Shown piece by piece: positions 1 to 64,000 of a stretch of DNA of 64,000 nt. Source of the DNA: an uncultured Actinomycetes bacterium (GTDB lineage: Bacteria; Actinomycetota; Actinomycetes; Streptosporangiales; Streptosporangiaceae); contig CAVXMG010000029.1 in NCBI GenBank assembly GCA_963762735.1, positions 162,351-226,350 on the forward strand, in the 5' to 3' direction. The notes beneath the pieces were generated by a model, which was given only the letters and a program-made list of their open reading frames with translations, had not been told where the DNA came from and ran no database searches. The position numbers were made by a program, and so were the translations under genes. Positions within the stretch are counted from its first letter, which is position 1. Each line of letters opens with the position of its first letter.

Positions 1-863
1 GCGTGATCATCGCCCAAATTGTCCGCAACGACCTGGTGCGGATCCCGCAGGGGTACCGGCTCCAGCAGATACTCGGGCTGGTGCACGTCAATCAGTTGGC
101 CACGCCGCCGCTGGTGATCATCGGCATCGTTGTCGTGCTTATCGTCGCCGCGGTCTCTGTGCTCGGGTCCCGGCTGGCACACAGCCGCCCGCCCGCGCTC
201 GACTGGTTCGTCACCGGGACGTGCGCCCTGCTGGTGGCCGCGTTCCTATGGCCTGCCGACTTCTACTACCATTACGCCGGCTTCATAGCGCCGTTCGTCG
301 GACTGGTGATCGCGCTGCCGGTGTCCCGGCTGCTCTCGGCGCTGCCGTCAGATCAGACCCGGCGCCGGCTCAGGCTGATGCGGCCGTGGGCCACCGCGAT
401 CGCCGCCGTCGCCCTCGTGGTCCTGACCGTGTTCCAGGTCATCGCCGAGGCACACGAGGCCTCGGGGGTGCCCGCCGGCGAGATCGCACAGGCCAAGCGC
501 ATCATTCCGGCGGGCGCCTGTGTCGCTACCGACCAGGCCTCCTACACGATCGCCATCAACCGTTTCGTGTCCAGCGTGCCGGGCTGCTCGCTCATGATCG
601 ACGGTGTGGGCACCGACTATGCGCTGTCCAACGGCCGGAACGGGGAAACCGGCGCCGGGAGCTCGCCGGCCGTGGAGGCGGCCTGGATGGCGGAGTTCCG
701 GCACGCCTCGTACGCGTGGCTCACCACCCAGGAGTACCGCAGGATCCCGTGGACCCCGCAGTTGACGGCCTACTTCCAGAGCCACTTCGTGCCGCTGACC
801 GAGGGGCCTGACTGGCTGTACGTACGGACGGCGCACCCCATCACCGGACAACCCGCCGGGTAA
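1..863 (+). CDS. integral membrane protein, C-terminal part (5' end cut by window edge); possibly a large membrane glycosyltransferase
   Basis: Open frame from the window edge to TAA at 861-863. Several hydrophobic helices followed by a soluble C-terminal domain. Function not recognised with certainty. Confidence 0.55.
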   Translation, partial: VIIAQIVRNDLVRIPQGYRLQQILGLVHVNQLATPPLVIIGIVVVLIVAAVSVLGSRLAHSRPPALDWFVTGTCALLVAAFLWPADFYYHYAGFIAPFVGLVIALPVSRLLSALPSDQTRRRLRLMRPWATAIAAVALVVLTVFQVIAEAHEASGVPAGEIAQAKRIIPAGACVATDQASYTIAINRFVSSVPGCSLMIDGVGTDYALSNGRNGETGAGSSPAVEAAWMAEFRHASYAWLTTQEYRRIPWTPQLTAYFQSHFVPLTEGPDWLYVRTAHPITGQPAG

Positions 864-882
864 GGCCCGCCCGCTGGCGCGT

Positions 883-2235
883 TCAGCCCAGAGCGAACGA
901 GCGCAGTACCAGGCCGGTACGCGGCTTGGGCGCGAATGAGGTGGATTTGCGCGGCACCCGCTCGCCGTGCGCCGCCACGTCCCGCACCACGTCGGCCGAT
1001 AGCGGCGGGCAGATGACCGCCGTCCGGTCGGTGGACTGGGCGGCCGAGTCCAGGGCCTCGCCGGAGTCGTGGTGGATTTCCACATGCTGGTCGTCGTCCC
1101 TGACGTGCCACAGCCGGCCGAGCAGCAATTCCTGCATGACAGCGGCGGAAAGTGCGCGCCACCGGTCGCTCCGGTCGGGCATCGCGTCCTTCACCGCATC
1201 AGGGTCGGGATCGGTCAGCAGATAGAACTCCTGCCTGCCCGCGACCAGGAATGCCGTGTGCCGTTCGCTGGCCTCGTGCAGGGCAGCCAGCGCCTCCTGC
1301 CGGGTCACCCCGGGCAGCGCCCGCACCGTGAACGCCGGTTCCGCAAGCCGCGCGGCCGTCGCCGGGCACAGCCCGGGAACCACCCGGTGGATCGCGCCTA
1401 TCCGTGGCGGGAAGGCGGTCGAGTCCACCAGGAGCGCCAGCCCCGCATCCCAGGGCCCTGGCCCCGCACCCGCCGTCCGCTTGCGCGCCTGAAGCTGGAG
1501 GTAGGCGGCGTAGCGGTGGTGCCCGTCCGCGATGAGAGCCTGGTGAGAGGCCAGGTCCCCGGCAATCGCCGCCAGCTCGGCGGGATCGGTCACGCCCCAC
1601 AGCCGGTGCCAGATCCCGTCCTCGGTGTGGATGGTGACCAGCGGTTCGCCGCGCCGCGCCTGCTCGGTGATCTGCACGGTGGCGGTGGCTGGCCCGTTCC
1701 CGTCGTAGAGCAGAAAGATCGGCTCCAGGTTGGCCCCGGTTGCCTCCATGAGCTGGCGCCGTCCGGCGACCGGCCCCGGAATCACGTCCTCGTGCGGGAG
1801 CACCGGCCCGGCACCCAGCGGTGCCAGCCGCAGCGCCCCGATCAGCCCGCGCTGGAGTACCTGGCCGCCCGTGCGGGTCTGCTCGTAGACATACAGCGCT
1901 GGCACGGGGTCGGGCACCAGGATGCCTTCGTCCTGCCAGTCCCGCAGCATCCGGGCCGCGTCGGCGTAGGCGGGCTCGGCGCGGGCCCCGTTGGCGGCCT
2001 CCCGGGGATTACCCGCACCCTGGCGGGGGAGGATCAAACGGACAATGTTGTGCGGATCGGAGGCCAGCAAATGGTCTTCGGCTTCGTGGGCAATCACGTC
2101 ATACGGTGGAGAGGTGACCTCCGCGAGACCGCTCACCCGGTCCTGCGCATAACGCAGCCCGCGGAATGGTGCCAGCACGAGGCCGGCAGCGGGAGGCGCG
2201 CCGGACGGAAGGATCTGCACATATGTCAGAAGCAC
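883..2235 (-). CDS. DUF1015 family protein
   Basis: N-terminus LAPFRGLRY...SPPYDVI is typical of DUF1015. I chose GTG at 2235 (VLLTYVQ...) rather than the 507-aa track ORF, whose first 57 codons look like run-on. Confidence 0.8.
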   Translation of the reverse strand: MLLTYVQILPSGAPPAAGLVLAPFRGLRYAQDRVSGLAEVTSPPYDVIAHEAEDHLLASDPHNIVRLILPRQGAGNPREAANGARAEPAYADAARMLRDWQDEGILVPDPVPALYVYEQTRTGGQVLQRGLIGALRLAPLGAGPVLPHEDVIPGPVAGRRQLMEATGANLEPIFLLYDGNGPATATVQITEQARRGEPLVTIHTEDGIWHRLWGVTDPAELAAIAGDLASHQALIADGHHRYAAYLQLQARKRTAGAGPGPWDAGLALLVDSTAFPPRIGAIHRVVPGLCPATAARLAEPAFTVRALPGVTRQEALAALHEASERHTAFLVAGRQEFYLLTDPDPDAVKDAMPDRSDRWRALSAAVMQELLLGRLWHVRDDDQHVEIHHDSGEALDSAAQSTDRTAVICPPLSADVVRDVAAHGERVPRKSTSFAPKPRTGLVLRSFALG

Positions 2236-3002
2236 CGCACGGCGGCCACGATTCCCGACCCGGCGAAAATCCCCAGGCCAGCGTCGGCCAGCGGGCCCAG
2301 GGAACGGCGGACGCCCGGGGGGATGCAAGCAGTACGGCCCCGGCCTGGGGGCATGAACGTGACAACGAGGCCCACCTAGGGGCACCAAACTCACATTCAC
2401 GGCCACCGGACGGCGCCGTGAGGGTGGGCGCGGGCGCCAAGGGCAGGGAAGCGGAACGGGGCGAGGGGCCCGCGCGAGCCAACGGCGGTCAGCAGGGTCC
2501 GAGGAGCGACAGTCAGACTCCAGGGGGAGACAGTCAGAATCCAGGGGGAGACAGTCAGGGTCCGAGGGGCGGCAGTCAGGGTCCAGGGGACGACAGTTAC
2601 GCGTGGTACCGTCGGGGGCTCGACCTGCTCAGCCGGGGAAGCCCCGCCGCGGCCGCCGAACTACTGGAACGTGCCGCGGCGGCGGAGCCAGGCGCCCGCA
2701 GCATCCGTGAGGCCCTGGCCAGGGCGCAGTTCGATGCTGGCAGGTACGCGCAGGCGGCGGACAACTTCCGGCGGAACGTGGAGGCAATCCCGAGTGACGA
2801 CTACGCTCACTTCGGCCTCGGCCTTGCCCTCGCCCGCGGCGGGGATCCGGCCGCCGCCGCGGAACACCTCGCCCTTGCCGCCGCCATGCGGCCGGACCTG
2901 GCCCACTACACCGAGGCGCTGCGCGGCGTCCGGGCGACGCTGGCGGCCAGGACGCAGGCCGGATCCGGGGCGCCGCCCCCGGACGGCGACGAGCCTCGCT
3001 GA
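2223..3002 (+). CDS. tetratricopeptide-repeat protein with a Gly/Ser/Gln-rich repetitive N-terminal half
   Basis: C-terminal TPR-like helices (AAAELLERAAAAEP...YAQAADNFRRNVE...FGLGLALARGGDPAAAAEHL). Start is uncertain: ATG 2223 overlaps the divergent DUF1015 start, and a later GTG is possible. Confidence 0.6.
   Translation: MSEAPHGGHDSRPGENPQASVGQRAQGTADARGDASSTAPAWGHERDNEAHLGAPNSHSRPPDGAVRVGAGAKGREAERGEGPARANGGQQGPRSDSQTPGGDSQNPGGDSQGPRGGSQGPGDDSYAWYRRGLDLLSRGSPAAAAELLERAAAAEPGARSIREALARAQFDAGRYAQAADNFRRNVEAIPSDDYAHFGLGLALARGGDPAAAAEHLALAAAMRPDLAHYTEALRGVRATLAARTQAGSGAPPPDGDEPR
2490..2594 (+). repeat. five tandem 21-bp units (AGTCAGnnTCCrrGGGGrGrC) encoding heptapeptide repeats
   Basis: Read directly, e.g. 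agtcagactccagggggagac / agtcagaatccagggggagac / agtcagggtccgaggggcggc / agtcagggtccaggggacgac. In frame within the TPR gene. Confidence 0.85.
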
Positions 3003-3096
3003 CCAGGCCCGCCATGACGGCTGACCCGTCGCCGCGCGGTGCCGCGCCGCGGCCGACGGCCCGTTGGCAGGCAGGGACACCCCGCCACGCAACGCC

Positions 3097-4114
3097 ATGC
3101 CGCTGCGGGGCACCACCGAGTCGCTCGCCGCACTGTATGACGTGGCCCTGCTCGACCTCGACGGCGTCGTCTACCTCGGCGGTTCCCCCATTCCTGGCGC
3201 GGCCGACGCGCTGGCCAAGGCGGCCGCCTCCGGCATGCGGCTCGCGTTCGTGACCAACAACGCCTCCCGTACCCCCTCGGCGATCGCGGCCCAGCTCACC
3301 GGCCTTGGCGTGCCGGCCAGGGCGGACGAAGTCATCACCTCGGCCCAGGCCGCCGCGCGGCTCGCGGCCGAGCACCTGCCCGCAGGCGCGACCGTGCTCG
3401 TGGTCGGCGGCATGGGCCTGCGCATCGCCGTGCGGGAGAGGGGGTTCCGCCCGGTGACCACCGCGGCCGACCAGCCTGCCGCCGTGCTCCAGGGGTACGC
3501 GCCCGACCTGAGCTACTCGCTGCTGGCCGAAGGCAGCCTTGCCGTTGCCGCCGGCGCACTGTTCATCGCCTCGAACGCCGATTCCACGCTGCCCACGCCG
3601 CGGGGCCGGGCAACCCGGCAACGGGTCCCTCATCCAGGTGATCGCCACCGCCACCGGCCGGGCGCCGCTGATCGCCGGGAAGCCGGAACCCCCGCTGCAC
3701 GCTGAGGCCGTGGCCCGCAGCGGAGCACGGCACCCGCTGGTGGTCGGGGACCGGCTCGACACCGACATCGAGAGCGCCGTCCGGTCCGGCGCCGACAGCC
3801 TGCTTGTGCTGACCGGAGTGACCCAGCCGCTGGACGCCGTGCTGGCCACGGCGCGGCACCGGCCCACATTCCTGGCCGAGGGCCTGGCCGGGCTGCTCGG
3901 CCCGCATCCCGAGGTGAACGTCACCGGCGGCACCTTCTCCTGCGGCGGCTGGCACGTCACCACCGGCGGCGGCCAGGTCACGGTGACCGGCTCCGGTACC
4001 GCCGTCGACGGTCTGCGCGCACTGTGCGCCGCCGCCTGGTCCACGGGCGAGGTGGACGAACCCGCTGCGGTGACCGCCCTGGCTGAGCTGGGCCTGCCCC
4101 ACCCGCAGGGTTGA
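3097..4114 (+). pseudogene. HAD-superfamily (subfamily IIA, Rv1692-like) phosphatase; reading frame interrupted near 3604-3612
   Basis: N-terminal half (LLDLDGVVYLG...FVTNNASR...NADSTLPTPRG) lies in the frame of ORF 3064..3705. The expected continuation (PGNGSL...ATG..PLIAGKPEP...VVGDRLDTDI) lies in the +1 frame of ORF 3539..4114. Confidence 0.8.
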
Positions 4115-4273
4115 TCCGGGGCCGCCGGGTCGGCCCAAGGTCGACATGCGGCCTACGACCCAGGGTGGAGGAGAATCAGCGCCTCGGGCGACGCGCCAGC
4201 CCCGGCTGCCACGAAAGACTGGCCTGACACGGCGGACGGGCATCGTGCCCGCGCCCCGAGGAGGGAACCAGCG

Positions 4274-5242
4274 ATGATCGAGGCACGGGGCCTCACCAAA
4301 CGGTTTGGCGACAAGCTGGCCGTGGACCAACTGACCTTCACCGTCGAACCCGGGAGGATCACCGGATTCCTCGGCCCGAACGGGGCCGGCAAGACGACAA
4401 CTATGCGGCTGATCCTCGGCCTGGACCAGCCCACCGGGGGCTCGGTCACGGTCCACGGCAAGGAGTTCGGCCGCCTCGCCTATCCGATGCACGAGCTCGG
4501 CGCGCTGCTTGATGCCAAGGCCGTGCACGGGGGGCGTAGCGCATATAACCACCTGCTGTGCCTGGCGCAGGCCAACGGCATTCCCCGCGCGCGCGTCGGC
4601 GAGGTGCTGGAACTCGTGGGGCTGACCGAGGTGGCCGGCAAGCGCTCCAAGGGGTTCTCGCTTGGCATGGGCCAGCGGCTCGGCATCGCCGCGGCGCTGC
4701 TCGGCGACCCGGCCATCCTCATGTTCGACGAGCCGGTGAACGGCCTGGACCCCGAGGGGATCCTGTGGATCCGCAACCTCATGAAGGCGCTCGCCGCCGA
4801 GGGGCGCACCATCTTCGTGTCCAGCCACCTGATGTCGGAGATGGAGAACACGGCCGACCACCTGCTGGTCATCGGCCGGGGCCGGCTGATCGCCGACTGC
4901 AGCGTGGCCGAGTTCATCGAACGCAACTCGGTCCAGTCGGTCCGGATCCGGACGCCCAAGCACGAACTGCTGGCCAGCCTCATCGCCGCGGCCGGCGGGA
5001 GCACCGTGACCGGTGCCGGCGATGTGCTCGTGGCGCAGGGGCTGCCGGTGGACCGGATCGGGGACCTGGCGTTCGAGAACGCGATCCGGCTGCACGAACT
5101 GGCACCCGCCCAGGCCTCGCTGGAGGAGGCGTTCATGGAGCTGACCGCGGACAGCGTGGAGTTCCAGGCCCACACGCCCGGCCAGCAGGACGCGGGCCGG
5201 GCCAGCCGCACCGACCACATGCACCCGACGGGAGTGGCCTGA
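4274..5242 (+). CDS. ABC transporter ATP-binding protein (ABC-2 type exporter)
   Basis: Walker A GPNGAGKTT, signature SLGMGQR, Walker B ILMFDEP. GGAGGG RBS lies upstream. Confidence 0.9.
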   Translation: MIEARGLTKRFGDKLAVDQLTFTVEPGRITGFLGPNGAGKTTTMRLILGLDQPTGGSVTVHGKEFGRLAYPMHELGALLDAKAVHGGRSAYNHLLCLAQANGIPRARVGEVLELVGLTEVAGKRSKGFSLGMGQRLGIAAALLGDPAILMFDEPVNGLDPEGILWIRNLMKALAAEGRTIFVSSHLMSEMENTADHLLVIGRGRLIADCSVAEFIERNSVQSVRIRTPKHELLASLIAAAGGSTVTGAGDVLVAQGLPVDRIGDLAFENAIRLHELAPAQASLEEAFMELTADSVEFQAHTPGQQDAGRASRTDHMHPTGVA

Positions 5243-5243
5243 G

Positions 5244-6077
5244 ATGACGACGATCCAGATAGCCCCGGCGGCCCGCCAGCGCCTGCTGCCCCCGGAGACC
5301 GGACGGGCCGGTTTCGCGGACGCGCTGCGCTCTGAATTCACCAAGATCCGGTCCACCCGCTCCACGTACTGGACCCTGTTCGCCCTGATCGTGGTGTGCA
5401 TCGGCATCGGTGCCCTGGCCAGCGCGGGGACGGCGTCGCATCCCAACGGGGTCAGCACGGCCAACTTCGACGCCACCCAGCAGAGCCTGGCCGGCCTGTA
5501 CGTGGGCCAGCTCGTCATCGCGGCGCTCGGCGCGCTGACCATCACCTCCGAGTACGCGACCGGAATGATCCGCACCTCGCTGGCGGTCCAGCCACGGCGT
5601 GGCGTCGTGTTCGCCGCCAAGGGCGTGGTGTTCGCGGTAGTCACGCTGATCACCGGGCTGATCGCGTCGTTCGGGTCCTTCTTCGTCGGCCAGGCGATCC
5701 TGTCTCCCCACCACCTGTCGGCCACGCTCGGCCAGCCGAACGTGCTCCGCGCGGTGATCGGCGGTGCCCTGTTCCTGACCGCGTGCGGCATGCTCGCCTA
5801 TGGTCTTGGCGCCATCCTGCGGCACACCGCGGCCGCCATCAGCGCCGCCATCGGGCTGCTGTTCGTGCTGACCGTCCTGGTCCAGTTCCTGCCCAGCTCC
5901 TGGCAGAACAGCCTGGACAAGTGGATGCCTGCGCTGGCGGGCAGCCAGGTCTGGGCGACCAAGGTGACCGAAGGGGCGCACCAGTTCCCGGCCTGGGGCG
6001 GGTTCGCGGTGCTGGCCGGCTGGGCGGCGGTCGCGATAGCCGTGGGGCTTGTCCTGTTCCGCACCCGCGACGCCTGA
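5244..6077 (+). CDS. ABC-2 family transporter permease
   Basis: Starts 1 nt after the ATPase stop. Six predicted hydrophobic helices, typical ABC-2 permease size. Confidence 0.85.
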   Translation: MTTIQIAPAARQRLLPPETGRAGFADALRSEFTKIRSTRSTYWTLFALIVVCIGIGALASAGTASHPNGVSTANFDATQQSLAGLYVGQLVIAALGALTITSEYATGMIRTSLAVQPRRGVVFAAKGVVFAVVTLITGLIASFGSFFVGQAILSPHHLSATLGQPNVLRAVIGGALFLTACGMLAYGLGAILRHTAAAISAAIGLLFVLTVLVQFLPSSWQNSLDKWMPALAGSQVWATKVTEGAHQFPAWGGFAVLAGWAAVAIAVGLVLFRTRDA

Positions 6078-6091
6078 TCAGGGACGCCAGG

Positions 6092-6128
6092 AGCCCCGGT
6101 GCCAGGTGGTGTTCAGGGCACCGGGGCT
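6092..6128. terminator. bidirectional stem-loop between convergent genes
   Basis: AGCCCCGGTGCC (6092-6103), 13-nt loop, GGCACCGGGGCT (6117-6128), followed by TTCT. Confidence 0.7.
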
Positions 6129-6179
6129 TTCTGGCGCGCTGGGGACCCGGGCACCGGGGACCGGCGTAACGCAGCGAAA

Positions 6180-6956
6180 TCAGGACTGGCAGCTTGGGCA
6201 CCAGTAGGTGACCCGGCCCTCGGGGTCGCGGCCCTGATCCGCGGAACGGACCGGTGTGCCGCAGCGGCGGCACGGGCGCCCGGCCCGGCCGTAGACCCAG
6301 GTCTCCTCGCCGCGCCGCTGCGAGCCCGTGGTGACCTGGCCGAACCGTTCCTTGTTGCCGTCAAGCAGGCGCTGGGCAAGGCCCAAGAGCGCGGCGAGGT
6401 CGGCGATCTCGCCGACCGGGCGCCACGGATCCACCCCGCGCAGGAACAGCGTCTCCGCCTTGTAGATGTTGCCGATACCGGCCAGGTTGCGCTGGTCGAG
6501 CAGGGCCTCGCCGACCGGCCGGGCCGGGTCCGAGCGGAGCCGGCGCTCCGCCTCCGCCGGGTCCCAGTCCGGGCCGAGCAGGTCGGGGCCGAGGTGGCCG
6601 ACCGCGTGCTGCTCGGCGGCGGTGGGCAGGATCTCCACGACGCCCAGCAGGTACCCGACGGCCTGCCAGGTGTCGTTGGCGAGGATCAGCCTGATCCGGT
6701 GGCCGCCGCTGGCCCGCTCGGCGGCGGGCCGGACCCGCCAGGAGCCGTCCATGCGCAGGTGGGTGTGCACCGTGATGCCTGCGTCTGTCCTGGTCAGCAG
6801 GTGCTTTCCGCGGGAGGCGGTCTCGGTCACCGTCTGGCCGGACAGGTCGGCAGTGGCGAACCGGGGCACCCGGAAGTCGGACCGGGTCAGCACCCGTCCG
6901 GCCAGTGCCGCATGCAGCCGACGCGCGGTGAGCCACACCGCGTCTCCCTCAGGCAC
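6180..6956 (-). CDS. nei: endonuclease VIII / Fpg-Nei family DNA glycosylase
   Basis: GTG at 6956 gives the V-PEGDAVW N-terminus (catalytic Pro2 after Met removal). C-terminal zinc finger CRRCGTPV...YWCPSCQ. Confidence 0.85.
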   Translation of the reverse strand: MPEGDAVWLTARRLHAALAGRVLTRSDFRVPRFATADLSGQTVTETASRGKHLLTRTDAGITVHTHLRMDGSWRVRPAAERASGGHRIRLILANDTWQAVGYLLGVVEILPTAAEQHAVGHLGPDLLGPDWDPAEAERRLRSDPARPVGEALLDQRNLAGIGNIYKAETLFLRGVDPWRPVGEIADLAALLGLAQRLLDGNKERFGQVTTGSQRRGEETWVYGRAGRPCRRCGTPVRSADQGRDPEGRVTYWCPSCQS

Positions 6957-7194
6957 GCCCGTCAGCTTACGGCCGCCTTCGTGAGCCATCGGCCACCCAC
7001 GTCCCGGCTCTCCGAGGCCCAACTGCGGGGGCCCAGCCTTCGGCTCTGGAGGGCATGAATGTCAGGTTGATGCCCTTAGAGAGAAGCCTCATTGTCACGT
7101 TCATGCCCCACTCGGAGAGGCGGGGCCGCCCGCTGCCTCAGGTGCGGACCTTGCCGGCCCGGTGACCGGCGGCTGGTACCGCTGGGCTACCGGA

Positions 7195-7539
7195 TCAGAG
7201 GACCTTGCGGAGCCGGAGGATGTCCCAGATGCTGGCCTCCACCTTGAGGCGGCCGGTCAGCCAGGCACGCGCGATGCTTGTGGGGTCTGCGGCAATCGCG
7301 ATCAGGTCGTCGCTCTTGGCGGTGAACCGGACCTGGGCTGGTGGCTCGGACCCGTTCGCCTCCATGACCGGTGTCGCTCCGTCGGGACCAATCCTGGTCA
7401 CGAAGGTCACGCCGAGGTCGGAGACCTTGCAGCTGATCAAGCGGTCCACCAGGTGGGCCTGGCGGTCCGCCTCGTCCATCTCGGCGATCCGGCCGGTCAG
7501 ATCTGCCAGCGCTTGACGGCATTCCTCGGCGGTAGCCAT
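7195..7539 (-). CDS. SCP2 sterol-binding domain protein
   Basis: SCP2-like C-terminus (ARAWLTGRLKVEASIWDILRLRKVL). ATG 7539 is preceded by a GAGG RBS. Confidence 0.75.
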   Translation of the reverse strand: MATAEECRQALADLTGRIAEMDEADRQAHLVDRLISCKVSDLGVTFVTRIGPDGATPVMEANGSEPPAQVRFTAKSDDLIAIAADPTSIARAWLTGRLKVEASIWDILRLRKVL

Positions 7540-7749
7540 GAAACACCTCATTTCCCCCTGCCGCCTCTATAGGCAAGGTGGCCCCAATCTTAAGTACGCC
7601 GCGGCGGTCGGCTGGGCAGGGGCGCGCCTCTGTGCGCAGACTCGCCGATTTCCCGCGTGCGTGGAGGGCCCGGCTCGTCCCCGTTGGACGGTAGCGTTTC
7701 TCCTGGGGCGGCACCTGTGCCGGGGAGGGTCGAAGGGAAAGAGAGGACA

Positions 7750-8193
7750 ATGGGACTTCCGCCGGGGGAATTTACACCGGGCTCAGTGAGCCCGGTGCCG
7801 GCCGCGGAGGGACTGGCTGGCTCGGACGGGCCGGTCAGCATCTATGGGATCGCTGGCAGGGACATGCCGGCCGCCGTAAACGGTTCGGCTGGCATGCCGG
7901 AGCAGGGCGGCACGTACGGGTCGGGCAGCGCTGCGGTTGCGAGCGGTGCCGAGGGCGCGAGCAGGTCGGCTGCCCTGTGGCGGCCGGTGGTGCCGCGCGC
8001 GGCGCCGTCCACGGGCGATCCGCGGGTGGACGATGCCGTTGCACGGCTCGACGACCTGGCGGAACTGCCGATCGCCGAGCATCTGGCGGTGTTCGAGTAT
8101 GTGCACGAGCGGCTGACGGAGGCGCTTGGTGACCTGGACGTGCACGCCGCGGCGCGCGCAGGTGACCATTCACCAGACGCGCCCGGCGGCTGA
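7750..8193 (+). CDS. conserved hypothetical protein preceding tlyA
   Basis: ATG 7750 after a GAAAGAGAGGA RBS. Conserved-looking C-terminus DDAVARLDDLAELPIAEHLAVFEYVHERL. The N-terminal half is low complexity. Confidence 0.6.
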   Translation: MGLPPGEFTPGSVSPVPAAEGLAGSDGPVSIYGIAGRDMPAAVNGSAGMPEQGGTYGSGSAAVASGAEGASRSAALWRPVVPRAAPSTGDPRVDDAVARLDDLAELPIAEHLAVFEYVHERLTEALGDLDVHAAARAGDHSPDAPGG

Positions 8194-8212
8194 AGGGCAC
8201 CGTGGTCACTGG

Positions 8213-9010
8213 ATGGGCACCCGCAGAAGGCTGGACGCTGAGCTGGTGAGAAGAGGGCTCGCTCGGTCCCGCGAGCACGCCGCCAGCCTGGTGACGGCCC
8301 GGCGCGTGCTGGTTGGCGGACAAGCCGCAGCCAAGCCCGCTACCCAGGTGGGCACCGGCGACCCGATCATGATCACCGAGGTGGCCGGGCCGGACTACGC
8401 GTCCCGGGGCGGGCACAAGCTGGCGGGCGCGCTTGCCGCCTTCGGCGAACTTCGGGTGGCTGGCCGCCGGTGCCTGGATGCGGGTGCCTCCACCGGGGGC
8501 TTCACCGACGTCCTGCTGCGTGCGGGCGCGAGCCACGTCGTCGCGGTAGATGTGGGATACGGCCAGCTGGCATGGGGGTTGCGGACCGACGAGCGGGTCA
8601 CCGTGCTGGACCGGGTCAACGTCCGCCAGTTGCGGCCGGAGCAGGTCGCGCCCGCGCCGGACCTGGTCACGGCCGACCTCTCGTTCATCTCGCTCGAGCT
8701 GGTGCTGCCCGCGCTGGTCGCCTGCGCGCGCCCCGATGCCGACTTCCTGCTGCTCGTCAAGCCGCAGTTCGAGGTGGGCAAGGACCGGGTTGGCGCGGGC
8801 GGCGTGGTGCGGGATCCGGAACTGCGCCGCGACGCCGTCGCCGGGGTGGCCGAGGCCGCCCGCGCCCACGGGCTCGGCGTGGCGGGCGTGACGGCGAGCC
8901 CGCTGCCTGGCCCCTCCGGCAACGTGGAGTACTTCCTCTGGCTGCGCCGGGGCGCGCCGCCGCTGCGTGACGACGCACTCCGGCAGGCCATCGAGGAAGG
9001 ACCGCAGTGA
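8213..9010 (+). CDS. tlyA: TlyA family rRNA (cytidine-2'-O)-methyltransferase
   Basis: S4-like N-terminus MGTRRRLDAELVRRGLARSREHA, then FtsJ-type MTase motif LDAGASTGGFTD. Confidence 0.9.
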   Translation: MGTRRRLDAELVRRGLARSREHAASLVTARRVLVGGQAAAKPATQVGTGDPIMITEVAGPDYASRGGHKLAGALAAFGELRVAGRRCLDAGASTGGFTDVLLRAGASHVVAVDVGYGQLAWGLRTDERVTVLDRVNVRQLRPEQVAPAPDLVTADLSFISLELVLPALVACARPDADFLLLVKPQFEVGKDRVGAGGVVRDPELRRDAVAGVAEAARAHGLGVAGVTASPLPGPSGNVEYFLWLRRGAPPLRDDALRQAIEEGPQ

Positions 9011-9984
9011 AGCGCACCGTCCTCGTCGTGGCTCACACCGGGCGTCCCGCGGCGGTGCGCAACGCCCGTCTGGTGGTGGACCGGCTCACCGCCGCCGGGA
9101 TCAACGTGCGCGTCCTGGCGTCCGAGGCCGCCGACCTCCAGTGCGCAGGCGCTGACGTGGTGCCCACCGCGCCCACCGCGGCGGCCGACGCCGAGATGGT
9201 GATCGTTCTCGGCGGGGACGGCACACTGCTGCGCGCCGCCGAGATCGCCAGGCCGGCCGGAGCCCCGATGCTCGGCGTCAACCTCGGTCACGTGGGCTTT
9301 CTCGCGGAAACCGAGCCGGACGACCTGGCCGGCGCCATCGACCAGGTGGCCGAGCACAGCTACACAGTGGAAGAGCGGATGACCATCGAGGTGACGGTGC
9401 GGCACAACGGCACCGCCACCAGCACCTGGGCGCTGAACGAGGCGAGCGTGGAGAAGGTGGCACGGGAGCGGATGATCGAGGTGGTCACCGAGATCGACGG
9501 GCGCCCGCTGTCCCGCTGGGGCTGTGACGGCGTAGTCTGCGCCACGCCCACCGGATCCACCGCATACGCATACTCGGCAGGCGGACCGATCGTGTGGCCT
9601 GAGGTGGAGGCGTTGCTGATGGTTCCCATCAGCGCGCACGCGCTGTTCGCCGGGCCGATGGTCCTCTCGCCGCGGTCGATGCTCGCCATAGAATTCCTCG
9701 GTTCTTCGGCGGGTCCGAACCAGGCAGTCAAGGGTGTTTTGTGGTGCGATGGCCGGAGGAGCATCGATCTCGCGCCCGGGGCGCGGGTTGAGGTGCGCCG
9801 CGGAGTCAAGCCGGTGCTGCTGGCGCGGCTTCCCGGCGGAGTGGACGGCCGTGACCTGGCGGCCCCGTTCACGTTCACCGACCGGCTGGTGGCCAAGTTC
9901 GGCCTCCCAGTGACCGGCTGGCGCGGACAGCGCGACTGGGGCCCGGGGCGAGACGGGAAGGAGGATCCGCCAGCTGATGCTTGA
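9007..9984 (+). CDS. nadK: NAD kinase
   Basis: GTGA start/stop overlap with tlyA. GGDGTLL motif and NEASVEK / GDGVVCATPTGSTAY motifs. Confidence 0.9.
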   Translation: MKRTVLVVAHTGRPAAVRNARLVVDRLTAAGINVRVLASEAADLQCAGADVVPTAPTAAADAEMVIVLGGDGTLLRAAEIARPAGAPMLGVNLGHVGFLAETEPDDLAGAIDQVAEHSYTVEERMTIEVTVRHNGTATSTWALNEASVEKVARERMIEVVTEIDGRPLSRWGCDGVVCATPTGSTAYAYSAGGPIVWPEVEALLMVPISAHALFAGPMVLSPRSMLAIEFLGSSAGPNQAVKGVLWCDGRRSIDLAPGARVEVRRGVKPVLLARLPGGVDGRDLAAPFTFTDRLVAKFGLPVTGWRGQRDWGPGRDGKEDPPADA

Positions 9985-11869
9985 GGAAGTGCGGATCACC
10001 GGCCTTGGGGTGATCGAGGATGCCGTCCTTGAGTTCTCGCCCGGCTTCACGGTAGTGACCGGCGAGACCGGGGCAGGCAAGACCATGGTCGTCACCGGGC
10101 TCGGCCTGATGTTCGGCGGCCGGGCCGACCCGGCGCGGGTCCGGCCAGGCGCGGACCGGGCCACCGTCGAAGGGCGGTTGCGGATCGAGGCGGACGGGCC
10201 CGCCGTGCAGCAGGTGCTTGACGCCGGGGGCGAGCTGGACGACGACGGCCGCACCCTGATCGTGAGTCGTTCGGTGTCGGCAGAAGGCCGGTCCAGGGCG
10301 CACGCGGGCGGCCGTGGCGTGCCCGTGTCGCTGCTGATCGGCCTGGCCGATGACCTGGTGGCCGTGCACGGCCAGGCGGACCAGCAGCAATTGCTGCGCG
10401 CCAGCAGGCAACGGCAGGCACTGGACGAGTTCGCCGGTCCGGCCCTGTCCGCGGTCATGGCCGACTACCAGCGCGCCTACGGGCGGCACCGGGACGTGCG
10501 AGCGGAACTGAGCGAACTGACCGCGCGGGCACGGGAACGGGCCGCCGAGGCGGAAGACCTCCGCCGGGCACTGGACGAGATCGAGCGGGCAGAACCGGTC
10601 GCGGGCGAGGACACCGCGCTGCTGGCCGAGGAGGAACGGCTCGGGCATGCCGACGCCCTGCACGCCGCCGCGACCGCCGCGCACGGCGCCCTGCTCGGCG
10701 ATCCGTCCGACGGTGCCTACCACGGCGGCGACGCGGTCACGCTGCTCGGCACGGCGCGCCAGGCGCTCGACGGCGTTGCCGCGCACGACCCTGACCTGGC
10801 CAGCCTGGCCGGCCGCCTATCCGAGGCCGCTTACCTCGTGTCCGACGTCGCCACCGACCTCGCCTCCTACGTGGAGTCGCTGGACAGCGATCCGGCGCGG
10901 CTGGCTGCGGTGCAAGAGCGCCGGGCCGAGCTGACCAGGCTCATCCGTGCCTACGGCAGCCGGGTGGCCGTCCCCGCCCCGGCGGCGGAGGCGGGCGAGC
11001 CGGGGGCCGGGCTGTCCGAAGACCCGGCCCAGCAGGGCGCGGCGCCGCAGGCACCGGACGTGGCACCGGGCGCGGAGGCGGGAGCGGCCGCCGGGCCGGT
11101 CGCTCCGGCGGCCCGCGTGCCGGGGCTGGCGTCCGTGCTCGCCTGGGCCGAGCAGGCACAGCGCAGGCTTACCGAGCTTTCCGGAGACGACGACCGGATC
11201 GGGGTGCTCGGCGCCGAGGAGAACCGGCTCGCCGAGACCATCCGTGACCTCGGCGGGAAGCTAACGTCGTTGCGCAAGGAGGCCGCGGAACGGTTCGCGG
11301 CGGCGGTCACCGAGGAGCTTTCCGCGCTGGCCATGCCGCACGCGAAGATCACCGTGCCGGTCATGCCGCAGGACGAGTACGGCCCGCACGGCGCGGACGA
11401 GGTGGAGATCAGGCTCGCCGCCCACCCGGGCGCTCCCTCGCTGTCGCTGGCCAAGGGAGCCTCGGGCGGCGAACTGTCCCGGGTGATGCTCGCCATCGAG
11501 GTCGTCTTCGCCGGTGCCGACCCGGTGCCGACGTTCGTGTTCGACGAAGTGGACGCGGGTGTGGGCGGGAAGGCCGCGGTGGAGATCGGGCGACGGCTCG
11601 CCAGGCTGGCCCGGCGCGCCCAGGTGATCGTGGTCACCCACCTGCCCCAGGTGGCCGCGTTCGCGGACACGCACCTGGTGGTCGAGAAGGCGAGCGACGG
11701 CTCGGTGGTGAGCAGCGGCATCTCCCGGCTGGACGACGCCGGCCGGGTCCGGGAACTGTCCCGGATGCTGGCCGGGCTCGAGGATTCCGAGCACGGCCGA
11801 GCGCACGCAGGTGAGCTTCTCGCCGCCGCGGGAGCGGAGCGCGCCAGCCAGGTCACCCGGCCGAGCTGA
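9977..11869 (+). CDS. recN: DNA repair protein RecN
   Basis: MLEEVRITGLGVIEDAVLEFSPGFTVVTGETGAGKT N-terminus and C-terminal SGGELSRVMLA...FDEVDAGVGG. Carries an Ala/Pro-rich insert around 10960-11130. Confidence 0.95.
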   Translation: MLEEVRITGLGVIEDAVLEFSPGFTVVTGETGAGKTMVVTGLGLMFGGRADPARVRPGADRATVEGRLRIEADGPAVQQVLDAGGELDDDGRTLIVSRSVSAEGRSRAHAGGRGVPVSLLIGLADDLVAVHGQADQQQLLRASRQRQALDEFAGPALSAVMADYQRAYGRHRDVRAELSELTARARERAAEAEDLRRALDEIERAEPVAGEDTALLAEEERLGHADALHAAATAAHGALLGDPSDGAYHGGDAVTLLGTARQALDGVAAHDPDLASLAGRLSEAAYLVSDVATDLASYVESLDSDPARLAAVQERRAELTRLIRAYGSRVAVPAPAAEAGEPGAGLSEDPAQQGAAPQAPDVAPGAEAGAAAGPVAPAARVPGLASVLAWAEQAQRRLTELSGDDDRIGVLGAEENRLAETIRDLGGKLTSLRKEAAERFAAAVTEELSALAMPHAKITVPVMPQDEYGPHGADEVEIRLAAHPGAPSLSLAKGASGGELSRVMLAIEVVFAGADPVPTFVFDEVDAGVGGKAAVEIGRRLARLARRAQVIVVTHLPQVAAFADTHLVVEKASDGSVVSSGISRLDDAGRVRELSRMLAGLEDSEHGRAHAGELLAAAGAERASQVTRPS

Positions 11870-12072
11870 CCCGGGTGATTAATCCGGGATAGGCCAGTGT
11901 GTACGGGATCGCCATGGCCCTGGCCGCTCGCCCGGTGTTACGTTCCGGTTTAGTTCGGCACGCTCACGCCGGGTGCGGTGGCACCGGCAGGAGGCGATGG
12001 TAATGACCAGTCCACGGGCGTCGGGGGCCTGGCGGGTCCTCGCGATACGGAGCGGCATTTCTAGCGGCGGGC

Positions 12073-13317
12073 GTGGCCTTGGCCTTGGCAGTTCCCGCTT
12101 CCGGCTCGGCCCGGGCGAGCGGCGGGGCCGACTGGCCCCAGTTCCACTTCAACGCCGCGCGCAGCGGTGTGACGACCGAGACCACCATCGGCACGGCCAA
12201 CGTCTCGACGCTCACCGCGTTGTGGTCCAAATCGCTCTCCGCGGCCAGCGTCACCTCGCCCATGGTCGTGCAGGACAGCGAGGGAACGGACCTGGTCTAC
12301 GCCGGCGACGCGTCCGGCACGTTCTTCGCCTACAACGCGGTCACCGGCGCGCAGATATGGATGGCCAACCTCGGCACCAAGCCAATACAGGCCGCGGCCG
12401 CGGTGTACCGCGGGACGGTCTACATACCCACCAACGCCGGGACCCTCTATGCCCTGAACGCCGTCACCGGCGCCAAGCGGTGCTCGGTCAACCTGAACGG
12501 CGGCGTCACCGAGGCCTCGCCGGCCGTCGTCGCCGCGCCGGACGGCTCGGGGGCGCTTGTGCTGCTCGGCGGGCTGGGAAAGAAGGAGTGGGCGGTCTAC
12601 GGCGCCGGCAACACCCACGGGCAGTGCAAGGTGGACTGGACCTTCACCGCCGCCACCTTCCCTGGAAGTTGGGCGCCGCCGGGTTACGGCACCGACGCGC
12701 AGGGGCGGCACGTCGTCGTGTTCGGCAGCAAGGACACCGACGACGCGGTGTACAGCGTGAACGTGTCCACCGGTCAGATGATCTGGCGGCACCAGACCTC
12801 GACCCAGCCCGAGCAGGACGTCGGCGGCGCCGCAGTGATCTCCGCGCCAGGCGTCAACGGCTTCGCCGACGGCGCCGTCTACATCGAGGGCAAGGACGGC
12901 GTGGTGTACGCGCTCGACCTGACCACCGGCTCGGTGCTGTGGTCGTTCACGGCCGGCGGCCCCGGCCTGACAGCGTCGTCGGGTGCCCTGGCCGGCAACA
13001 CCCTGGTGATCGGCTCGATCAACGGCGTGTACGGGCTCAATGCGACCACCGGTGCCATGCTCTGGCACTCGCTGAGCGGCATCGTCGTCGCCTCCCCCGC
13101 GATCAGCGGCCCGGCGGGCCACAAGGTCGCGTTCATCGGGGGCACCAAGGGCAACCTGTTCGGCCTCTCCGTCGCCACCGGGGCCACGCTGTGGACCTCG
13201 CCAGGAACGTCGGCCGGCTACTACGCCTCTCCGGCCGTGTCCCGTGGGCGCGTGTTCGACGTTGACCTGAACGGCACGCTCACCGCGTATGCGCTTCCCG
13301 CCGCGCTAGGCGGCTAG
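12073..13317 (+). CDS. secreted PQQ-like (BamB-type) beta-propeller repeat protein; true start probably upstream
   Basis: Repeated ...YA.D..TG...W motifs. The signal-peptide H-region and AXA site (AAFLAAGVALALAVPASGSARA) start upstream of GTG 12073 in the same frame, with no start codon before them. Confidence 0.75.
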   Translation: MALALAVPASGSARASGGADWPQFHFNAARSGVTTETTIGTANVSTLTALWSKSLSAASVTSPMVVQDSEGTDLVYAGDASGTFFAYNAVTGAQIWMANLGTKPIQAAAAVYRGTVYIPTNAGTLYALNAVTGAKRCSVNLNGGVTEASPAVVAAPDGSGALVLLGGLGKKEWAVYGAGNTHGQCKVDWTFTAATFPGSWAPPGYGTDAQGRHVVVFGSKDTDDAVYSVNVSTGQMIWRHQTSTQPEQDVGGAAVISAPGVNGFADGAVYIEGKDGVVYALDLTTGSVLWSFTAGGPGLTASSGALAGNTLVIGSINGVYGLNATTGAMLWHSLSGIVVASPAISGPAGHKVAFIGGTKGNLFGLSVATGATLWTSPGTSAGYYASPAVSRGRVFDVDLNGTLTAYALPAALGG

Positions 13318-13333
13318 CACGGTCCCGCGCGGG

Positions 13334-13382
13334 GGCTGGCACGCCTGGGAGGGCTGGCACGCCCCGGCGATGGCTGGCGCGC
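13334..13382 (+). promoter_or_regulatory. three direct repeats GGCTGGCACGCC / GGCTGGCACGCC / GGCTGGCGCGC upstream of steA
   Basis: Copies begin at 13334, 13352 and 13372, 60-110 bp upstream of the steA ATG. Confidence 0.3.
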
Positions 13383-13441
13383 TCCCGGGCTGTGATCAAG
13401 GCTGGCTCGTCTCCTTCCCTGTTCTGGCAGGATGGAAGCCG

Positions 13442-14635
13442 ATGATGGCCCAGTTTCTCAAGCGCCCCAGCACGCCACGGACCAGGACCGAGGACCTGCC
13501 CGGCGTGAGTGGGCCAGCCCGGCTGGACCGTCGCACCAAGAACCTCACCAAGCGGCTCGCGCCCGGTGACATCGCCATCATCGACCACGAGGACCTGGAC
13601 CGGGTCAGCGCCGACGCACTGCGGCACCGGCAGGTCGCCGCGGTGGTGAACGTGGCGGCGAGCATCAGCGGCCGTTACCCCAACCACGGGCCGCAGTTGC
13701 TGATGGAGGCGGGCATCCCACTGCTCGACGCCGTCGGCCCTGAGGTGTTCCGCCTGGTGTCAGAAAAAAAGATCGTCCGCCTGCACGGAGAGACCCTCTA
13801 CGTGGGCGAGGAGCCCGTCGCGACGGGCCGCCTGATGACCGCCGAGTCGGTGCAGGCGGCCATGGCGGAGGCCAAGGCCGGAGTCGCCGCCCAGCTCCAG
13901 GCGTTCGTCGCGAACACGCTGGAGTACGTGACCAAGGAGGGCGGGCTCCTGCTCGACGGCATCGCGGTGCCGGACCTGCGCACCCGGGTCGAGGGCAGGC
14001 ACGTGCTCGTGGTCGTCCGGGGTCACCACCACCGGGAGGACCTGGCCACGCTGCGCTCGTACATCCGCGAGTTCAAGCCGCTCATGGTGGCCGTGGACGG
14101 CGGCGCGGACGCGCTCCTTGAGGCCGGGTACCGGCCGGACATCATCGTTGGTGACATGGACTCGGTATCTGACGGCGGGCTCGCATGCGGAGCGGAGCTT
14201 GTCGTGCACGCCTATCCCGACGGGCTGGCCCCTGGCCTGGCCCGCGTCAAGAACCTCGGCCTGTCCGCCGTCGTCTGCCCGGCGCGGGGCACCAGCGAGG
14301 ACGTGGCCCTGCTGCTCGCCGACGAAAAGGGCGCCTCCCTGATCGTCGCGGTGGGTACGCACAACACCCTGGACGAATTTCTCGACAAGGGCCGAGCGGG
14401 GTATTCGAGCACGTTCCTCACCCGGTTGCGGGTCGGGGGCAAGCTCGTCGACGCGAAGGGCGTCAGCAGGCTCTACCGGCCCCGGGTGTCTGGCTGGGCG
14501 CTGATGGCGCTTGTGCTGGCCGCGTCGGCCACTGTACTGATCGTCTTGGCCTATTCTCGTACGGGCCAGATATTCCTTCGGTACCTCAGCACGCAGTGGG
14601 ACGTGGTCAGGTATTGGCTGACCGGATTGTTCTAA
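13442..14635 (+). CDS. steA: putative cytokinetic ring protein SteA (Rv1697 family)
   Basis: N-terminus MMAQFLKR...GPARLDRRTKNLTKRL.PGDIAIIDHEDLD. Thiamin-pyrophosphokinase-like core and a C-terminal TM helix. Confidence 0.85.
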   Translation: MMAQFLKRPSTPRTRTEDLPGVSGPARLDRRTKNLTKRLAPGDIAIIDHEDLDRVSADALRHRQVAAVVNVAASISGRYPNHGPQLLMEAGIPLLDAVGPEVFRLVSEKKIVRLHGETLYVGEEPVATGRLMTAESVQAAMAEAKAGVAAQLQAFVANTLEYVTKEGGLLLDGIAVPDLRTRVEGRHVLVVVRGHHHREDLATLRSYIREFKPLMVAVDGGADALLEAGYRPDIIVGDMDSVSDGGLACGAELVVHAYPDGLAPGLARVKNLGLSAVVCPARGTSEDVALLLADEKGASLIVAVGTHNTLDEFLDKGRAGYSSTFLTRLRVGGKLVDAKGVSRLYRPRVSGWALMALVLAASATVLIVLAYSRTGQIFLRYLSTQWDVVRYWLTGLF

Positions 14636-15679
14636 ATGATTGATTTCCGCTATCACCTCGTTTCCATCGTCGCGGTCTTCCTGGCGCTGAGCCTCGGCCT
14701 GCTGCTTGGGTCCACCGAGCTGAAGCCGTACGTGCAGAAGGGCCTGCAGGGCCTGTCGAAGACCGAGCAACGGCAGATCGACGCGCTGCTCGGAGAGAAG
14801 CAGCAGCTACAGAGCCAGATCGGCAGCGAGAACCAGTTCGCGATGGCGAACGCCCCGGCGATGCTCCAGAACGTCCTGGCCGGGCAGCGGTGCGTGCTCG
14901 TGCTGGCCCCCGGAGCGGCCGGCTCGGCGACAAGCGGGATCGCCCAGGCGCTGGAGACGGCCGGGGCGAAGGTGACCGGCCAACTGCAGATGCAGGCCGC
15001 GTTCTTCGACACCAGCGCGGCCACGAGCCAGAAGCTCACCCAGGTCGCCGGACAGTACGCCCAGCCGGCCGGCGTGATCCTGGCCGGGACGGCTCAGGCC
15101 CAGGCCAGCGAACTGCTCGCGCACCTGATCATGACCCAGGGCGGACCCGGCCAGCCGCTCCCCGGCGAACGGGACCCGGTGAGCGTGCAGGCCGTGCAGG
15201 CGCTGGCCGGTGCGGGTTTCCTCACCAAGAGCGGGCAGCCCTGGAACCGTGCCACCCTGGCTGTCGTGATAATCCCGGCCACCCCGCAGTCCACCGATGA
15301 CACCAACCCGGAGAGCCAGGCCCTGGTCACCCTGGCCCAGCAACTGAACCTGGCCGGCCTGGGCACGGTCGTCGCCGGGACGGTCGCGGGTTCGGGGCCA
15401 GGCAGCGCCATCGACGTGATGCGGGCCGGCGGCCGCGCCGGGCATCTGACCAGCGTGGACAATGCCGACTACCCGATCGGCCAGATCGTGGTGGCCCAAT
15501 CGCTGGCGGATCTGCAGCACGGCCGGAGCGGCAGCTACGGGGTGACCGCGACCGCAAGCGCCGCCGGGCCGAGCCCGCCGCCGAGCCCCGCGCCGACCGT
15601 GTCGCCCACGGCGGCGACCCAAGGCACGGCGAGCCCTCGGTCGGGCCACCGGTCCGCGGCCAGGTCGGCGGCGCGATGA
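14636..15679 (+). CDS. SteB / MctB-family copper-transporter-like membrane-anchored protein (Rv1698 family)
   Basis: TAA-ATG abutting steA. Characteristic N-terminus [25 protein letters not shown]. Confidence 0.8.
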
Positions 15680-16769
15680 GGCCCGGTATCTCCCGGCCCG
15701 GCCGGCCGCGCAGTTCCCGGCCCGGCCCAGCCGCCGCAGTGGCAGCGGGCCCCGTGGCCGCGCTGGTTGCGGGCACGGCCGCGGCGTGCGCCGCCCGTGC
15801 CGCCTACTCCGCCTTGACCCGCAGGCCGCCGGGCGGCGCCGGGACCTGGACCAGGACCAACCACAGGGGCGAGCAGCTCACCCTGCTGGAGGGGCCCGCC
15901 CTGACCGTGGGCAGCGTCGCGGCATCGGCGCTCGGGCCCGGCCTGCCGCCCCGGGTCCGGGCCGCGCTGGCGGTGGCCGGTACCGGAGCGGCCGCGTTCG
16001 GCGGATACGACGACCTGGTGGGCAGCGGGAGCCGGCGCGGGTTCCGCGGGCATCTCGGCGCGCTGGCCAGGGGCGAGGTCACCACGGGAGCGGTCAAGCT
16101 CGGCGGCATCGGCGCGACCGGCCTGGTGTCGGCCGCACTGCTCGGCGGCGGCCCCGCCGACGTCGCCGTCAACGCCGGGCTTGTGGCGGGCGGCGCCAAC
16201 CTGCTGAACCTGTTCGACCTGCGCCCGGGGCGCGCACTCAAGGTGGCGCTGGCCAGCGGAACGCTCCTGGCCATGGGCGCGCGCCGAGGCCCGGTCCGCT
16301 CGGGCACGACGCGGCCGACCGCCGGCGCTGCCACCGGGCCAGGTGCGACCCCCGGGCCAGGTGCGACCCCGGGCTCGGGGCGGCGCTTGGGGCCGACTCG
16401 GGGCCCGGTGCACTGCTCACCGTGGCCGCCCCGCTCGGCGCCGCGATCGCACTGCTTCCCGAAGACCTCGGCGAACGGGCGATGCTCGGGGACGCGGGCG
16501 CCAACGCACTCGGCGCCCTGCTCGGAGTGGCGGCCGCGGCCAGCCTGTCCCGTCCGGCCAGGCTCGCGCTGCTCGCCGGGATCACCGGCCTCACCGCGGC
16601 CAGCGAGGTGGTCAGCTTCACCGCCGTCATCGAGCGCACCCCGGCCCTGCGGTGGCTCGACATGCTCGGCCGCCGGCCCGTTCCGGCCGCCCCGGTCCCG
16701 GAGCGCGAGGACCCGCCGCCCGCGGAAGCCCGGGAGGCAGGAACCACGGCAGCCGCAGCACCGTCGTGA
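15676..16769 (+). pseudogene. MraY/WecA-like (glycosyltransferase family 4) polytopic membrane protein; frame broken at a tandem duplication
   Basis: ATGA overlap with the upstream gene. The N-terminal part ([33 protein letters not shown]...NLLNLFD) is in the frame of ORF 15676. The C-terminal part ([25 protein letters not shown]...[15 protein letters not shown]) is in the frame of ORF 15786..16769. Confidence 0.65.
16336..16370 (+). repeat. 18 + 17 bp tandem duplication GGGCCAGGTGCGACCCC(C)
   Basis: Unit 1 is 16336-16353 (run of 5 C); unit 2 is 16354-16370 (run of 4 C). Removing unit 2, or adding one C to it, restores the GT4 frame. Confidence 0.9.
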
Positions 16770-18779
16770 CCGGGCCGCCGGTCTCGGTGACCGAGGCTGG
16801 CCCGCTTCGCCAGGCGGGCCGTGGAATCGGGCGCGCCGCGGCCCTCATCGGCGGCATCACGGTGGTCGCCCGGGTGGTGGGCTTCGGCCGGCAGCTTGTC
16901 TTCGCGCACACGGTCGGCAGCCACTGCCTGGGAACCGCGTACGCGACCGCCAACCAGGTGCCGAACATCATCTACGACATCGTCCTCGGCGGCGCCCTCA
17001 CCAGCGCGATCGTGCCGGTCCTGGCCGGTGCGGCCGCCCTCCGGGCCCAGTACCGCCCGGTGGCGGACGACCGGCCGGGCGGGCGCGAAGCGAGAAAGGT
17101 CCCGGCAGGAAGGATCCCGGCGGGAAGCGGCCACACCGGGGGTGCCCAGGCAGCGAACGGCCGCATGGGGAGTGGCCCGGCGGCTGGCGGCCAGCCCGGA
17201 GCAGGTCAGGCCGGGCCGGCCCCGCCCAGGGCGGAAACCTCCGGGCCAGGGACGTCTCGGGCGACCGAGGCCGGCCCGGGAACGGCCCGGGCAGGAACGG
17301 CCGAAGCAGGACCGCCCGAAGCAGGAGCCGCCGGGACAGCAACGGCCGGGGCAGCAACGGCCGGGGCAGAGAGCAGCTAGGTCAGGGACGCCCGGCCAGC
17401 GTGCCGTGACCGGCAGCGCCCGCAGCGGAGCCGATGCCGAGGCCGCCCAGATCGCCTCGGCGCTGCTGACCTGGACGGTCGTCCTGCTCGCCCCCGCCAG
17501 CCTGATTGTCGCCGTCGCCGCGCATCCGCTTACCTCGATGCTGCTTGGCGGTGTGCCGCGCTGCGCACAGTCCGCCGTGGTCATGGTCAGTACGCGCATG
17601 CTGGTTGTGTTCGCCCCGCAGATCCTGCTCTACGGCCTGGCCGTCGTGCTCTACGGGATCTTGCAGGCGCACCGCCGGTTCACCGCCCCGGCGCTGGCCC
17701 CCGTCGTGTCCAGCGTGGTGGTGATCGGCGCCTACCTTGCCTTCGTCCCGCTGGCCGCCGGGCACCGTGGCGGCCTCGCCGGCCTGCCCCTGTCGGCGGA
17801 ACTGATGCTCTCGGTGGGCACCACGGCAGGCGTCGCCGCCCTCATGCTCACCGCGCTTGGCCCGGCGCTGCGGCTCCGGCTGCGGCTGCGGCCCACCTTG
17901 CGGTTCCCTCCGGGCGTGGCGCGGCGGGTCCGGGCGCTGGCCGCCGTCGGCGTAGCCGCGTTCGTCGCCCAGGATGCGGCCCTGGTGGTGGTCATCGTGC
18001 TGGCCAACAGGCATCAGGGCGCAGGTGCCGTGGTGCTCTACAACTACGGCTGGCAGATGTTCTTCGTGCCGTACGCGGTGCTGGCGGTGCCCATCGCGAC
18101 CAGCGTGTTCCCGCTGCTGTCCGCGGCGGCCGGTGGTGAGTTCGACCGCACCGCCGCGGGTGCCGTGCGCGCGGCAATGCTCGTCTCCTGGCTCGGCGCG
18201 GCGCTGCTCGCCGGGGTGGCATGGCCGGCTGCGCGGCTGTTCGTAACGCATCCAGAACAGGTGCGCCAACTGGCGCTGACCTTCATCGCGTTCGCACCGG
18301 GGCTCGTCGGCTTCGGGCTGTCCGCCGCGCTGTCGCGGGTGCTGTTCGCCAGCGGCCGGAGCCGGGTGGCCGCTGCCGCGCTTGTCGGCGGCTGGCTGGT
18401 GGTCATCGCGGTGGACGTTGCCGCGGTGCCGCTGGTCAATGCCCGGTGGGTGGTGCCGGTGCTCGGCCTTGGCAACACGATCGGCCTGACCTACACGGGG
18501 ATCGCCCTGCTCGCGGCGGTGCGCGGCACCCGGGGCGTGGCCGCGCTGCGCGGATCGGCACGTGCCGCCGGGGCCGGTCTGGCCGGCGCGGTCGCCGGCG
18601 GTGCGGTCGGCGCATTGGTGTCCGCCAGCCTCCCCGTCTCTGGATTCATTCCAAACGCAATGGTCACGGTGCTCGCCTGCCTTGGCGCGGCGGCGGTGTT
18701 CGGGGCGGCCGCGCTCGTGCTTGACGGGGGTGATCTGCGCGCCCTGGCCGCCAGGAGCGCGGGGAGGTGGGCCCGGTGA
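16766..18779 (+). pseudogene. murJ: lipid II flippase MurJ (MviN); frame change inside an inserted basic Pro/Gly-rich loop
   Basis: GTGA overlap with the GT4 gene. N-terminal MurJ motifs (GFGRQLVFAHTVG...AYATANQVPNIIYDIVLGGALTSAIVPVL) sit in one frame that stops at 17380. The remaining ~460 aa of TM helices sit in the frame of ORF 16821..18779. Confidence 0.7.
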
Positions 18780-19996
18780 GCCCGGATCCGGGGGAGCGGG
18801 GCGGTTCCCCGCTGCGGGTCGCCTACGTGCTCGGCACCACGGCCGGCGGGACCGGCCCGCACGTGGCCATGCTCGCGCAGGGATGTGCGGCGCGCGGGAT
18901 GGCGGTACAGGTGTTCGGGCCCGCGGAGACTGGCCGGCGCTATTTCCCCGGCTCCGGCGTGGGCGGTGGGCCCGGCCAGGGCGGTGGAGCCCGGCAGGGA
19001 CTTGGCGGGCCGCCCGGGTTCGTGGTGGTGGAGATGGCGGACCGGCCCAGGCCCGCCCATGATCTGGCCGCTGTGCTGCGGCTCCGGCGCCTGCTCCATG
19101 CCTGGGCGCCCGATCTCGTGCACGCGCATGGGCTGCGGGCGGGGGCGTTCGCCGCGCTGGCACAGGCCGGGCTGCCGTATCGGCTCGTGGTCACCGTGCA
19201 CAACGCCCCGCCCGCCACCAGGCCCGGACGCGTCGTGCACGCCGCGCTCGAGCGCCTCACCGCGCGCCGGGCGGACGCGGTGACCTGGGTCAGCGAGGAT
19301 CTCGCGGCCCGGATGCGCCGGGCCGGGGCGCGTGACGGCGGGCGGGCCGTGGTCGCGGCTCCCGGATTCGCGACGCCGGGGCCGGACGAGGTCGCGGCGG
19401 CCAGCGAAGACCTCGGCGGCGCGGACGGGCCCGTCGTGTTCGCGGTAGGCAGGCTGGCGGAACAGAAAGGGTTCGGGGTCCTCATCGAGGCCGCCGCACG
19501 GTGGCAGGGCCGCGACCCGTGCCCGCGGCTGGCAATAGCCGGGGAGGGCCCACTGGCGGGCGCGCTGGCCAGCCAGGCGCGTGCCGCGGGGGTCGCGGTC
19601 CGGTTCCTCGGGCGGCGCAACGATGTTCCCGCGCTGATGGCCGCCGCCGACGTGGTGGTGGTGCCGAGTCTGTGGGATGGCCAGCCGCTCGTCGTGCAGG
19701 AGGCGCTGCGGTCCGGGCGGCCACTCGTTGCCTCGCGGGCCGGCGGCATCCCGGGCCTGACGGGGGAGGACGGGGCAGTGCTGGTCCCGGCCGGGGATCC
19801 CGGGGCGCTCGCCGAAGCGGTGCTGTCCGTGCTTGACGATGGCGGCATGGCGGCCCGGCTGCGGGCAACGGCTACGAAGCGTAGTTGCGCGTTGCCGGGC
19901 AGCGGAGAAGCCGTGGATTCGGCGGTGGCGCTATACCGCCGGATTCTCGGCGAGGCGGGCGGACGAACAGAGCAGAGAATGTCAAACAACCCATAA
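18776..19996 (+). CDS. glycosyltransferase family 1 (GT-B, GT4-type) protein
   Basis: GTGA overlap with the murJ stop. N-terminus RVAYVLGTTAGGTGPHV and C-terminal EGFG / sugar-donor region (VVVPSLWDGQPLVVQEALRSGRPLV). Confidence 0.85.
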   Translation: MSPDPGERGGSPLRVAYVLGTTAGGTGPHVAMLAQGCAARGMAVQVFGPAETGRRYFPGSGVGGGPGQGGGARQGLGGPPGFVVVEMADRPRPAHDLAAVLRLRRLLHAWAPDLVHAHGLRAGAFAALAQAGLPYRLVVTVHNAPPATRPGRVVHAALERLTARRADAVTWVSEDLAARMRRAGARDGGRAVVAAPGFATPGPDEVAAASEDLGGADGPVVFAVGRLAEQKGFGVLIEAAARWQGRDPCPRLAIAGEGPLAGALASQARAAGVAVRFLGRRNDVPALMAAADVVVVPSLWDGQPLVVQEALRSGRPLVASRAGGIPGLTGEDGAVLVPAGDPGALAEAVLSVLDDGGMAARLRATATKRSCALPGSGEAVDSAVALYRRILGEAGGRTEQRMSNNP

Positions 19997-20154
19997 TATG
20001 CAAGAACTTACGCTAAGTTATGCATTAGGGATAAATCGCCACGTTCTTCTACACAACACGTAGTTTCTTAGGAACAGTGGGCGATTCCGCTTGAAAACGA
20101 ATATAGCGGTGTGATCGTCTAGGTTCCTGCGGTCACGTCCTAGCTATATGCCTG
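19997..20154. promoter_or_regulatory. AT-rich intergenic island (candidate promoter / nucleoid-protein binding region)
   Basis: About 160 bp visibly far below the window G+C level (ataatatgcaagaacttacgctaagttatgcattagggataaatc...). Contains the short inverted repeat AACTTA-cgc-TAAGTT. Confidence 0.35.
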
Positions 20155-21865
20155 GTGACCGGGGGGAATCTCGTCATGCCGTCGCCACCTCGCCGACCGT
20201 CACGTTCTGTGAGGGTCCCGGGCAGATCAAGCGGACCTGTGCGGCTGGGACACCAGCCAACAGGTAGCTTGTTCGCGCCCCTTCGCGAGCGACTGCACCC
20301 CGACGACGAGATGCCGCAGACCCCGCACGAGCCGGGCCTTCCGCCGCACGAGCTGGCCGGTGCCAGCCCCGCCGGCGCGGGCCCCGACGACACCAGCCCG
20401 GCCGGGGCCAGCCCGGCCGAGTCCAGCTCTCCTGAGAAGATCCTGGCTGAGACGAGACCCGCTGACGTGGCCCCCGCTGACGCACGCCCCGCTGACACCA
20501 GCCCGGCCGAGGCCGGCCAGGCTGATGCGAACCCTGAGGATGCCCGGCCGCCCGAGGCAGCCAGCCTCGCCCGAGGTAGGCCCTGGCCGCGATGAGCCCA
20601 CGGCCGGGCTGCCGCACCGAACACCCGGCACGTCCAACGCGGCGCCCGGCTCACCGCCACGCTCGCCCGGCTCGTCACCGGGATCCGCTGGCCTGCCGCC
20701 GCGCGTTCCCGCTCGCCAAGGGCCACCGCCCAAGCCCGCGCCCGGCAGCACAGAGCCTGGTGCCGTGCCAGCGCCCCGGCAGGGCGGCGTGCCTGCCACC
20801 CGGCTCGGCTCTATGCCCGCGACCAGGCCCGGCGCCGTGCCGGCGCCCCGGCAGGCCGCTGGACCGCTGGCCAGGCGGCCCGCGTCGCAGCCCTCCTGGG
20901 GGGTGGTGCTGGTCACCACGTTCCGGCTGTGGGTGCACCGCCGGATGGAGAAGACCAGGTGGCGCGTGCTGGCCACGATCTTGGCCGCAGTGATCTTGTT
21001 CGCGGCCGGTGCCATCACGATCGCCCTGATCAAGGGCACCCCCGCGAGCAACTCGTCCGGGACCAGCCAGGGCAGCGGGATCGCCCAGGGCGGGATCCCG
21101 GGCAGCGGGGGAGGCGCGCTGGCCTCCGTCACCGCGGCCAGAAGGCAGGCCGCCAACTGGGTGGCGCAGCAGGTCAACCCCGACGAGGTCATCGGCTGTG
21201 ACCCGGTCATGTGCGCGGCCCTCGAAGCGGCCCACATCCAGGCCAACATGCTGCTCATGCTCGGGCCGAGCCAGCCGGATCCGCTCGGCTCGGAAATCCT
21301 GCTCGACACCGCCACGCTGCGGGCCCAGTTCGGCCCCCGCCTGGAGAGCGTGTACGCGCCGGTCAGCCTGGCAGCCTTCGGCTCGGGCGCGGCGCGCGTC
21401 GAGGTCCGTGTCTTCGCGCCCTACGGTGCGCACACCTACCTGGCCGACTTGGCCGCAGATGTGGCGGCCCGCAAGCTGGCCGGTACCGAGATGCTGCGGA
21501 ACGACGCCATCCATGCGTCCCCCGCCGCCAGCCACCAGCTCATCGCTGGTCAGGTAGACACCCGGTTGCTGGTCACGTTGGTGACCCTGGCCCATAGCCA
21601 CCCGGTGGACATCATCAGCTTCGGCACCAGCCAGGCGGGCGCCTCCCCAGGCGTCCCGCTCCGGTCCGCCGAAATCGCCGGGGCACCTGGTCCCGGCAGT
21701 ACCCCGGCAGCATCCGTTCAGACACTGCGCAGTTTCCTCAGCGCGCAGCAACCGCCTTATCGTCCATCAGCCATCGTCGCGGCGAAGACCGCGTCACGGC
21801 GAACCGTGCTTCGTGTCGAGTATCCGGCGCCCAGCCTGCTTGGCCTGCTCGGCACGCACGGTTGA
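20155..21865 (+). CDS. membrane-anchored hypothetical protein with a long Pro/Ala/Asp-rich disordered N-terminal region (probable frame change near 20560-20597)
   Basis: High GC3 in the frame of ORF 20155..20595 up to ~20570, then in the frame of ORF 20360..21865. One TM helix (WRVLATILAAVILFAAGAITIALI) followed by a conserved-looking extracytoplasmic domain. Confidence 0.6.
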
Positions 21866-21882
21866 GACAAGGAGAAACCTAG

Positions 21883-22776
21883 ATGAGATTCAGGTCCACG
21901 GCGTCCCGGGCTCTGGCACCGGCGCTGATGTCGGTGCTGGGCTTCGGCGCGCTGGCCTCGGGCGTGGCGATTGCGTCGGTTCCCGCCGCATCGGCAGCCA
22001 CGGCCCACCACCACAGCAACAGCGGCTGGATCCGGCTTGCGCACCTGTCGCCGAACACCCCCGCGGTAGATGTCTACCTCTACTCGTTCGGCAACTCGCA
22101 CGCCATGATCGTGCTGCACCACGTTACATACGGCACCGTCTCCCCGTACGAGAAGGTGACCGCTGGCGAGTACACCGTGGCGATGCGCGGGGCGAACGCC
22201 TCGCCCTCGTCGCAGCCGGTACTGTCCACCAGCGTGCAGGTCGATGCGGGCGGCGCGTACACGGTCGCGGGCATGGGCCCGGCCAAGGGGCTCCGGCTCG
22301 TGGTCATCCCGGACCGGCTGACCACGCCGCCGGGCAAGTCGCTGGTGCGGGTGATCCAGGCGTCGCTGCGCTATCAGAAGATCACCGTCATGGCCAACCA
22401 CCGCACGCTGGCCAAGGCGCTCGACTTCGCCCACGTGACGGGCTACGTGCCCACCCCGCCGGGCAGCTTCGACGTGCACTTTGCCGGCATGGGTGCCAAG
22501 GGGTCCGCGGATCTCTCGCTGGGCGCCGGCACCATCCACACGCTGGTCGTGCTGGACGGCTCGCACAACGGCCTGCAGATCGCCAACCTCGAGGACTCCG
22601 CGGGCAGCACGGTCATGCCGACGGGCGGCGCGAACACCGGTCTGGGCGGCACGGCCCCGGCTCCGGCACCGTCCCCGGTGCTGTGGGTCAGCCTGGTCGC
22701 CGCCGGTGCCCTGATCGCCACCGCGGGCGCCTACCGGATGCGCAAGGTGAGGAGCATCGCCCGTCACGTCCGCTGA
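21883..22776 (+). CDS. DUF4397 domain protein, secreted, C-terminally anchored
   Basis: AAGGAGA RBS and signal peptide. Hallmark WIRLAHLSPNTPAVDVYL. C-terminal TM helix plus basic tail RMRKVRS. Confidence 0.85.
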   Translation: MRFRSTASRALAPALMSVLGFGALASGVAIASVPAASAATAHHHSNSGWIRLAHLSPNTPAVDVYLYSFGNSHAMIVLHHVTYGTVSPYEKVTAGEYTVAMRGANASPSSQPVLSTSVQVDAGGAYTVAGMGPAKGLRLVVIPDRLTTPPGKSLVRVIQASLRYQKITVMANHRTLAKALDFAHVTGYVPTPPGSFDVHFAGMGAKGSADLSLGAGTIHTLVVLDGSHNGLQIANLEDSAGSTVMPTGGANTGLGGTAPAPAPSPVLWVSLVAAGALIATAGAYRMRKVRSIARHVR

Positions 22777-22800
22777 ACCGCCAGCAGGAGGCCCAGTAAC

Positions 22801-22831
22801 TGGAGGATCCCCCTGGCAGGGGGATCCTCCA
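22801..22831 (+). terminator. perfect 14-bp stem-loop after the DUF4397 gene
   Basis: TGGAGGATCCCCCT (22801-22814), GGC loop, AGGGGGATCCTCCA (22818-22831). Confidence 0.7.
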
Positions 22832-22960
22832 GTCGGGCACGCACTGGAACCGTGGTTCTTCTGGTACGAGGACACCGAGGACAGCAAGCCCCGCAAGTTC
22901 GGCAGGTCCGCCAAACCCGCGAAGGCTCCTAAACCCGCGAAGGCCCCCAAGCCTGAAAAG

Positions 22961-23777
22961 GTGCCCAAGCCTGATAAGGCGCCCAAGGCTGAGAAGAGCG
23001 GCAAGCCTGCCAAGGCCGGCAAGGCTGAGAAGGCTGTGCCGGAGGCCGACCCGGACGGCGGGCACCGCGGGTCGCGGGGCCGGCTGGTACGCCGGCCCAT
23101 CGCGACCGCCCTGGTCCTGGCCGGGCTGCTCGCGGTCGTGGGCGGCACGGTCGGCCTGACCCGGCTGACCGGTCGCCCCGCGGACGTGCCGCGCCGGCTG
23201 GCCAAATCCGCCCCGGCGCCGCACGGTATCTTCGCCGCACCACCGCAGCCGCACTCCAGCAAGCGGGTGGCCCGGCCGGTGGAGCTGACCATCCCGCCAT
23301 CAGGAGTCCACACCGCGCTGGAGAAGCTGGGCCGGACCCCGCAGGGCACACTTCAGGTGCCGGACAGCACCACCATCGCGGGCTGGTACACCGGGAGCCC
23401 GCGGCCAGGTGAGATCGGCTCATCGATCATCGCCGGGCACATCGACTCCACCACAGGGCCCGGCGTCTTCTTCCGGCTGCGCCTGCTCCGGAAGGATGAC
23501 CTGGTGTACGTGCTGCGCACGGACGGCACGCTGGCGGTATTCCGCGTGTACGCCGAGCACATGTACGCCAAGGCCCACTTCCCGACCGAGCAGGTCTACG
23601 GGCCGGTTCCCGACGCCGAGCTGCGCCTCATCACGTGCGGCGGCGTGTTCGACTCAGCGACCAGGCTCCTACCTGAGCAACGTGGTCGTCTACGCCACCC
23701 AGGTCAGCGTGCGCCAGCCGCGGCACCATCACCACGGCCGGCGGCACGGTCACCATCCCCGGGCGCGCCACTCCTGA
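22961..23777 (+). pseudogene. class F sortase; frame interrupted by one extra nt at about 23663
   Basis: TM anchor, then IAGHIDS...LRLITCGGVFDSAT in the frame of ORF 22961. The expected C-terminus GSYLSNVVVYATQV continues in the frame of ORF 23409..23777. Confidence 0.75.
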
Positions 23778-24415
23778 ACGTGCGGGCGCTCGGTGCCCAC
23801 CGTGGTGTCCTTGCCGTGGCCCGGGTACACCCAGGTGCCGTCCGGCAGCGTGCCGAACACCCGTTCCTCCAGGTCGTCCATGAGCTGGCCGAACCGTTTC
23901 TGGTCCTGCTCGGTGTTGCCGGGCCCGCCGGGGAACAGTGAGTCGCCGGTGAACAGGTGCGGGGTGCCGGCAAGCTCGCCGCCCGCGTCGTAGCACAGCG
24001 CGATGCTGCCCGGCGTGTGCCCGCGCAGGTGGATCACGGAGATCTCCCGGGAGCCCACCGGGACCGTGTCGCCGTGGCTGACCAGGCCGGTGACTGGCAC
24101 CGGAAGCTCGGGCGCGTCGTCGGGGTGCGCGATCACCGCGGCACCGGTCGCGGCCTGCACCTCGGCCAGCGCCTGCCAGTGATCCCAGTGCCGGTGGGTG
24201 GTGACGATCCTGGTCAGCGGCCGGCCGCCAAGCAGTTCCAGCAGCCGCGGCGCCTCGTTGGCCGCGTCGATCAGCACCAGCTCACCGGTCTGCGCGCATT
24301 CGAGCAGGTAGGCATTGTTGTCCATGGGCCCGACGGCGAGCTTGGTCACCTTCAGGCCGGTGATCTCCCGCGCGTCGGGCGGGCCTCCCACGGTCACGTC
24401 CCCGGTATAGGCCAC
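23750..24415 (-). CDS. MBL-fold metallo-hydrolase (glyoxalase II-like)
   Basis: THRHWDH metal-binding motif. Length is typical for the family. Confidence 0.9.
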   Translation of the reverse strand: MAYTGDVTVGGPPDAREITGLKVTKLAVGPMDNNAYLLECAQTGELVLIDAANEAPRLLELLGGRPLTRIVTTHRHWDHWQALAEVQAATGAAVIAHPDDAPELPVPVTGLVSHGDTVPVGSREISVIHLRGHTPGSIALCYDAGGELAGTPHLFTGDSLFPGGPGNTEQDQKRFGQLMDDLEERVFGTLPDGTWVYPGHGKDTTVGTERPHVQEWRARGW

Positions 24416-24472
24416 GGTCTCTCCTCACGTTCGTGTGCCTTCTTTTCTTACCAAACGGCCGGCCGCGGAGCC

Positions 24473-25198
24473 CTACCGCCACGGCGGCAACTCTGGCAGC
24501 GCGTCACCGCGGGCCAGGGTCAGCCTGGCGCCATCGCCCCGGCCGAGCAGCCAGGCCAGCAGGTCGGCAGGCTGCCCGCGGATGATCGCCGACGGCGGGC
24601 CGGCCTGCTCCGGGCCGAGCCGGAACGAGTCCTCGGCGCCGTCCGCCCAGGCCACGCAGGGCGGCATGTCGTCCCGCCCGGCGAAAGACTCAGCGACTCT
24701 GGGCAGCGCTTCGCTGAGGAAGTCCTCGGGCCAGTCGCCGGGCGAATAGCCCGCGGCCACGTCCACGTGGTGGATCTCGACCTCAGAAAGCCGCCGTTCC
24801 AGCACCCCCAGGGCCGGGAAGGGCGGCCCGTTCAACGCGCGGACCTGGGCCGTCCAGGCGCCGTCCGGCATGCTGGCCGCCTCGGCGGCGAACCCGGCCG
24901 CGGAGTCGCGCACGTCGGCGGCGAGGGCGGCCGCGGGCCGCCCGGCGCCCGCCTCGATATCCGCGGCGCGGCTCTGCGGGCTGGTGTACATCGGGGTCTG
25001 CGTGCCGGTCCGCGCCCAGTGCAGCAGGTTGACCATCCCGTCGGAGTTGCGGGCGATATGGGTCAGCACGTGCCCCCGGCTCCAGCCCGGCAGCAGTGAC
25101 GGTTCGCGCGCCTGGGCGTCGCTGAGCGCGGTGGCGGTCGCGAGCAGGCGATCGGTCGCCGCCGCGAGCCGGTCCAGGGAATGACTGGCCTCGTCCAT
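24473..25198 (-). CDS. maleylpyruvate isomerase family mycothiol-dependent enzyme (DinB-like N-terminal domain)
   Basis: N-terminal motif LPGWSRGHVLTHIARNSDGMVNLLHWARTG. Confidence 0.85.
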   Translation of the reverse strand: MDEASHSLDRLAAATDRLLATATALSDAQAREPSLLPGWSRGHVLTHIARNSDGMVNLLHWARTGTQTPMYTSPQSRAADIEAGAGRPAAALAADVRDSAAGFAAEAASMPDGAWTAQVRALNGPPFPALGVLERRLSEVEIHHVDVAAGYSPGDWPEDFLSEALPRVAESFAGRDDMPPCVAWADGAEDSFRLGPEQAGPPSAIIRGQPADLLAWLLGRGDGARLTLARGDALPELPPWR

Positions 25199-25256
25199 GC
25201 GCTGTCACCTTTCAGGTATCGGGGCCAATCCTTGCGCACCGCATGGCAGTCTGACA

Positions 25257-25332
25257 GTGCTAGCCGGGGAGCGACCCCCGGAACCCCCGGTGGCCTCACG
25301 GCCCCGCGACTTCGTCGCGTTGCCGTAGGCCC
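25257..25332. repeat. interspersed double-hairpin repeat, copy 1 (full length, diverged left hairpin)
   Basis: GTGCTAGCCGGGGAGCGACCCCCGGAACCCCCGGTGGCCTCACGGCCCCGCGACTTCGTCGCG... matches the core seen in copies 2-8. Confidence 0.8.
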
Positions 25333-25394
25333 TGTCGGCGGGCCAACCTACGGGTAGGTCCTCGGCAAGACCGGTGATCTGCGGAAACCGGTTT

Positions 25395-25416
25395 TGTCAG
25401 TGCCCCCGGATACCAT
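25395..25416 (+). promoter_or_regulatory. RecA-NDp / PafBC-type DNA-damage promoter upstream of uvrA
   Basis: TGTCAGTG (25395-25402), 8 nt, TACCAT (25411-25416). This fits the consensus tTGTCRgtg-N8-TAnnnT, 48 bp upstream of the uvrA GTG. Confidence 0.6.
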
Positions 25417-25463
25417 GACGTGTCCCTTTGACCTCGGCCGAACCCATCAGAGAGCAGAGCGCT

Positions 25464-28319
25464 GTGGCTGATCGTCTTGTTGTGCGCGGGGCGCGCGAGC
25501 ACAACCTCAAGGACGTGTCGCTCGACCTGCCCAGGGACTCCATGATCGTGTTCACCGGGCTGTCCGGCTCGGGGAAGTCCAGCCTGGCGTTCGACACCAT
25601 CTTCGCCGAGGGCCAGCGGCGGTACGTGGAGTCCCTGTCCGCGTATGCCCGCCAGTTCCTCGGGCAGATGGACAAGCCCGACGTGGACTTCATCGACGGG
25701 CTGTCCCCGGCGGTGTCGATCGACCAGAAGGCGGCCAGCCGCAACCCGCGATCCACCGTCGGGACCATCACCGAGGTCTACGACTACCTGCGACTGCTGT
25801 ACGCGCGAGTGGGCAAGCCGCACTGCCCGGTCTGCGGCCGGCCGATCGCCAGGCAGACGCCGCAGCAGATCGTGGACCGGGTGCTCGAACTCGACGAGGG
25901 CACCAGGTTCCAGGTGCTCGCCCCCGTGGTCCGCGGGCGCAAGGGCGAGTACACAGAACTGCTCCGCGAACTCCAGGTCAAGGGGTTCTCCCGGGCCCGG
26001 GTGGACGGCGAGGTGGTGCGCCTGGACGAGGCAGGGACCAGCCAGACCCCCGCGCTGAAGAAGTACGAGAAGCACACCATCGAGGTGGTGGTGGACCGGC
26101 TGGCGGTCAAGGAGTCCGCGCGGCGGCGGCTGACCGACTCGGTGGAAACCGCGCTAGGCCTGTCCGGCGGCGTGGTCGTGCTCGACTTCATCGACCTGGC
26201 CGACAACGACCCGCACCGGGAGCGGATGTACTCCGAGCACCTGGCGTGCCTCTACGACGACCTGTCCTTCGAGGAGCTGGAGCCGCGGTCGTTCTCCTTC
26301 AACTCGCCCTGGGGCGCCTGTCCCGACTGCACGGGCCTGGGCACCAGGATGGAGGTGGACCCCGAACTGGTGGTCCCCGACCCGTCGCTGACGCTGGCGG
26401 GAGGGGCGATCGGCCCGTGGAGCGCCGGCCATGTCAGCGACTACTTCCTGCGCCTGGAGGAGGCGCTGGGCTCGGCGCTTGGGTTCGGCATCGACACGCC
26501 CTGGTCGAGGCTGTCCGCGACGGCCAAGAAGGCGCTGCTTTACGGCTACGACGAGCAGGTGCACGTCCGCTACAAGAACAGGTACGGCCGGGAGCGGTCG
26601 TACTACACCAGCTTCGAGGGCGTGGTGCCGTACATCGAGCGCCGGCACTCGGAGGCGGAGAGCGACTCCAGCCGCGAGCGCTTCGCCGGGTACATGCGCG
26701 AGGTGCCCTGCCCGACCTGCCATGGGGCCCGGCTCAAGCCGGTGTCCCTGGCGGTGACCGTGGACAGCAAGTCGATCTCCGAGTTCTGCGCGCTGCCCAT
26801 CGGGGAACTGGCCAAGCTGCTGCTGGCGCTGAACCTGTCCGACCGGGATCACCAGATCGCCGGGCGCATCCTCAAGGAGGTCAACGCCCGGCTCGGGTTC
26901 CTGCTCGACGTCGGGCTCGACTACCTGACGCTGGACCGCGCCTCGGCCACGCTGGCCGGCGGTGAGGCGCAGCGGATCCGGCTGGCCACCCAGATCGGCT
27001 CCGGGCTGGTGGGCGTGCTGTACGTGCTCGACGAGCCGTCCATCGGGCTGCACCAGCGGGACAACCACCGGCTGCTTGAAACCCTGCTGCGGCTGCGCGA
27101 CCTGGGGAACACCCTCATCGTCGTGGAGCACGACGAGGACACCATCCGCGCCGCGGACTGGGTCGTGGACATCGGCCCGGGCGCGGGCGAGCACGGCGGC
27201 AAGATCGTGGTGTCCGGGCCGCTGGCCGACCTGCTGGCCAGCAGGGACTCGCTGACCGGCGCGTACCTGACCGGCCGGGAGTCCATCCCGCTGCCGGCTG
27301 TCCGGCGCAAGCCGGTCAAGGGCAAGGAGATCGTGGTCAAGGGCGCCAGCGAGCATAACCTGCGCGGCGTGGACGTGACCTTCCCGCTCGGCTGCTTCAT
27401 CGCGGTCACCGGGGTGTCCGGCTCAGGGAAGTCGACACTGGTCAACGACATCCTCTACAACGCCCTGGCCAGGGAACTGCACGGCGCGCGCACGGTGGCA
27501 GGCCGGCACACCAGGGTCACCGGCACCGGGCACCTCGACAAGGTGGTGCACGTCGACCAGGGCCCGATCGGGCGCACCCCGCGGTCCAACCCGGCCACCT
27601 ACACCGGCGTGTTCGACCACATCCGGCGGCTGTTCGCGCAGACCACCGAGGCGAAGGTGCGCGGGTACCAGCCGGGGCGGTTCTCCTTCAACGTCAAGGG
27701 CGGCCGGTGCGAGGCCTGCTCCGGCGACGGCACGATCAAGATCGAGATGCAGTTCCTGCCGGACGTCTACGTCCCGTGCGAGGTCTGCCACGGCGCCAGG
27801 TACAACACCGACACCCTCGGCGTGCACTACAAGGGCAAGACGATCGCGGACGTGCTCGACATGCCGATCGAGGAGGCGACGGAGTTCTTCGAGCCGGTGC
27901 CCGCCATCCACCGGCACCTGAAGACGCTCACCGACGTCGGCCTCGGGTACGTCCGGCTGGGCCAGCCGGCGCCCACCCTGTCCGGCGGCGAGGCGCAGCG
28001 GGTCAAGCTCGCGTCCGAACTGCAGCGCCGCTCCACCGGGCGGACCATCTACGTGCTGGACGAGCCCACCACGGGCCTGCATTTCGAGGACATCCGCAAG
28101 CTCCTCGGGATGCTCAGCAGGCTGGTGGAGAGCGGCAACACCGTCATCGTGATCGAGCACAACCTGGACGTCATCAAGACCGCGGACTGGGTGATCGACC
28201 TCGGTCCCGACGGCGGCTCCGGCGGCGGCACGGTGGTGGCGACCGGCACGCCCGAGCAGGTCGCGCAGTGCGAGGCGAGCTACACCGGCCAGTTCCTGAA
28301 GAAGCTCCTCAACGTCTAA
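25464..28319 (+). CDS. uvrA: excinuclease ABC subunit UvrA
   Basis: [17 protein letters not shown]-terminus (GTG 25464; the track ORF starts at TTG 25428). Two ABC modules and zinc-finger Cys clusters. Confidence 0.95.
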
Positions 28320-28354
28320 CGGCTCGGGCGCTGGCCGGCTGGCCTCCGCTGCTC

Positions 28355-28371
28355 GTCGGCCTTCGGCCGAC
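28355..28371 (+). terminator. stem-loop after uvrA
   Basis: GTCGGCC-TTC-GGCCGAC followed by TTCGC. Confidence 0.55.
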
Positions 28372-28391
28372 TTCGCTGAGGCCCGTCCGCG

Positions 28392-28438
28392 GTGCTGGCC
28401 AAGGGGCTGAGCCCCCGGAACCCCACGGCTGCGGTGCG
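28392..28438. repeat. interspersed repeat, copy 8 (core only, diverged)
   Basis: GTGCTGGCCAAGGGGCTGAGCCCCCGGAACCCCACGG resembles the core of copy 6. Confidence 0.5.
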
Positions 28439-28564
28439 CATGTCTCCACCACGCTGGCCGAGACCGGGCCCGGCTGACCCGGCAGGCCCGGGTTCGCACG
28501 CCGCGTCCTTTTCAGGCCGCTGTGTGCTAGTTAGCCTCCGTGCCGGATCGGGTAGGCGCAAGGT

Positions 28565-29620
28565 ATGGGGCGCGCTGAACCGGGTCATGTCGTCGCCGCC
28601 CGGTACCGGCTTCGGACAGTCATCCGCGGGGACGGCATGGGGGCTGTCTGGCTGGCCAACGACGGGCTGTGGCACAGGGACGTGGTGCTCAGAGCGATCC
28701 CCTGGGCGCCGCCCGCCGATGCTGAGGAGCAGGAATCCCGGAGCGAGCGCCTGCTCAACGAGGCTCGCGCACTTGCCCGGCTCGATCATCCGAACATCGT
28801 CGGGGTCCTCGACGTTGCCGGGGACGACGGGTGGCCCTGGATGGTGCTCGAGGCTGCCCCGTTCCGGTTTCCCTATCGTCCGCTCAGCGATGCCGTGCGT
28901 AACGATGGCCCGCTCCGGCCGGAGCAGGCAGCCCAGGTCGGCTCGCAGGTTCTCGCCGCGGTCCGCCAGGCGCACACCGTGGGCGTACTGCACCGCGATA
29001 TCAAGCCGGGCAGCATTCTGCTCGGCCCGGGCAACCGGGTGCTGCTCGCCGACTTCGGCATGGTCACCGCCGACGGCAGCCCGGCGCTGACGACGCTGGA
29101 AGCACTGACCGGGTCCCTGCTCTACATGGCACCCGAACGTGCCAGCGGGAAGCCCGCCACACCCGCGTCGGACCTGTGGTCACTGGGGGCTGCGCTGTAC
29201 GCGGCGGTGGAGGGACGGGTGCCCTTCGACCGCGACGGCACGGTAGCCGTGCTCACCGCCGTCATGAACGACTGCCCCGACCCGCCACGACGAGCGGGGC
29301 CGCTGTGGCCGGTGCTCAGCGGGCTGCTCCGCAAGGACCCCGGCGCGCGCCCAGACGCCGACGCCGTGGACTGGCTGTTCCGGCGGGTGGCCCGCGGGCC
29401 CGGCCCGCCGTCGCTGGCCCTGGCGGCCAGTAACCTTCCTGCGCTGGCCAGTGCCGTCCCACTGCCGGCCGTGGCGGCTACGCCACAGCCCCGAGCCAGC
29501 AGCCGGCGGACGCCGGGACCGCCGAGACAGCGGCGGACTTCGTCCCCGGCTTCGGGCCGCGCGACCGTCCGCCCACGGCAGCGGAGTCACACGTGCGCAA
29601 ACCCTGGCGGCAGCGGTTGA
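28565..29620 (+). CDS. Ser/Thr protein kinase-like protein (predicted pseudokinase)
   Basis: G-loop GDGMGAV, HRDIKPGS, ADFG and MAPE motifs are present. The beta3 Lys is replaced (VVLRAI) and the catalytic-loop Asn is replaced by Ser. Confidence 0.8.
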   Translation: MGRAEPGHVVAARYRLRTVIRGDGMGAVWLANDGLWHRDVVLRAIPWAPPADAEEQESRSERLLNEARALARLDHPNIVGVLDVAGDDGWPWMVLEAAPFRFPYRPLSDAVRNDGPLRPEQAAQVGSQVLAAVRQAHTVGVLHRDIKPGSILLGPGNRVLLADFGMVTADGSPALTTLEALTGSLLYMAPERASGKPATPASDLWSLGAALYAAVEGRVPFDRDGTVAVLTAVMNDCPDPPRRAGPLWPVLSGLLRKDPGARPDADAVDWLFRRVARGPGPPSLALAASNLPALASAVPLPAVAATPQPRASSRRTPGPPRQRRTSSPASGRATVRPRQRSHTCANPGGSG

Positions 29621-29644
29621 TCACCGCCGGCAAGGCGCGCTAGC

Positions 29645-30061
29645 TCAGCGGGCGCGCATCCGGTTGTTGCGCGCGTTGTGCTCGACCTCGGCGAGCCCAA
29701 GCGCCTCCAGCACCGGCGGCACGTAGTTGCCGAACCGCCCGCGCAGCCCCTTCTTCATGCCGTACCAGCCGCCAACCGGATTAGCGGGGGAGCGGCCCCA
29801 GGCCTCCACCGTCCCGTCCTGCGCGGGCTTCTGCTCGTCGGCGTTGCCCAGCGGTACCCAGTCGCCGCGCTCCTTCAGCATCGCGTGCAGGTCGTCGATG
29901 CAGCGCAGTTGGTAGCGGAGCTGGGTCGTGCCGACCTGGACAACCAGGGCGGGCGGCTCGGTACTCTCGTCGCGCCAGGCCTCGAACTCGGACTTGCCGG
30001 GCGGCGTGGTCAGGATCCAGGGATCGCCGGCGGTCCCCGATCCAGTGATACCGGTGGTCAT
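29645..30061 (-). CDS. conserved hypothetical protein (138 aa)
   Basis: Clean ORF with high GC3. C-terminal motif GWYGMKKGLRGRFGNYVPPVLEALGLAEVEHNARNNRMRA. Family not recognised. Confidence 0.7.
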   Translation of the reverse strand: MTTGITGSGTAGDPWILTTPPGKSEFEAWRDESTEPPALVVQVGTTQLRYQLRCIDDLHAMLKERGDWVPLGNADEQKPAQDGTVEAWGRSPANPVGGWYGMKKGLRGRFGNYVPPVLEALGLAEVEHNARNNRMRAR

Positions 30062-30136
30062 CGGTGCTGCTCCCCCTTCGCGGCCGCCCAGCGGCTGGAC
30101 GCCTCATCGCGGACCTGGCGATTATCCCAGCTAATA

Positions 30137-30155
30137 CATGACATCTTCTGTCATG
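30137..30155. promoter_or_regulatory. perfect palindrome CATGACA-TCTTC-TGTCATG in a divergent intergenic region
   Basis: Read directly. Lies in the AT-richer gap between the 138-aa gene and the YafY-like regulator. Confidence 0.45.
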
Positions 30156-30740
30156 ATCGAGAGCTATCTTTGGCGTGTGCGAGCTAGCCGGCTGGTCGGG
30201 CTGCTTGGCCTGCTGCAGGCCCGGGGCCGGATGACCGCCGCGCAACTCGCCGCCGAGCTTGAGGTGTCGCCGCGCACCGTGCTGCGCGACATCGAGGCGC
30301 TCAGTGCCGCCGGGATCCCGGTGTATGCGGCCCGCGGGAGCCTGGGCGGGTTCGAGCTGATCGACGGATTCCGCAGCGATCTGCCGGCCGCGGCCAGCGC
30401 CCCGTCGCGCAGCCCAGGCCCGGGCGGCGCGGCGGACCAGCGGGCGCGGGTCCGGCTGTCGCCACGTGGGCGGCGCCTTGCCGCGCTGCTCGGCCGGCCC
30501 GCGGACATCCGGATCCGCCGCAGCCCGCACGCGGTCGCCGGGCGCGAGGACTGGGTCGAGGCCTGGGTGCGGATCGACTCGCCCGACATCGCGGTGCTCG
30601 ACATGCTCGCCCTCGGCGCCGAGGTCGAGGTGCTCCACCCGCCCGAACTGCGCACCGGCGTCCGGGAGGCGGCGACCCGGATAGCCGCCCTGCACACCAG
30701 CCCGGCAGGTCCCCGTGACGCGGGCACCCCATCATCCTGA
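30138..30740 (+). CDS. YafY-family HTH transcriptional regulator with reduced/absent WYL domain
   Basis: RASRLVGLLGLLQARGRMTAAQLAAELEVSPRTVLRDIEAL HTH and a WCX-like C-terminus (WVEAWVRIDS...LALGAEVEVLHPPELR). The real start may be GTG 30177. Confidence 0.75.
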   Translation: MTSSVMIESYLWRVRASRLVGLLGLLQARGRMTAAQLAAELEVSPRTVLRDIEALSAAGIPVYAARGSLGGFELIDGFRSDLPAAASAPSRSPGPGGAADQRARVRLSPRGRRLAALLGRPADIRIRRSPHAVAGREDWVEAWVRIDSPDIAVLDMLALGAEVEVLHPPELRTGVREAATRIAALHTSPAGPRDAGTPSS

Positions 30741-30778
30741 AGGCCTGTCCCTGGATACGAGGAACAGGCCTTCAGGAT
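30734..30778 (+). terminator. 15-bp stem-loop overlapping the regulator stop codon
   Basis: ATCCTGAAGGCCTGT, 15-nt loop, ACAGGCCTTCAGGAT. Confidence 0.65.
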
Positions 30779-30810
30779 CATGGGGAAGCGCACGCGCCCC
30801 TCGGGAACGA

Positions 30811-30840
30811 CTGACAGCCCCTTCGGCGAGGGGCTGTCAG
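30811..30840. terminator. 12-bp stem-loop between convergent genes
   Basis: CTGACAGCCCCT-TCGGCG-AGGGGCTGTCAG. Confidence 0.65.
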
Positions 30841-30865
30841 GCGGGACCTGGGCCGACCGGGCCAT

Positions 30866-31165
30866 TCACAGGCCGCCGAGCAGGTCGCGCAGTGCCTGGG
30901 TGTAGGCGCCGAGCGCCTTCCGGCCGCGGTCGGTGAGGGCCACCGTGGTTTTCGGCGCGGTCCCGTTTTTAGTTTTCTCGCTGGCCAGGTAGCCGGCTTC
31001 TTCGAGTTTGCGCAGGTGGATGATCAGGTTGCCGGGTGTCAGCCCGATCATGTCCTGCAGCCGGGTGAAGGACAGGGCGTCGCCGTCAGGCAGTGCCGCC
31101 AGCGTCGCAACGATCTTCAGCCGGGTAGGGACGTGGATCAATGGGTCCAGCTCCTCTGTGGTCAT
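30866..31165 (-). CDS. winged-helix transcriptional regulator (HTH_34 / ArsR-PadR-like, 99 aa)
   Basis: LDPLIHVPTRLKIVATLAAL...FTRLQDMIGLTPGNLIIHLRKLEEAGYL. ATGA overlap with the upstream membrane-protein gene. Confidence 0.8.
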   Translation of the reverse strand: MTTEELDPLIHVPTRLKIVATLAALPDGDALSFTRLQDMIGLTPGNLIIHLRKLEEAGYLASEKTKNGTAPKTTVALTDRGRKALGAYTQALRDLLGGL

Positions 31166-31824
31166 GGCCGGACCACACTTTGGTGCAGCTGCCAGAACCC
31201 ATAGGCGGCGTTGCCCAGCATCGCCAGGCAGAGCCCGATGCCCATGACCAGCCAGCAGTAGACCGGCCCGGTCAGCGCGGCGAACGCGGCGACGATGGCC
31301 ACTCCCCAGCAGGTGGCGGCCAGCGGCCAGTCTTGCCGTCCTGCCGCCCAGGCCGCGGCGGCCAGGCCGACGATGAGGAACGGCGCGGTAGCCGGGTAGA
31401 CCCCGTAGATGATGGAGTCGCCGGTCTTGTAGAACGCGCCCTCGAACACGTACACCAGGACCCAGCCGCTCAGCAGCACGCCCATCCCGATGTTCCTTGC
31501 CCGCTGGGCCGGCCCGGACACCCCGGCGCCCGAGCGCCTGAGCGCCCTGGTGCTCCAGGCGACCACGATGCCCACCAGACCGTAGGTGATGGCGATGGCC
31601 CAGGGCTTGGGCCCGGTGAACGGGTGCTGGCCGCGCACCGAGAGCCAGAGGCCGCCGAAGGCGACAAGCACGACGAACGCCCGGAACACGTTGAGCATCG
31701 GCGGATTGGGCTGGAACCTGCGGCGGGCCTGCTGCGTGGTCTGGTCCAGCAGTGCCGCAGCCTCCTGGGGGTCAAGCGGGCTCTCGTTGCCGGTGATGGT
31801 CTCGTTGTCGGGTGTGTGGTTCAT
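31162..31824 (-). CDS. membrane protein (about 5 TM helices), first gene of a two-gene operon with the HTH regulator
   Basis: GGAGGA RBS before ATG 31824. Hydrophobic helices throughout. Confidence 0.75.
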   Translation of the reverse strand: MNHTPDNETITGNESPLDPQEAAALLDQTTQQARRRFQPNPPMLNVFRAFVVLVAFGGLWLSVRGQHPFTGPKPWAIAITYGLVGIVVAWSTRALRRSGAGVSGPAQRARNIGMGVLLSGWVLVYVFEGAFYKTGDSIIYGVYPATAPFLIVGLAAAAWAAGRQDWPLAATCWGVAIVAAFAALTGPVYCWLVMGIGLCLAMLGNAAYGFWQLHQSVVRP

Positions 31825-31842
31825 CTTCTCTCCTCCGATCGA

Positions 31843-31918
31843 ACTTTATGTCATAAAGTAGAGCCGACTTTATGGCGTAAAGTCAAGGGTCTGGGCCAAG
31901 AACTTTATGACATAAAGT
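31843..31918. promoter_or_regulatory. three copies of the palindromic operator ACTTTATG-N-CATAAAGT
   Basis: Sites at 31843-31859 (perfect), 31867-31883 (one mismatch) and 31902-31918 (perfect), immediately upstream of the 31824 start codon. Confidence 0.75.
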
Positions 31919-32007
31919 CGAGCGCCCGGGAGCCACGGAGCCGCGCCCCAGCAAGAGCCCGGGATCCCCGCAGCCCGCACGCGCCTACGCTGCCGGACGG
32001 CCCGTGA

Positions 32008-33066
32008 TCAGGCGGTCAGCTCGCGGCGGACCTGCCCGGCGCCGGCGACCATCGCGCGCAGTTTGGCCCGGGCCACGTCGGGGGGCAGGTGGCGCAGGCC
32101 GCAGTCGGGGTTGACCATCAGCCGGTCGGCCGGGATGAACTCAAGCGCGCGGTGGATCCGGGAAGCCACCAGCCCCGGCGCCTCCACCTCGGTGGCCTTC
32201 ACGTCGATCACGCCGAGGCCCAGGTAGCGGTCCCAGGCGTGCTCCTTGAGCAGCCGCAGGTCGTCCAGGCCCTTGCGGGCGAACTCAAGCACGAGCGCGT
32301 CCACGTGCGCCGAGTTCACCGCCGGGAACAGGAAGTCGTAGTGCCCCTCCCACAGCGGCCGGGCGTAGCGGTTGCCGTAACAGACGTGCAGCGCCCAGGT
32401 GGCGTCCACCCCGGCCGTCACGATGTTGACCGCCTCGATCGCCAGGTCCACCTGTTCCGGGTAGCCGGCCAGGAACGGCTCGTCGATCTGCAGCAGGTCG
32501 GCGCCGGCCGCGGCCAGTTCCCGCGCCTGGGCGTTGAGCCGCCGGGCGAGCGCGCGGACCAGGTCCGCCGGGTCGGCGTAGCCGGTGTCGCGGATCCGGC
32601 GCGACAGCGAGAACGGCCCGGTGAAGGAGAACTTGACCGGGCGCGCCGTCTGCTCCCTGGTGAACGCGAAGTCCGCGGCGAGCCCCGGGCTCACCCCGGT
32701 GGCCTCCGGCAGCGGCGCACTCACCACCGCGTCGTAGTAGTCGTAGTAGTCGGTCTTGGACCGGTCCGGGATCTCCACCCCGGGGATGCGGGTGAGCAGG
32801 TAGTCGATGTCGTTGTCGCGCCGAAGTTCGCCGTCGGACACGATGTCCACGCCGGCGAGTTCCTGGTCCTTCAGCGCCGCCTTGATCGCCACATCGTGGA
32901 TCTCGTCCAGGTGGTGCGCGCTGATCCGGCGCTGGTGATAGTCGGTCTTCAGGTGGCCGAGCCACTCCGGCACCGAGTACGAGCCGACCACGGTCGTGGC
33001 CAGCGGCGTGGCGCGCAGCGCGGCCGTCGCCGAGCCAGCGGCGTGATCCGGTGCGCTCTGGTCCAT
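32008..33066 (-). CDS. cobalamin-independent methionine synthase (MetE C-terminal domain / Meth_synt_2) family protein
   Basis: VGSYSVPEWL...DIVSDGELRRDN...HVCYGN...NPDCGLRHLP zinc/homocysteine-binding motifs. Confidence 0.85.
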   Translation of the reverse strand: MDQSAPDHAAGSATAALRATPLATTVVGSYSVPEWLGHLKTDYHQRRISAHHLDEIHDVAIKAALKDQELAGVDIVSDGELRRDNDIDYLLTRIPGVEIPDRSKTDYYDYYDAVVSAPLPEATGVSPGLAADFAFTREQTARPVKFSFTGPFSLSRRIRDTGYADPADLVRALARRLNAQARELAAAGADLLQIDEPFLAGYPEQVDLAIEAVNIVTAGVDATWALHVCYGNRYARPLWEGHYDFLFPAVNSAHVDALVLEFARKGLDDLRLLKEHAWDRYLGLGVIDVKATEVEAPGLVASRIHRALEFIPADRLMVNPDCGLRHLPPDVARAKLRAMVAGAGQVRRELTA

Positions 33067-34580
33067 CAGTCACGCACCTGCGCGGTCAGCGTCTTGACAT
33101 TGACGCCAGGACGACGGCCCGGGGCGATCTGGACGTCGAAGCCGCGCCGGTTGCCCGCCAGGGCCAGCAGCGGCCCGTTGACCCAGTTCACCACCGAGCC
33201 GTCATACTTGCCGGGCCCGTGGAACCCGGTGAGGTAGCCGTCCGGCGCGGTCAGGAACAGGTCGTGGCACTGCAGCCGGCCGAACGGGTGCAGCAGCGGC
33301 AGCGTGTCCGCGAAGCTGGCAAGCGCGCCGTTGCTGACGTGCATCCGCGCGTCGCCGCAGCTTTCCAGCAGCGGCCGCAGGATCTCGCCGGTGATGGCCG
33401 GGGTCACCTGGTAGGCGTCCAGGCCGTCCAGCGGCACATAACGCTCCTGCAGCCGCAGCGCGGACCAGGTTTCCTGCCAGAACGCCACGGCATCACCGGT
33501 GCCGGGGAACCGGCCGGGCGCCGCCTCGGCGAGCAGGTCGGGCCCCAGCCGGAGCAGCCGGTGGATGAGCGCGGCCAGCTCGCCTGGCCTGGTGTGGTAG
33601 CGGCGCGCGATCCGCACCGCGTCCGCCCGGCGCAGGCAGGCACGCACCTCCACCAGGTAGGGGTGCCCGCGGATGCTGGCCACGTCGTCGGTCGGCAGAT
33701 TGTCGTAGACGTTGGAGATGTAGACGCAGAACGCCTTGCCCCGCAGGAACCCCAGGGTCTGCTGCGGCCGGGTCGCGTCGAGCACCAGCGTGCTGACCTT
33801 GCCCCCGTGGTGGGCGACCGCCTTCCTGGCCCGGTCGAGCACGTGCGCGGAGTAGTCGCCCATCAGGTAGTGCAGCCGGCGGTAGTAGTCCCGCCCGTGC
33901 TGTGCGTCCAGCTCGGCGAACGTGTCCAGCCAGGTGCGCGCCTGGCTGCCGTTGCCCACGCCGAGTTCGGCGATGTAGAGCTCCTCGGGCAGCGCCCGCC
34001 GCGCGTCCAGCTCGTCCCAGACCCGCAGCAGCTCGCGGATCAGGTCCCCGGCCACGCCGGTGTCGCGGGCCTGGCTCCGCCCGCCGGGCAGTGCCTGCTC
34101 GTACTCCCGCCCCGTGGCCTCCTCCCAGCGGGAGAGCGCCTGCCAGTACAGGGTGTTGAACCGCCACAGGCAGCTTTCGCTGGCGGGCTGCCACCGTTCC
34201 AAGAGGACAAGCCCGGTCCCGTCCGGCCCGGCCTGCTCGGCCAGGGCCCGGGTGACCCGTGCGGCCAGGTCGCCGTCGCCGCAGCGGCGCAGGTCGATGG
34301 CGATCTCCAGGCCGCTCCGCGCGCCGCCCGGCTCGGCCTGGTGCGGGCGGTCGGTCAGCACCGGGCGCACCTCGACCGGCTCGTAGAAGTTGTGCCGGTA
34401 CTGGATCCAGTCGCAGACCACGCGCAGGCTGGCCAGGTCCAGCGCGGCCGAGCTCTCTGCTAGTCCTGGCCCCGCCGCCCCGCCCAAGGCGGCGAAGACC
34501 GGCGCGAGCGCGGCCGCCACGTCCACCGGGTCCGGGCCGGTCAGCTTCGCCACCGGCCGCACGTCAATCAGCACAGGCAC
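33066..34580 (-). CDS. uncharacterised class I SAM-dependent methyltransferase-like protein (MidA/Methyltransf_28-like), 504 aa
   Basis: Motif I-like IAELGVGNG and a YISNVYDNLP region. TGATG overlap with the downstream MetE-like gene. The family assignment is my reading only. Confidence 0.55.
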   Translation of the reverse strand: MPVLIDVRPVAKLTGPDPVDVAAALAPVFAALGGAAGPGLAESSAALDLASLRVVCDWIQYRHNFYEPVEVRPVLTDRPHQAEPGGARSGLEIAIDLRRCGDGDLAARVTRALAEQAGPDGTGLVLLERWQPASESCLWRFNTLYWQALSRWEEATGREYEQALPGGRSQARDTGVAGDLIRELLRVWDELDARRALPEELYIAELGVGNGSQARTWLDTFAELDAQHGRDYYRRLHYLMGDYSAHVLDRARKAVAHHGGKVSTLVLDATRPQQTLGFLRGKAFCVYISNVYDNLPTDDVASIRGHPYLVEVRACLRRADAVRIARRYHTRPGELAALIHRLLRLGPDLLAEAAPGRFPGTGDAVAFWQETWSALRLQERYVPLDGLDAYQVTPAITGEILRPLLESCGDARMHVSNGALASFADTLPLLHPFGRLQCHDLFLTAPDGYLTGFHGPGKYDGSVVNWVNGPLLALAGNRRGFDVQIAPGRRPGVNVKTLTAQVRD

Positions 34581-34594
34581 CTCCGGGCGTCGGC

Positions 34595-34673
34595 GCCGCT
34601 AGCCCGGGGGGACGACCCCCCTGGAACCCCCCGCTGGCCTCAGGCCCCATTCCTTCGTCACGGGGCCTTGGCC
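34595..34673. repeat. interspersed double-hairpin repeat, copy 2 (full length)
   Basis: GCCGCTAGCCCGGGGGGACGACCCCCCTGGAACCCCCCGCTGGCCTCAGGCCCCATTCCTTCGTCACGGGGCCTTGGCC. Contains the MetF-like stop codon. Confidence 0.85.
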
Positions 34674-35578
34674 CGCAGCCCGGCGCGTTCCAGGATGCCG
34701 GGAATCCCGTGCTCGTACCCGGGCGCCATGACATGCACGCCGCTGACCCCGGGGATCTCGCGGATCTGCTCGATGATCTCCACGCAGATGCGCAGCCCCT
34801 CCTCGGCGACCTGGTCGGCAGGGACCGCCCGCAGCCGGCGGTCGACCTCATCGGGGATGTGCAAGCCGGGCACGCCGGTGCGCATGTGGTCCAGGGCCCG
34901 CAGCGAGCGCACCGGCCCCACGCCGGCGAGGATCCGGCAGCGCTCGCCGAGCCCGAGGTCACCCACCTCACCCATCCAGCGCGCGAAGGCGGGCACGTCG
35001 AACACGAACTGCGTCTGGACGAACTCGGCGCCCGCGTCGGCCTTCTTGGCGAGCCGCGCGGCGCGGAACCCGGCCGGCGGGGCGAACGGGTTCTCGACCG
35101 CGCCGATGAGCCAGGCCGGCCGGCTGGACAGTGCCCGGCCGGACAGCAGCCGGCCCTCGTCGCGCATCATCCGGGCGGCCCACAGGAGCTGCACGCTGTC
35201 CAGGTCGAACACGGGCCTGGCGTCCGGGTGGTCGCCGAACTTCGGGTGATCGCCGGTCATCAGCAGCACGTTCGGTATGCCCACGGCGGAGGCGGCGAGC
35301 AGGTCAGACTGGAGCGCGAGCCGGTTACGGTCGCGGCAGGTGAGCTGCATGACCGGCTCGACCCCGGCCTCCGCGGCCAGCAGGCTGCCCGCCCAGCTCG
35401 CCATCCGCACGTGCGCACCGGCGTTGTCGGTGATGTTGATGGCGTCCACCCAGCCCACCAGCGGCGCCACCTTGCGGCGCAGCGCCCCTGGATCCGCCCC
35501 GCGCGGCGGGCCGATCTCCGCGGTCACCGCGAACGCGCCCGAGGCGAGCCGGGCGCGCAGGCCAGCGCCCGCGCTCAC
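34658..35578 (-). CDS. methylenetetrahydrofolate reductase (MetF-like catalytic subunit)
   Basis: GTG 35578 gives VSAGAGLRARLASGAFAVTAEIGPPRG..., a MTHFR TIM-barrel of 306 aa. The 472-aa track ORF is an upstream run-on. Confidence 0.8.
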   Translation of the reverse strand: MSAGAGLRARLASGAFAVTAEIGPPRGADPGALRRKVAPLVGWVDAINITDNAGAHVRMASWAGSLLAAEAGVEPVMQLTCRDRNRLALQSDLLAASAVGIPNVLLMTGDHPKFGDHPDARPVFDLDSVQLLWAARMMRDEGRLLSGRALSSRPAWLIGAVENPFAPPAGFRAARLAKKADAGAEFVQTQFVFDVPAFARWMGEVGDLGLGERCRILAGVGPVRSLRALDHMRTGVPGLHIPDEVDRRLRAVPADQVAEEGLRICVEIIEQIREIPGVSGVHVMAPGYEHGIPGILERAGLRAKAP

Positions 35579-36018
35579 CGGTGCTCCTCGGACACGGCGC
35601 TGGGCTGCCGCGCGGCCGACGGGGCCCACAGGTTCTCGTCGTCGCCGCGCCAGTAGCCGATCCAGGCGCTCTGCCCCGAGCGCCGGTGGTCCACCGGCCG
35701 CTGCAAGAGGAGCAGGTCGGCCACCCGCCCCTCGCGCTCCGCCCGCTCGTAGGCGACCACCCACACGCACCGCATGTCCGGAAACACCTCGCACGAGCCG
35801 TCCGCGCCGACACCGCCGCAGGGCCCGTTCCGCAACTGCTTGGGGCAGGTCGCCGGGCAGGCGTACCCGGTGACCGGCAGCGTGCACTGGCCGCACATCC
35901 GGCAGCCGAACGCCCCGCCCTTGGTCACCTTCTCGGCGGCGGTGAAGGCGCGGAGCGCGGCCGGGGATCTGGCCAGCGCGCCCGCGAGCCTGCGGTAGGC
36001 GGCGTTCGGCGCCAGCAC
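35575..36018 (-). CDS. MTHFR C-terminal-domain (MetV-like) Cys-rich zinc-ribbon protein
   Basis: CRMCGQC...CP..CPKQLRNGPCGG motifs. GTGA overlap with the MetF-like gene. Start uncertain: GTG 36018 is the first start outside the repeat element. Confidence 0.7.
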   Translation of the reverse strand: MLAPNAAYRRLAGALARSPAALRAFTAAEKVTKGGAFGCRMCGQCTLPVTGYACPATCPKQLRNGPCGGVGADGSCEVFPDMRCVWVVAYERAEREGRVADLLLLQRPVDHRRSGQSAWIGYWRGDDENLWAPSAARQPSAVSEEHR

Positions 36019-36070
36019 GCGCTGCAGGCGGTAAGCCAGCCAGCCGGGCAGCCGCGGCCGGACCGGCCGT

Positions 36071-36146
36071 GGCCAAGGCCCCGTGACGGAGGAACGGGGC
36101 CTTGAGCCAGCGGGGGTTCCGGGGGTCGTCCTCCGGGCTAGCACGG
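36071..36146. repeat. interspersed double-hairpin repeat, copy 3 (full length, inverted relative to copy 2)
   Basis: GGCCAAGGCCCCGTGACGGAGGAACGGGGCCTTGAGCCAGCGGGGGTTCCGGGGGTCGTCCTCCGGGCTAGCAC. Confidence 0.85.
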
Positions 36147-36162
36147 CCAAGGCCCCGCGCGG

Positions 36163-37089
36163 TCAGGAGAAGACGATCGTGGAGTTCTGGTGGACAATTA
36201 CCCGGTCCTCCAGGTGCCAGCCGACCGCGCGGGCGAGCACGGCGCGTTCCACGTGCCGCCCGAGCCGGCGCAGGTCATCGGCCGAGCACCGGTGGTCCAC
36301 CCGGACGATGTCCTGCTCGATGATCGGCCCCGCGTCCAGTTCCGCGGTCACGTAGTGGGCGGTCGCGCCGATGAGCTTGACGCCCCGTGCGGCCGCCCTG
36401 CGGTAGGGCTCGGCGCCCGCGAACGCCGGCAGGAAGCTGTGGTGGATGTTGATGATCGGCGCGGTGAACTCGGACAGGAACCGCGGCGACAGTATCTGCA
36501 TGTACCTGGCCAGGATGACCAGGTCGGCCTCGCCGGCCAGCAACTGCAACTGTGCGGTCTCGGCCGCGTCCTTGGTCTGCGGGGTGACCGGGGTGTGGTG
36601 GAACGGCAGTCCCCACCAGGCGGCGGCTTCCCCGGCGTCCGTATGGTTAGAAATGATCATTCTGATGTCGGCATGCAGTTCACCGCTCTGCGCCCGCCAC
36701 AGGATCTCCTGGAGGGCGTGGTCGGTCCGGGACACCATGATCGCCACGCGCTTCAGGTCCGCGGCCCTGGTCAGCTTCCAGCGCATGGAGAACCGGTCGG
36801 CCATCCGTGCGAACCGTTCCCCGAGTTCGCCGGCCCGCTGGTCGAGGCCGCCGAGGTGGAACTCCAGGCGCAGGAAGAACGTGCCGCCGAAGGGGTCGGT
36901 GGAGTACTGCTGCGACTCGGTGATGTTCGCGCCGGCCTCGAACAGGAACTGGGACACGGCGGCGACGATGCCCGGCCGGTCCGGGCAGGTGATCACCAGG
37001 CGGCCGACGTCGGCATAACGCTCATCGGGCCGGCTCCGCACTGCCCGCGGCTTCGGCCCGCGCACCAGGGCACCGACATCGGATTCCAT
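36163..37089 (-). CDS. purU: formyltetrahydrofolate deformylase
   Basis: N-terminal ACT domain, then [21 protein letters not shown]...[18 protein letters not shown]. Confidence 0.9.
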
Positions 37090-37222
37090 CCAGCCTCCCC
37101 TTCATCCGCCCTATGTCATTTCCCCGGATCATTTTCCGAGTGTGCAACGCGATACCGGCGCCGGGCACCGAGTACGGGCACAATCTTGGCCAGCGCCCTT
37201 TTGTGTCCTACCACAAAGGTAG

Positions 37223-39040
37223 TCACAGGGCCGAGCGCAGCCGCTCTATGGCGGCGAGGTCGCCGTCGAACCGCAGTACCACGCCGTGAGCCAGGACGGC
37301 GGCCTGGGCAGCCAGGATGGCCGCCAGGTCAAGCCCGACCGCGGCGGCGCTGCCGCCCGCCCGCTCCAGGGCCCGCAGCGTCGACTCCGGGATCGTCACC
37401 CCGGGGACCTCGTGGGCGAGGAACTCGGCCTCGTCGAACCCGCTCAGCGGGGCCAGCGCCAGCAGCACGGGGACGCCAGCGTCCAGTTCGGCGGTCATCC
37501 GCCGGAAGGTGTCCAGCTCGTACACGGGGCGGGTGATCAGGAACTGGGCGCCCGCGCGCAGCTTGGCCCTGGTGCGGGCCACCTCGGCCGTGGCGTCCTC
37601 CGCCCCGGGGTTGAAGCGGGCCCCGATGTGGAACGAGGTCCTGGTCGCCAGCGGCAGGCCGTTGCTGTCCCTGCCCTGGTTCAGCCCGTTCAGCAGCCCG
37701 GCCAGCCCCACGGAGTCGACCTCCCAGATTCCGTCGACGTTGGGGTAGTCGCCCCGCAGAGGCGGGTTGCCGGTGGCGCAGACCACGGTCCGCATGCCGA
37801 GCGCATGCGCCCCGAGCAGGTCGGCCTGCAGCGCCATGATGGTCTTGTCCCAGGTCGTCATCGTGGCGACGGCGTCGGCACCGAGCCGCTGGCGCAACTG
37901 CAGCGCCAGGTTCAGCGGGCTCAGGTGGGCCCGCGCGGTCTGCCGCGGCGAGACCAGGAAGGTGTCGAGGCCGCGTTCGCGCAGCGCCGCAACGGCGTCC
38001 GCGGCCTGGTCGCCGGCGCCGTCGGCCGTCGGGACGATCTCCGCGGCGACCACGAACCGCCCGGCGGCGAGCCGTTCCGCCAGCCCGCCCGGCTCCGCCG
38101 GGGCAGCGGCGGGCCCTTCGGCCGGGGCCGTGACGCTTGCCGTGGCCCGCCGGGGCCGGGGGCGCTGGGCGGCGACCGCGGCCACAGCCGCCTCGAGATG
38201 GGTGGGCGTGGTGCCGCAGCAACCGCCGATCAAGGACGCGCCCGCGTCCGCGTACCGGCGCGCGTACCTGGCGAAATACCCGCCGTCGATGGGGTACTCG
38301 AACCGCCGCCCGGCGGCCCGCCTGGGCAGCCCGGCGTTGGGCTGGGCGCTCACCGGCAGGGACGTATGCCGGATCAGCTCGGTGACCACGGTGAGGGTGT
38401 GCTGCGGCCCGAGCGTGCAGTTGGTGCCCAGCGCGACGACCGGCAGGCGGGACAGGGCGATCGCCACCTCCCGCGGGGTCTCGCCGCCGAGCGTGCGGCC
38501 GTCGGGGGCGAACGTGGCCTGGGCGACGATCGGTGCTCCGGTCAGTTCCGCGGCGGCGGTGACCGCTTCGGTGAGTTCGTCGAGATACCCGAAGGTTTCC
38601 AGGATGAGCACGTCCACGCCGCCCTCGGCGAGCGCGCTGACCTGCTCGCGGATCGCGGCGACCCGCTGGGCGGGGGAGAGGAGGGGGCGCTGGCGCGCGG
38701 TCACCGCCGGGGACACGGAACCGGCCACGAAGACCCGGCGCCCGGCCTTGTCCTGCGCCGCGCGCGCGATCCGCACCCCGGCGAGGTTGATCTCGCGCAC
38801 CGGCCCGGCCGACCCGTGCTCGGCCAGCCGCAGCGCGCTGGCGCCGAACGTGTTGGTCTGGATGACGTCCACGCCCGCGGAAAGGTAGCTCTCGTGCACC
38901 GTGCTGACCAGTTCGGCGTTGCTGAGGTTCAGTTCGGGCAGCGCCCGGTCAAGTGAGTTCCCGGCGGCGTGCAGCATGGTGCCCATGGCGCCGTCGCACA
39001 TCAGCACGCCTTCGTGCAGTGCGGTGACGAACCCGGTCAC
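37223..39040 (-). CDS. bifunctional homocysteine S-methyltransferase / methylenetetrahydrofolate reductase (YitJ-like)
   Basis: N-terminal S-methyl_trans domain (LMCDGAMGTML...IQTNTFGAS...GGCCGTTP) fused to a C-terminal MTHFR domain. GTGA overlap with pucR. Confidence 0.85.
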   Translation of the reverse strand: MTGFVTALHEGVLMCDGAMGTMLHAAGNSLDRALPELNLSNAELVSTVHESYLSAGVDVIQTNTFGASALRLAEHGSAGPVREINLAGVRIARAAQDKAGRRVFVAGSVSPAVTARQRPLLSPAQRVAAIREQVSALAEGGVDVLILETFGYLDELTEAVTAAAELTGAPIVAQATFAPDGRTLGGETPREVAIALSRLPVVALGTNCTLGPQHTLTVVTELIRHTSLPVSAQPNAGLPRRAAGRRFEYPIDGGYFARYARRYADAGASLIGGCCGTTPTHLEAAVAAVAAQRPRPRRATASVTAPAEGPAAAPAEPGGLAERLAAGRFVVAAEIVPTADGAGDQAADAVAALRERGLDTFLVSPRQTARAHLSPLNLALQLRQRLGADAVATMTTWDKTIMALQADLLGAHALGMRTVVCATGNPPLRGDYPNVDGIWEVDSVGLAGLLNGLNQGRDSNGLPLATRTSFHIGARFNPGAEDATAEVARTRAKLRAGAQFLITRPVYELDTFRRMTAELDAGVPVLLALAPLSGFDEAEFLAHEVPGVTIPESTLRALERAGGSAAAVGLDLAAILAAQAAVLAHGVVLRFDGDLAAIERLRSAL

Positions 39041-40380
39041 GGCGCCTCCCCGACCGCGTCCAGGATCTCCAGCGCCACCTGGGCCATCAGCCGGTCACGG
39101 TAGCTGCCCAGGTCCAGGCCGGTGATCTTCTCGACCCGGTGAATCCGGTAGCTGACCGTGTTGGGGTGCACGTTCAGCGCCCGCGCGGCCCGCTGCGGGC
39201 TGGCGTTCTCCCGGAAGTAGCAGGCCAGGGTCTGCAGGTACGCGTGGGCCTGCCCGCTGGGGTCGGCACTCAGCCTGCCCAGCACCTCGTCGGCGAACCC
39301 GCGCAGTTCGGCCAGGTCGGGCACCTGGAGCAGGAGCCGGTGGAGGCCCAGGTCACCGAATGCCACCACCCGGCCCGCGCGGCCCATCCGGCGCACGGTC
39401 TGCACGGTCCGCCTGGCCTGCGCGTAGGAGTGCCTGATCTGCTCGGCGCCATGGCACGGGCCGCCGATGCCGACCGTGACGGTCACCTCGGGGAACAGTT
39501 CGTCGAGGCGGGCGGCGCACAGGGTGCCCAGCCGCACCGCCCGGGGCGCGGCACCGTCCTGGCCCTGTTCCGGCAGCACCACGGCCACCTCGGTGTCGCG
39601 CACGGAGACGATCGCGTCCGGTGCCCGGGTGGTGAGGAAGCTCTCGGCCGTGTCGGCGGCCCGCCGGAGCAGGTCCGGCCCGGGGACCGGCCCGGCCCTG
39701 GCCGCCTCGAATGCCACGGACAGCACGTGGTGCTGCCGCCCGGGGTCGTAGCCGAGGTGCCTGGCCCACCTGCCGGTCTCCGCCTGGTCCTGGCCGCGGC
39801 CGGACAGCAGGCCCTCGACCAGGTCGTCCCGCACCCGGCTGGCGGCCGTGGCCACCACGCGCTCCCGGCTGAGGATGACCCCGCAGATGGTGGCCGCGTG
39901 CTCGGTGAGCAGCAGGCTGGTGTCCTCCCCGGCGCCCTGCCCGCCGGTGTCCACCGTCAGCAGGTGAGCGGGCACGTCATCGCCGACAAGCACCGGCGCC
40001 ACGATCACCGAAGCGGCGGTACCCGCCCCGGGCAGGCGCAGCGCCCGGCGGGCCCTGCTCGCGGCGGCGAGCACCTCGCCGAGCCGCGGGTGTACGACGA
40101 GGTCGCGGACGTCCTGGGCGGCCCGCTCACCGCTCTGCCCTGGAGCCGCCGCGGTCAGGATGTCCATGGTCGGGCTGACCACGGCCACCGTCGCGCCGGT
40201 CTGCTCGGAGATCAGCCGGGTCACCGCGGCCAGGTCGGCATCCTGGACCGCCAGCCCGGACAGATGGCGGTACACCGCGACGAGGTTGCGCAGGGCGAGA
40301 ACCTCGCGCACCGCCTCGCCGCGCGCGCCCGGGCCGGCGCCAGGGCCCGGCACCTGCCCGCCCGCCATCGCTCGGACCAT
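39037..40380 (-). CDS. PucR family transcriptional regulator
   Basis: C-terminal PucR HTH ALNVHPNTVSYRIHRVEKITGLDL. Start placed at ATG 40380. Confidence 0.8.
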   Translation of the reverse strand: MVRAMAGGQVPGPGAGPGARGEAVREVLALRNLVAVYRHLSGLAVQDADLAAVTRLISEQTGATVAVVSPTMDILTAAAPGQSGERAAQDVRDLVVHPRLGEVLAAASRARRALRLPGAGTAASVIVAPVLVGDDVPAHLLTVDTGGQGAGEDTSLLLTEHAATICGVILSRERVVATAASRVRDDLVEGLLSGRGQDQAETGRWARHLGYDPGRQHHVLSVAFEAARAGPVPGPDLLRRAADTAESFLTTRAPDAIVSVRDTEVAVVLPEQGQDGAAPRAVRLGTLCAARLDELFPEVTVTVGIGGPCHGAEQIRHSYAQARRTVQTVRRMGRAGRVVAFGDLGLHRLLLQVPDLAELRGFADEVLGRLSADPSGQAHAYLQTLACYFRENASPQRAARALNVHPNTVSYRIHRVEKITGLDLGSYRDRLMAQVALEILDAVGEAP

Positions 40381-40574
40381 CACTCCGCCCGTCTTGTGCT
40401 TGAACACAAAGATATGCCCAGACAGCGGACTAAACGATAGAGAATGGGCCGGAAGCAGCGCCATCCACGGCGGCGCCCCGGCGCGAGGGCCAGCCGACGG
40501 TCACGGTGCCCTACCAGCGATGTCGCGGTACTTTGTCCGGTTTGCCGCGAGCGGGAACAGGTGAGATAGGGCTC

Positions 40575-42230
40575 ATGGCTATCGCGCGGGACGTGGTGAT
40601 CGTCGGCGGCGGGCACAACGGGCTGGTCGCGGCCGCCTACCTGGCCCGCAGCGGGCTCGACACGCTGGTCTGCGAACGGCGGGACGTGGCCGGCGGCGCC
40701 GCGGTCAGCGAGCACCCCTTCGGCCCGGAGTACACGGTCACCTCGCTGTCCTACGTGGTGTCGCTGCTGCCCCCGGCCCTGGTGCGGGATCTGCGGCTGG
40801 ACAGCCACGGCTACCACGTGTACCCGCAGGGGCCCTACTTCGCCCCCCGCGCGGACGGCCGGGCGCTGCGGCTGCCACACGACCCGGCAGCCCGCCGGGC
40901 GGAGATCGCCGCCTTCTCGGCCGATGACGCCGCGGCCTACGACTCCTACGAGGCCTACCTGGCGGGGATGGCGGCGATCCTCGGCCCGCTGCTCGGCGAG
41001 ATCCCGCCACGGCTGGGCTCACGGCGCCCTCAGGACCTGTGGCGGCAGAGCCTGCTGCTGCGGCACCTGCGCAAGCTGGACACCAGGTCGGCGGTGGACG
41101 TGACCCGGCTGCTGTCCGCCAGCATCGCCGACATCATGGACCGGTATTTCACCAGCGACGCGGTGCGCGGGCTGCTGTCGGTGTCCGGGGTGATCGGCAC
41201 CTGGGCCGGCCCGAGGTCCAACGGCACCGGCTACGTCATGCTGCACCACCACATCGGCGGCGTGGACGGGCAGGCGGGGGCGTGGGGGTTCCCGCGTGGC
41301 GGCATGGGCGGGGTGACCTCGGCGCTGGCCGCCGCCGCGCGCTCGTTCGGCGCGGAGATCCGCACCGGGGCCGAGGTCGCCCGGATCCGCACCAGCGGCG
41401 GCCGGGTGACGGGCGTGACCCTGGCCAGCGGCGAGGAGGTGGACGCCGGTGTCGTGGTCACCACCGCGCACCCGCAGATCTCGTTCCTGCGGCTGCTGGA
41501 CCCGGGCGTGCTGCCGCCCGACTTCGTCGCCGAGATCAAGGCCTGGCAGACCCGCAGCGGCACGGTGAAGATCAACCTCGCGCTGGACCGGCTGCCGGTG
41601 TTCACCAGCCATCCGCAGGTCGATCCCCAGGTGCACGGCGGCACGATCGTGCTGGCCGAGAGCCTCGACGACCTGGAGACCGCGTTCCAGGAGGCGGTCG
41701 CCGGGCGGCCGTCGTCGCTGCCGTTCGCCGACATCTGCATCCCGAGCGTGTTCGACGACTCGCTGGCCCCCGCCGGGCACCACGTCATGTCGATGTTCAC
41801 CCAGTGGGTGCCGCACACCTACGCCGACGACCCCGACGAGGCCGCGCTGGTGGCTTACGCCGACCGGGTGATCGCGCGGATGGAGGCGGTGGCCCCCGGG
41901 TTCACGGACTCGGTGCTGCACCGGCAGGTCATCGGCCCGCACCAGATGCAGCAGGAATACGGGCTCATCGGCGGCAACATCTTCCACGGCGAGCTGAGCC
42001 TGGGCCAGATGTTCCACGCCCGCCCCGCGGCCGGCTACGCGGACTTCCGCACCCCGGTCCGGGGCCTGTACCAGGCCGGCTCCGCGACGCACGGCGGCGG
42101 TGGCGTCACCGGCATCCCGGGGCGCAACGCGGTGCACCAGATCCTGGCCGACCGCCGGGCCGCCCGATGGCATGACCGGACCACCGGCCGCCTGAAAAGC
42201 GGGAGGTCGGCGGTTCGACCCCGCTTCTAG
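40575..42230 (+). CDS. phytoene-desaturase-family (COG1233) NAD(P)/FAD-dependent oxidoreductase; 3' end runs into a tRNA-derived sequence
   Basis: DVVIVGGGHNGLVAAAYLARSG Rossmann motif and C-terminal GSATHGGGGVTGIPG. The last ~14 codons (RLKSGRSAVRPRF*) are encoded by the tRNA-Phe-like fragment. Confidence 0.8.
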   Translation: MAIARDVVIVGGGHNGLVAAAYLARSGLDTLVCERRDVAGGAAVSEHPFGPEYTVTSLSYVVSLLPPALVRDLRLDSHGYHVYPQGPYFAPRADGRALRLPHDPAARRAEIAAFSADDAAAYDSYEAYLAGMAAILGPLLGEIPPRLGSRRPQDLWRQSLLLRHLRKLDTRSAVDVTRLLSASIADIMDRYFTSDAVRGLLSVSGVIGTWAGPRSNGTGYVMLHHHIGGVDGQAGAWGFPRGGMGGVTSALAAAARSFGAEIRTGAEVARIRTSGGRVTGVTLASGEEVDAGVVVTTAHPQISFLRLLDPGVLPPDFVAEIKAWQTRSGTVKINLALDRLPVFTSHPQVDPQVHGGTIVLAESLDDLETAFQEAVAGRPSSLPFADICIPSVFDDSLAPAGHHVMSMFTQWVPHTYADDPDEAALVAYADRVIARMEAVAPGFTDSVLHRQVIGPHQMQQEYGLIGGNIFHGELSLGQMFHARPAAGYADFRTPVRGLYQAGSATHGGGGVTGIPGRNAVHQILADRRAARWHDRTTGRLKSGRSAVRPRF

Positions 42231-42232
42231 CG
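42187..42232 (+). other. 3' two-thirds of a tRNA-Phe(GAA)-like sequence (candidate att-site remnant); not an intact tRNA
   Basis: Anticodon arm GCCGC-CTGAAAA-GCGGG (GAA at 42194-42196), variable loop AGGTC, T-arm GGCGG-TTCGACC-CCGCT. No D-arm or 5' acceptor strand upstream. Confidence 0.6.
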
Positions 42233-42493
42233 GGCGTTGCGTACACGCATGCTTATGCGCTGTTTGGCTTTTTCCCTCGTAACCTCTTAAAAACAGACTG
42301 GGCCGACGATCAACAGCTCAGCTTTGTCATTCATATCCAGGCGCGCCGACTATTTGCGGTTCTCATCGATATGTCGTCGCGCTCCGCGACAAGCACAGAT
42401 CGCCCATATACGCGCCGCGGTCAGCAACCCATCGTCTCCCCTCTCTTGTTTCCCCGGCGGATGGGGCGTAGTGTCCAAATTAGGGGAGTTGCT

Positions 42494-42552
42494 CCCTTTA
42501 TCTGCGCGTAGACGAGATTTTAGATTCCCTTTTATCTGCGCGTAGGCAAGAT
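42494..42552 (+). repeat. two direct repeats CCCTTT(T)ATCTGCGCGTAG(A/G)C(G/A)AGAT, 33-bp period
   Basis: Copies at 42494-42518 and 42527-42552, inside the lower-G+C non-coding stretch 42231-42900. Confidence 0.8.
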
Positions 42553-42934
42553 CTAAGACTTCTACCGGCTGCTCTGGACCTCGGTGGCACCTAGCGCGCA
42601 GCGAAGCTGAGGTGGCTCATGGCAGCAGTCGTCCTTCATCTGGCCCGTTCTTCGTTAGCGGTCATCGGGGCTTGCTTGTCAGTGACGCGCAGGCCCGTTC
42701 GTGCGTAACGGCAAGACCGGCACAGTGCCGCGCGCGGCCATCCCGACTTCTCCGATCCGCGGGCGGGAAGCTGACTGGATCGCCCGCGCCCTGCGGGAAC
42801 AGGCCAGTCGTCGCAGGCTCGCCAGGCCTTCGGTCTTCGAGACCGGGGGACGCATCGGCCGCCGGGCATCACCGCGCGTCGTGGGCGACTATCCCGGAAA
42901 GGGTGATCATGCTATGAGAGGCGACCATTCCAGG

Positions 42935-44599
42935 ATGAAGACTTCACTGTCACGCACTTCGGAAAGGATCGAGCGCGGCACCCGGCGCCGGGCTCGGTTG
43001 ATCGGCGCAGGCGTCGCCGCCGCGGCGCTGGTGTCCGTGCTCGTTCCGGTACTCGGGGCCGGCCCGGCGGGTGCCGCGGGCACCTCGGGCGCGGTGCCGG
43101 CCGTCGCCTGGCACCGGTGCCCGGCGGGCAGCGCGGGCGCGATGGTGGGCGGGTTCTCGTGCGCGACGGTGGCGGCGCCGCTGGATTACCGGAATCGGTC
43201 CGGGCCGAAGATCAGACTGGCCCTGGTGGAGCACGCGGCCACCGGCGGCCAGCCGCGGCGTGATCTTCTTCAACCCGGGCGGGCCCGGCGGGCCCGGCAC
43301 GGTACAGCTCCCGGCATTTATCGGGTTCTTCCCTAAGGAACTGCTGCGCGAGTACGACATCGTGAGCTGGGACCCGCGCGGGTCCGGGGCGAGCACGGCG
43401 GTCCAGTGCTTCCCGAGCCAGGCCGCGGAAAATGCGTTCCTCGGCAAGTTCTCCTTCTTCCCCGTCGGCCGGGGCCAGCAGCGCGGCTACATCCGCCGGT
43501 GGCGTGAGTTCGGCAAGATCTGCGCCGCGCGGAACGGCGCGCTGCTCCGGCATGTCTCGACCGCCGACTCCGCCCGCGACCTGAACCTGCTGCGCCAGGA
43601 CCTCGGCCAGCCCAAGCTGAACTACCTCGGCATCTCCTACGGCACGTTCCTGGGCGCCACCTACGCGAACCTGTTCCCGCGCCGGATGGGTCGGCTGGTG
43701 CTGGACGGGAACGTCCCGCCCGAGGCCTGGACCAACGGCGGCCGGCCGGACCCCCGGCTGAGCACCTACCTGCGCATGCGCAGCGACAAAGCGGCCGCCA
43801 GGGCGCTCAGCGCGTTCCTGCGCATCTGCGGGCAGCGCAACACCCAGGCCTGCGCGTTCTCGGCCGGCAGCCCCGCGCGACCAGGGCCAAGTGGGATGCG
43901 CTGCTGGCCCGCCTCAGGAAGGCGCCCATCACCGTGGGCGGCACAGCCTTCACCTACGCCTTTGTTGTCACCACCGTCAGCTTCGATCTCTCCTTCGTGC
44001 AGCCGTTCAGCACGCCCGTGCCTGGCAACAGCGCCCCCGGCTGGTCCGGGGCTGCCCAGGATCTCCAGCTACTCTGGACGGCGCCCAGCGGCACGGCGAG
44101 CGCCCGGCCGGGCACGCCGCCGGCCACCGCGGCGGCCGCCGCCCAGCGCTACGGAGGGGCCGAGCAGGATTTTGCGATCCAGTGCGACGAGGCGCCGAGC
44201 CCCCCCGCCAGCGCCTACCCCGGCCTGCAGCGCCTGCTGCTGCGCCGCAGCGGCGTGACCGCCCTGCCGTATCTGTGGACCTTGGACGAGCCGTGCGCCA
44301 CCTGGCCGGTGCGCGGGCAGGACACCTACAGCGGCCCGTGGAACGCCCCCACCAGCCCCATCCTGGTGATCGGCAACACCACCGACCCGTTCCTCCCGCT
44401 CCGCGACGACATCGCCATGACCCGCCAGCTCGGCAACGCCCGGCTGCTGGTCGTCCACGGCTACGGCCACACCGCGTTCCTCAACCCCAGCACCTGCGCC
44501 AGCACCTACATGACCGGCTACTTCCGCACCGGCGCCCTCCCCCCGAAGGGAACCGTATGCCGCCAGAACCTCCCGCCGTTCCCGCCCCCCGCCGGGTGA
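42935..44599 (+). pseudogene. secreted alpha/beta hydrolase (tripeptidyl-aminopeptidase-like) with two compensating frame changes
   Basis: Signal peptide and N-terminus are in one frame. The central part (VIFFNPGGPGGPG...GISYGTFLGATYA) is in a second frame, from about 43257 to about 43875. The C-terminus (RAKWDALL...VVHGYGHTAF) returns to the first frame. Confidence 0.75.
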
Positions 44600-44745
44600 C
44601 ACAGCCCGCGCCGCGGCGCGGCAGCGGGTAGTACCGCGGAAGACCATGACCGGGATAGGGTTTCGGTTCCGGAGCCAGGACGGGTAAGCTCGCGGTCGGT
44701 GCGGCGAGATCGCGCCGTGGCATGGTCGATAAAGGACTTGGACTG

Positions 44746-44949
44746 ATGGCAACAGGCACAGTGAAGTGGTTCAACGCCGATAAGGGCTATGGTTTCATCG
44801 CCCCCGATGACGGGACGGCGGACGTGTTCGTCCACTTTTCCGCGATCGCGAGTTCCGGCTACAGGTCGCTGGATGAGAACCAGAAGGTCGAATTCGAAAC
44901 GACCCAGGGACAAAAAGGACCGCAGGCGGAGAACGTTCGTCCTATCTGA
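44746..44949 (+). CDS. cold-shock protein (CspA family)
   Basis: [32 protein letters not shown], 67 aa. Confidence 0.95.
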
Positions 44950-45417
44950 CACATAACACCCCGCGTCCTCTCACGACGCGCTGGTCAACACCCAACCGGT
45001 GGGCCTGCCGACGCCCTGGGCATGCGTTAAATCCGCAAGCCGGGACGTCGGTAATGTCCGGCATGGAACATTCTGTCGGTTTCGGCCACTCGCACGGGGC
45101 CCGACCACCGTCTGGAGGGAAGATCAGCGCCGCGGCTGCGCTATCGGCTTCGGCGCTGCATCTGGGGCGCCTCGCCGTGTGGCCTGCCCAGTTAGGGCGG
45201 GAACTGGGTGAATGCTGCGGCGAACAGGGTGCACCGGTTGCCGCAGGCGGGGTGGCGGCGCGACTGGTCGAGCACGCGCGTGGCGTTGTCGTGCCGCCAG
45301 CCGCTCTCCCTCGCTCGTGGTCAGTAGGGCGCGCGCGCTCGGGCCGGAGTGCCGCCGGGGTGGGCGGTGACACCCGCATGCCACACGCGGTGACGACCGT
45401 GTGGTCATGCCCGAGGT

Positions 45418-45739
45418 TAGTTTGCGGCCTGCACTGCCTGGGCGGCGGTCTCGATGAGCTGGACCACGTCGTTGGGCTGGGAGACCGTCGGGACGTGGCT
45501 GGATGGGACTTCGATGGTGGTGGCCCCATTCGCTTCGCGAACAGGCGCTCGGCGTCAGGCGGGATGGCCTGATCGTTCTCAGCGACCAGGAACCAGGACG
45601 GGTGCGATTTCCAGACGGGGACGCCCATCACGTCCTCGAGCGTGGACGCGGCGAGAGGCTGCTGCACGGCGTACATAACCCGGGCCTTGGCTCGGTCTAC
45701 GTCGGCGGCGAAGTAGTTCACGAATTCGTCTTCGGGCAC
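45418..45739 (-). pseudogene. C-terminal fragment of an alpha/beta hydrolase, also frameshifted (C-run 45524-45527)
   Basis: VPVWKSHPSWFLVAENDQAIPPDAERLFAKRMG, then in another frame ATTIEVPSSHVPTVSQPNDVVQLIETAA. No N-terminal nucleophile region is present. Confidence 0.6.
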
Positions 45740-46312
45740 CCGCTACCGCCTGGTCGGCTGGGCGCTGACCGCCGGGCCGGTCCTTCTCGTCGCCATGATG
45801 TCGGGCCCAGCGCTGGCCATCACCACGGGCATCGCCGCCGGCGTCCTGCTGCTGGGCACCGCCGTCGCCGGGTTCCACGACCTGGCGGGCCTGCGGCCCG
45901 CCGCCCGGCCCGGCTCAGCGCGAAGACCCGATGATCATGCATCAGGCAGGCAGTCACACGACCGGCTTCCGGCGCCACGAAAGCCGGGTCACCTCACCAC
46001 CCATCTGGGTGCAGAACCTGATGCTCCCGCCGCTGTGGGCGCTGGCGAAGATCTTCGGCGTACATCCCTACTACGACCGCTGGGACAGCCGGATCTGAGC
46101 GGCTGGCTCAGGTTCAGCGCAATTATCACCGTGGTGAGAGCGGTTGGCAGGCGGGCGCGATGACCTTGGTTGTTCCGCGATCACGGGGCCGATTCAAATT
46201 GAGAACGGCGGCGCGCGGCATCGGAGGTACAGAAGCGTTAGGGACCACATGAACGTGTGGCTCCTGACAGCTACCTGGTGGCTTCTGACAGCTACCGGTG
46301 AGAGGAGCAGCG

Positions 46313-46963
46313 ATGACCGCGCTCGAGACAACAGCCGACGGTACTCCCCAGCCCGGCGCCCACGCCGAAGAGGCAGCCGCTGCGGGCCCGCTCGCGGGCG
46401 ATCCAGCCATTCTGGGACTGCCGAGCTTCATCGTGGGCTCCATTGCTCTGGGCCTGGTGCTGGTCGGCCTGGTGCCCGCCACTGCCGTCGGCGCCTCACT
46501 GCCCATCATCCTGGCGGCGACATCGGCGGGCCTGTTCGTGGCGGCGATCTGGAGCGCGGCCATCGGCCAAAGCGCAGTGGCCAGCATCTTCGGCATCTTC
46601 GCCGGTTTCTGGCTGAGCTACGCGCTGCTGGTGCTCGGGTTGATCCACAGCTGGTTCGGGATCACCGTGGCTGCGGCGGTAGCCACCCAGAAGCTGTTCC
46701 TGGTCACCTGGCTGGTCGTCATCGTGATGCTCACATTGGCCACGCTGCGGCTGCCCCTGGCCTTCACGGCGGTGTTCGCGCTCATTGACGTTGCGCTGCT
46801 GCTGCTGATCATCGCCACCGTTCAGGCATCCACCGGCCTGCTCAAGACGGCGGGCTACGTCGTGCTGGCGTTCGCCGCACTGGGGGTGTACCTCTTCTTC
46901 GGCTCAGCCTCGGTGGCCACCGGCGGCAACGCCTTCCCGCTGGGCCGGCCAATCTTGCGCTGA
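46313..46963 (+). CDS. acetate/succinate uptake transporter family protein (GPR1/FUN34/YaaH, SatP-like)
   Basis: GAGAGGAG RBS. NPAILGL-type motif (DPAILGLPSFIVGS) and six hydrophobic helices. Confidence 0.85.
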   Translation: MTALETTADGTPQPGAHAEEAAAAGPLAGDPAILGLPSFIVGSIALGLVLVGLVPATAVGASLPIILAATSAGLFVAAIWSAAIGQSAVASIFGIFAGFWLSYALLVLGLIHSWFGITVAAAVATQKLFLVTWLVVIVMLTLATLRLPLAFTAVFALIDVALLLLIIATVQASTGLLKTAGYVVLAFAALGVYLFFGSASVATGGNAFPLGRPILR

Positions 46964-46980
46964 GACCTGCGCTGGTGGTG

Positions 46981-47029
46981 CCCCGCGCGGCCAGGGGCGT
47001 CGGGGGCGCGCTGCCCTGGCCGCGCGGGG
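46981..47029 (+). terminator. perfect 16-bp GC stem-loop after the SatP-like gene
   Basis: CCCCGCGCGGCCAGGG, 17-nt loop, CCCTGGCCGCGCGGGG. Confidence 0.7.
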
Positions 47030-47132
47030 GCGTGTCACCGGACGGACAGCGCCGTCCGCCCGGTGGGTCTGCGCAGCGATGCGCTCGGGCCACGACTGCC
47101 ACTGTGCGCTAGCGGGTAGTTACGTCGGGAGT

Positions 47133-47163
47133 GGTGACCCGGTGACTGTCACCACCGGTCACC
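47133..47163. promoter_or_regulatory. nested palindrome GGTGACC-c-GGTGAC-t-GTCACC-acc-GGTCACC upstream of the XRE regulator
   Basis: Read directly, 36-66 bp upstream of ATG 47199. Confidence 0.5.
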
Positions 47164-47198
47164 ACGGGTCCTCGCTGGTCACGGTGGTGAGCGGAGCA

Positions 47199-48611
47199 AT
47201 GATGGGTACGGCCATGGACGACTTCTCCCACGCGCTACGGGCGCTGATGACTGAGCAGGGCGTCGGGGTGCGGGCGCTGGCCCGCCAGGTTCCCTGCGAC
47301 CATGCGCTGGTGTCCCGGTTATCGTCCGGGCAGCGAGCACCCTCGGCGGCGATGGCACGCCGCCTCGACGAGATCCTCGGCGCCGATGGCCGGCTCGCCG
47401 CGGTAGCGGACCCCGGCCCGTGGAGCGGCCGCGGTGAGCTGCCGCCGCTTTCGGCGCCCGTGCTGGTGCGCGCCATTTCCCGGGTGACACTCGGGGATCT
47501 CGGCAAGACGGGGATACCTGGCGGCACCGGGCTGCCGGATCCGGCCGCCCGGGGCGGCGCGGCACTGGCCAGGTGGGCCACTGGCGCGGCGGACCGCCCG
47601 CCGGCCAGCGCCGCCGGGCTGAACCGGGCCGACCTGGATGAGCTGAGCGAGCTGGAGAAGACCGCCGCCGCCTTCCGCAGGTGGGGGCACCAGTACGGCG
47701 GCGGCGTGCGGCGCAAGGCCGTGGTCGGCCAGCTCAACGAGATGGCCGACCTACTCGCCGAGCGTCATCCGCGTCCGGTGTACCGCCGCCTGTTCGGCGT
47801 CGCGGCCAGCCTCGCACTGGTGGCCGGGCACATGTCCGCGGACGCCGGCCGTGACGGGCTCGCGCACTGGTATTTCGCCCTGGCCCTGGATGCGGCGCGG
47901 GAGGCCGGCGACGACGACATGGGCGCCCGCGTGGTCAACGCCCTGGCCCGGCAGCTTGTCGCGGACGGCCGCACCACCGAGGCCATCGGCCTGCTCCAGC
48001 AGGCCCGGCCCGCGCTGCGGCGGCGCGGCCCGGACTCCTCGGCCATGCTGACCGGCTGCGCGGCGTGGGCGCTGGCCTTCACGGGCAGCTACGACTCGGT
48101 GGCGCGGGCGCTTGACCAGGTCGCCTCGCTGGCCGGCGATACCCCCGGGCACCCCCTGTTCGGGCCGCCGGAGATCGCCGGGACCGCGGGCGCGTGCTGT
48201 GAGGTGCTGGCCCTCCGCGACCATGGCCCGCGGTCGGCCAGGTGCGCGACACTGGCGGCGGAGCACATCACCACGGCCCTGGGCAGCCGGGAGCAGTTCT
48301 ATGTGCGGAGCCGGGTGCTGGATCTGCTCGGGCTGGCGAACGTCCGGCTGGCCCAGCGTGAACCGGAGGAGGCGGTCAGGCTGGCCACCTTGTCGCTGGA
48401 GCAGATCGCCACGCTCCGGTCCTCCCGGGCCAGGCACCGGGTCCATCAGTTCGCGGTACGCGCAGTGACCCGTTTTCCGCAATACCCGCAGGCACGGGAG
48501 TTCGCGGAGAAGGTCCGGGCCACGATTCCAGCGGCGCCGCCAGGCCCAGGTCGACCAAGGGGAGGGCCACGTCATGCAGTGGACGGTCCACGGACGCCGG
48601 CCTATCTATGA
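47199..48611 (+). CDS. XRE-family HTH regulator with a large helical (TPR-like) C-terminal domain
   Basis: HTH LRALMTEQGVGVRALARQVPCDHALVSRLSSGQR. The long alpha-helical remainder is typical of Streptomyces-type XRE/TPR regulators. Confidence 0.75.
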   Translation: MMGTAMDDFSHALRALMTEQGVGVRALARQVPCDHALVSRLSSGQRAPSAAMARRLDEILGADGRLAAVADPGPWSGRGELPPLSAPVLVRAISRVTLGDLGKTGIPGGTGLPDPAARGGAALARWATGAADRPPASAAGLNRADLDELSELEKTAAAFRRWGHQYGGGVRRKAVVGQLNEMADLLAERHPRPVYRRLFGVAASLALVAGHMSADAGRDGLAHWYFALALDAAREAGDDDMGARVVNALARQLVADGRTTEAIGLLQQARPALRRRGPDSSAMLTGCAAWALAFTGSYDSVARALDQVASLAGDTPGHPLFGPPEIAGTAGACCEVLALRDHGPRSARCATLAAEHITTALGSREQFYVRSRVLDLLGLANVRLAQREPEEAVRLATLSLEQIATLRSSRARHRVHQFAVRAVTRFPQYPQAREFAEKVRATIPAAPPGPGRPRGGPRHAVDGPRTPAYL

Positions 48612-49131
48612 AAGCCCCTGGGTGAGCCTCGACCTTGTGGACGTGGAACTCCCCGATGGGCAGCGGTTCGAGCAGCACGTGGTGCGCATGGCCCGCCCGG
48701 TGGCCGGCGCCGCGGTCATCCGGGAACCGGGCCAGGTGCTGCTGATCTGGCGGCACCGGCACGTCACCGGCACCTGGGGCTGGGAGATCCCGATGGGACG
48801 GGTCGAGGAGGGCGAGTCCCCCGAGCAGGCCGCGGCCCGCGAGGTCGAGGAGGAGACCGGCTGGCGGGCGGGGCCGGCGCGCCTGCTTGTCGCCTCCCAG
48901 CCGTCCAACGGATCGGTGGACTCGGTGCACTACCTGTTCCGCGCCGACGGCGCCCGGTACGCCGGGCCGCCGTCCGACCGCACCGAGGCCGACCGGATCG
49001 AGTGGATCCCGCTGGCCGACGTCCCCGGGCTCATCGACCAGGGCGCGATCGTCAGCGGTGCCACCCTGATCGCGCTTCTCTACCTGCTCACGACGCGGGA
49101 GTCACCCAGCCCGTTACCTCGCCGAAACTGA
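48574..49131 (+). CDS. NUDIX hydrolase
   Basis: Nudix box GRVEEGESPEQAAAREVEEETGW. AAGGGGAGGG RBS. Confidence 0.85.
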   Translation: MQWTVHGRRPIYESPWVSLDLVDVELPDGQRFEQHVVRMARPVAGAAVIREPGQVLLIWRHRHVTGTWGWEIPMGRVEEGESPEQAAAREVEEETGWRAGPARLLVASQPSNGSVDSVHYLFRADGARYAGPPSDRTEADRIEWIPLADVPGLIDQGAIVSGATLIALLYLLTTRESPSPLPRRN

Positions 49132-50299
49132 TGACCGCACCGTCCAGGCCTGGCGCGGTGGCGGTGATCGCGACCTCGTCGCCGTCCTCGAGGAAGGCCC
49201 GCTGGCTGCCGTCGTCCAGGGTGATCGGCTCGGCGCCGTCGCGGGTCAGTTCCAGCAGGCAGCCCAGCTGGTCCCGGGCAGGCCCGCTGACCGTGCCCGA
49301 CGCGAACAGGTCACCGGTGCGCACCGGCGCACCGCCGCAGGTGAGGTGGGCGAGCATCTGCGCCGGGGTCCAGTACATGGTGGCGAACGGCGGGCGGCTG
49401 ACCAGGCAGCCGTTGATCCGGACCTCCAGGCTGAGGTCCAGGCCCCACGGATCCGGGCCGTCGCGAAGATAGGGCGGCGGCAGGAGATCCCGCGGCGGGG
49501 GAGCGACCCTGGCCGCGCCGAGCGCGGCGAGCGGCACCACCCATCCGGACACCGACGTGGCGAACGCCTTGCCAAGGAACGGGCCCAGCGGCACGGTCTC
49601 GAACGCCTGGATATCGCGTGCGGACCAGTCGTTCACCAGGCACGCGCCGAACACGTGCCGCTCGAAGTCCGCTACCGGCACCGGCTCGCCGTGCCGGGAC
49701 GGCACGCCCGCCACGAATCCCACCTCGGCCTCGAAATCCAGCCGCAGGCACGGCCCGAAGGACGGCCCGTCGTTCCCCGGTTCCCGGCGCTGCCCGTTCG
49801 GCCGGGCCACGGGGGTACCGGAGACCACCACGCTGCCCGCCCGGCCGTGGTAGCCAAGCGGCATGTGCAGCCAGTTCCGCGGCAGTGGCGGCTGGCCCGG
49901 CCGGAAGATCGCGCCCACGTTCTCCGCGTGGTTCCGTGACGCGTAGAAGTCCACGTAGTCGGCCACGGCGAACGGCAGGTGCAGCCGGGCCTCGCCGAGC
50001 GGGACCAGGTGCGGCCGCACCACGGCACGGTGCGCCGGGCTGGTCAGCCACTCGGTGATCCGCTCCCGTGCTTCCCGCCAGGCCGCGGGCCCGGCGGCGA
50101 GGAACCGGTTCAGGGCCGGCTCGGCGAACAGTTCACGCAGCGGGAGCCGCAGGTCGTCGGCTACGGCCGCCACGTCGAGCACCTGGTCCCCGATGGCGGC
50201 CCCCGCCCGCGGATCCCCGGCGGGTTCGGTGGAGAAGATTCCGAACGGGAGGTTGAGCACGCCGAATCCGGTCCCCGGCGGCAGGTCCAGCCAGGTCAC
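49088..50299 (-). CDS. fumarylacetoacetase (FAH family)
   Basis: GTG 50299 gives VTWLDLPPGTGFGVLNLPFGIFS..., 403 aa with a FAH C-terminal domain. Confidence 0.85.
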   Translation of the reverse strand: MTWLDLPPGTGFGVLNLPFGIFSTEPAGDPRAGAAIGDQVLDVAAVADDLRLPLRELFAEPALNRFLAAGPAAWREARERITEWLTSPAHRAVVRPHLVPLGEARLHLPFAVADYVDFYASRNHAENVGAIFRPGQPPLPRNWLHMPLGYHGRAGSVVVSGTPVARPNGQRREPGNDGPSFGPCLRLDFEAEVGFVAGVPSRHGEPVPVADFERHVFGACLVNDWSARDIQAFETVPLGPFLGKAFATSVSGWVVPLAALGAARVAPPPRDLLPPPYLRDGPDPWGLDLSLEVRINGCLVSRPPFATMYWTPAQMLAHLTCGGAPVRTGDLFASGTVSGPARDQLGCLLELTRDGAEPITLDDGSQRAFLEDGDEVAITATAPGLDGAVISFGEVTGWVTPAS

Positions 50300-50334
50300 G
50301 GGGGTTCCAGGGGGGTCGCTCCCCGGGCTAGCAC
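50297..50334. repeat. interspersed repeat, copy 4 (core half only)
   Basis: CACGGGGGTTCCAGGGGGGTCGCTCCCCGGGCTAGCAC. Its CTAG supplies the monooxygenase stop codon. Confidence 0.8.
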
Positions 50335-51917
50335 GGTGCCTCCGCCAGGGCCAGCGCACGGCGGAGTGCGGCCACGATCTCCGCCCGGCCCGGGTCGTGC
50401 AGCACCGCGGCGGCGTGCGCGTCCGGGCGGATCACCCACACCTCGCCGGGCGCGGCCAGCCCCGCCGCGGCCAGGCCAGCCCCGGAATCCGGCAGCGCCG
50501 CGGCGTCCAGCACCCGGACCGGCGCCGGCACCGCCTCCGCCGCACCGCGGGCCGCGGGCACGTCCGCGCCGGAGGCGCACAACAGCACGAAACCCGCCCG
50601 GGCCAGCGCGCGGAGGGTACCTGGGCAGGATCGTTCTGCAGAAAAAATAGGGACATCGGGGACGAGGATGCCCGGGCCCGGCGGGGGCACATCACCCCGG
50701 GCGGGGCGGCCCGCGCAGGGCCGGGCAGGGTCGGGCGTGGTCAGCGGTGAGGCGGTGTACCAGAACGGCTCGGCCAGCCGCCCCGAGTCCACCGCGGACC
50801 GGGCGGCGGGGTCGGCCACGGCGGCCTCAAGCGCGGCCACACGGTGCCGCCGCTCGGCGTCGGTGGCGGGAACAAGGAAGCGCATCGTGGCCGAGGTGAC
50901 CTCCAGGTTCTCGCGGGCGGCGGCGTGCCGTTCGGCATGGTAGCTGTCCAGCAGCGCCTCGGGCGCCCAGCCGCGCAGCACGAACGCGATCTTCCAGGCG
51001 GCGTTCTCCGCGTCCTGGACCCCGGAGTTCAGGCCCCGGGCGCCGAACGGGGAGAACTGGTGCGCCAGGTCGCCGGCCAGCAGCACCCGGCCCGCCCGCA
51101 TCCGGTCGGTGACCCGCGAGCTGAACCGGTACACCGAGGACCACAGCACCTCGTACGGCCGGTCGCCGATGATCTTCCGGATCCGGGCATGCCGGGCGGC
51201 GGGTGCCTCGTCGAAGCCGGCCGGCACCTGCCAGTCCAGCCGGTAGGTGGAGCCCGGGCACGGGTGGATGAGCACCTGCCGGCCGGGGTTCCACGGCGGG
51301 TCGAAGTAGAACCGCCGCTCCCGGGCCCAGCCGGGCAGGTCGGCGCGGATGTCGCAGATGAGGAACAGGTCGCCGAACGACTCCCCGTCGAAGCGCACGC
51401 CGAGCATCCGGCGGAGAGGCTCGCCGTGCGCTCCGGCGCAGGCGACGGCGTAGCCGGCCCGCAGCATGACAGGCCCGCCAGCGGTGGCGCAGGTCACGCT
51501 GACCCCGTCGGCGTCCTGGGCCAGCCCGGTGACCTGGTGGTCCCAGCGCACCGTGATCAGCGGCTGGGCGGCGATGCAGTCGTCGAGGATCTGCTCGGTC
51601 CGGGTCTGGGAGATGTTCACGAACGGCGGGAACGCGGAACGGCCCGGGCCGGCGAACGTGACGCTGAACAATTCCGCGTCCCGGTAGAACGTGCGCGCGG
51701 TGGTCCAGGTGACGCCCTCGTCGGCGATGCGCCGCCCGGCGCCGACCGCCGCCCAGGCATCGAGCACGTCCCGCTGCTGCACGATGGACTTGGAACCCAC
51801 CGCGTCCCGGTGCGGGCGCTGGTCGAGCAGCAGCACCGGCACGCCCCAGCGGGCGAGCATCAGCGCCGCGGTCTGCCCGACCGGGCCGTTGCCAAGTACT
51901 GCCACCAGCGGCGCCAT
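50328..51917 (-). CDS. FAD-dependent aromatic-ring monooxygenase
   Basis: ATG 51917 gives MAPLVAVLGNGPVGQTAALMLARWG (GxGxxG), then GRVLLAGDLAHQFSPFGARGLNSGVQD. Confidence 0.85.
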   Translation of the reverse strand: MAPLVAVLGNGPVGQTAALMLARWGVPVLLLDQRPHRDAVGSKSIVQQRDVLDAWAAVGAGRRIADEGVTWTTARTFYRDAELFSVTFAGPGRSAFPPFVNISQTRTEQILDDCIAAQPLITVRWDHQVTGLAQDADGVSVTCATAGGPVMLRAGYAVACAGAHGEPLRRMLGVRFDGESFGDLFLICDIRADLPGWARERRFYFDPPWNPGRQVLIHPCPGSTYRLDWQVPAGFDEAPAARHARIRKIIGDRPYEVLWSSVYRFSSRVTDRMRAGRVLLAGDLAHQFSPFGARGLNSGVQDAENAAWKIAFVLRGWAPEALLDSYHAERHAAARENLEVTSATMRFLVPATDAERRHRVAALEAAVADPAARSAVDSGRLAEPFWYTASPLTTPDPARPCAGRPARGDVPPPGPGILVPDVPIFSAERSCPGTLRALARAGFVLLCASGADVPAARGAAEAVPAPVRVLDAAALPDSGAGLAAAGLAAPGEVWVIRPDAHAAAVLHDPGRAEIVAALRRALALAEAPC

Positions 51918-51921
51918 CGGG

Positions 51922-52884
51922 TCAGCCCTGCAGTTCGTCCCAGACCTCGCGGTCGCGCATTGCGGTCCAGATCCGCGGCCGCTCGATCCCGGACAGTTCG
52001 TCCCACAGCCGGGAGGTGTTGAACGGCATGCAGTGCTCGAAGATCGGCCAGCGCCCGTACTGCTCAGCCAGCGCGGCGTGCGCGCCTTCGAACGCCTCTT
52101 TGAGCGTGCCGCCGCGTTGGTGTACCGCGCCGACCTCGGCCAGCATGGTGTCGAGGAAATGCCGGGTCTGGCCGACGGCAGCCGCGCAGGCATCCGCGCC
52201 GCGTGCCACTGCGCCCCGGCCGCCGACCAGGGTTTCCGCGCCAAGCGCCGCGACCTGGTCCAGCGTGCCAGCGGCCCACTCGCGGTGGAACGCGTCCCCG
52301 GTGTAGAGCGCGGCCTGCGCCTCCACCAGGTCACCGGCGAACATGATCCGCCGGCCCGGCAGCCACGCCACGATGTCGCCCTCGGTGTGCCCGCGCCCGC
52401 AGTACTGCAGCACCAGGTCGCCGCGCCCGCCGCCCAGGTCGATCGTGAACCGGTCGGTGAACGTCGCGGTCGGCCAGGTCAGCCCTGGGATCGAGGCCGG
52501 CTCCTTGAAAAGCCTTGGCATCCGCCCGTACTCCGACTCCCAGTCCTGCCGCCCGCGCTCGGCGATCAGTTCCCTTGTCTTTTCATGCGTAACGATGATT
52601 TCGGCGCCGAACGCGCTCGCGCCGAGCACCCGGACTGCGTGGTAATGCGAAAGCACCAGGTAGCGAACGGGCTTGCCGGTGTGCTGGCGGAGCCGGGCAA
52701 GCCACTCGCGGGCGGCGACCGGGGTGGCCATGGCCTCGAAGCAGACAAGGAAGTCCTCGCCCTCGATCGCGCCCACGTTCGGGTCGCCCTCGGCGGTCAG
52801 CGCGTAGACCCCGTCGGCGAGGATCTCCAGGGTCTGCTCTTTCGTGGCCAGGTCCGCCGAGGAGGCGAACGCTTTGGGAGCCAT
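51922..52884 (-). CDS. MBL-fold metallo-hydrolase
   Basis: LVLSHYHAVRV (HxHxD-like) and GRGHTEGD motifs. 320 aa from ATG 52884. Confidence 0.8.
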   Translation of the reverse strand: MAPKAFASSADLATKEQTLEILADGVYALTAEGDPNVGAIEGEDFLVCFEAMATPVAAREWLARLRQHTGKPVRYLVLSHYHAVRVLGASAFGAEIIVTHEKTRELIAERGRQDWESEYGRMPRLFKEPASIPGLTWPTATFTDRFTIDLGGGRGDLVLQYCGRGHTEGDIVAWLPGRRIMFAGDLVEAQAALYTGDAFHREWAAGTLDQVAALGAETLVGGRGAVARGADACAAAVGQTRHFLDTMLAEVGAVHQRGGTLKEAFEGAHAALAEQYGRWPIFEHCMPFNTSRLWDELSGIERPRIWTAMRDREVWDELQG

Positions 52885-52936
52885 GACCCACCTCGACTCG
52901 ATCGGTTTCCGGTAACTCGATCGTAGGCGGGCGGCC

Positions 52937-55888
52937 TTAGCCAAGGCTGCGCAGCCTGGACCGGACCTGGCCGGCGTCGGGGTGGCGGAGTTCGTCCAGG
53001 ATGTCCACGGCCTGCTGCCAGGCATCCCGGGCGGGGCCCTGATCGCCGGCGGTGGCCAGCGCGTCACCCAGGTGGGTGAGCAGGGTCGCCTGGTCGCACC
53101 GGGAGTCCAGTTCCCTGAGCACATCCAGGGCCTGGCGGTAGCAGTCCACCGCCTTGTCGTGCTGGCTGGCGCGGTGGTAGGCGTACCCCACGCTGTCCAG
53201 CGTCTGGGCCTCGCCGCTGCGGCAGCCGAGCTCACGGAACACCTCGAGCGCCTGGTGGCAACGCCTCAGCGCGTCCTCGTACTGTCCCTGATAGGCGTGG
53301 TAGTACCCGATGTTGTTGAGCGCCCCGGCCCACAGCATCCGGTTCCCGGCGGCTTCGGCGAGCGTGAGCGCCTGCCCGGCGTGGTCCAGCGCCCTGGCCA
53401 GGTCGTCCTGGGCCCGGAACGTCCGGCCAAGCTCCAGGTGGCTGCGGGCCTGACCGGCCTGGTCACCGAGCGCGGCGAACAGTGCCAGGGCCGAGCGCAG
53501 CTGCGCGCGGGCCGCTGCGTAGGTGCCCAGCCGCAGCGATGCGCGGCCCAGGTCGAACCGTGCCCGGGCCTGGCCGGCCAGGTCGTCGGCGCGCTGGGCC
53601 GCGGCCAGGGCGATGCGCTGCACGTCCGCCCAGTCGTGCCAGTCGCCGTGCCGCTTGAAGTAGGTTGCCTGCGCCCAGGCGAGTTGCCAGGCATGCCGGC
53701 CGAATCCGGCCCTGGCGGCCAGCGCGACCGCCGCGAGCAGGACCCGCTGCTCGGCCTGGAACCAGGCCAGTGCCTGGTCGTGTGAGGTGATCGGCTCGGG
53801 GCTCACCCCGGGGGCGGGCGGGCTCAGCTCGGTCGGTTCCCGCTGGGGGTCCAGGCACAGGTCCGCGGCGTGAGCGGTGTGCAGGTAGTGGTCGAGCACC
53901 CGGCAGACGGCCGCCCGCCGTGTGGCGCCGTCCACGTCCGCGTCGGCCCGCTCGGCGGCGTACTCCCTGAGCAGGTCGTGGCCGCCGAGGCGGCCGCTGG
54001 CGCCCCCGGCCAGCAGGTGGGCGCCGGCCAGTTCGGCGAGGGCGGCCCGCGCCTCGCCCAGCGGGACCCCGGCCAGGCTCGCCGCGGCCAGGGCGGTGAC
54101 GTCGGGCCCGGGGTGCACGCCGGTCAGGGCGAACATGCGCGCCGCCGGCGGGCTCAGGTTCCGGTAGGACCAGGAGAACACCGCGCGCACGTCGGTGGCC
54201 ACGTCCTGGGTGGCCAGCGTGTCCAGGCGCGCCATGGCCAGTTCGGCGGCCAGGTCGGCCAGGGAGAGGCCGGGGTTGGTAGCTGCGTGCGCGGCCGCTA
54301 TGGACAGGGCCAGCGGCAGCCGGGCACAGAGCCGGATCAGTTCGGCAGCCGCCTGCGGCTCGGCCGCCAGCCGCTGTGCTCCCAGGCGGCGCTCAAGCAG
54401 TTCCCTGGCCTCGGTCTCGGTCAGCACGTCCAGCGTGAGCAGCGCCGCGCCGTCGGAGGCGGCCAGGCCGGTGAGCCGGTTGCGGCTGGTCACCACCGTC
54501 AGGCAGCGCGGGCTGCTGGGCAGCAGCGGCCGGACCTGCTCGGCGTTGCGCACGTTGTCGAGCACGATCAGGACGCGGCGGTCGGCCAGCAGGCTCCGGT
54601 ACAGGCCCACCTGAGCCGGTGCGCCCGACGGGATCGCCTCGTGCGGCACGCCGAGCGCGGCCAGGAACCCGCGGACGGCTTCCGCGGAGGTCAGCGGCGC
54701 CCGTGCGGGGCCGAAGCCCTGCAGGTCGGCATAGAGCTGGCCGTGCGGGAACCGGGCCGCGACCTGGTGCGCCCAGTGCAGCACCAGCGCCGTCTTGCCG
54801 ACCCCCGCTGCTCCGCCGACGGCCGAGATCAGCACGGTCCCCACGGTTGTGGCCAGCTGGTCCAGGCTGCGGGTGAGCTGCCGCAGCTCCGTCGTACGAC
54901 CGGCGAAATACCGCGGTGCCGGGGGAAGCTGGCGCGGCGGAGTGCGCACCGCCACGGGCTGGGCGAGGGCTCCGGTGGCCGCCCGAGGTGCCGGGACGTC
55001 GGCACGGCCGGGCTCCGGAAGCCCGCCTGCCCCGCCGTCACCTGCCCCGCCGTCACCTGCCCCGCCGTCACCCGCCCCGCCGGCGCCGCCGCCGCTTGCC
55101 ATGGTGCCGCCCGCCGCGGTGCCCGCAGCCCCGCCCGGCCAACGCAACCGGCCGTCGGCCGCCAGGATGAGCTGGTGCAGGTGCTGGAGCTCGGCCCCGG
55201 GCTCCACGCCAAGCTCGTCGACGAGCATCCGGCGCACCCCGTGATAGGCGGCCAGCGCGTCCGCCTGGCGGCCGCACCGGTACAGGGCGAGCATCAGGTA
55301 GGCGTGCAGCCGCTCGCGCAGCGGGAACTGCGTGATCAGTGCCTGCAGTTGCGGGACCGCCTCCGCGTGCCTGCCCAGGTGCAGTTGCGCTTCCAGGCGC
55401 CATTCCATCGCCTGCAAACGCAATTGCTCCAGGCGCGGTACCTCGCTGCGCCTTAACGCGTCTGAAGGTACGTCAGAAAGGGGCGCACCGCGCCACAGGT
55501 CCAGGGCTTCCCCGAGAAAGGTGCCGCCCCGCTCCCACAGCCCGGACTGGACCGCCGCAGCGCCGGCCGCACACAGCCGGGTGAACTGCGCGAGGTCGAG
55601 TTCGGCCTCGTCAAGCTCGATACGGTAACCGGGGTCGTGCGTCTTGATCCGGGAAGCCATCTCCGGCCCCAGCCCCTGCCGGAGGCGCTTGACGTAGTTC
55701 CGCAGCGTGGCCCTTGCCGCAGGTGGGGCCTTGTCTCCCCAGACCGCGTCGGTCAGTTCGTCGAACGACACCACCCGGTTCGGCTGCATCGTCAGGGCCG
55801 CGAGCACGACCCGCTGCTTGGCCGCCGGGACCGGAATGACCGCGTCATCGTGCTCGACGTGCAGGGTGCCAAGCAAACCTAGCCACAC
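52937..55888 (-). CDS. AfsR/SARP-family transcriptional regulator (BTAD + NB-ARC ATPase + TPR)
   Basis: GTG 55888 gives VWLGLLGTLHV... OmpR-type DNA-binding and BTAD domains, P-loop GGAAGVGKTAL, and C-terminal TPR repeats. Confidence 0.9.
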   Translation of the reverse strand: MWLGLLGTLHVEHDDAVIPVPAAKQRVVLAALTMQPNRVVSFDELTDAVWGDKAPPAARATLRNYVKRLRQGLGPEMASRIKTHDPGYRIELDEAELDLAQFTRLCAAGAAAVQSGLWERGGTFLGEALDLWRGAPLSDVPSDALRRSEVPRLEQLRLQAMEWRLEAQLHLGRHAEAVPQLQALITQFPLRERLHAYLMLALYRCGRQADALAAYHGVRRMLVDELGVEPGAELQHLHQLILAADGRLRWPGGAAGTAAGGTMASGGGAGGAGDGGAGDGGAGDGGAGGLPEPGRADVPAPRAATGALAQPVAVRTPPRQLPPAPRYFAGRTTELRQLTRSLDQLATTVGTVLISAVGGAAGVGKTALVLHWAHQVAARFPHGQLYADLQGFGPARAPLTSAEAVRGFLAALGVPHEAIPSGAPAQVGLYRSLLADRRVLIVLDNVRNAEQVRPLLPSSPRCLTVVTSRNRLTGLAASDGAALLTLDVLTETEARELLERRLGAQRLAAEPQAAAELIRLCARLPLALSIAAAHAATNPGLSLADLAAELAMARLDTLATQDVATDVRAVFSWSYRNLSPPAARMFALTGVHPGPDVTALAAASLAGVPLGEARAALAELAGAHLLAGGASGRLGGHDLLREYAAERADADVDGATRRAAVCRVLDHYLHTAHAADLCLDPQREPTELSPPAPGVSPEPITSHDQALAWFQAEQRVLLAAVALAARAGFGRHAWQLAWAQATYFKRHGDWHDWADVQRIALAAAQRADDLAGQARARFDLGRASLRLGTYAAARAQLRSALALFAALGDQAGQARSHLELGRTFRAQDDLARALDHAGQALTLAEAAGNRMLWAGALNNIGYYHAYQGQYEDALRRCHQALEVFRELGCRSGEAQTLDSVGYAYHRASQHDKAVDCYRQALDVLRELDSRCDQATLLTHLGDALATAGDQGPARDAWQQAVDILDELRHPDAGQVRSRLRSLG
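55026..55085. repeat. 15-bp tandem repeat (CCTGCCCCGCCGTCA x3 plus a partial unit) inside the SARP gene
   Basis: Encodes the (GDGGA)n linker between the BTAD and NB-ARC domains. Confidence 0.85.
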
Positions 55889-56102
55889 GCCTGTCTCCCA
55901 TGTCGGCCGGGACGCCAGCGCCCGGTCGGGCTTACTTGGCAAGCCATGTCGCGGCCATTTCCGGCTAAGCCATGGGGTGCTGGGTGTTTCACCAAGTTTG
56001 ACTATTAATGAAAGTACCGGGGTGGGCGCCGTGTGGTCCGGCAAACGTGTGCGATGGTGCCTGCGCGACGTCTGCCGGCCGCGTACCGCCTGCGAGCACG
56101 GG

Positions 56103-56567
56103 CTAGCGGACCCGGCGCAGGACGACCCCGAGCAGCCGGTCGCCGGGGAAGTACCCGAGCTGGCGGGAGTCGTAGCTGCGCGCCGCGTTGTCGCCGAGCA
56201 CGGCGAACTTGCCGGGAGGAACCTGCGGCCCCAGCCGGCCTCCAGTGCCGGGCAGGCACGCGTCCGGGCGGGCGTCGCCAGGCAGGGCCACCACTCTCTT
56301 GATCATCCAGCTGTGGTGGCCGGCCCGCCCCCGGGGCGGTGGGGTACGCCAGGTGCCGCCCCGGCCGGGTTCTTCGACCACCACCACCTGTCCCAGCCGC
56401 AACTGCCCGACCCGGGCGCGGCGTACCAGCACCCGGTCTCCGGGGGTGTAGGTCGGCCGCATGCTTTCCCCGGTCACCGTCACCAGGGTGAGCTGGCGCC
56501 GCAGCACGACCAATACGCCGCCCAGCGCCAGCAGCGGCAGCCCGGCACCCAGCAGGTAGCCCCACAT
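56103..56567 (-). CDS. S26 family signal peptidase I (small, 154 aa)
   Basis: GESMRPTY catalytic Ser box, IKRVVALPGD, GDNAARSYDSR. TGATG overlap with the MauE gene. Confidence 0.85.
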   Translation of the reverse strand: MWGYLLGAGLPLLALGGVLVVLRRQLTLVTVTGESMRPTYTPGDRVLVRRARVGQLRLGQVVVVEEPGRGGTWRTPPPRGRAGHHSWMIKRVVALPGDARPDACLPGTGGRLGPQVPPGKFAVLGDNAARSYDSRQLGYFPGDRLLGVVLRRVR

Positions 56568-57280
56568 CAGCCGGCTGCCCGTCGCGCGGCGTGCCTGGTG
56601 GCGGTGGCGGGGCGCGGTGCGGTCTCGGTGGCGGGGCGCGGTGCGGTGGCGGGGCGCGGTGCGGTGGCGGGGCGCGGTGCGGTCTCGGCGGGATGCCGTG
56701 GGGAAGCGGCCGCTCCGGGGACGGCCACGAACAGGTCAGCGAGGTCTTCCCAGCGGATGATCACCAGCGCCGCCAGGGATCCGGTGGCCGCAGCCAGCGC
56801 GGCGGCCGCGGGGACCGGTTGCCCGTGCGCCAGCGGGCCGGCGACGAGACCGGTGACCAGAACGGCGAGCAGGCCGGCGTTGCGCGCCAGGTGCGCCCGG
56901 CCCAGCGGGCGGCCCGCCCTCGCGCCGAAGCAGGCGCACCGCGCCCGGGCGCCGCTGCGGATCGTGGCCGCGACCCCGGCGGCCAGCATTGCGGTGAGTG
57001 CCGCCGCGCAGGCCAGGGCGCCCTGCGCGGCTGGCAGCACACCTTGTTCCCCGGCTACGCCGGTGACCACGGCCAGGACCGCGAGGATGGCAGCGATCAG
57101 CGCCTCACCGCCCGCCAGCAGCGCGGCAGTCGCGGGCAGGGCACGCGCCGGGATCAGGCCGGTCTCACGCAGTCCGGCCACAAACCCGCGGTAGGCACGG
57201 TGGCCCCGAAGCTTGCTGCCCGCGGAAACGGCGAAGACCCAGGCCCCCAGCGTCAGTACCGCGAGCGCGACGTCACCCAT
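56567..57280 (-). CDS. MauE/DoxX-family redox-associated membrane protein
   Basis: Four or five TM helices and a CACFG motif. C-terminal (APRPAT)n tail. ATG 57280 overlaps the ABC stop (ATGGGTGA). Confidence 0.8.
   Translation of the reverse strand: MGDVALAVLTLGAWVFAVSAGSKLRGHRAYRGFVAGLRETGLIPARALPATAALLAGGEALIAAILAVLAVVTGVAGEQGVLPAAQGALACAAALTAMLAAGVAATIRSGARARCACFGARAGRPLGRAHLARNAGLLAVLVTGLVAGPLAHGQPVPAAAALAAATGSLAALVIIRWEDLADLFVAVPGAAASPRHPAETAPRPATAPRPATAPRPATETAPRPATATRHAARRAAG
56603..56686. repeat. 18-bp tandem repeat (GGTGGCGGGGCGCGGTGC x4, two units followed by GGTCTC)
   Basis: Units at 56603, 56627, 56645 and 56663. Encodes the Pro/Ala/Thr/Arg-rich tail of the MauE-like protein. 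Confidence 0.85.
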
Positions 57281-59150
57281 GGCCGTTCCCTTCGCCGTGT
57301 GCCGTTGCCGCGGCGGCGTCAGCCGCGAACCCCTTCGCCTGCAAGGCGAACAGCCGTGCATAAGTGCCCCGGCATGCCATCAGCGTGGCGTGGTCGCCCT
57401 GCTCGGCGACCACCCCGTCGACCAGCACGACGATGTGATCGGCCTCCCTGACCGTGTTCAGCCGGTGTGAGATCAGCAGGGTGGCGTGGCCGCGGCGGCT
57501 GGCCCGCAGGGTGCTATGGATCTCATGCTCGGCCTCCGCGTCCAGGCCCGAACTAGGCTCGTCGAGGATCACCAGGTCCCGGTCGCCGCGCAAGAAGGCA
57601 CGGGCCAGCGCGAGGCGTTGCCACTGCCCACCCGACAACAGGACGCCGGTCTCGGGGTTTTCCCTGTCAGCCATGTCGAAGAAGGTTCGCGTGAGCAGGG
57701 TCTGGTAGCCCTTCGGCAAGGCCGCGATGGTGTCGTGCATTCCAGCCTTCCCGGCGGCGGCCGCCAGGGCCGGGGCATCACCGGCCAGGCTGAGGTCGCC
57801 GACGGCGACGTTCTCAGCCGCGTTCAGCTCATAGGTCATGTAGTCCTGGAAGACCACGCTCATCCGGTCGCGCAGTTCCCCGGGGTCGAAGTCGCGCAGG
57901 TCGGTCCCATCCCAGAGGATGCGGCCGCGGTCTGGGTCGTAGAACCGGCAAAGCAGCTTCACCACGGTGCTCTTGCCCGCGCCGTTGTGCCCGACGAGGG
58001 CGATGGCCTCACCCGGCGGGAGGAACATGCTCACGCCGCGCAGCACCCATGGCTGATCCGGGCCGTAGCGGAACCACACGCCGTCGAACTCGACGCCGTG
58101 CCGCAGTGCCCCGGCGCTTTCCGCCCGGGCGGGCACGGGCAGGTCCGGTTCCTGGTCGACGATCTCCTGGTAGGCGCGGAACATCAGCAGCGCCTGGTAG
58201 GTCATGGCCGCATTGTTAATGATCATCGCCAGCCCGGAGGAGACGGCGAGCAGCGCCGAGACAAGCAGGGAGACATCACCCACGGTCAGCGCGCCGTGGG
58301 CGGCCTGGGAGATCGCCCACCACAGGCCCCCGCCGGTGACCAGCGCGGTCAGCGTGCCGAGCAACGTGTAGATGCCCAGTTCGCGGCGGTCAACCCGCTC
58401 GTTCTCGCGCTGCACGGCGCGCAGTTCCTCGAGCATCCTGCCCTGGAAGAACGGGCCGAGCCGGAACAGCCTGATCTCCTTGGCGGCGGCGTGGCTGGAG
58501 AGCAGGTTGGCATAGAAGATCTGGCGCCGTTCCGCATGGCTCAGCCCGGCTACCATTTCCGCGCGGCGCCGGGCGATGCCCAGCTCCGCGATCAGCTCCG
58601 GGACCGTGGCCGCCACCACGATGCCCGCCAGCAGCGGGCTCAGCACGATCAGCGCGACCAGGAACCCGGCGAGAGTCAGCGCCGAGGACACGATGCCGGT
58701 ACCCTGCGCCAGGATCATTCCCGGCCCTGACCGTCCCGCCTGCTGCGCCATGGAGAGCTGATTCTGGAAGCCGGGATCCTCCAGCCTGCGCAGCCCGGTC
58801 AGGCGGGTCACGGCGGTGAACAGTTCCACGTTCGCGTGCCGCTGGAATGCCCGGCCGGAGCGGGCCGACAGGTACTGGCTGACGTTCGGCAGGATGCCCG
58901 ATACGGCTCCCACCAGGGCAAGAGCCACGATCAGCGGCATCAGGCCTGCCTCTGGGCTCGGGCCGGCCAGGGTGTCAAGTACGGCCCGTAGCAGCCACGC
59001 GGCGGCGACCGGCACCAGACCGGCCAGCACGGTGAGCGCCAGCCGGATGAGGAACACCACCCGGTGTGACCGCCACGCCATGGCGATCACACCGGCGAGG
59101 GCCCGCAGCGTCGACCCACGCACGGCGGACCGGTCTCGCAGCGTCACCAT
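57273..59150 (-). CDS. ABC exporter, fused permease/ATPase
   Basis: ATG 59150. Six-helix TMD, Walker A GHNGAGKST, signature LSGGQWQR, Walker B LVILDEPSSGLD. No C39 peptidase domain. Confidence 0.9.
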   Translation of the reverse strand: MVTLRDRSAVRGSTLRALAGVIAMAWRSHRVVFLIRLALTVLAGLVPVAAAWLLRAVLDTLAGPSPEAGLMPLIVALALVGAVSGILPNVSQYLSARSGRAFQRHANVELFTAVTRLTGLRRLEDPGFQNQLSMAQQAGRSGPGMILAQGTGIVSSALTLAGFLVALIVLSPLLAGIVVAATVPELIAELGIARRRAEMVAGLSHAERRQIFYANLLSSHAAAKEIRLFRLGPFFQGRMLEELRAVQRENERVDRRELGIYTLLGTLTALVTGGGLWWAISQAAHGALTVGDVSLLVSALLAVSSGLAMIINNAAMTYQALLMFRAYQEIVDQEPDLPVPARAESAGALRHGVEFDGVWFRYGPDQPWVLRGVSMFLPPGEAIALVGHNGAGKSTVVKLLCRFYDPDRGRILWDGTDLRDFDPGELRDRMSVVFQDYMTYELNAAENVAVGDLSLAGDAPALAAAAGKAGMHDTIAALPKGYQTLLTRTFFDMADRENPETGVLLSGGQWQRLALARAFLRGDRDLVILDEPSSGLDAEAEHEIHSTLRASRRGHATLLISHRLNTVREADHIVVLVDGVVAEQGDHATLMACRGTYARLFALQAKGFAADAAAATAHGEGNGHG

Positions 59151-59180
59151 GGATTTACCCACGACAGCCTCGGCGTGTTT

Positions 59181-59291
59181 GGGGGTTCCGGGGGCCCCGG
59201 GCCAGCCCGCGCGATGGGGCCTGCCGGCTTGCCGGCCAGGCGCCATCGGCGCCCCGGGGGGTTCCGGGGGGTCGCTCCCCCGGGCTAGCAC
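59181..59291. repeat. interspersed repeat, copy 5 (two core motifs) inside the peptide operon
   Basis: GGGGGTTCCGGGGG at 59181, then ...CCCCGGGGGGTTCCGGGGGGTCGCTCCCCCGGGCTAGCAC ending at 59291. Confidence 0.8.
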
Positions 59292-59296
59292 TGTGG

Positions 59297-59839
59297 TCAG
59301 GCCATGGCGGGCTCTGGCAGGTCGGCCGGGTCGTAACCGGAGGCAAGCACCGCGCCATCCGCGCTGAGCAGGCAGAAAGCCGGGTACCCGCTGACCTTGA
59401 AGGCCTTGCCGATCTCGCCGTCTTCCTGCTCCATGCTGATCTGCGCGAACTCGGCGAGGCTCTCCAGGTACGGGGGCGGCTGGGCTTCGTCGCCGACCAC
59501 GACCGCCAGCGCGTTCGCCCGGTCGACGTGATGCGCGGCCAGGTATTCCAGCAGCGGCGGGACTCGCTCCGGGCAGATGGAGCACTTGGTCGAGAAGAAG
59601 CCGACGATCCGAATCGCGGCACCGGCATCCACGAACTGCCCGTCAACGGTCGTCGCGGAGAACGCCGCGGGTGACTCACCCTCGGCCAGCCCGATGACGT
59701 CAGGCCCGGCCATTCCCCGGCCCCGTTCTGCGAGCATCGCTGTGTGTTCCTTGAGCCGGCGGATCACGCCGAAGGTCAGCAGCAAATCCAGCAGGCAAAG
59801 GGCACCTACGACCGCGACGGCGGCAATGAGGATGGGCAT
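59297..59839 (-). CDS. membrane-anchored thioredoxin-fold thiol:disulfide oxidoreductase (TlpA/ResA/MauD-like)
   Basis: GGGAGA RBS and ATG 59839. N-terminal TM helix PILIAAVAVVGALCLLDLLLTF. CxxC motif FFSTKCSICPERV. Confidence 0.8.
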   Translation of the reverse strand: MPILIAAVAVVGALCLLDLLLTFGVIRRLKEHTAMLAERGRGMAGPDVIGLAEGESPAAFSATTVDGQFVDAGAAIRIVGFFSTKCSICPERVPPLLEYLAAHHVDRANALAVVVGDEAQPPPYLESLAEFAQISMEQEDGEIGKAFKVSGYPAFCLLSADGAVLASGYDPADLPEPAMA

Positions 59840-59884
59840 GGTGTCTCCCGGATGGGTTCGGATCTGCAGGGGGAGCGGCCGGTC

Positions 59885-59927
59885 GCTGCGGCCGCCGCAC
59901 GGGCCGGCCGCGCGGCGCGACCGCAGC
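59885..59927 (-). terminator. GC-rich intercistronic stem-loop just after the peptide gene (candidate leaky terminator/attenuator)
   Basis: GCTGCGG (59885-59891) pairs with CCGCAGC (59921-59927), with further inner pairs. Sits in the 105-nt gap between the peptide stop and the thioredoxin start. Confidence 0.35.
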
Positions 59928-59944
59928 AACCGGCCTGGTGTGCC

Positions 59945-60145
59945 TCAGCAGCAGACGTTCGCCTTGTTGCAGGCGCCGCATGCGTACTGGCAGGCGCAGT
60001 CGTAGTGGCAGTACTTCAGGTAGGTGTGGCAGCCACTGCAGTAGCAGATGACTTCCTGCCCGTCCGGCGGACAGCACGCGCCCGCGCGGGCGCTCGGCAC
60101 CACCGCGCTGAGCATGCGGTCGGCGATCGCGGCGACAACACGCAT
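59945..60145 (-). CDS. 66-aa precursor of a 12-cysteine secreted peptide (23-aa leader ending ARAGA, 43-aa Cys-rich core)
   Basis: MRVVAAIADRMLSAVVPSARAGA-CCPPDGQEVICYCSGCHTYLKYCHYDCACQYACGACNKANVCC. AAGGGGA RBS about 7 nt upstream and high GC3. First gene of the operon. Confidence 0.7.
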   Translation of the reverse strand: MRVVAAIADRMLSAVVPSARAGACCPPDGQEVICYCSGCHTYLKYCHYDCACQYACGACNKANVCC

Positions 60146-60246
60146 AAGTTTCCCCTTTCACCTCGATGGACTGGCTGGCGCTGGCTGCCGGCGTGGCCCG
60201 GTGGGCGTGCCGGGCAGTGTCGCGTGGTCCCAGGCTCGGCAGCGCG

Positions 60247-60286
60247 GGTAGCGGCCGGGTAGCCCGGCGGTAGCGCACCGATAGCG
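60247..60286. promoter_or_regulatory. four direct heptamers phased at exactly 11 bp (SARP-box-like)
   Basis: GGTAGCG (60247), GGTAGCC (60258), GGTAGCG (60269), GATAGCG (60280). About 100-140 bp upstream of the peptide ATG, in a divergent intergenic region. Confidence 0.55.
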
Positions 60287-60382
60287 CGGCTGTCCAGGCG
60301 GCCGCCGGGGCTCTTAGGCCATACGGGGCCGGTGGCCGGCGTCACGGCCAAGCAGGGCCAGCGGATGCGGCAGGATGGAGTC

Positions 60383-61335
60383 ATGCAGCAGCCGCGGAAC
60401 TTCTCGCTGTACGGCGCCGTCGACCTCGGCGCCCGCCAGGCGGCCTCACAGCGCCAGCAGGCCTCAGCCGCCGCCAGCCAGGGTGCTGCCCACAGCGAGT
60501 ACGTGTTCGACGTTACAGAGGCGACATTCGAGACGGACGTGCTGGAGCGCTCCCGCACCGTCCCCGTGATCATGGACCTGTGGGCCGAGTGGTGCGGGCC
60601 TTGCAAGCAGCTCAGCCCGGTGCTGGAACGGCTGGCCAACGAAGCCGCCGGGGCCTGGGTCCTGGCCAAGGTGGACGTGGACGCCAACCCGCAGCTCAGC
60701 GCGGCACTGCAGGTGCAGAGCATCCCGATGGTGCTGGCCGTGATCGGCGGCCAGCTGGCCCCGGGCTTCCTCGGTGCCCTGCCCGAGGCTCAGGTGCGCC
60801 AATGGCTAGACCAGGTGCTCGAGGTGGCGCAGCAACTCGGGCTGCCCGGCGCCGGCGATCAGCCCCCGGCGGGCCCGGAGGACGAGGCCGACGGCGAAGG
60901 GCTGGCCGGTCTGGACGGGCTTCGCGAGCCGGAACTGGCCGAGGCGCAGCAGGCCATGGAACGCGGCGACCTCGATGCCGCTGCCGACGCCTTCGAGCGG
61001 ATGCTGGCGAACGACCCCGGCCAGCCGGTGGCCACCGTGGGCCTGGCACAGGTGAACCTGTTCCGGCGGGTCAACTCCTACGACCCGGCCCAGGCCCGCA
61101 AGGACGCCGCCGCGCATCCGGGCGACGTGGACGCCCAGATCCGGGTCGCCGACATCGAGATGTCCCTGGGCAACGCCGAAGAGGCGTTCGACGGCTGCTC
61201 GGCGTCATCCGCCGGACCACCGGTGAGGACCGGAACAAGGTCAGGCAGCACCTGGTCGGCCTGTTCGAGATCTTCCCGCCCCGCGACCCGCGCGTCACGA
61301 AGGCCCGCAGTACCCTGTCGAGCCTGTTGTTCTAG
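60383..61335 (+). pseudogene. YbbN-like thioredoxin-domain/TPR co-chaperone; one nt missing at about 61192
   Basis: WAEWCGPCK thioredoxin motif and TPR-like region in one frame up to ...NAEEAFD. The conserved C-terminus RLLGVIRRTTGEDRNKVRQHLVGLFEIFPPRDPRVTKARSTLSSLLF* is in the next frame. Confidence 0.8.
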
Positions 61336-61338
61336 TAA

Positions 61339-61415
61339 GTGCTGGCCCGGGGGAGCGACCCCCCGGAACCCCCCGGTGGCCTCAGGCCCGTTCCTTCGTC
61401 CACGGGGCCTGGGCC
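61339..61415. repeat. interspersed double-hairpin repeat, copy 6 (full length)
   Basis: GTGCTGGCCCGGGGGAGCGACCCCCCGGAACCCCCCGGTGGCCTCAGGCCCGTTCCTTCGTCCACGGGGCCTGGGCC. Contains the MarR stop codon. Confidence 0.85.
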
Positions 61416-61915
61416 GCTGGCCCGGGGAGCCGACTCCGGGGGTCGGCGTCGGCTAGCTGCTCCAGGGCCGGGAGCGCGGCGGCCAGGGCCGCCCGCTGTT
61501 CGGCGGTGAGCGTCCGCAGCCGGTCGGCCAGCAGGATCATGCTCTGCTCGCGGATCCGCTCGAGCACCTCGTGGCCCGCGGGCGTGATCGTCAGCGTGCT
61601 GGCCCGCGCATCGCCAGGCACCGGGCACCGCTCCACATAACCGCTCTCCTCCAGCACGGTGACCAGCCGGGTGAGAGTGGACGGGGCGATCTTCTCCGCC
61701 GCGGCCAGGTCGCCGAGCCGCAACGGCCCGATCCGGTCCACGGTGGAAAGTGCGGAGAGCCGGGTGGGCGTGAGGCCGGCCAGCTCGTGGCGGCGCAGCC
61801 AGCGCGACAGCCGTGCAATGGCCACCCTCAGCCGGGCGACGTCGATCGCCGGTGCAGGCGGCGCGGCCTCCCCGGTACCGCCCGGGCGCCGCCCGGTCAC
61901 ACTACCCTGGGGCAT
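61382..61915 (-). CDS. MarR family transcriptional regulator
   Basis: ATG 61915. LTPTRLSALSTVDRIGPLRLGDLAAAEKIAPSTLTRLVTVLEESGYVER winged helix. Confidence 0.85.
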   Translation of the reverse strand: MPQGSVTGRRPGGTGEAAPPAPAIDVARLRVAIARLSRWLRRHELAGLTPTRLSALSTVDRIGPLRLGDLAAAEKIAPSTLTRLVTVLEESGYVERCPVPGDARASTLTITPAGHEVLERIREQSMILLADRLRTLTAEQRAALAAALPALEQLADADPRSRLPGPAAQAPWTKERA

Positions 61916-61997
61916 TCTTGAAGGGTACGTGGCGGCCGGGCCACCCCGCGCCCACACGACGCGAATCCGGCTGCCCCGCGCGCCGCGTCGCCTGCCA

Positions 61998-62074
61998 GGC
62001 CGGGGCCCGTGACGCAGAACGGGGCCCCGGGCCACCCGGGGGTTCCATGGGGGCCGCTTCCTCCAGGCCAGCGC
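61998..62074. repeat. interspersed double-hairpin repeat, copy 7 (full length, diverged, inverted relative to copy 6)
   Basis: GGCCGGGGCCCGTGACGCAGAACGGGGCCCCGGGCCACCCGGGGGTTCCATGGGGGCCGCTTCCTCCAGGCCAGCGC. Confidence 0.7.
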
Positions 62075-62151
62075 TGGTTCGGCAGCTGGCCTCGGGTGAT
62101 GGCACGATGTGATCGTCGGGCAGTGCCGGGCGCGCCGGGCGGCCGGGCCAG

Positions 62152-63564
62152 GTGAAGGCGGAGGAGCCAGTGTCGGTAGCCCCGAGCGTGTCGTATTCGA
62201 TTACCGTGCGCCTTGAGGTGCCCTCGCGGGGCCGGGCGGTCAGTGACCTGACCCATGCGGTCGAGCAGGCGGGCGGCGCCGTCACCGCCCTGGACGTGAC
62301 CCCGTACCGCTACGAGCAGCTCCGGGTCGATGTCACCTGCGCCGCCAGGGACACCGATCACGCCGAAGAGATCGTCCAGGCCATGACGGCGATCCCTGGC
62401 GTCGTGGTGAACAAGGTCAGCGACCGCACCTTCCTGCTGCATCTCGGCGGCAAGATCGAGACGAACGTGAAGGTGCCGCTGCGCAACCGGGACGACCTGT
62501 CGATGGCTTACACGCCCGGGGTGGCCAGGGTGTCGCTGGCCATCGCGGCCAACCCCGACGACGTGCGGCGGCTGACCGTCAAGCGCAACAGCGTGGCCGT
62601 GGTGACCGACGGCTCGGCGGTGCTGGGCCTCGGCAACGTGGGCCCGTACGCGGCCATGCCGGTGATGGAGGGCAAGGCCGCCCTGTTCAAGCGGTTCGCG
62701 GGCATCGACGCCTGGCCGCTCTGCCTGGACACCCAGGACACCGACGAGATCGTCCGGACGGTGCAGATCATCGCGCCGGCGTTCGGCGGCATCAACCTGG
62801 AGGACATCAGCGCTCCGCGGTGTTTCGAGGTGGAGCGGCGGCTGCGGGAACTGCTGGACATCCCGGTCTTCCACGACGACCAGCACGGCACCGCCATCGT
62901 GGTGCTCGCCGCGCTGACCAACGCGCTGCGCGTGGTCGGCAAGAAGCTCGCGTCTGTGCGCATCGTCATGGCCGGTGCCGGTGCCGCCGGTACCGCGGTG
63001 CTCAAGCTGCTGCTGGCCTCCGGTGCGTCCGACGTCATCGTCTGCGACGACCAGGGCGCGGTCCACGCGGGCCGCGCGGGGCTGGGGGAGAGCCTGCAAT
63101 GGGTCGCCGAGCACACCAACTCCGGGCGTTACGCCGGCGACCTGGCCGGCGCGCTGCCCGGCGCGGACGTGTTCATCGGCGTGTCCGTGTCGAACATCCT
63201 CACCGGCGAGAACATCGAGACGATGGCGCGGGATGCGATCGTCTTCGCGCTCGCCAACCCCGATCCCGAGGTGGACCCCGACGCCGCTGGTGAGTACGCC
63301 GCGGTGGTCGCGACCGGGCGCAGCGACTACCCCAACCAGATCAACAACGTGCTCGCCTTTCCCGGGGTGTTCCGCGGCCTGCTGGACGCGCAGAGCCGTG
63401 CGGTCACCGACGACATGCTGGTCGCCGCCGCCCGGGCGCTGGCGGGCGTGGTTTCCCCTGCCGAACTGGGCCCGCACTACATCGTCCCGTCGGTGTTCCA
63501 CCCCGATGTGGCGTCCGCCGTGGCCGCGGCGGTCCGTGACGCCGCTGGCGGTCGCCACCGCTGA
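62152..63564 (+). CDS. NAD(P)-dependent malic enzyme (with N-terminal ACT-like domain)
   Basis: LSMAYTPGVARV...VAVVTDGSAVLGLGN.GP.AAMPVMEGKA.LFK.FAGIDA...INLEDISAP.CF motifs. Confidence 0.9.
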   Translation: MKAEEPVSVAPSVSYSITVRLEVPSRGRAVSDLTHAVEQAGGAVTALDVTPYRYEQLRVDVTCAARDTDHAEEIVQAMTAIPGVVVNKVSDRTFLLHLGGKIETNVKVPLRNRDDLSMAYTPGVARVSLAIAANPDDVRRLTVKRNSVAVVTDGSAVLGLGNVGPYAAMPVMEGKAALFKRFAGIDAWPLCLDTQDTDEIVRTVQIIAPAFGGINLEDISAPRCFEVERRLRELLDIPVFHDDQHGTAIVVLAALTNALRVVGKKLASVRIVMAGAGAAGTAVLKLLLASGASDVIVCDDQGAVHAGRAGLGESLQWVAEHTNSGRYAGDLAGALPGADVFIGVSVSNILTGENIETMARDAIVFALANPDPEVDPDAAGEYAAVVATGRSDYPNQINNVLAFPGVFRGLLDAQSRAVTDDMLVAAARALAGVVSPAELGPHYIVPSVFHPDVASAVAAAVRDAAGGRHR

Positions 63565-63621
63565 CCGTGCCACTGCGGCCGGGCGGGATTGCGGGTGCCC
63601 GGGATCGGCGAGAATGGAGGC

Positions 63622-64000
63622 ATGGACGAGGTCCGGGCGGGGCGGCTGCTGGTAGCAACACCGATGCTGGGGGACCCTAACTTCAAGCGCACCGTGGTGC
63701 TGATCGTGGAGGACGAGCCCGAGGAGGGGACTCTCGGCGTCGTGCTGAACCGGCCGACAAAGGTGCCCGTCGGGCGCGTGCTCGAGCCGTGGACGGAACT
63801 GGTCAGCGACCCGTCCGTGGTCTTCAAGGGCGGGCCGGTCGCGCCGAACAGCGCGCTGGGGCTGGCCAGCGTGCCGGGCAAGGAGGAGCCCGTGGGGTGG
63901 CGGGCGCTCGAATCCGCGCCGCTCCCGTCCCGTGTCGGCCTGATCGACCTCGACACCCCGCCGCAGCTCGTGGCGGGGGGTATCGCCTCGTTCCGGGTGT
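63622..64000 (+). CDS. YqgE/AlgH family (UPF0301) protein, 3' end cut by window edge
   Basis: ATG 63622 gives MDEVRAGRLLVATPMLGDPNFKRTVVLIVEDEPEEGTLGVVLNRP... Open to the window end, so absent from the ORF track. Confidence 0.8.
   Translation, partial: MDEVRAGRLLVATPMLGDPNFKRTVVLIVEDEPEEGTLGVVLNRPTKVPVGRVLEPWTELVSDPSVVFKGGPVAPNSALGLASVPGKEEPVGWRALESAPLPSRVGLIDLDTPPQLVAGGIASFRV

What the first reader, a model, noticed from the sequence alone, without database searches (positions are those of the whole stretch)
56103..60286. Self-contained operon for a secreted 12-cysteine mini-protein with its own MauE/MauD-like folding pair, ABC exporter and signal peptidase
Five co-directional minus-strand genes sit tightly together:
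- a 66-codon ORF (23-aa leader ending A-R-A-G-A, then a 43-aa core with 12 Cys in the pattern CC-x8-C-x-C-x2-C-x6-C-x3-C-x-C-x3-C-x2-C-x5-CC, plus 2 His and 5 Tyr);
- a membrane-anchored thioredoxin-fold protein with a CSIC motif;
- a fused TMD-NBD ABC exporter;
- a MauE-type membrane protein (CACFG);
- a small S26 signal peptidase I.
The ABC/MauE genes overlap as ATGGGTGA and the MauE/SPase genes as TGATG.

In methylamine dehydrogenase loci, MauE and the thioredoxin-like MauD are required to mature the small subunit. As far as I recall, that subunit also has 12 Cys forming six disulfides. Here the same pair flanks a free-standing 12-Cys peptide that has an AXA-type cleavage site, a private SPase I and a private exporter.

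No recognisable RiPP tailoring enzyme is nearby (no Lan, YcaO, radical-SAM or lasso genes). A SARP regulator sits 215 bp downstream on the same strand. I read this as a dedicated production line for either a disulfide-knotted (defensin/knottin-like) or a thiolate metal-binding extracellular mini-protein. I do not recognise the peptide as a described family.
Basis: partly seen in the sequence, partly recalled or inferred. Interest (0 to 1): 0.88.

Follow-up and report, generated by a model that had tools for sequence, protein, structure and literature searches.

The report
Private factory for a six-disulfide peptide
This soil actinomycete carries a compact gene cassette that appears to make, oxidatively fold, trim and export a 43-residue peptide locked by six disulfide bonds; it is one member of a large, uncharacterised family that was flagged by genome mining in 2020.

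Summary
A 66-codon gene (23-aa leader, then a 43-aa core with 12 Cys) is followed by four genes: a membrane-anchored CSIC thioredoxin-fold protein, a TMD-NBD ABC exporter, a MauE protein and a small S26 peptidase. A SARP regulator lies next to them.

The cassette is a conserved module. Of 41 related loci (Streptosporangiaceae MAGs, Nonomuraea, Sphaerimonospora, Streptosporangium and others), 39 carry a precursor, 30 carry all five genes, and 24 also carry the SARP.

The precursors form a family of at least 130 clusters. They share the leader ADR[LM]LSxVVP[KR]xxAxA and a conserved Cys scaffold. Core Cys counts are even in 130 of 131 members, and Cys are gained or lost in pairs. This supports disulfides rather than metal thiolates.

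The cassette MauEs keep the CXC-FG, Lys and Glu features that a 2026 preprint showed to define a DsbB-like disulfide generator. The leader's cleavage box mirrors the Ni-SOD propeptide that the S26 protease SodX cuts.

AlphaFold predicts a confident β-sheet core (pLDDT 92). Its closest structure is the defensin-like bacteriocin laterosporulin, but the match is not significant.

No Pfam or NCBIfam model covers the peptide. decRiPPter (2020) listed Streptomyces members as candidate RiPPs.

Still unknown: which side of the membrane maturation occurs on, and what the product does.

The parts
59945..60145 (-). Precursor peptide gene, 66 aa. Leader is codons 1-23 (60077-60145), MRVVAAIADRMLSAVVPSARAGA. 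Core is 43 aa with 12 Cys (59948-60076). Stop codon at 59945-59947.
   Evidence: ORF. SD AAGGGGA at 60151-60157. Homologues at 70-88% identity. Family profile search found 129 hits. Third-position substitution bias.
59877..59935 (-). 26-bp GC-rich stem-loop starting 9 nt after the precursor stop codon. Probably an attenuator, terminator or mRNA-stabilising hairpin.
   Evidence: MFE of the 116-nt precursor-to-Trx spacer that contains the stem-loop is -66.7 kcal/mol, z = -3.4, with 0 of 200 shuffles as stable. A long stem follows the precursor gene in nearly all related loci; the 100 nt downstream fold more stably than ABC-internal control windows, p = 7e-5.
59297..59839 (-). Membrane-anchored thioredoxin-fold protein (MauD-like), 180 aa. 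It has an N-terminal TM helix with invariant Cys15 and Asp18, a CSIC (CxxC) active site and a cis-Pro loop GYPAF.
   Evidence: At least 302 homologue clusters. Invariant C86/C89/P153 in a 40-sequence alignment. Weak TIGR02661 MauD hit. Aligns with P. denitrificans MauD.
59254..59292 (.). 39-nt repeat element in the Trx-to-ABC spacer. Its inverted partner lies at 61338-61376. It occupies the slot where relative L004 carries a second precursor gene.
57273..59150 (-). ABC half-transporter (TMD + NBD, about 625 aa) with no C39 peptidase domain. An alternative GTG start lies at 59162.
   Evidence: ABC_tran at 99 bits. Partial matches to MsbA, HlyB and bacteriocin-exporter models, all far below their cutoffs. 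Present in 40 of 41 related loci.
56567..57280 (-). MauE-family membrane protein with 5 predicted TM helices. The C115-A-C117-F-G motif sits in the TM3-TM4 loop; Lys23 and Glu59 are also present. The C-terminal tail carries a PRPATA repeat.
   Evidence: PF07291 at 53 bits. K23, E59 and CxCFG are invariant in 32 cassette MauEs. These are the features defined experimentally in bioRxiv 10.64898/2026.03.05.709764.
56103..56567 (-). Small membrane-anchored S26 (type I signal peptidase family) protease, 154 aa. It has a TM helix, then an Arg pair (RR; RRR in most homologues), then the catalytic Ser (GESMRP) and Lys (IKRV).
   Evidence: TIGR02227 at 76.7 bits against a cutoff of 47; PF10502. Ser and Lys boxes are conserved across the loci.
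52937..55888 (-). Large SARP/AfsR-type regulator (winged-helix + BTAD + NB-ARC + TPR). Probably the cluster-situated activator. The ORF remains open upstream to 56044.
   Evidence: BTAD at 159 bits; partial AfsR model match. A SARP lies adjacent in 27 of 41 related loci.

Best explanation
This is a self-contained biosynthetic cassette for a leader-directed, exported, disulfide-rich mini-protein. It is best described as a bacteriocin-like or 'minimal RiPP' system.

Proposed sequence of events:
1. The SARP regulator switches the operon on. A strong hairpin after the precursor gene keeps precursor mRNA in excess.
2. The 66-aa precursor carries a 23-aa leader that is not of the Sec type. The leader has an amphipathic A-D-R-[LM]-L helix and a P-[KR]-x-x-A-x-A cleavage box.
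3. The dedicated ABC half-transporter exports the peptide.
4. The membrane-anchored S26 Ser/Lys peptidase cuts after Ala23 (A-G-A|CC).
5. MauE acts as a DsbB-like, quinone-linked CXC disulfide generator. It reoxidises the membrane-anchored MauD-like thioredoxin (CSIC), which installs six disulfides.

The predicted product is 43 aa, 4692.65 Da monoisotopic, a compact beta-sheet, with connectivity C1-C27, C2-C29, C11-C36, C13-C43, C16-C42 and C23-C33. Its most likely role is antagonism or competition.

Shown here: gene content, conservation, motifs, Cys parity and Cys covariation. Inferred: the order of steps, the side of the membrane on which they occur, the substrate of the exporter, and the biological activity.
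For: Cassette conservation. Of 41 loci found with the Trx-like protein, 39 have a leader-bearing Cys-rich ORF, 30 have PEP+TRX+ABC+MauE+S26, and 24 also have a SARP. The flanking genes differ between loci.

Precursor family. There were 129 profile hits, almost all 57-77 aa. Leader positions are conserved: D 98%, P 100%, A(-3) 95%, A(-1) 94%. The longest uncharged run in the leader is only 6 residues in 81 of 121 members, which does not resemble a Sec h-region.

Disulfides. Core Cys counts are 6, 8, 10 or 12 in 130 of 131 members. The five strongest presence/absence correlations between Cys columns are mutually disjoint, and the single pair left over completes a perfect matching.

MauE. The cassette MauEs have invariant CxC-F-G, Lys (TM1) and Glu (TM2). 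These are the features of MauEs shown to replace DsbB in E. coli.

Trx-like protein. CxxC and the cis-Pro are invariant.

S26 peptidase. The catalytic Ser and Lys are conserved. The cleavage box matches the SodN propeptide (P-7, basic-6, A/V-3, A-1, then H/C-C) that the S26 protease SodX processes (PMC3919588).

Fold. AF2 gives the core a pLDDT of 92.3.

Hairpin..
Against: There is no experimental datum for any member.

The positive-inside rule works for the ABC exporter in the same operon. Applied here, it places the MauE CXC loop, the Trx domain and the S26 domain on the cytoplasmic side, which contradicts the extracytoplasmic scheme.

Nothing shows that the ABC transporter carries the peptide. 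No immunity gene is evident.

Core net charge averages +0.6 and is -1 for this peptide, so it is not a classical cationic AMP.

Five loci have no detectable MauE next to the other genes.

The Cys-pair inference depends on a MAFFT alignment of short, related sequences.
Confidence: 0.72

Rival explanations
1. Same components, opposite side of the membrane. MauE, the Trx-like protein and the S26 peptidase all face the cytoplasm. They fold the precursor and remove its leader at the inner face of the membrane. The ABC exporter then expels an already knotted 43-aa peptide, as happens with lasso peptides and lanthipeptides.
For: Family-wide K+R bias in MauE: loops 1 and 3 (loop 3 holds the CXC) average 6.1 and 5.6, against 0.2 and 0.4 for loops 2 and 4.

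The Trx-like protein has 0.12 K+R on its N-flank and 3.7 on its C-flank. The S26 TM helix is always followed by RR(R).

The ABC exporter of the same operon obeys the positive-inside rule.

Canonical P. denitrificans MauE and MauD show the same bias, and their substrate MauA carries a twin-arginine (folded-export) leader.

The leader's cleavage box matches that of SodN, which is cut by SodX. The SodX genes next to sodN encode no TM segment.
Against: Two MauEs restore DsbA-dependent periplasmic phenotypes in E. coli delta-dsbB. This requires an outward-facing CXC.

The actinobacterial cytoplasm is reducing.

The Pro/Ala/Thr-rich C-terminal tail of MauE looks like an extracytoplasmic linker.
Confidence: 0.2
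2. The leader is a short Sec-type signal peptide cleaved by the private SPase I. The ABC transporter does not carry the peptide but provides immunity, or exports a redox partner as CydDC does.
For: The -3/-1 Ala rule and an S26 enzyme are the hallmarks of Sec processing. The ABC protein also gives partial matches to the CydC/CydD thiol-exporter models.
Against: The hydrophobic core of the leader is interrupted by a 98%-conserved Asp followed by Arg. The longest uncharged run is 6 residues in most members.

The ABC gene is retained in 40 of 41 loci in a fixed position.

The CydC/D scores are far below their cutoffs and lower than the MsbA/HlyB scores.
Confidence: 0.1
3. The mature peptide keeps free thiolates and acts as an extracellular metal-binding peptide (metallothionein-like or chalkophore-like).
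For: The peptide is 28% Cys, with some His and Tyr in this member.
Against: Cys counts are even in 130 of 131 members, and Cys are gained or lost in pairs.

His is only 2% of family cores and is not conserved.

A dedicated disulfide-generating pair is encoded in the cassette.

The confident beta-sheet model is typical of disulfide-stabilised mini-proteins.
Confidence: 0.04

Closest known systems
decRiPPter 'MauE' candidate RiPP families in Streptomyces (Kloosterman et al. 2020, PMC7794033, S2 Table)
   Same: The leader type is the same and the cores are Cys-rich. Examples are MSRALESLSSRLLGLFVPKVEAAAS... with 10 Cys, and two others with 8 Cys. They score 27-33 bits against this family's HMM. 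They are associated with mauE (one also with mauD) plus a peptidase, a transporter and a regulator.
   Different: Those were only listed, not analysed or characterised. They come from Streptomyces, not Streptosporangiaceae, and their Cys frameworks differ. The 12-Cys CCPPD subtype, the S26/leader logic, the Cys parity and pairing, and the breadth of the family were not described there.
MauE/MauD of methylamine dehydrogenase clusters, and MauE as a DsbB-like oxidase (bioRxiv 10.64898/2026.03.05.709764)
   Same: MauE has CXC-FG, Lys in TM1 and Glu in TM2. It is paired with an N-terminally anchored CxxC thioredoxin-fold partner. The client has 12 Cys: MauA has 12.
   Different: There are no mauA, mauB or mauG genes here. 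The Trx-like protein scores 19.6 bits against the MauD cutoff of 188.6. The client is a 43-aa free peptide with no similarity to MauA. The client reaches its destination with a private exporter and an S26 peptidase rather than a Tat leader.
Bacteriocin operons with dedicated thiol-disulfide oxidoreductases: sublancin (sunA-sunT-bdbA-sunS-bdbB) and pediocin PA-1 (PedC/PedD)
   Same: A leader-bearing Cys-containing peptide, a dedicated ABC exporter, and private oxidoreductase(s) that ensure correct disulfides (PMC4919988, PMC5100339; operon details from my own knowledge).
   Different: Those systems use double-glycine leaders cut by a C39 domain fused to the ABC transporter, form 2 disulfides, use DsbB-type BdbB or the PedC thioredoxin, and occur in Firmicutes. 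Here the leader is of the AxA type and cut by a separate S26 peptidase, the oxidase is MauE, there are 3-6 disulfides, and the hosts are Actinomycetota.
SodN propeptide / SodX (Ni-SOD maturation protease, S26 family)
   Same: A short N-terminal propeptide with R-L-L...P-[KR]-x-x-[AV]-x-A, followed directly by a Cys-containing N-terminus, and cut by a small dedicated S26 protease (PMC3919588).
   Different: SodX lacks a TM anchor. The cassette S26 scores 43.9 bits against the SodX cutoff of 63.25. The cassette leader has an extra N-terminal helix and 3 more residues between R-L-L and Pro. The product is a peptide, not an enzyme.
Laterosporulin (defensin-like class IId bacteriocin; PDB 4ozk, 6lwy)
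   Same: It is the best structural match to both AF2 models: TM 0.53-0.58, rmsd 2.7-2.9 A over 41 of 43 residues. It is a small disulfide-stapled beta-sheet bacteriocin.
   Different: The Foldseek E-values of 2-5 are not significant, and sequence identity is 10%. Laterosporulin is leaderless, has 3 disulfides, comes from Brevibacillus, and has no MauE, Trx or S26 genes.

Membership tests
MauE (PF07291; DsbB-like disulfide generator) | Pfam model match above the gathering score | tested here: met
   53.2 bits against a cutoff of 27.
MauE (PF07291; DsbB-like disulfide generator) | CXC active site followed by F-G in the TM3-TM4 loop, plus a conserved Lys (TM1) and Glu (TM2) | tested here: met
   C115-A-C117-F118-G119, K23 and E59. 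C115, C117, F118, K23 and E59 are invariant and G119 is 97% conserved in 32 cassette MauEs.
MauE (PF07291; DsbB-like disulfide generator) | Ability to replace DsbB / quinone-coupled oxidation of a Trx-fold partner | not testable with these tools
   Needs delta-dsbB complementation or biochemistry.
MauD (TIGR02661 equivalog) | Model score above the curated cutoff | tested here: not met
   19.6 bits against 188.6. The protein is MauD-like but not MauD.
MauD (TIGR02661 equivalog) | N-terminal TM anchor plus a thioredoxin fold with CxxC and cis-Pro | tested here: met
   TM at residues 3-21, C86-S-I-C89 and P153, all invariant across 40 homologues. Aligns with P. denitrificans MauD.
Type I signal peptidase (S26; TIGR02227 / PF10502) | Model score above cutoff, plus the Ser/Lys catalytic dyad | tested here: met
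   76.7 bits against 47. GESMRP and IKRV boxes are present; the Ser box is found in nearly all homologues and the exact I-K-R-V Lys motif in the MAG loci but not in the cultured-genus loci L041-L052.
SodX Ni-SOD maturation protease (TIGR02754) | Model score above cutoff; soluble protein; adjacent sodN | tested here: not met
   43.9 bits against 63.25. A TM anchor is present. No HCDLPCG ORF was found in the window or the cassette loci.
Peptide-cleavage/export bacteriocin ABC transporter (TIGR01193, C39 + TMD + NBD) | N-terminal C39 peptidase domain and model score above cutoff; double-glycine leader in the substrate | tested here: not met
   140.5 bits against 523.85, matching only from residue 421 onward. 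No C39 Pfam hit. The leader ends AxA, not GG.
RiPP / leader-dependent modified peptide (broad sense) | Conserved leader and variable core, precursor clustered with maturation, protease and export genes | tested here: met
RiPP / leader-dependent modified peptide (broad sense) | A class-defining tailoring enzyme (Lan, YcaO, rSAM, lasso, MNIO...) or a modification beyond disulfides | tested here: not met
   The only conserved genes are Trx, ABC, MauE, S26 and SARP. The precursor matches no NCBIfam or Pfam RiPP family.
Sec-type signal peptide | Uninterrupted hydrophobic h-region of about 7-15 residues or more | tested here: not met
   The longest run without charged, polar or Pro residues is 6 in 81 of 121 leaders. 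An invariant D-R sits in the middle. SignalP was not available.
Defensin-like / laterosporulin fold | Significant structural similarity | tested here: inconclusive
   It is the top PDB hit for both models, but E = 2-5 and TM = 0.53-0.58.
Metallothionein-like thiolate peptide | Cys used as metal ligands, so no parity constraint on Cys number | tested here: not met
   Even Cys counts in 130 of 131 members, and paired gain or loss of Cys.

The most novel reading that the evidence does not exclude
The whole maturation machine works on the cytoplasmic face of the membrane. MauE, the MauD-like thioredoxin and the S26 peptidase all have their catalytic parts next to Arg-rich, 'inside'-type segments. 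On this reading, six disulfides are installed and the leader is removed before an ABC exporter expels the pre-folded knot.

Canonical MauE and MauD carry the same charge signature, and their client MauA has a Tat (folded-export) leader. The same would therefore hold for methylamine dehydrogenase. It would define a membrane-coupled cytoplasmic oxidative-folding pathway in bacteria.
Probability: 0.18. Interest if true: 0.85.

Novelty: new variant of a known kind. Interest (0 to 1): 0.62.

Why it matters
1. It defines a large, uncurated family: at least 130 precursor clusters and at least 300 Trx-like clusters. These are bacterial disulfide-rich mini-proteins with a conserved Cys framework and hypervariable loops, the architecture that makes conotoxins, defensins and knottins useful scaffolds. 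Each comes with its own portable folding, processing and export kit.

2. It supplies natural, dedicated substrates for the MauE/MauD-type oxidative folding pathway, which was recognised as a DsbB analogue only in 2026. It also sharpens an open question: which side of the membrane that pathway works on.

3. It shows an S26 peptidase used as a RiPP-style leader protease, with a recognition box shared with the SodN/SodX system.

4. In practice, the five-gene cassette could serve as a chassis for producing multi-disulfide peptides in actinomycetes. The products are untested candidates for antimicrobial or other bioactivity.

Tried and rejected
- Sequence homology of the peptide to known families. 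Pfam, NCBIfam and PHROGs gave no hit for the window peptide. Across all 116 family members there were only four sporadic single hits at E > 4e-4. A PDB profile search gave 0 hits.
- Descent of the core from the MADH small subunit MauA. hhalign gave probability 0.3%, with only a 7-residue CxCSGG coincidence. Rejected.
- An inverted topology of the cassette MauE relative to canonical MauE. P. denitrificans MauE and MauD show the same K/R bias, so this is not an inversion. Rejected.
- tblastn of the window MauE against plasmids: no match.
- Sigma-70 promoter and U-tract terminator scans of 55900-60400: nothing found. This is expected for a high-GC actinomycete.
- The Trx-TPR gene at 60332-61456 as part of the system. 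It is syntenic only in close relatives, together with malic enzyme and MarR, and absent next to the cassette in L008, L009 and L011. It is a neighbour, not a component.
- The 39-nt repeat as a widespread REP element. There are only 2 copies in the window and none in the 133 fetched loci.
- Literature searches for a characterised member. None was found beyond decRiPPter and the MauE preprint.
- Eitinger 2004 (PMC524918) is not held. SodN leaders were therefore taken from 80 metagenomic sodN loci instead.

Full report
OBSERVATION

The five co-directional minus-strand genes exist exactly as described.

The precursor ORF at 59945-60145 has an ATG start and an AAGGGGA Shine-Dalgarno sequence. It encodes MRVVAAIADRMLSAVVPSARAGA followed by CCPPDGQEVICYCSGCHTYLKYCHYDCACQYACGACNKANVCC. 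The core has 12 Cys in the stated spacing, 5 Tyr and 2 His.

Twelve Cys in 45 residues is the maximum over all six frames of the 64-kb window; the next highest is 9. The ATGGGTGA (ABC/MauE) and TGATG (MauE/S26) overlaps were read directly.

- MauE PF07291: 53 bits (cutoff 27).
- Peptidase_S26: 77 bits; TIGR02227: 77 bits (cutoff 47).
- ABC_tran: 99 bits, with no C39 domain.
- SARP: BTAD, NB-ARC and TPR domains.
- MauD TIGR02661: only a weak hit, 19.6 bits against 188.6.
- The peptide itself hits nothing.

IS THE SMALL ORF REAL AND CONSERVED?

Yes. Four 90%-identity clusters at 70-88% identity were found first. The exact window peptide is present on a 301-kb NCBI/ENA contig, and its cluster has 25 members, every named member of which is labelled 'hypothetical protein'.

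Against the L009 orthologue there are 15 synonymous and 8 non-synonymous codon changes. Nucleotide differences fall 5/5/20 by codon position.

A profile of five sequences, searched against 1.84 billion representatives, returned 129 hits at E <= 1e-3. Almost all are 57-77 aa. All share the leader M-R-x-I-x-x-x-A-D-R-[LM]-L-S-x-V-V-P-[KR]-x-T-A-x-A. Conservation is D 98%, P 100%, Ala at P+4 95%, Ala at P+6 94%. The next residues are Cys in 50% and 65% of members.

The cores are not random. They share a framework C(C)-x8-10-C-x-C-x8-12-C-x3-C-x-C-x3-C-G-x-C-x6-C with hypervariable loops.

IS THE CASSETTE A UNIT?

Yes. The Trx-like protein has at least 302 homologue clusters. Contexts retrieved for three of them show small ORF-Trx-ABC-MauE, plus a called S26 gene in two, amid unrelated neighbours; an S26 ORF is also present in the third.

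A scan of one genome per GTDB species gave 41 loci. Most are Streptosporangiaceae soil MAGs. Cultured carriers are Sphaerimonospora, Streptosporangium amethystogenes, several Nonomuraea, Pseudonocardia and Plantactinospora.

Scoring every ORF in these loci against the window proteins and the precursor HMM gave:
- 39 of 41 loci have a precursor.
- 40 of 41 have the ABC gene.
- 30 of 41 have all five genes.
- 24 of 41 also have an adjacent SARP, and 27 of 41 have a SARP in all.

Some genomes hold two or three cassettes, and some cassettes hold two or three precursors (L004, L034, L052).

Among close relatives the precursor slots vary. The window has a 12-Cys gene before Trx. L013 has a 10-Cys gene after Trx. 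L004 has both.

A long GC-rich hairpin follows the precursor stop codon in the window: 59877-59935, within a 116-nt spacer whose MFE is -66.7 kcal/mol, z = -3.4. The same is true in nearly all loci. This is the arrangement typical of bacteriocin and RiPP structural genes (my own knowledge).

DISULFIDES OR THIOLATES?

The number of core Cys is 6, 8, 10 or 12 in 130 of 131 family members. A binomial test against 50:50 gives p about 1e-37, although the sequences are related to each other.

Presence and absence of the 12 Cys columns covary. The five strongest pairs are:
- C23-C33, phi 0.88
- C1-C27, phi 0.77
- C11-C36, phi 0.61
- C2-C29, phi 0.56
- C16-C42, phi 0.51

These five pairs are mutually disjoint and leave exactly C13-C43. 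Five random pairs would be disjoint about 0.7% of the time (my arithmetic). This gives a testable connectivity.

His is 2% of family cores and is not conserved. Net charge averages +0.6 and is -1 in this peptide. The metal-thiolate reading is therefore disfavoured.

THE FOLDING PAIR

A March 2026 preprint (10.64898/2026.03.05.709764) shows that two MauEs replace DsbB in E. coli. It identifies a CXC motif in the TM3-TM4 loop as the active site. That motif is followed by conserved F-G, and a conserved Lys (TM1) and Glu (TM2) line a predicted quinone site. The partner is expected to be a thioredoxin-superfamily protein such as MauD.

All 32 cassette MauEs have invariant K23, E59 and C115-x-C117-F118; G119 is conserved in 97%. 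The Trx-like protein has an invariant CxxC (C86, C89), a cis-Pro (P153) and a strikingly conserved TM helix with invariant Cys15 and Asp18. It aligns end to end with P. denitrificans MauD, and the window MauE aligns with P. denitrificans MauE.

By model score the Trx-like protein is not an orthologue of MauD. No other mau genes are present, and the core has no similarity to MauA.

THE LEADER AND THE S26 PEPTIDASE

The S26 protein has a TM anchor, a conserved Arg cluster, and Ser (GxSMxP) and Lys (IKRV) boxes; the Ser box is conserved in nearly all homologues, the exact Lys motif mainly in the MAG loci.

The leader is not Sec-like. Its hydrophobic stretch is broken by the invariant D-R, and the longest uncharged run is 6 residues in 81 of 121 leaders.

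I noticed a resemblance to the Ni-SOD propeptide and tested it on 80 metagenomic sodN loci. SodN leaders read x-R-[LI]-[LF]-x-P-[RKT]-x-x-[VA]-x-A|H-C. Pro is at -7, a basic residue at -6, a small residue at -3 and Ala at -1. The cassette leaders have the same arrangement. The family HMM aligns SodN in register at the cut site, though weakly at 7.6 bits.

SodN is processed by the cognate S26 peptidase SodX (PMC3919588). The SodX genes beside sodN lack a TM segment. This independently supports cleavage after Ala23, giving a mature 43-mer that starts with CC. It also points to a shared recognition logic among small dedicated S26 proteases.

STRUCTURE

With the full precursor and 116 sequences, AF2 gives a low-confidence leader helix (residues 4-15) and a confident core. 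The core alone reaches pLDDT 92.3 with strands at 7-14, 17-25 and 31-33.

For both models the best PDB matches are the defensin-like bacteriocins laterosporulin and laterosporulin3. For the core-only model TM is 0.53-0.58 with rmsd 2.7-2.9 A over 41 columns; for the full-precursor model TMq is 0.43 (TMt 0.53-0.54) over 39-46 columns. The E-values of 2-5 are not significant. This is a lead, not a membership.

MECHANISM

The best-supported scheme is:
1. SARP-activated transcription.
2. Leader-dependent export by the ABC half-transporter.
3. Leader removal by the anchored S26 peptidase.
4. Six disulfides introduced by the MauD-like thioredoxin, which is recycled by the quinone-linked MauE.

Export followed by cleavage by an anchored extracellular protease has a precedent in nisin (NisT and NisP; my own knowledge). 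Private oxidoreductases have precedents in sublancin (BdbB) and pediocin (PedC) (PMC5100339, PMC4919988).

The product's function is unknown. A variable core, multiple paralogues, a SARP regulator and a dedicated exporter point to an antagonistic secondary metabolite. That is inference only.

AN UNRESOLVED CONFLICT

Charge-bias topology rules predict that the MauE CXC loop is cytoplasmic. K+R averages 6.1 and 5.6 in loops 1 and 3, against 0.2 and 0.4 in loops 2 and 4. The same rules place the Trx domain inside (N-flank 0.12, C-flank 3.7) and the S26 domain inside (TM followed by RRR).

The rule holds for the ABC exporter of the same operon. The same bias is seen in canonical P. denitrificans MauE and MauD, whose client MauA has a twin-arginine leader. 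The cassette MauE is therefore not inverted relative to canonical MauE.

All three catalytic modules are at least predicted to lie on the same side. Which side is uncertain: the DsbB-complementation data argue for outside, and the charge rule argues for inside. I rate the cytoplasmic-face variant at about 0.2.

NOVELTY

The peptide family has no Pfam, NCBIfam, PHROG or PDB relative. No characterised member turned up in five literature searches.

It is not unseen, however. decRiPPter (PMC7794033) reported three Streptomyces candidate RiPP families with mauE (one also with mauD) and precursors with at least 8 Cys. Its S2-Table sequences belong to this leader superfamily at 27-33 bits.

The general kind is known: a leader peptide, an ABC exporter and a private disulfide oxidoreductase. 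The variant is new: a MauE/MauD-type pair, S26 leader removal with a SodN-like box, 3-6 disulfides on a conserved framework, and Actinomycetota hosts. I therefore rate it a new variant of a known kind, with interest 0.62.

Noticed in passing
window 59254-59292 and 61338-61376: A 39-nt sequence occurs twice in inverted orientation (97% complementary), 2 kb apart. These are the only two copies in the window, and none were found in the 133 fetched loci. The first copy fills the Trx-to-ABC spacer exactly where the close relative L004 has a second precursor gene. The pair brackets the Trx-like gene, the precursor and the neighbouring Trx-TPR gene. It may be a scar of recombination or deletion, or a small mobile or REP-like element.
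   Followed up: partly
window 59840-60145 vs L004:1830-3056 and L013:6583-6789: Precursor content differs among close relatives. The window has only the 12-Cys gene upstream of Trx. L013 has only a 10-Cys gene downstream of Trx. L004 and L005 have both. The 10-Cys paralogue lacks exactly core C16 and one of the terminal CC, which matches the predicted C16-C42 pair.
   Followed up: yes
window 56597-56683 (MauE C-terminal tail): An 18/24-nt tandem repeat encodes (T)APRPAT units in the MauE tail. Tail length and sequence differ even between 98-99% identical homologues (P0282, P0283), and the tail is absent in more distant ones. It is a hypervariable Pro/Ala/Thr linker of unknown role.
   Followed up: partly
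window 55026-55082 (SARP gene): A 15-nt x 3.8 tandem repeat encodes a GAGDG-type low-complexity insert between the BTAD and NB-ARC regions of the regulator.
   Followed up: no
protein P0142 (metagenome): A 70-aa ORF fuses an intact family leader plus CCPPDPWE in frame to the C-terminal 'VLGDNAARSYDSRQLGY...' box of the S26 peptidase. This looks like a deletion that removed the entire interior of a cassette.
   Followed up: no
L008:7359-7565 (= L020:5359-5565): A truncated pseudo-precursor lies just upstream of the intact 10-Cys precursor. It has a good leader, then 2 Cys and a premature stop. This is evidence of precursor duplication and decay.
   Followed up: no
Trx-like protein residues 1-33 (window 59741-59839) and homologues: The N-terminal TM helix is the most conserved part of the protein (MPILIAAVxVVGxLCLLDLLLTFGVIRRLREHT), with an invariant Cys and an invariant Asp inside the membrane span. 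This suggests a specific intramembrane contact, perhaps with MauE or the ABC exporter, or a third redox-relevant Cys.
   Followed up: partly
L134 (P. denitrificans plasmid 1, mauE-mauD-mauA): Canonical MauE and MauD show a strong K/R bias that places the CGC loop and the Trx domain on the 'inside' by the positive-inside rule. MauA carries a twin-arginine leader (TSRRSVIGKL). This conflicts with the periplasmic CXC topology reported for other MauEs, so it is a family-level open question.
   Followed up: partly
window 60332-61456, 61382-62035, 62152-63564: The neighbours are a thioredoxin-TPR (YbbN-like) gene, a MarR regulator and a malic enzyme. They are syntenic only in the closest relatives and are not part of the cassette.
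   Followed up: yes
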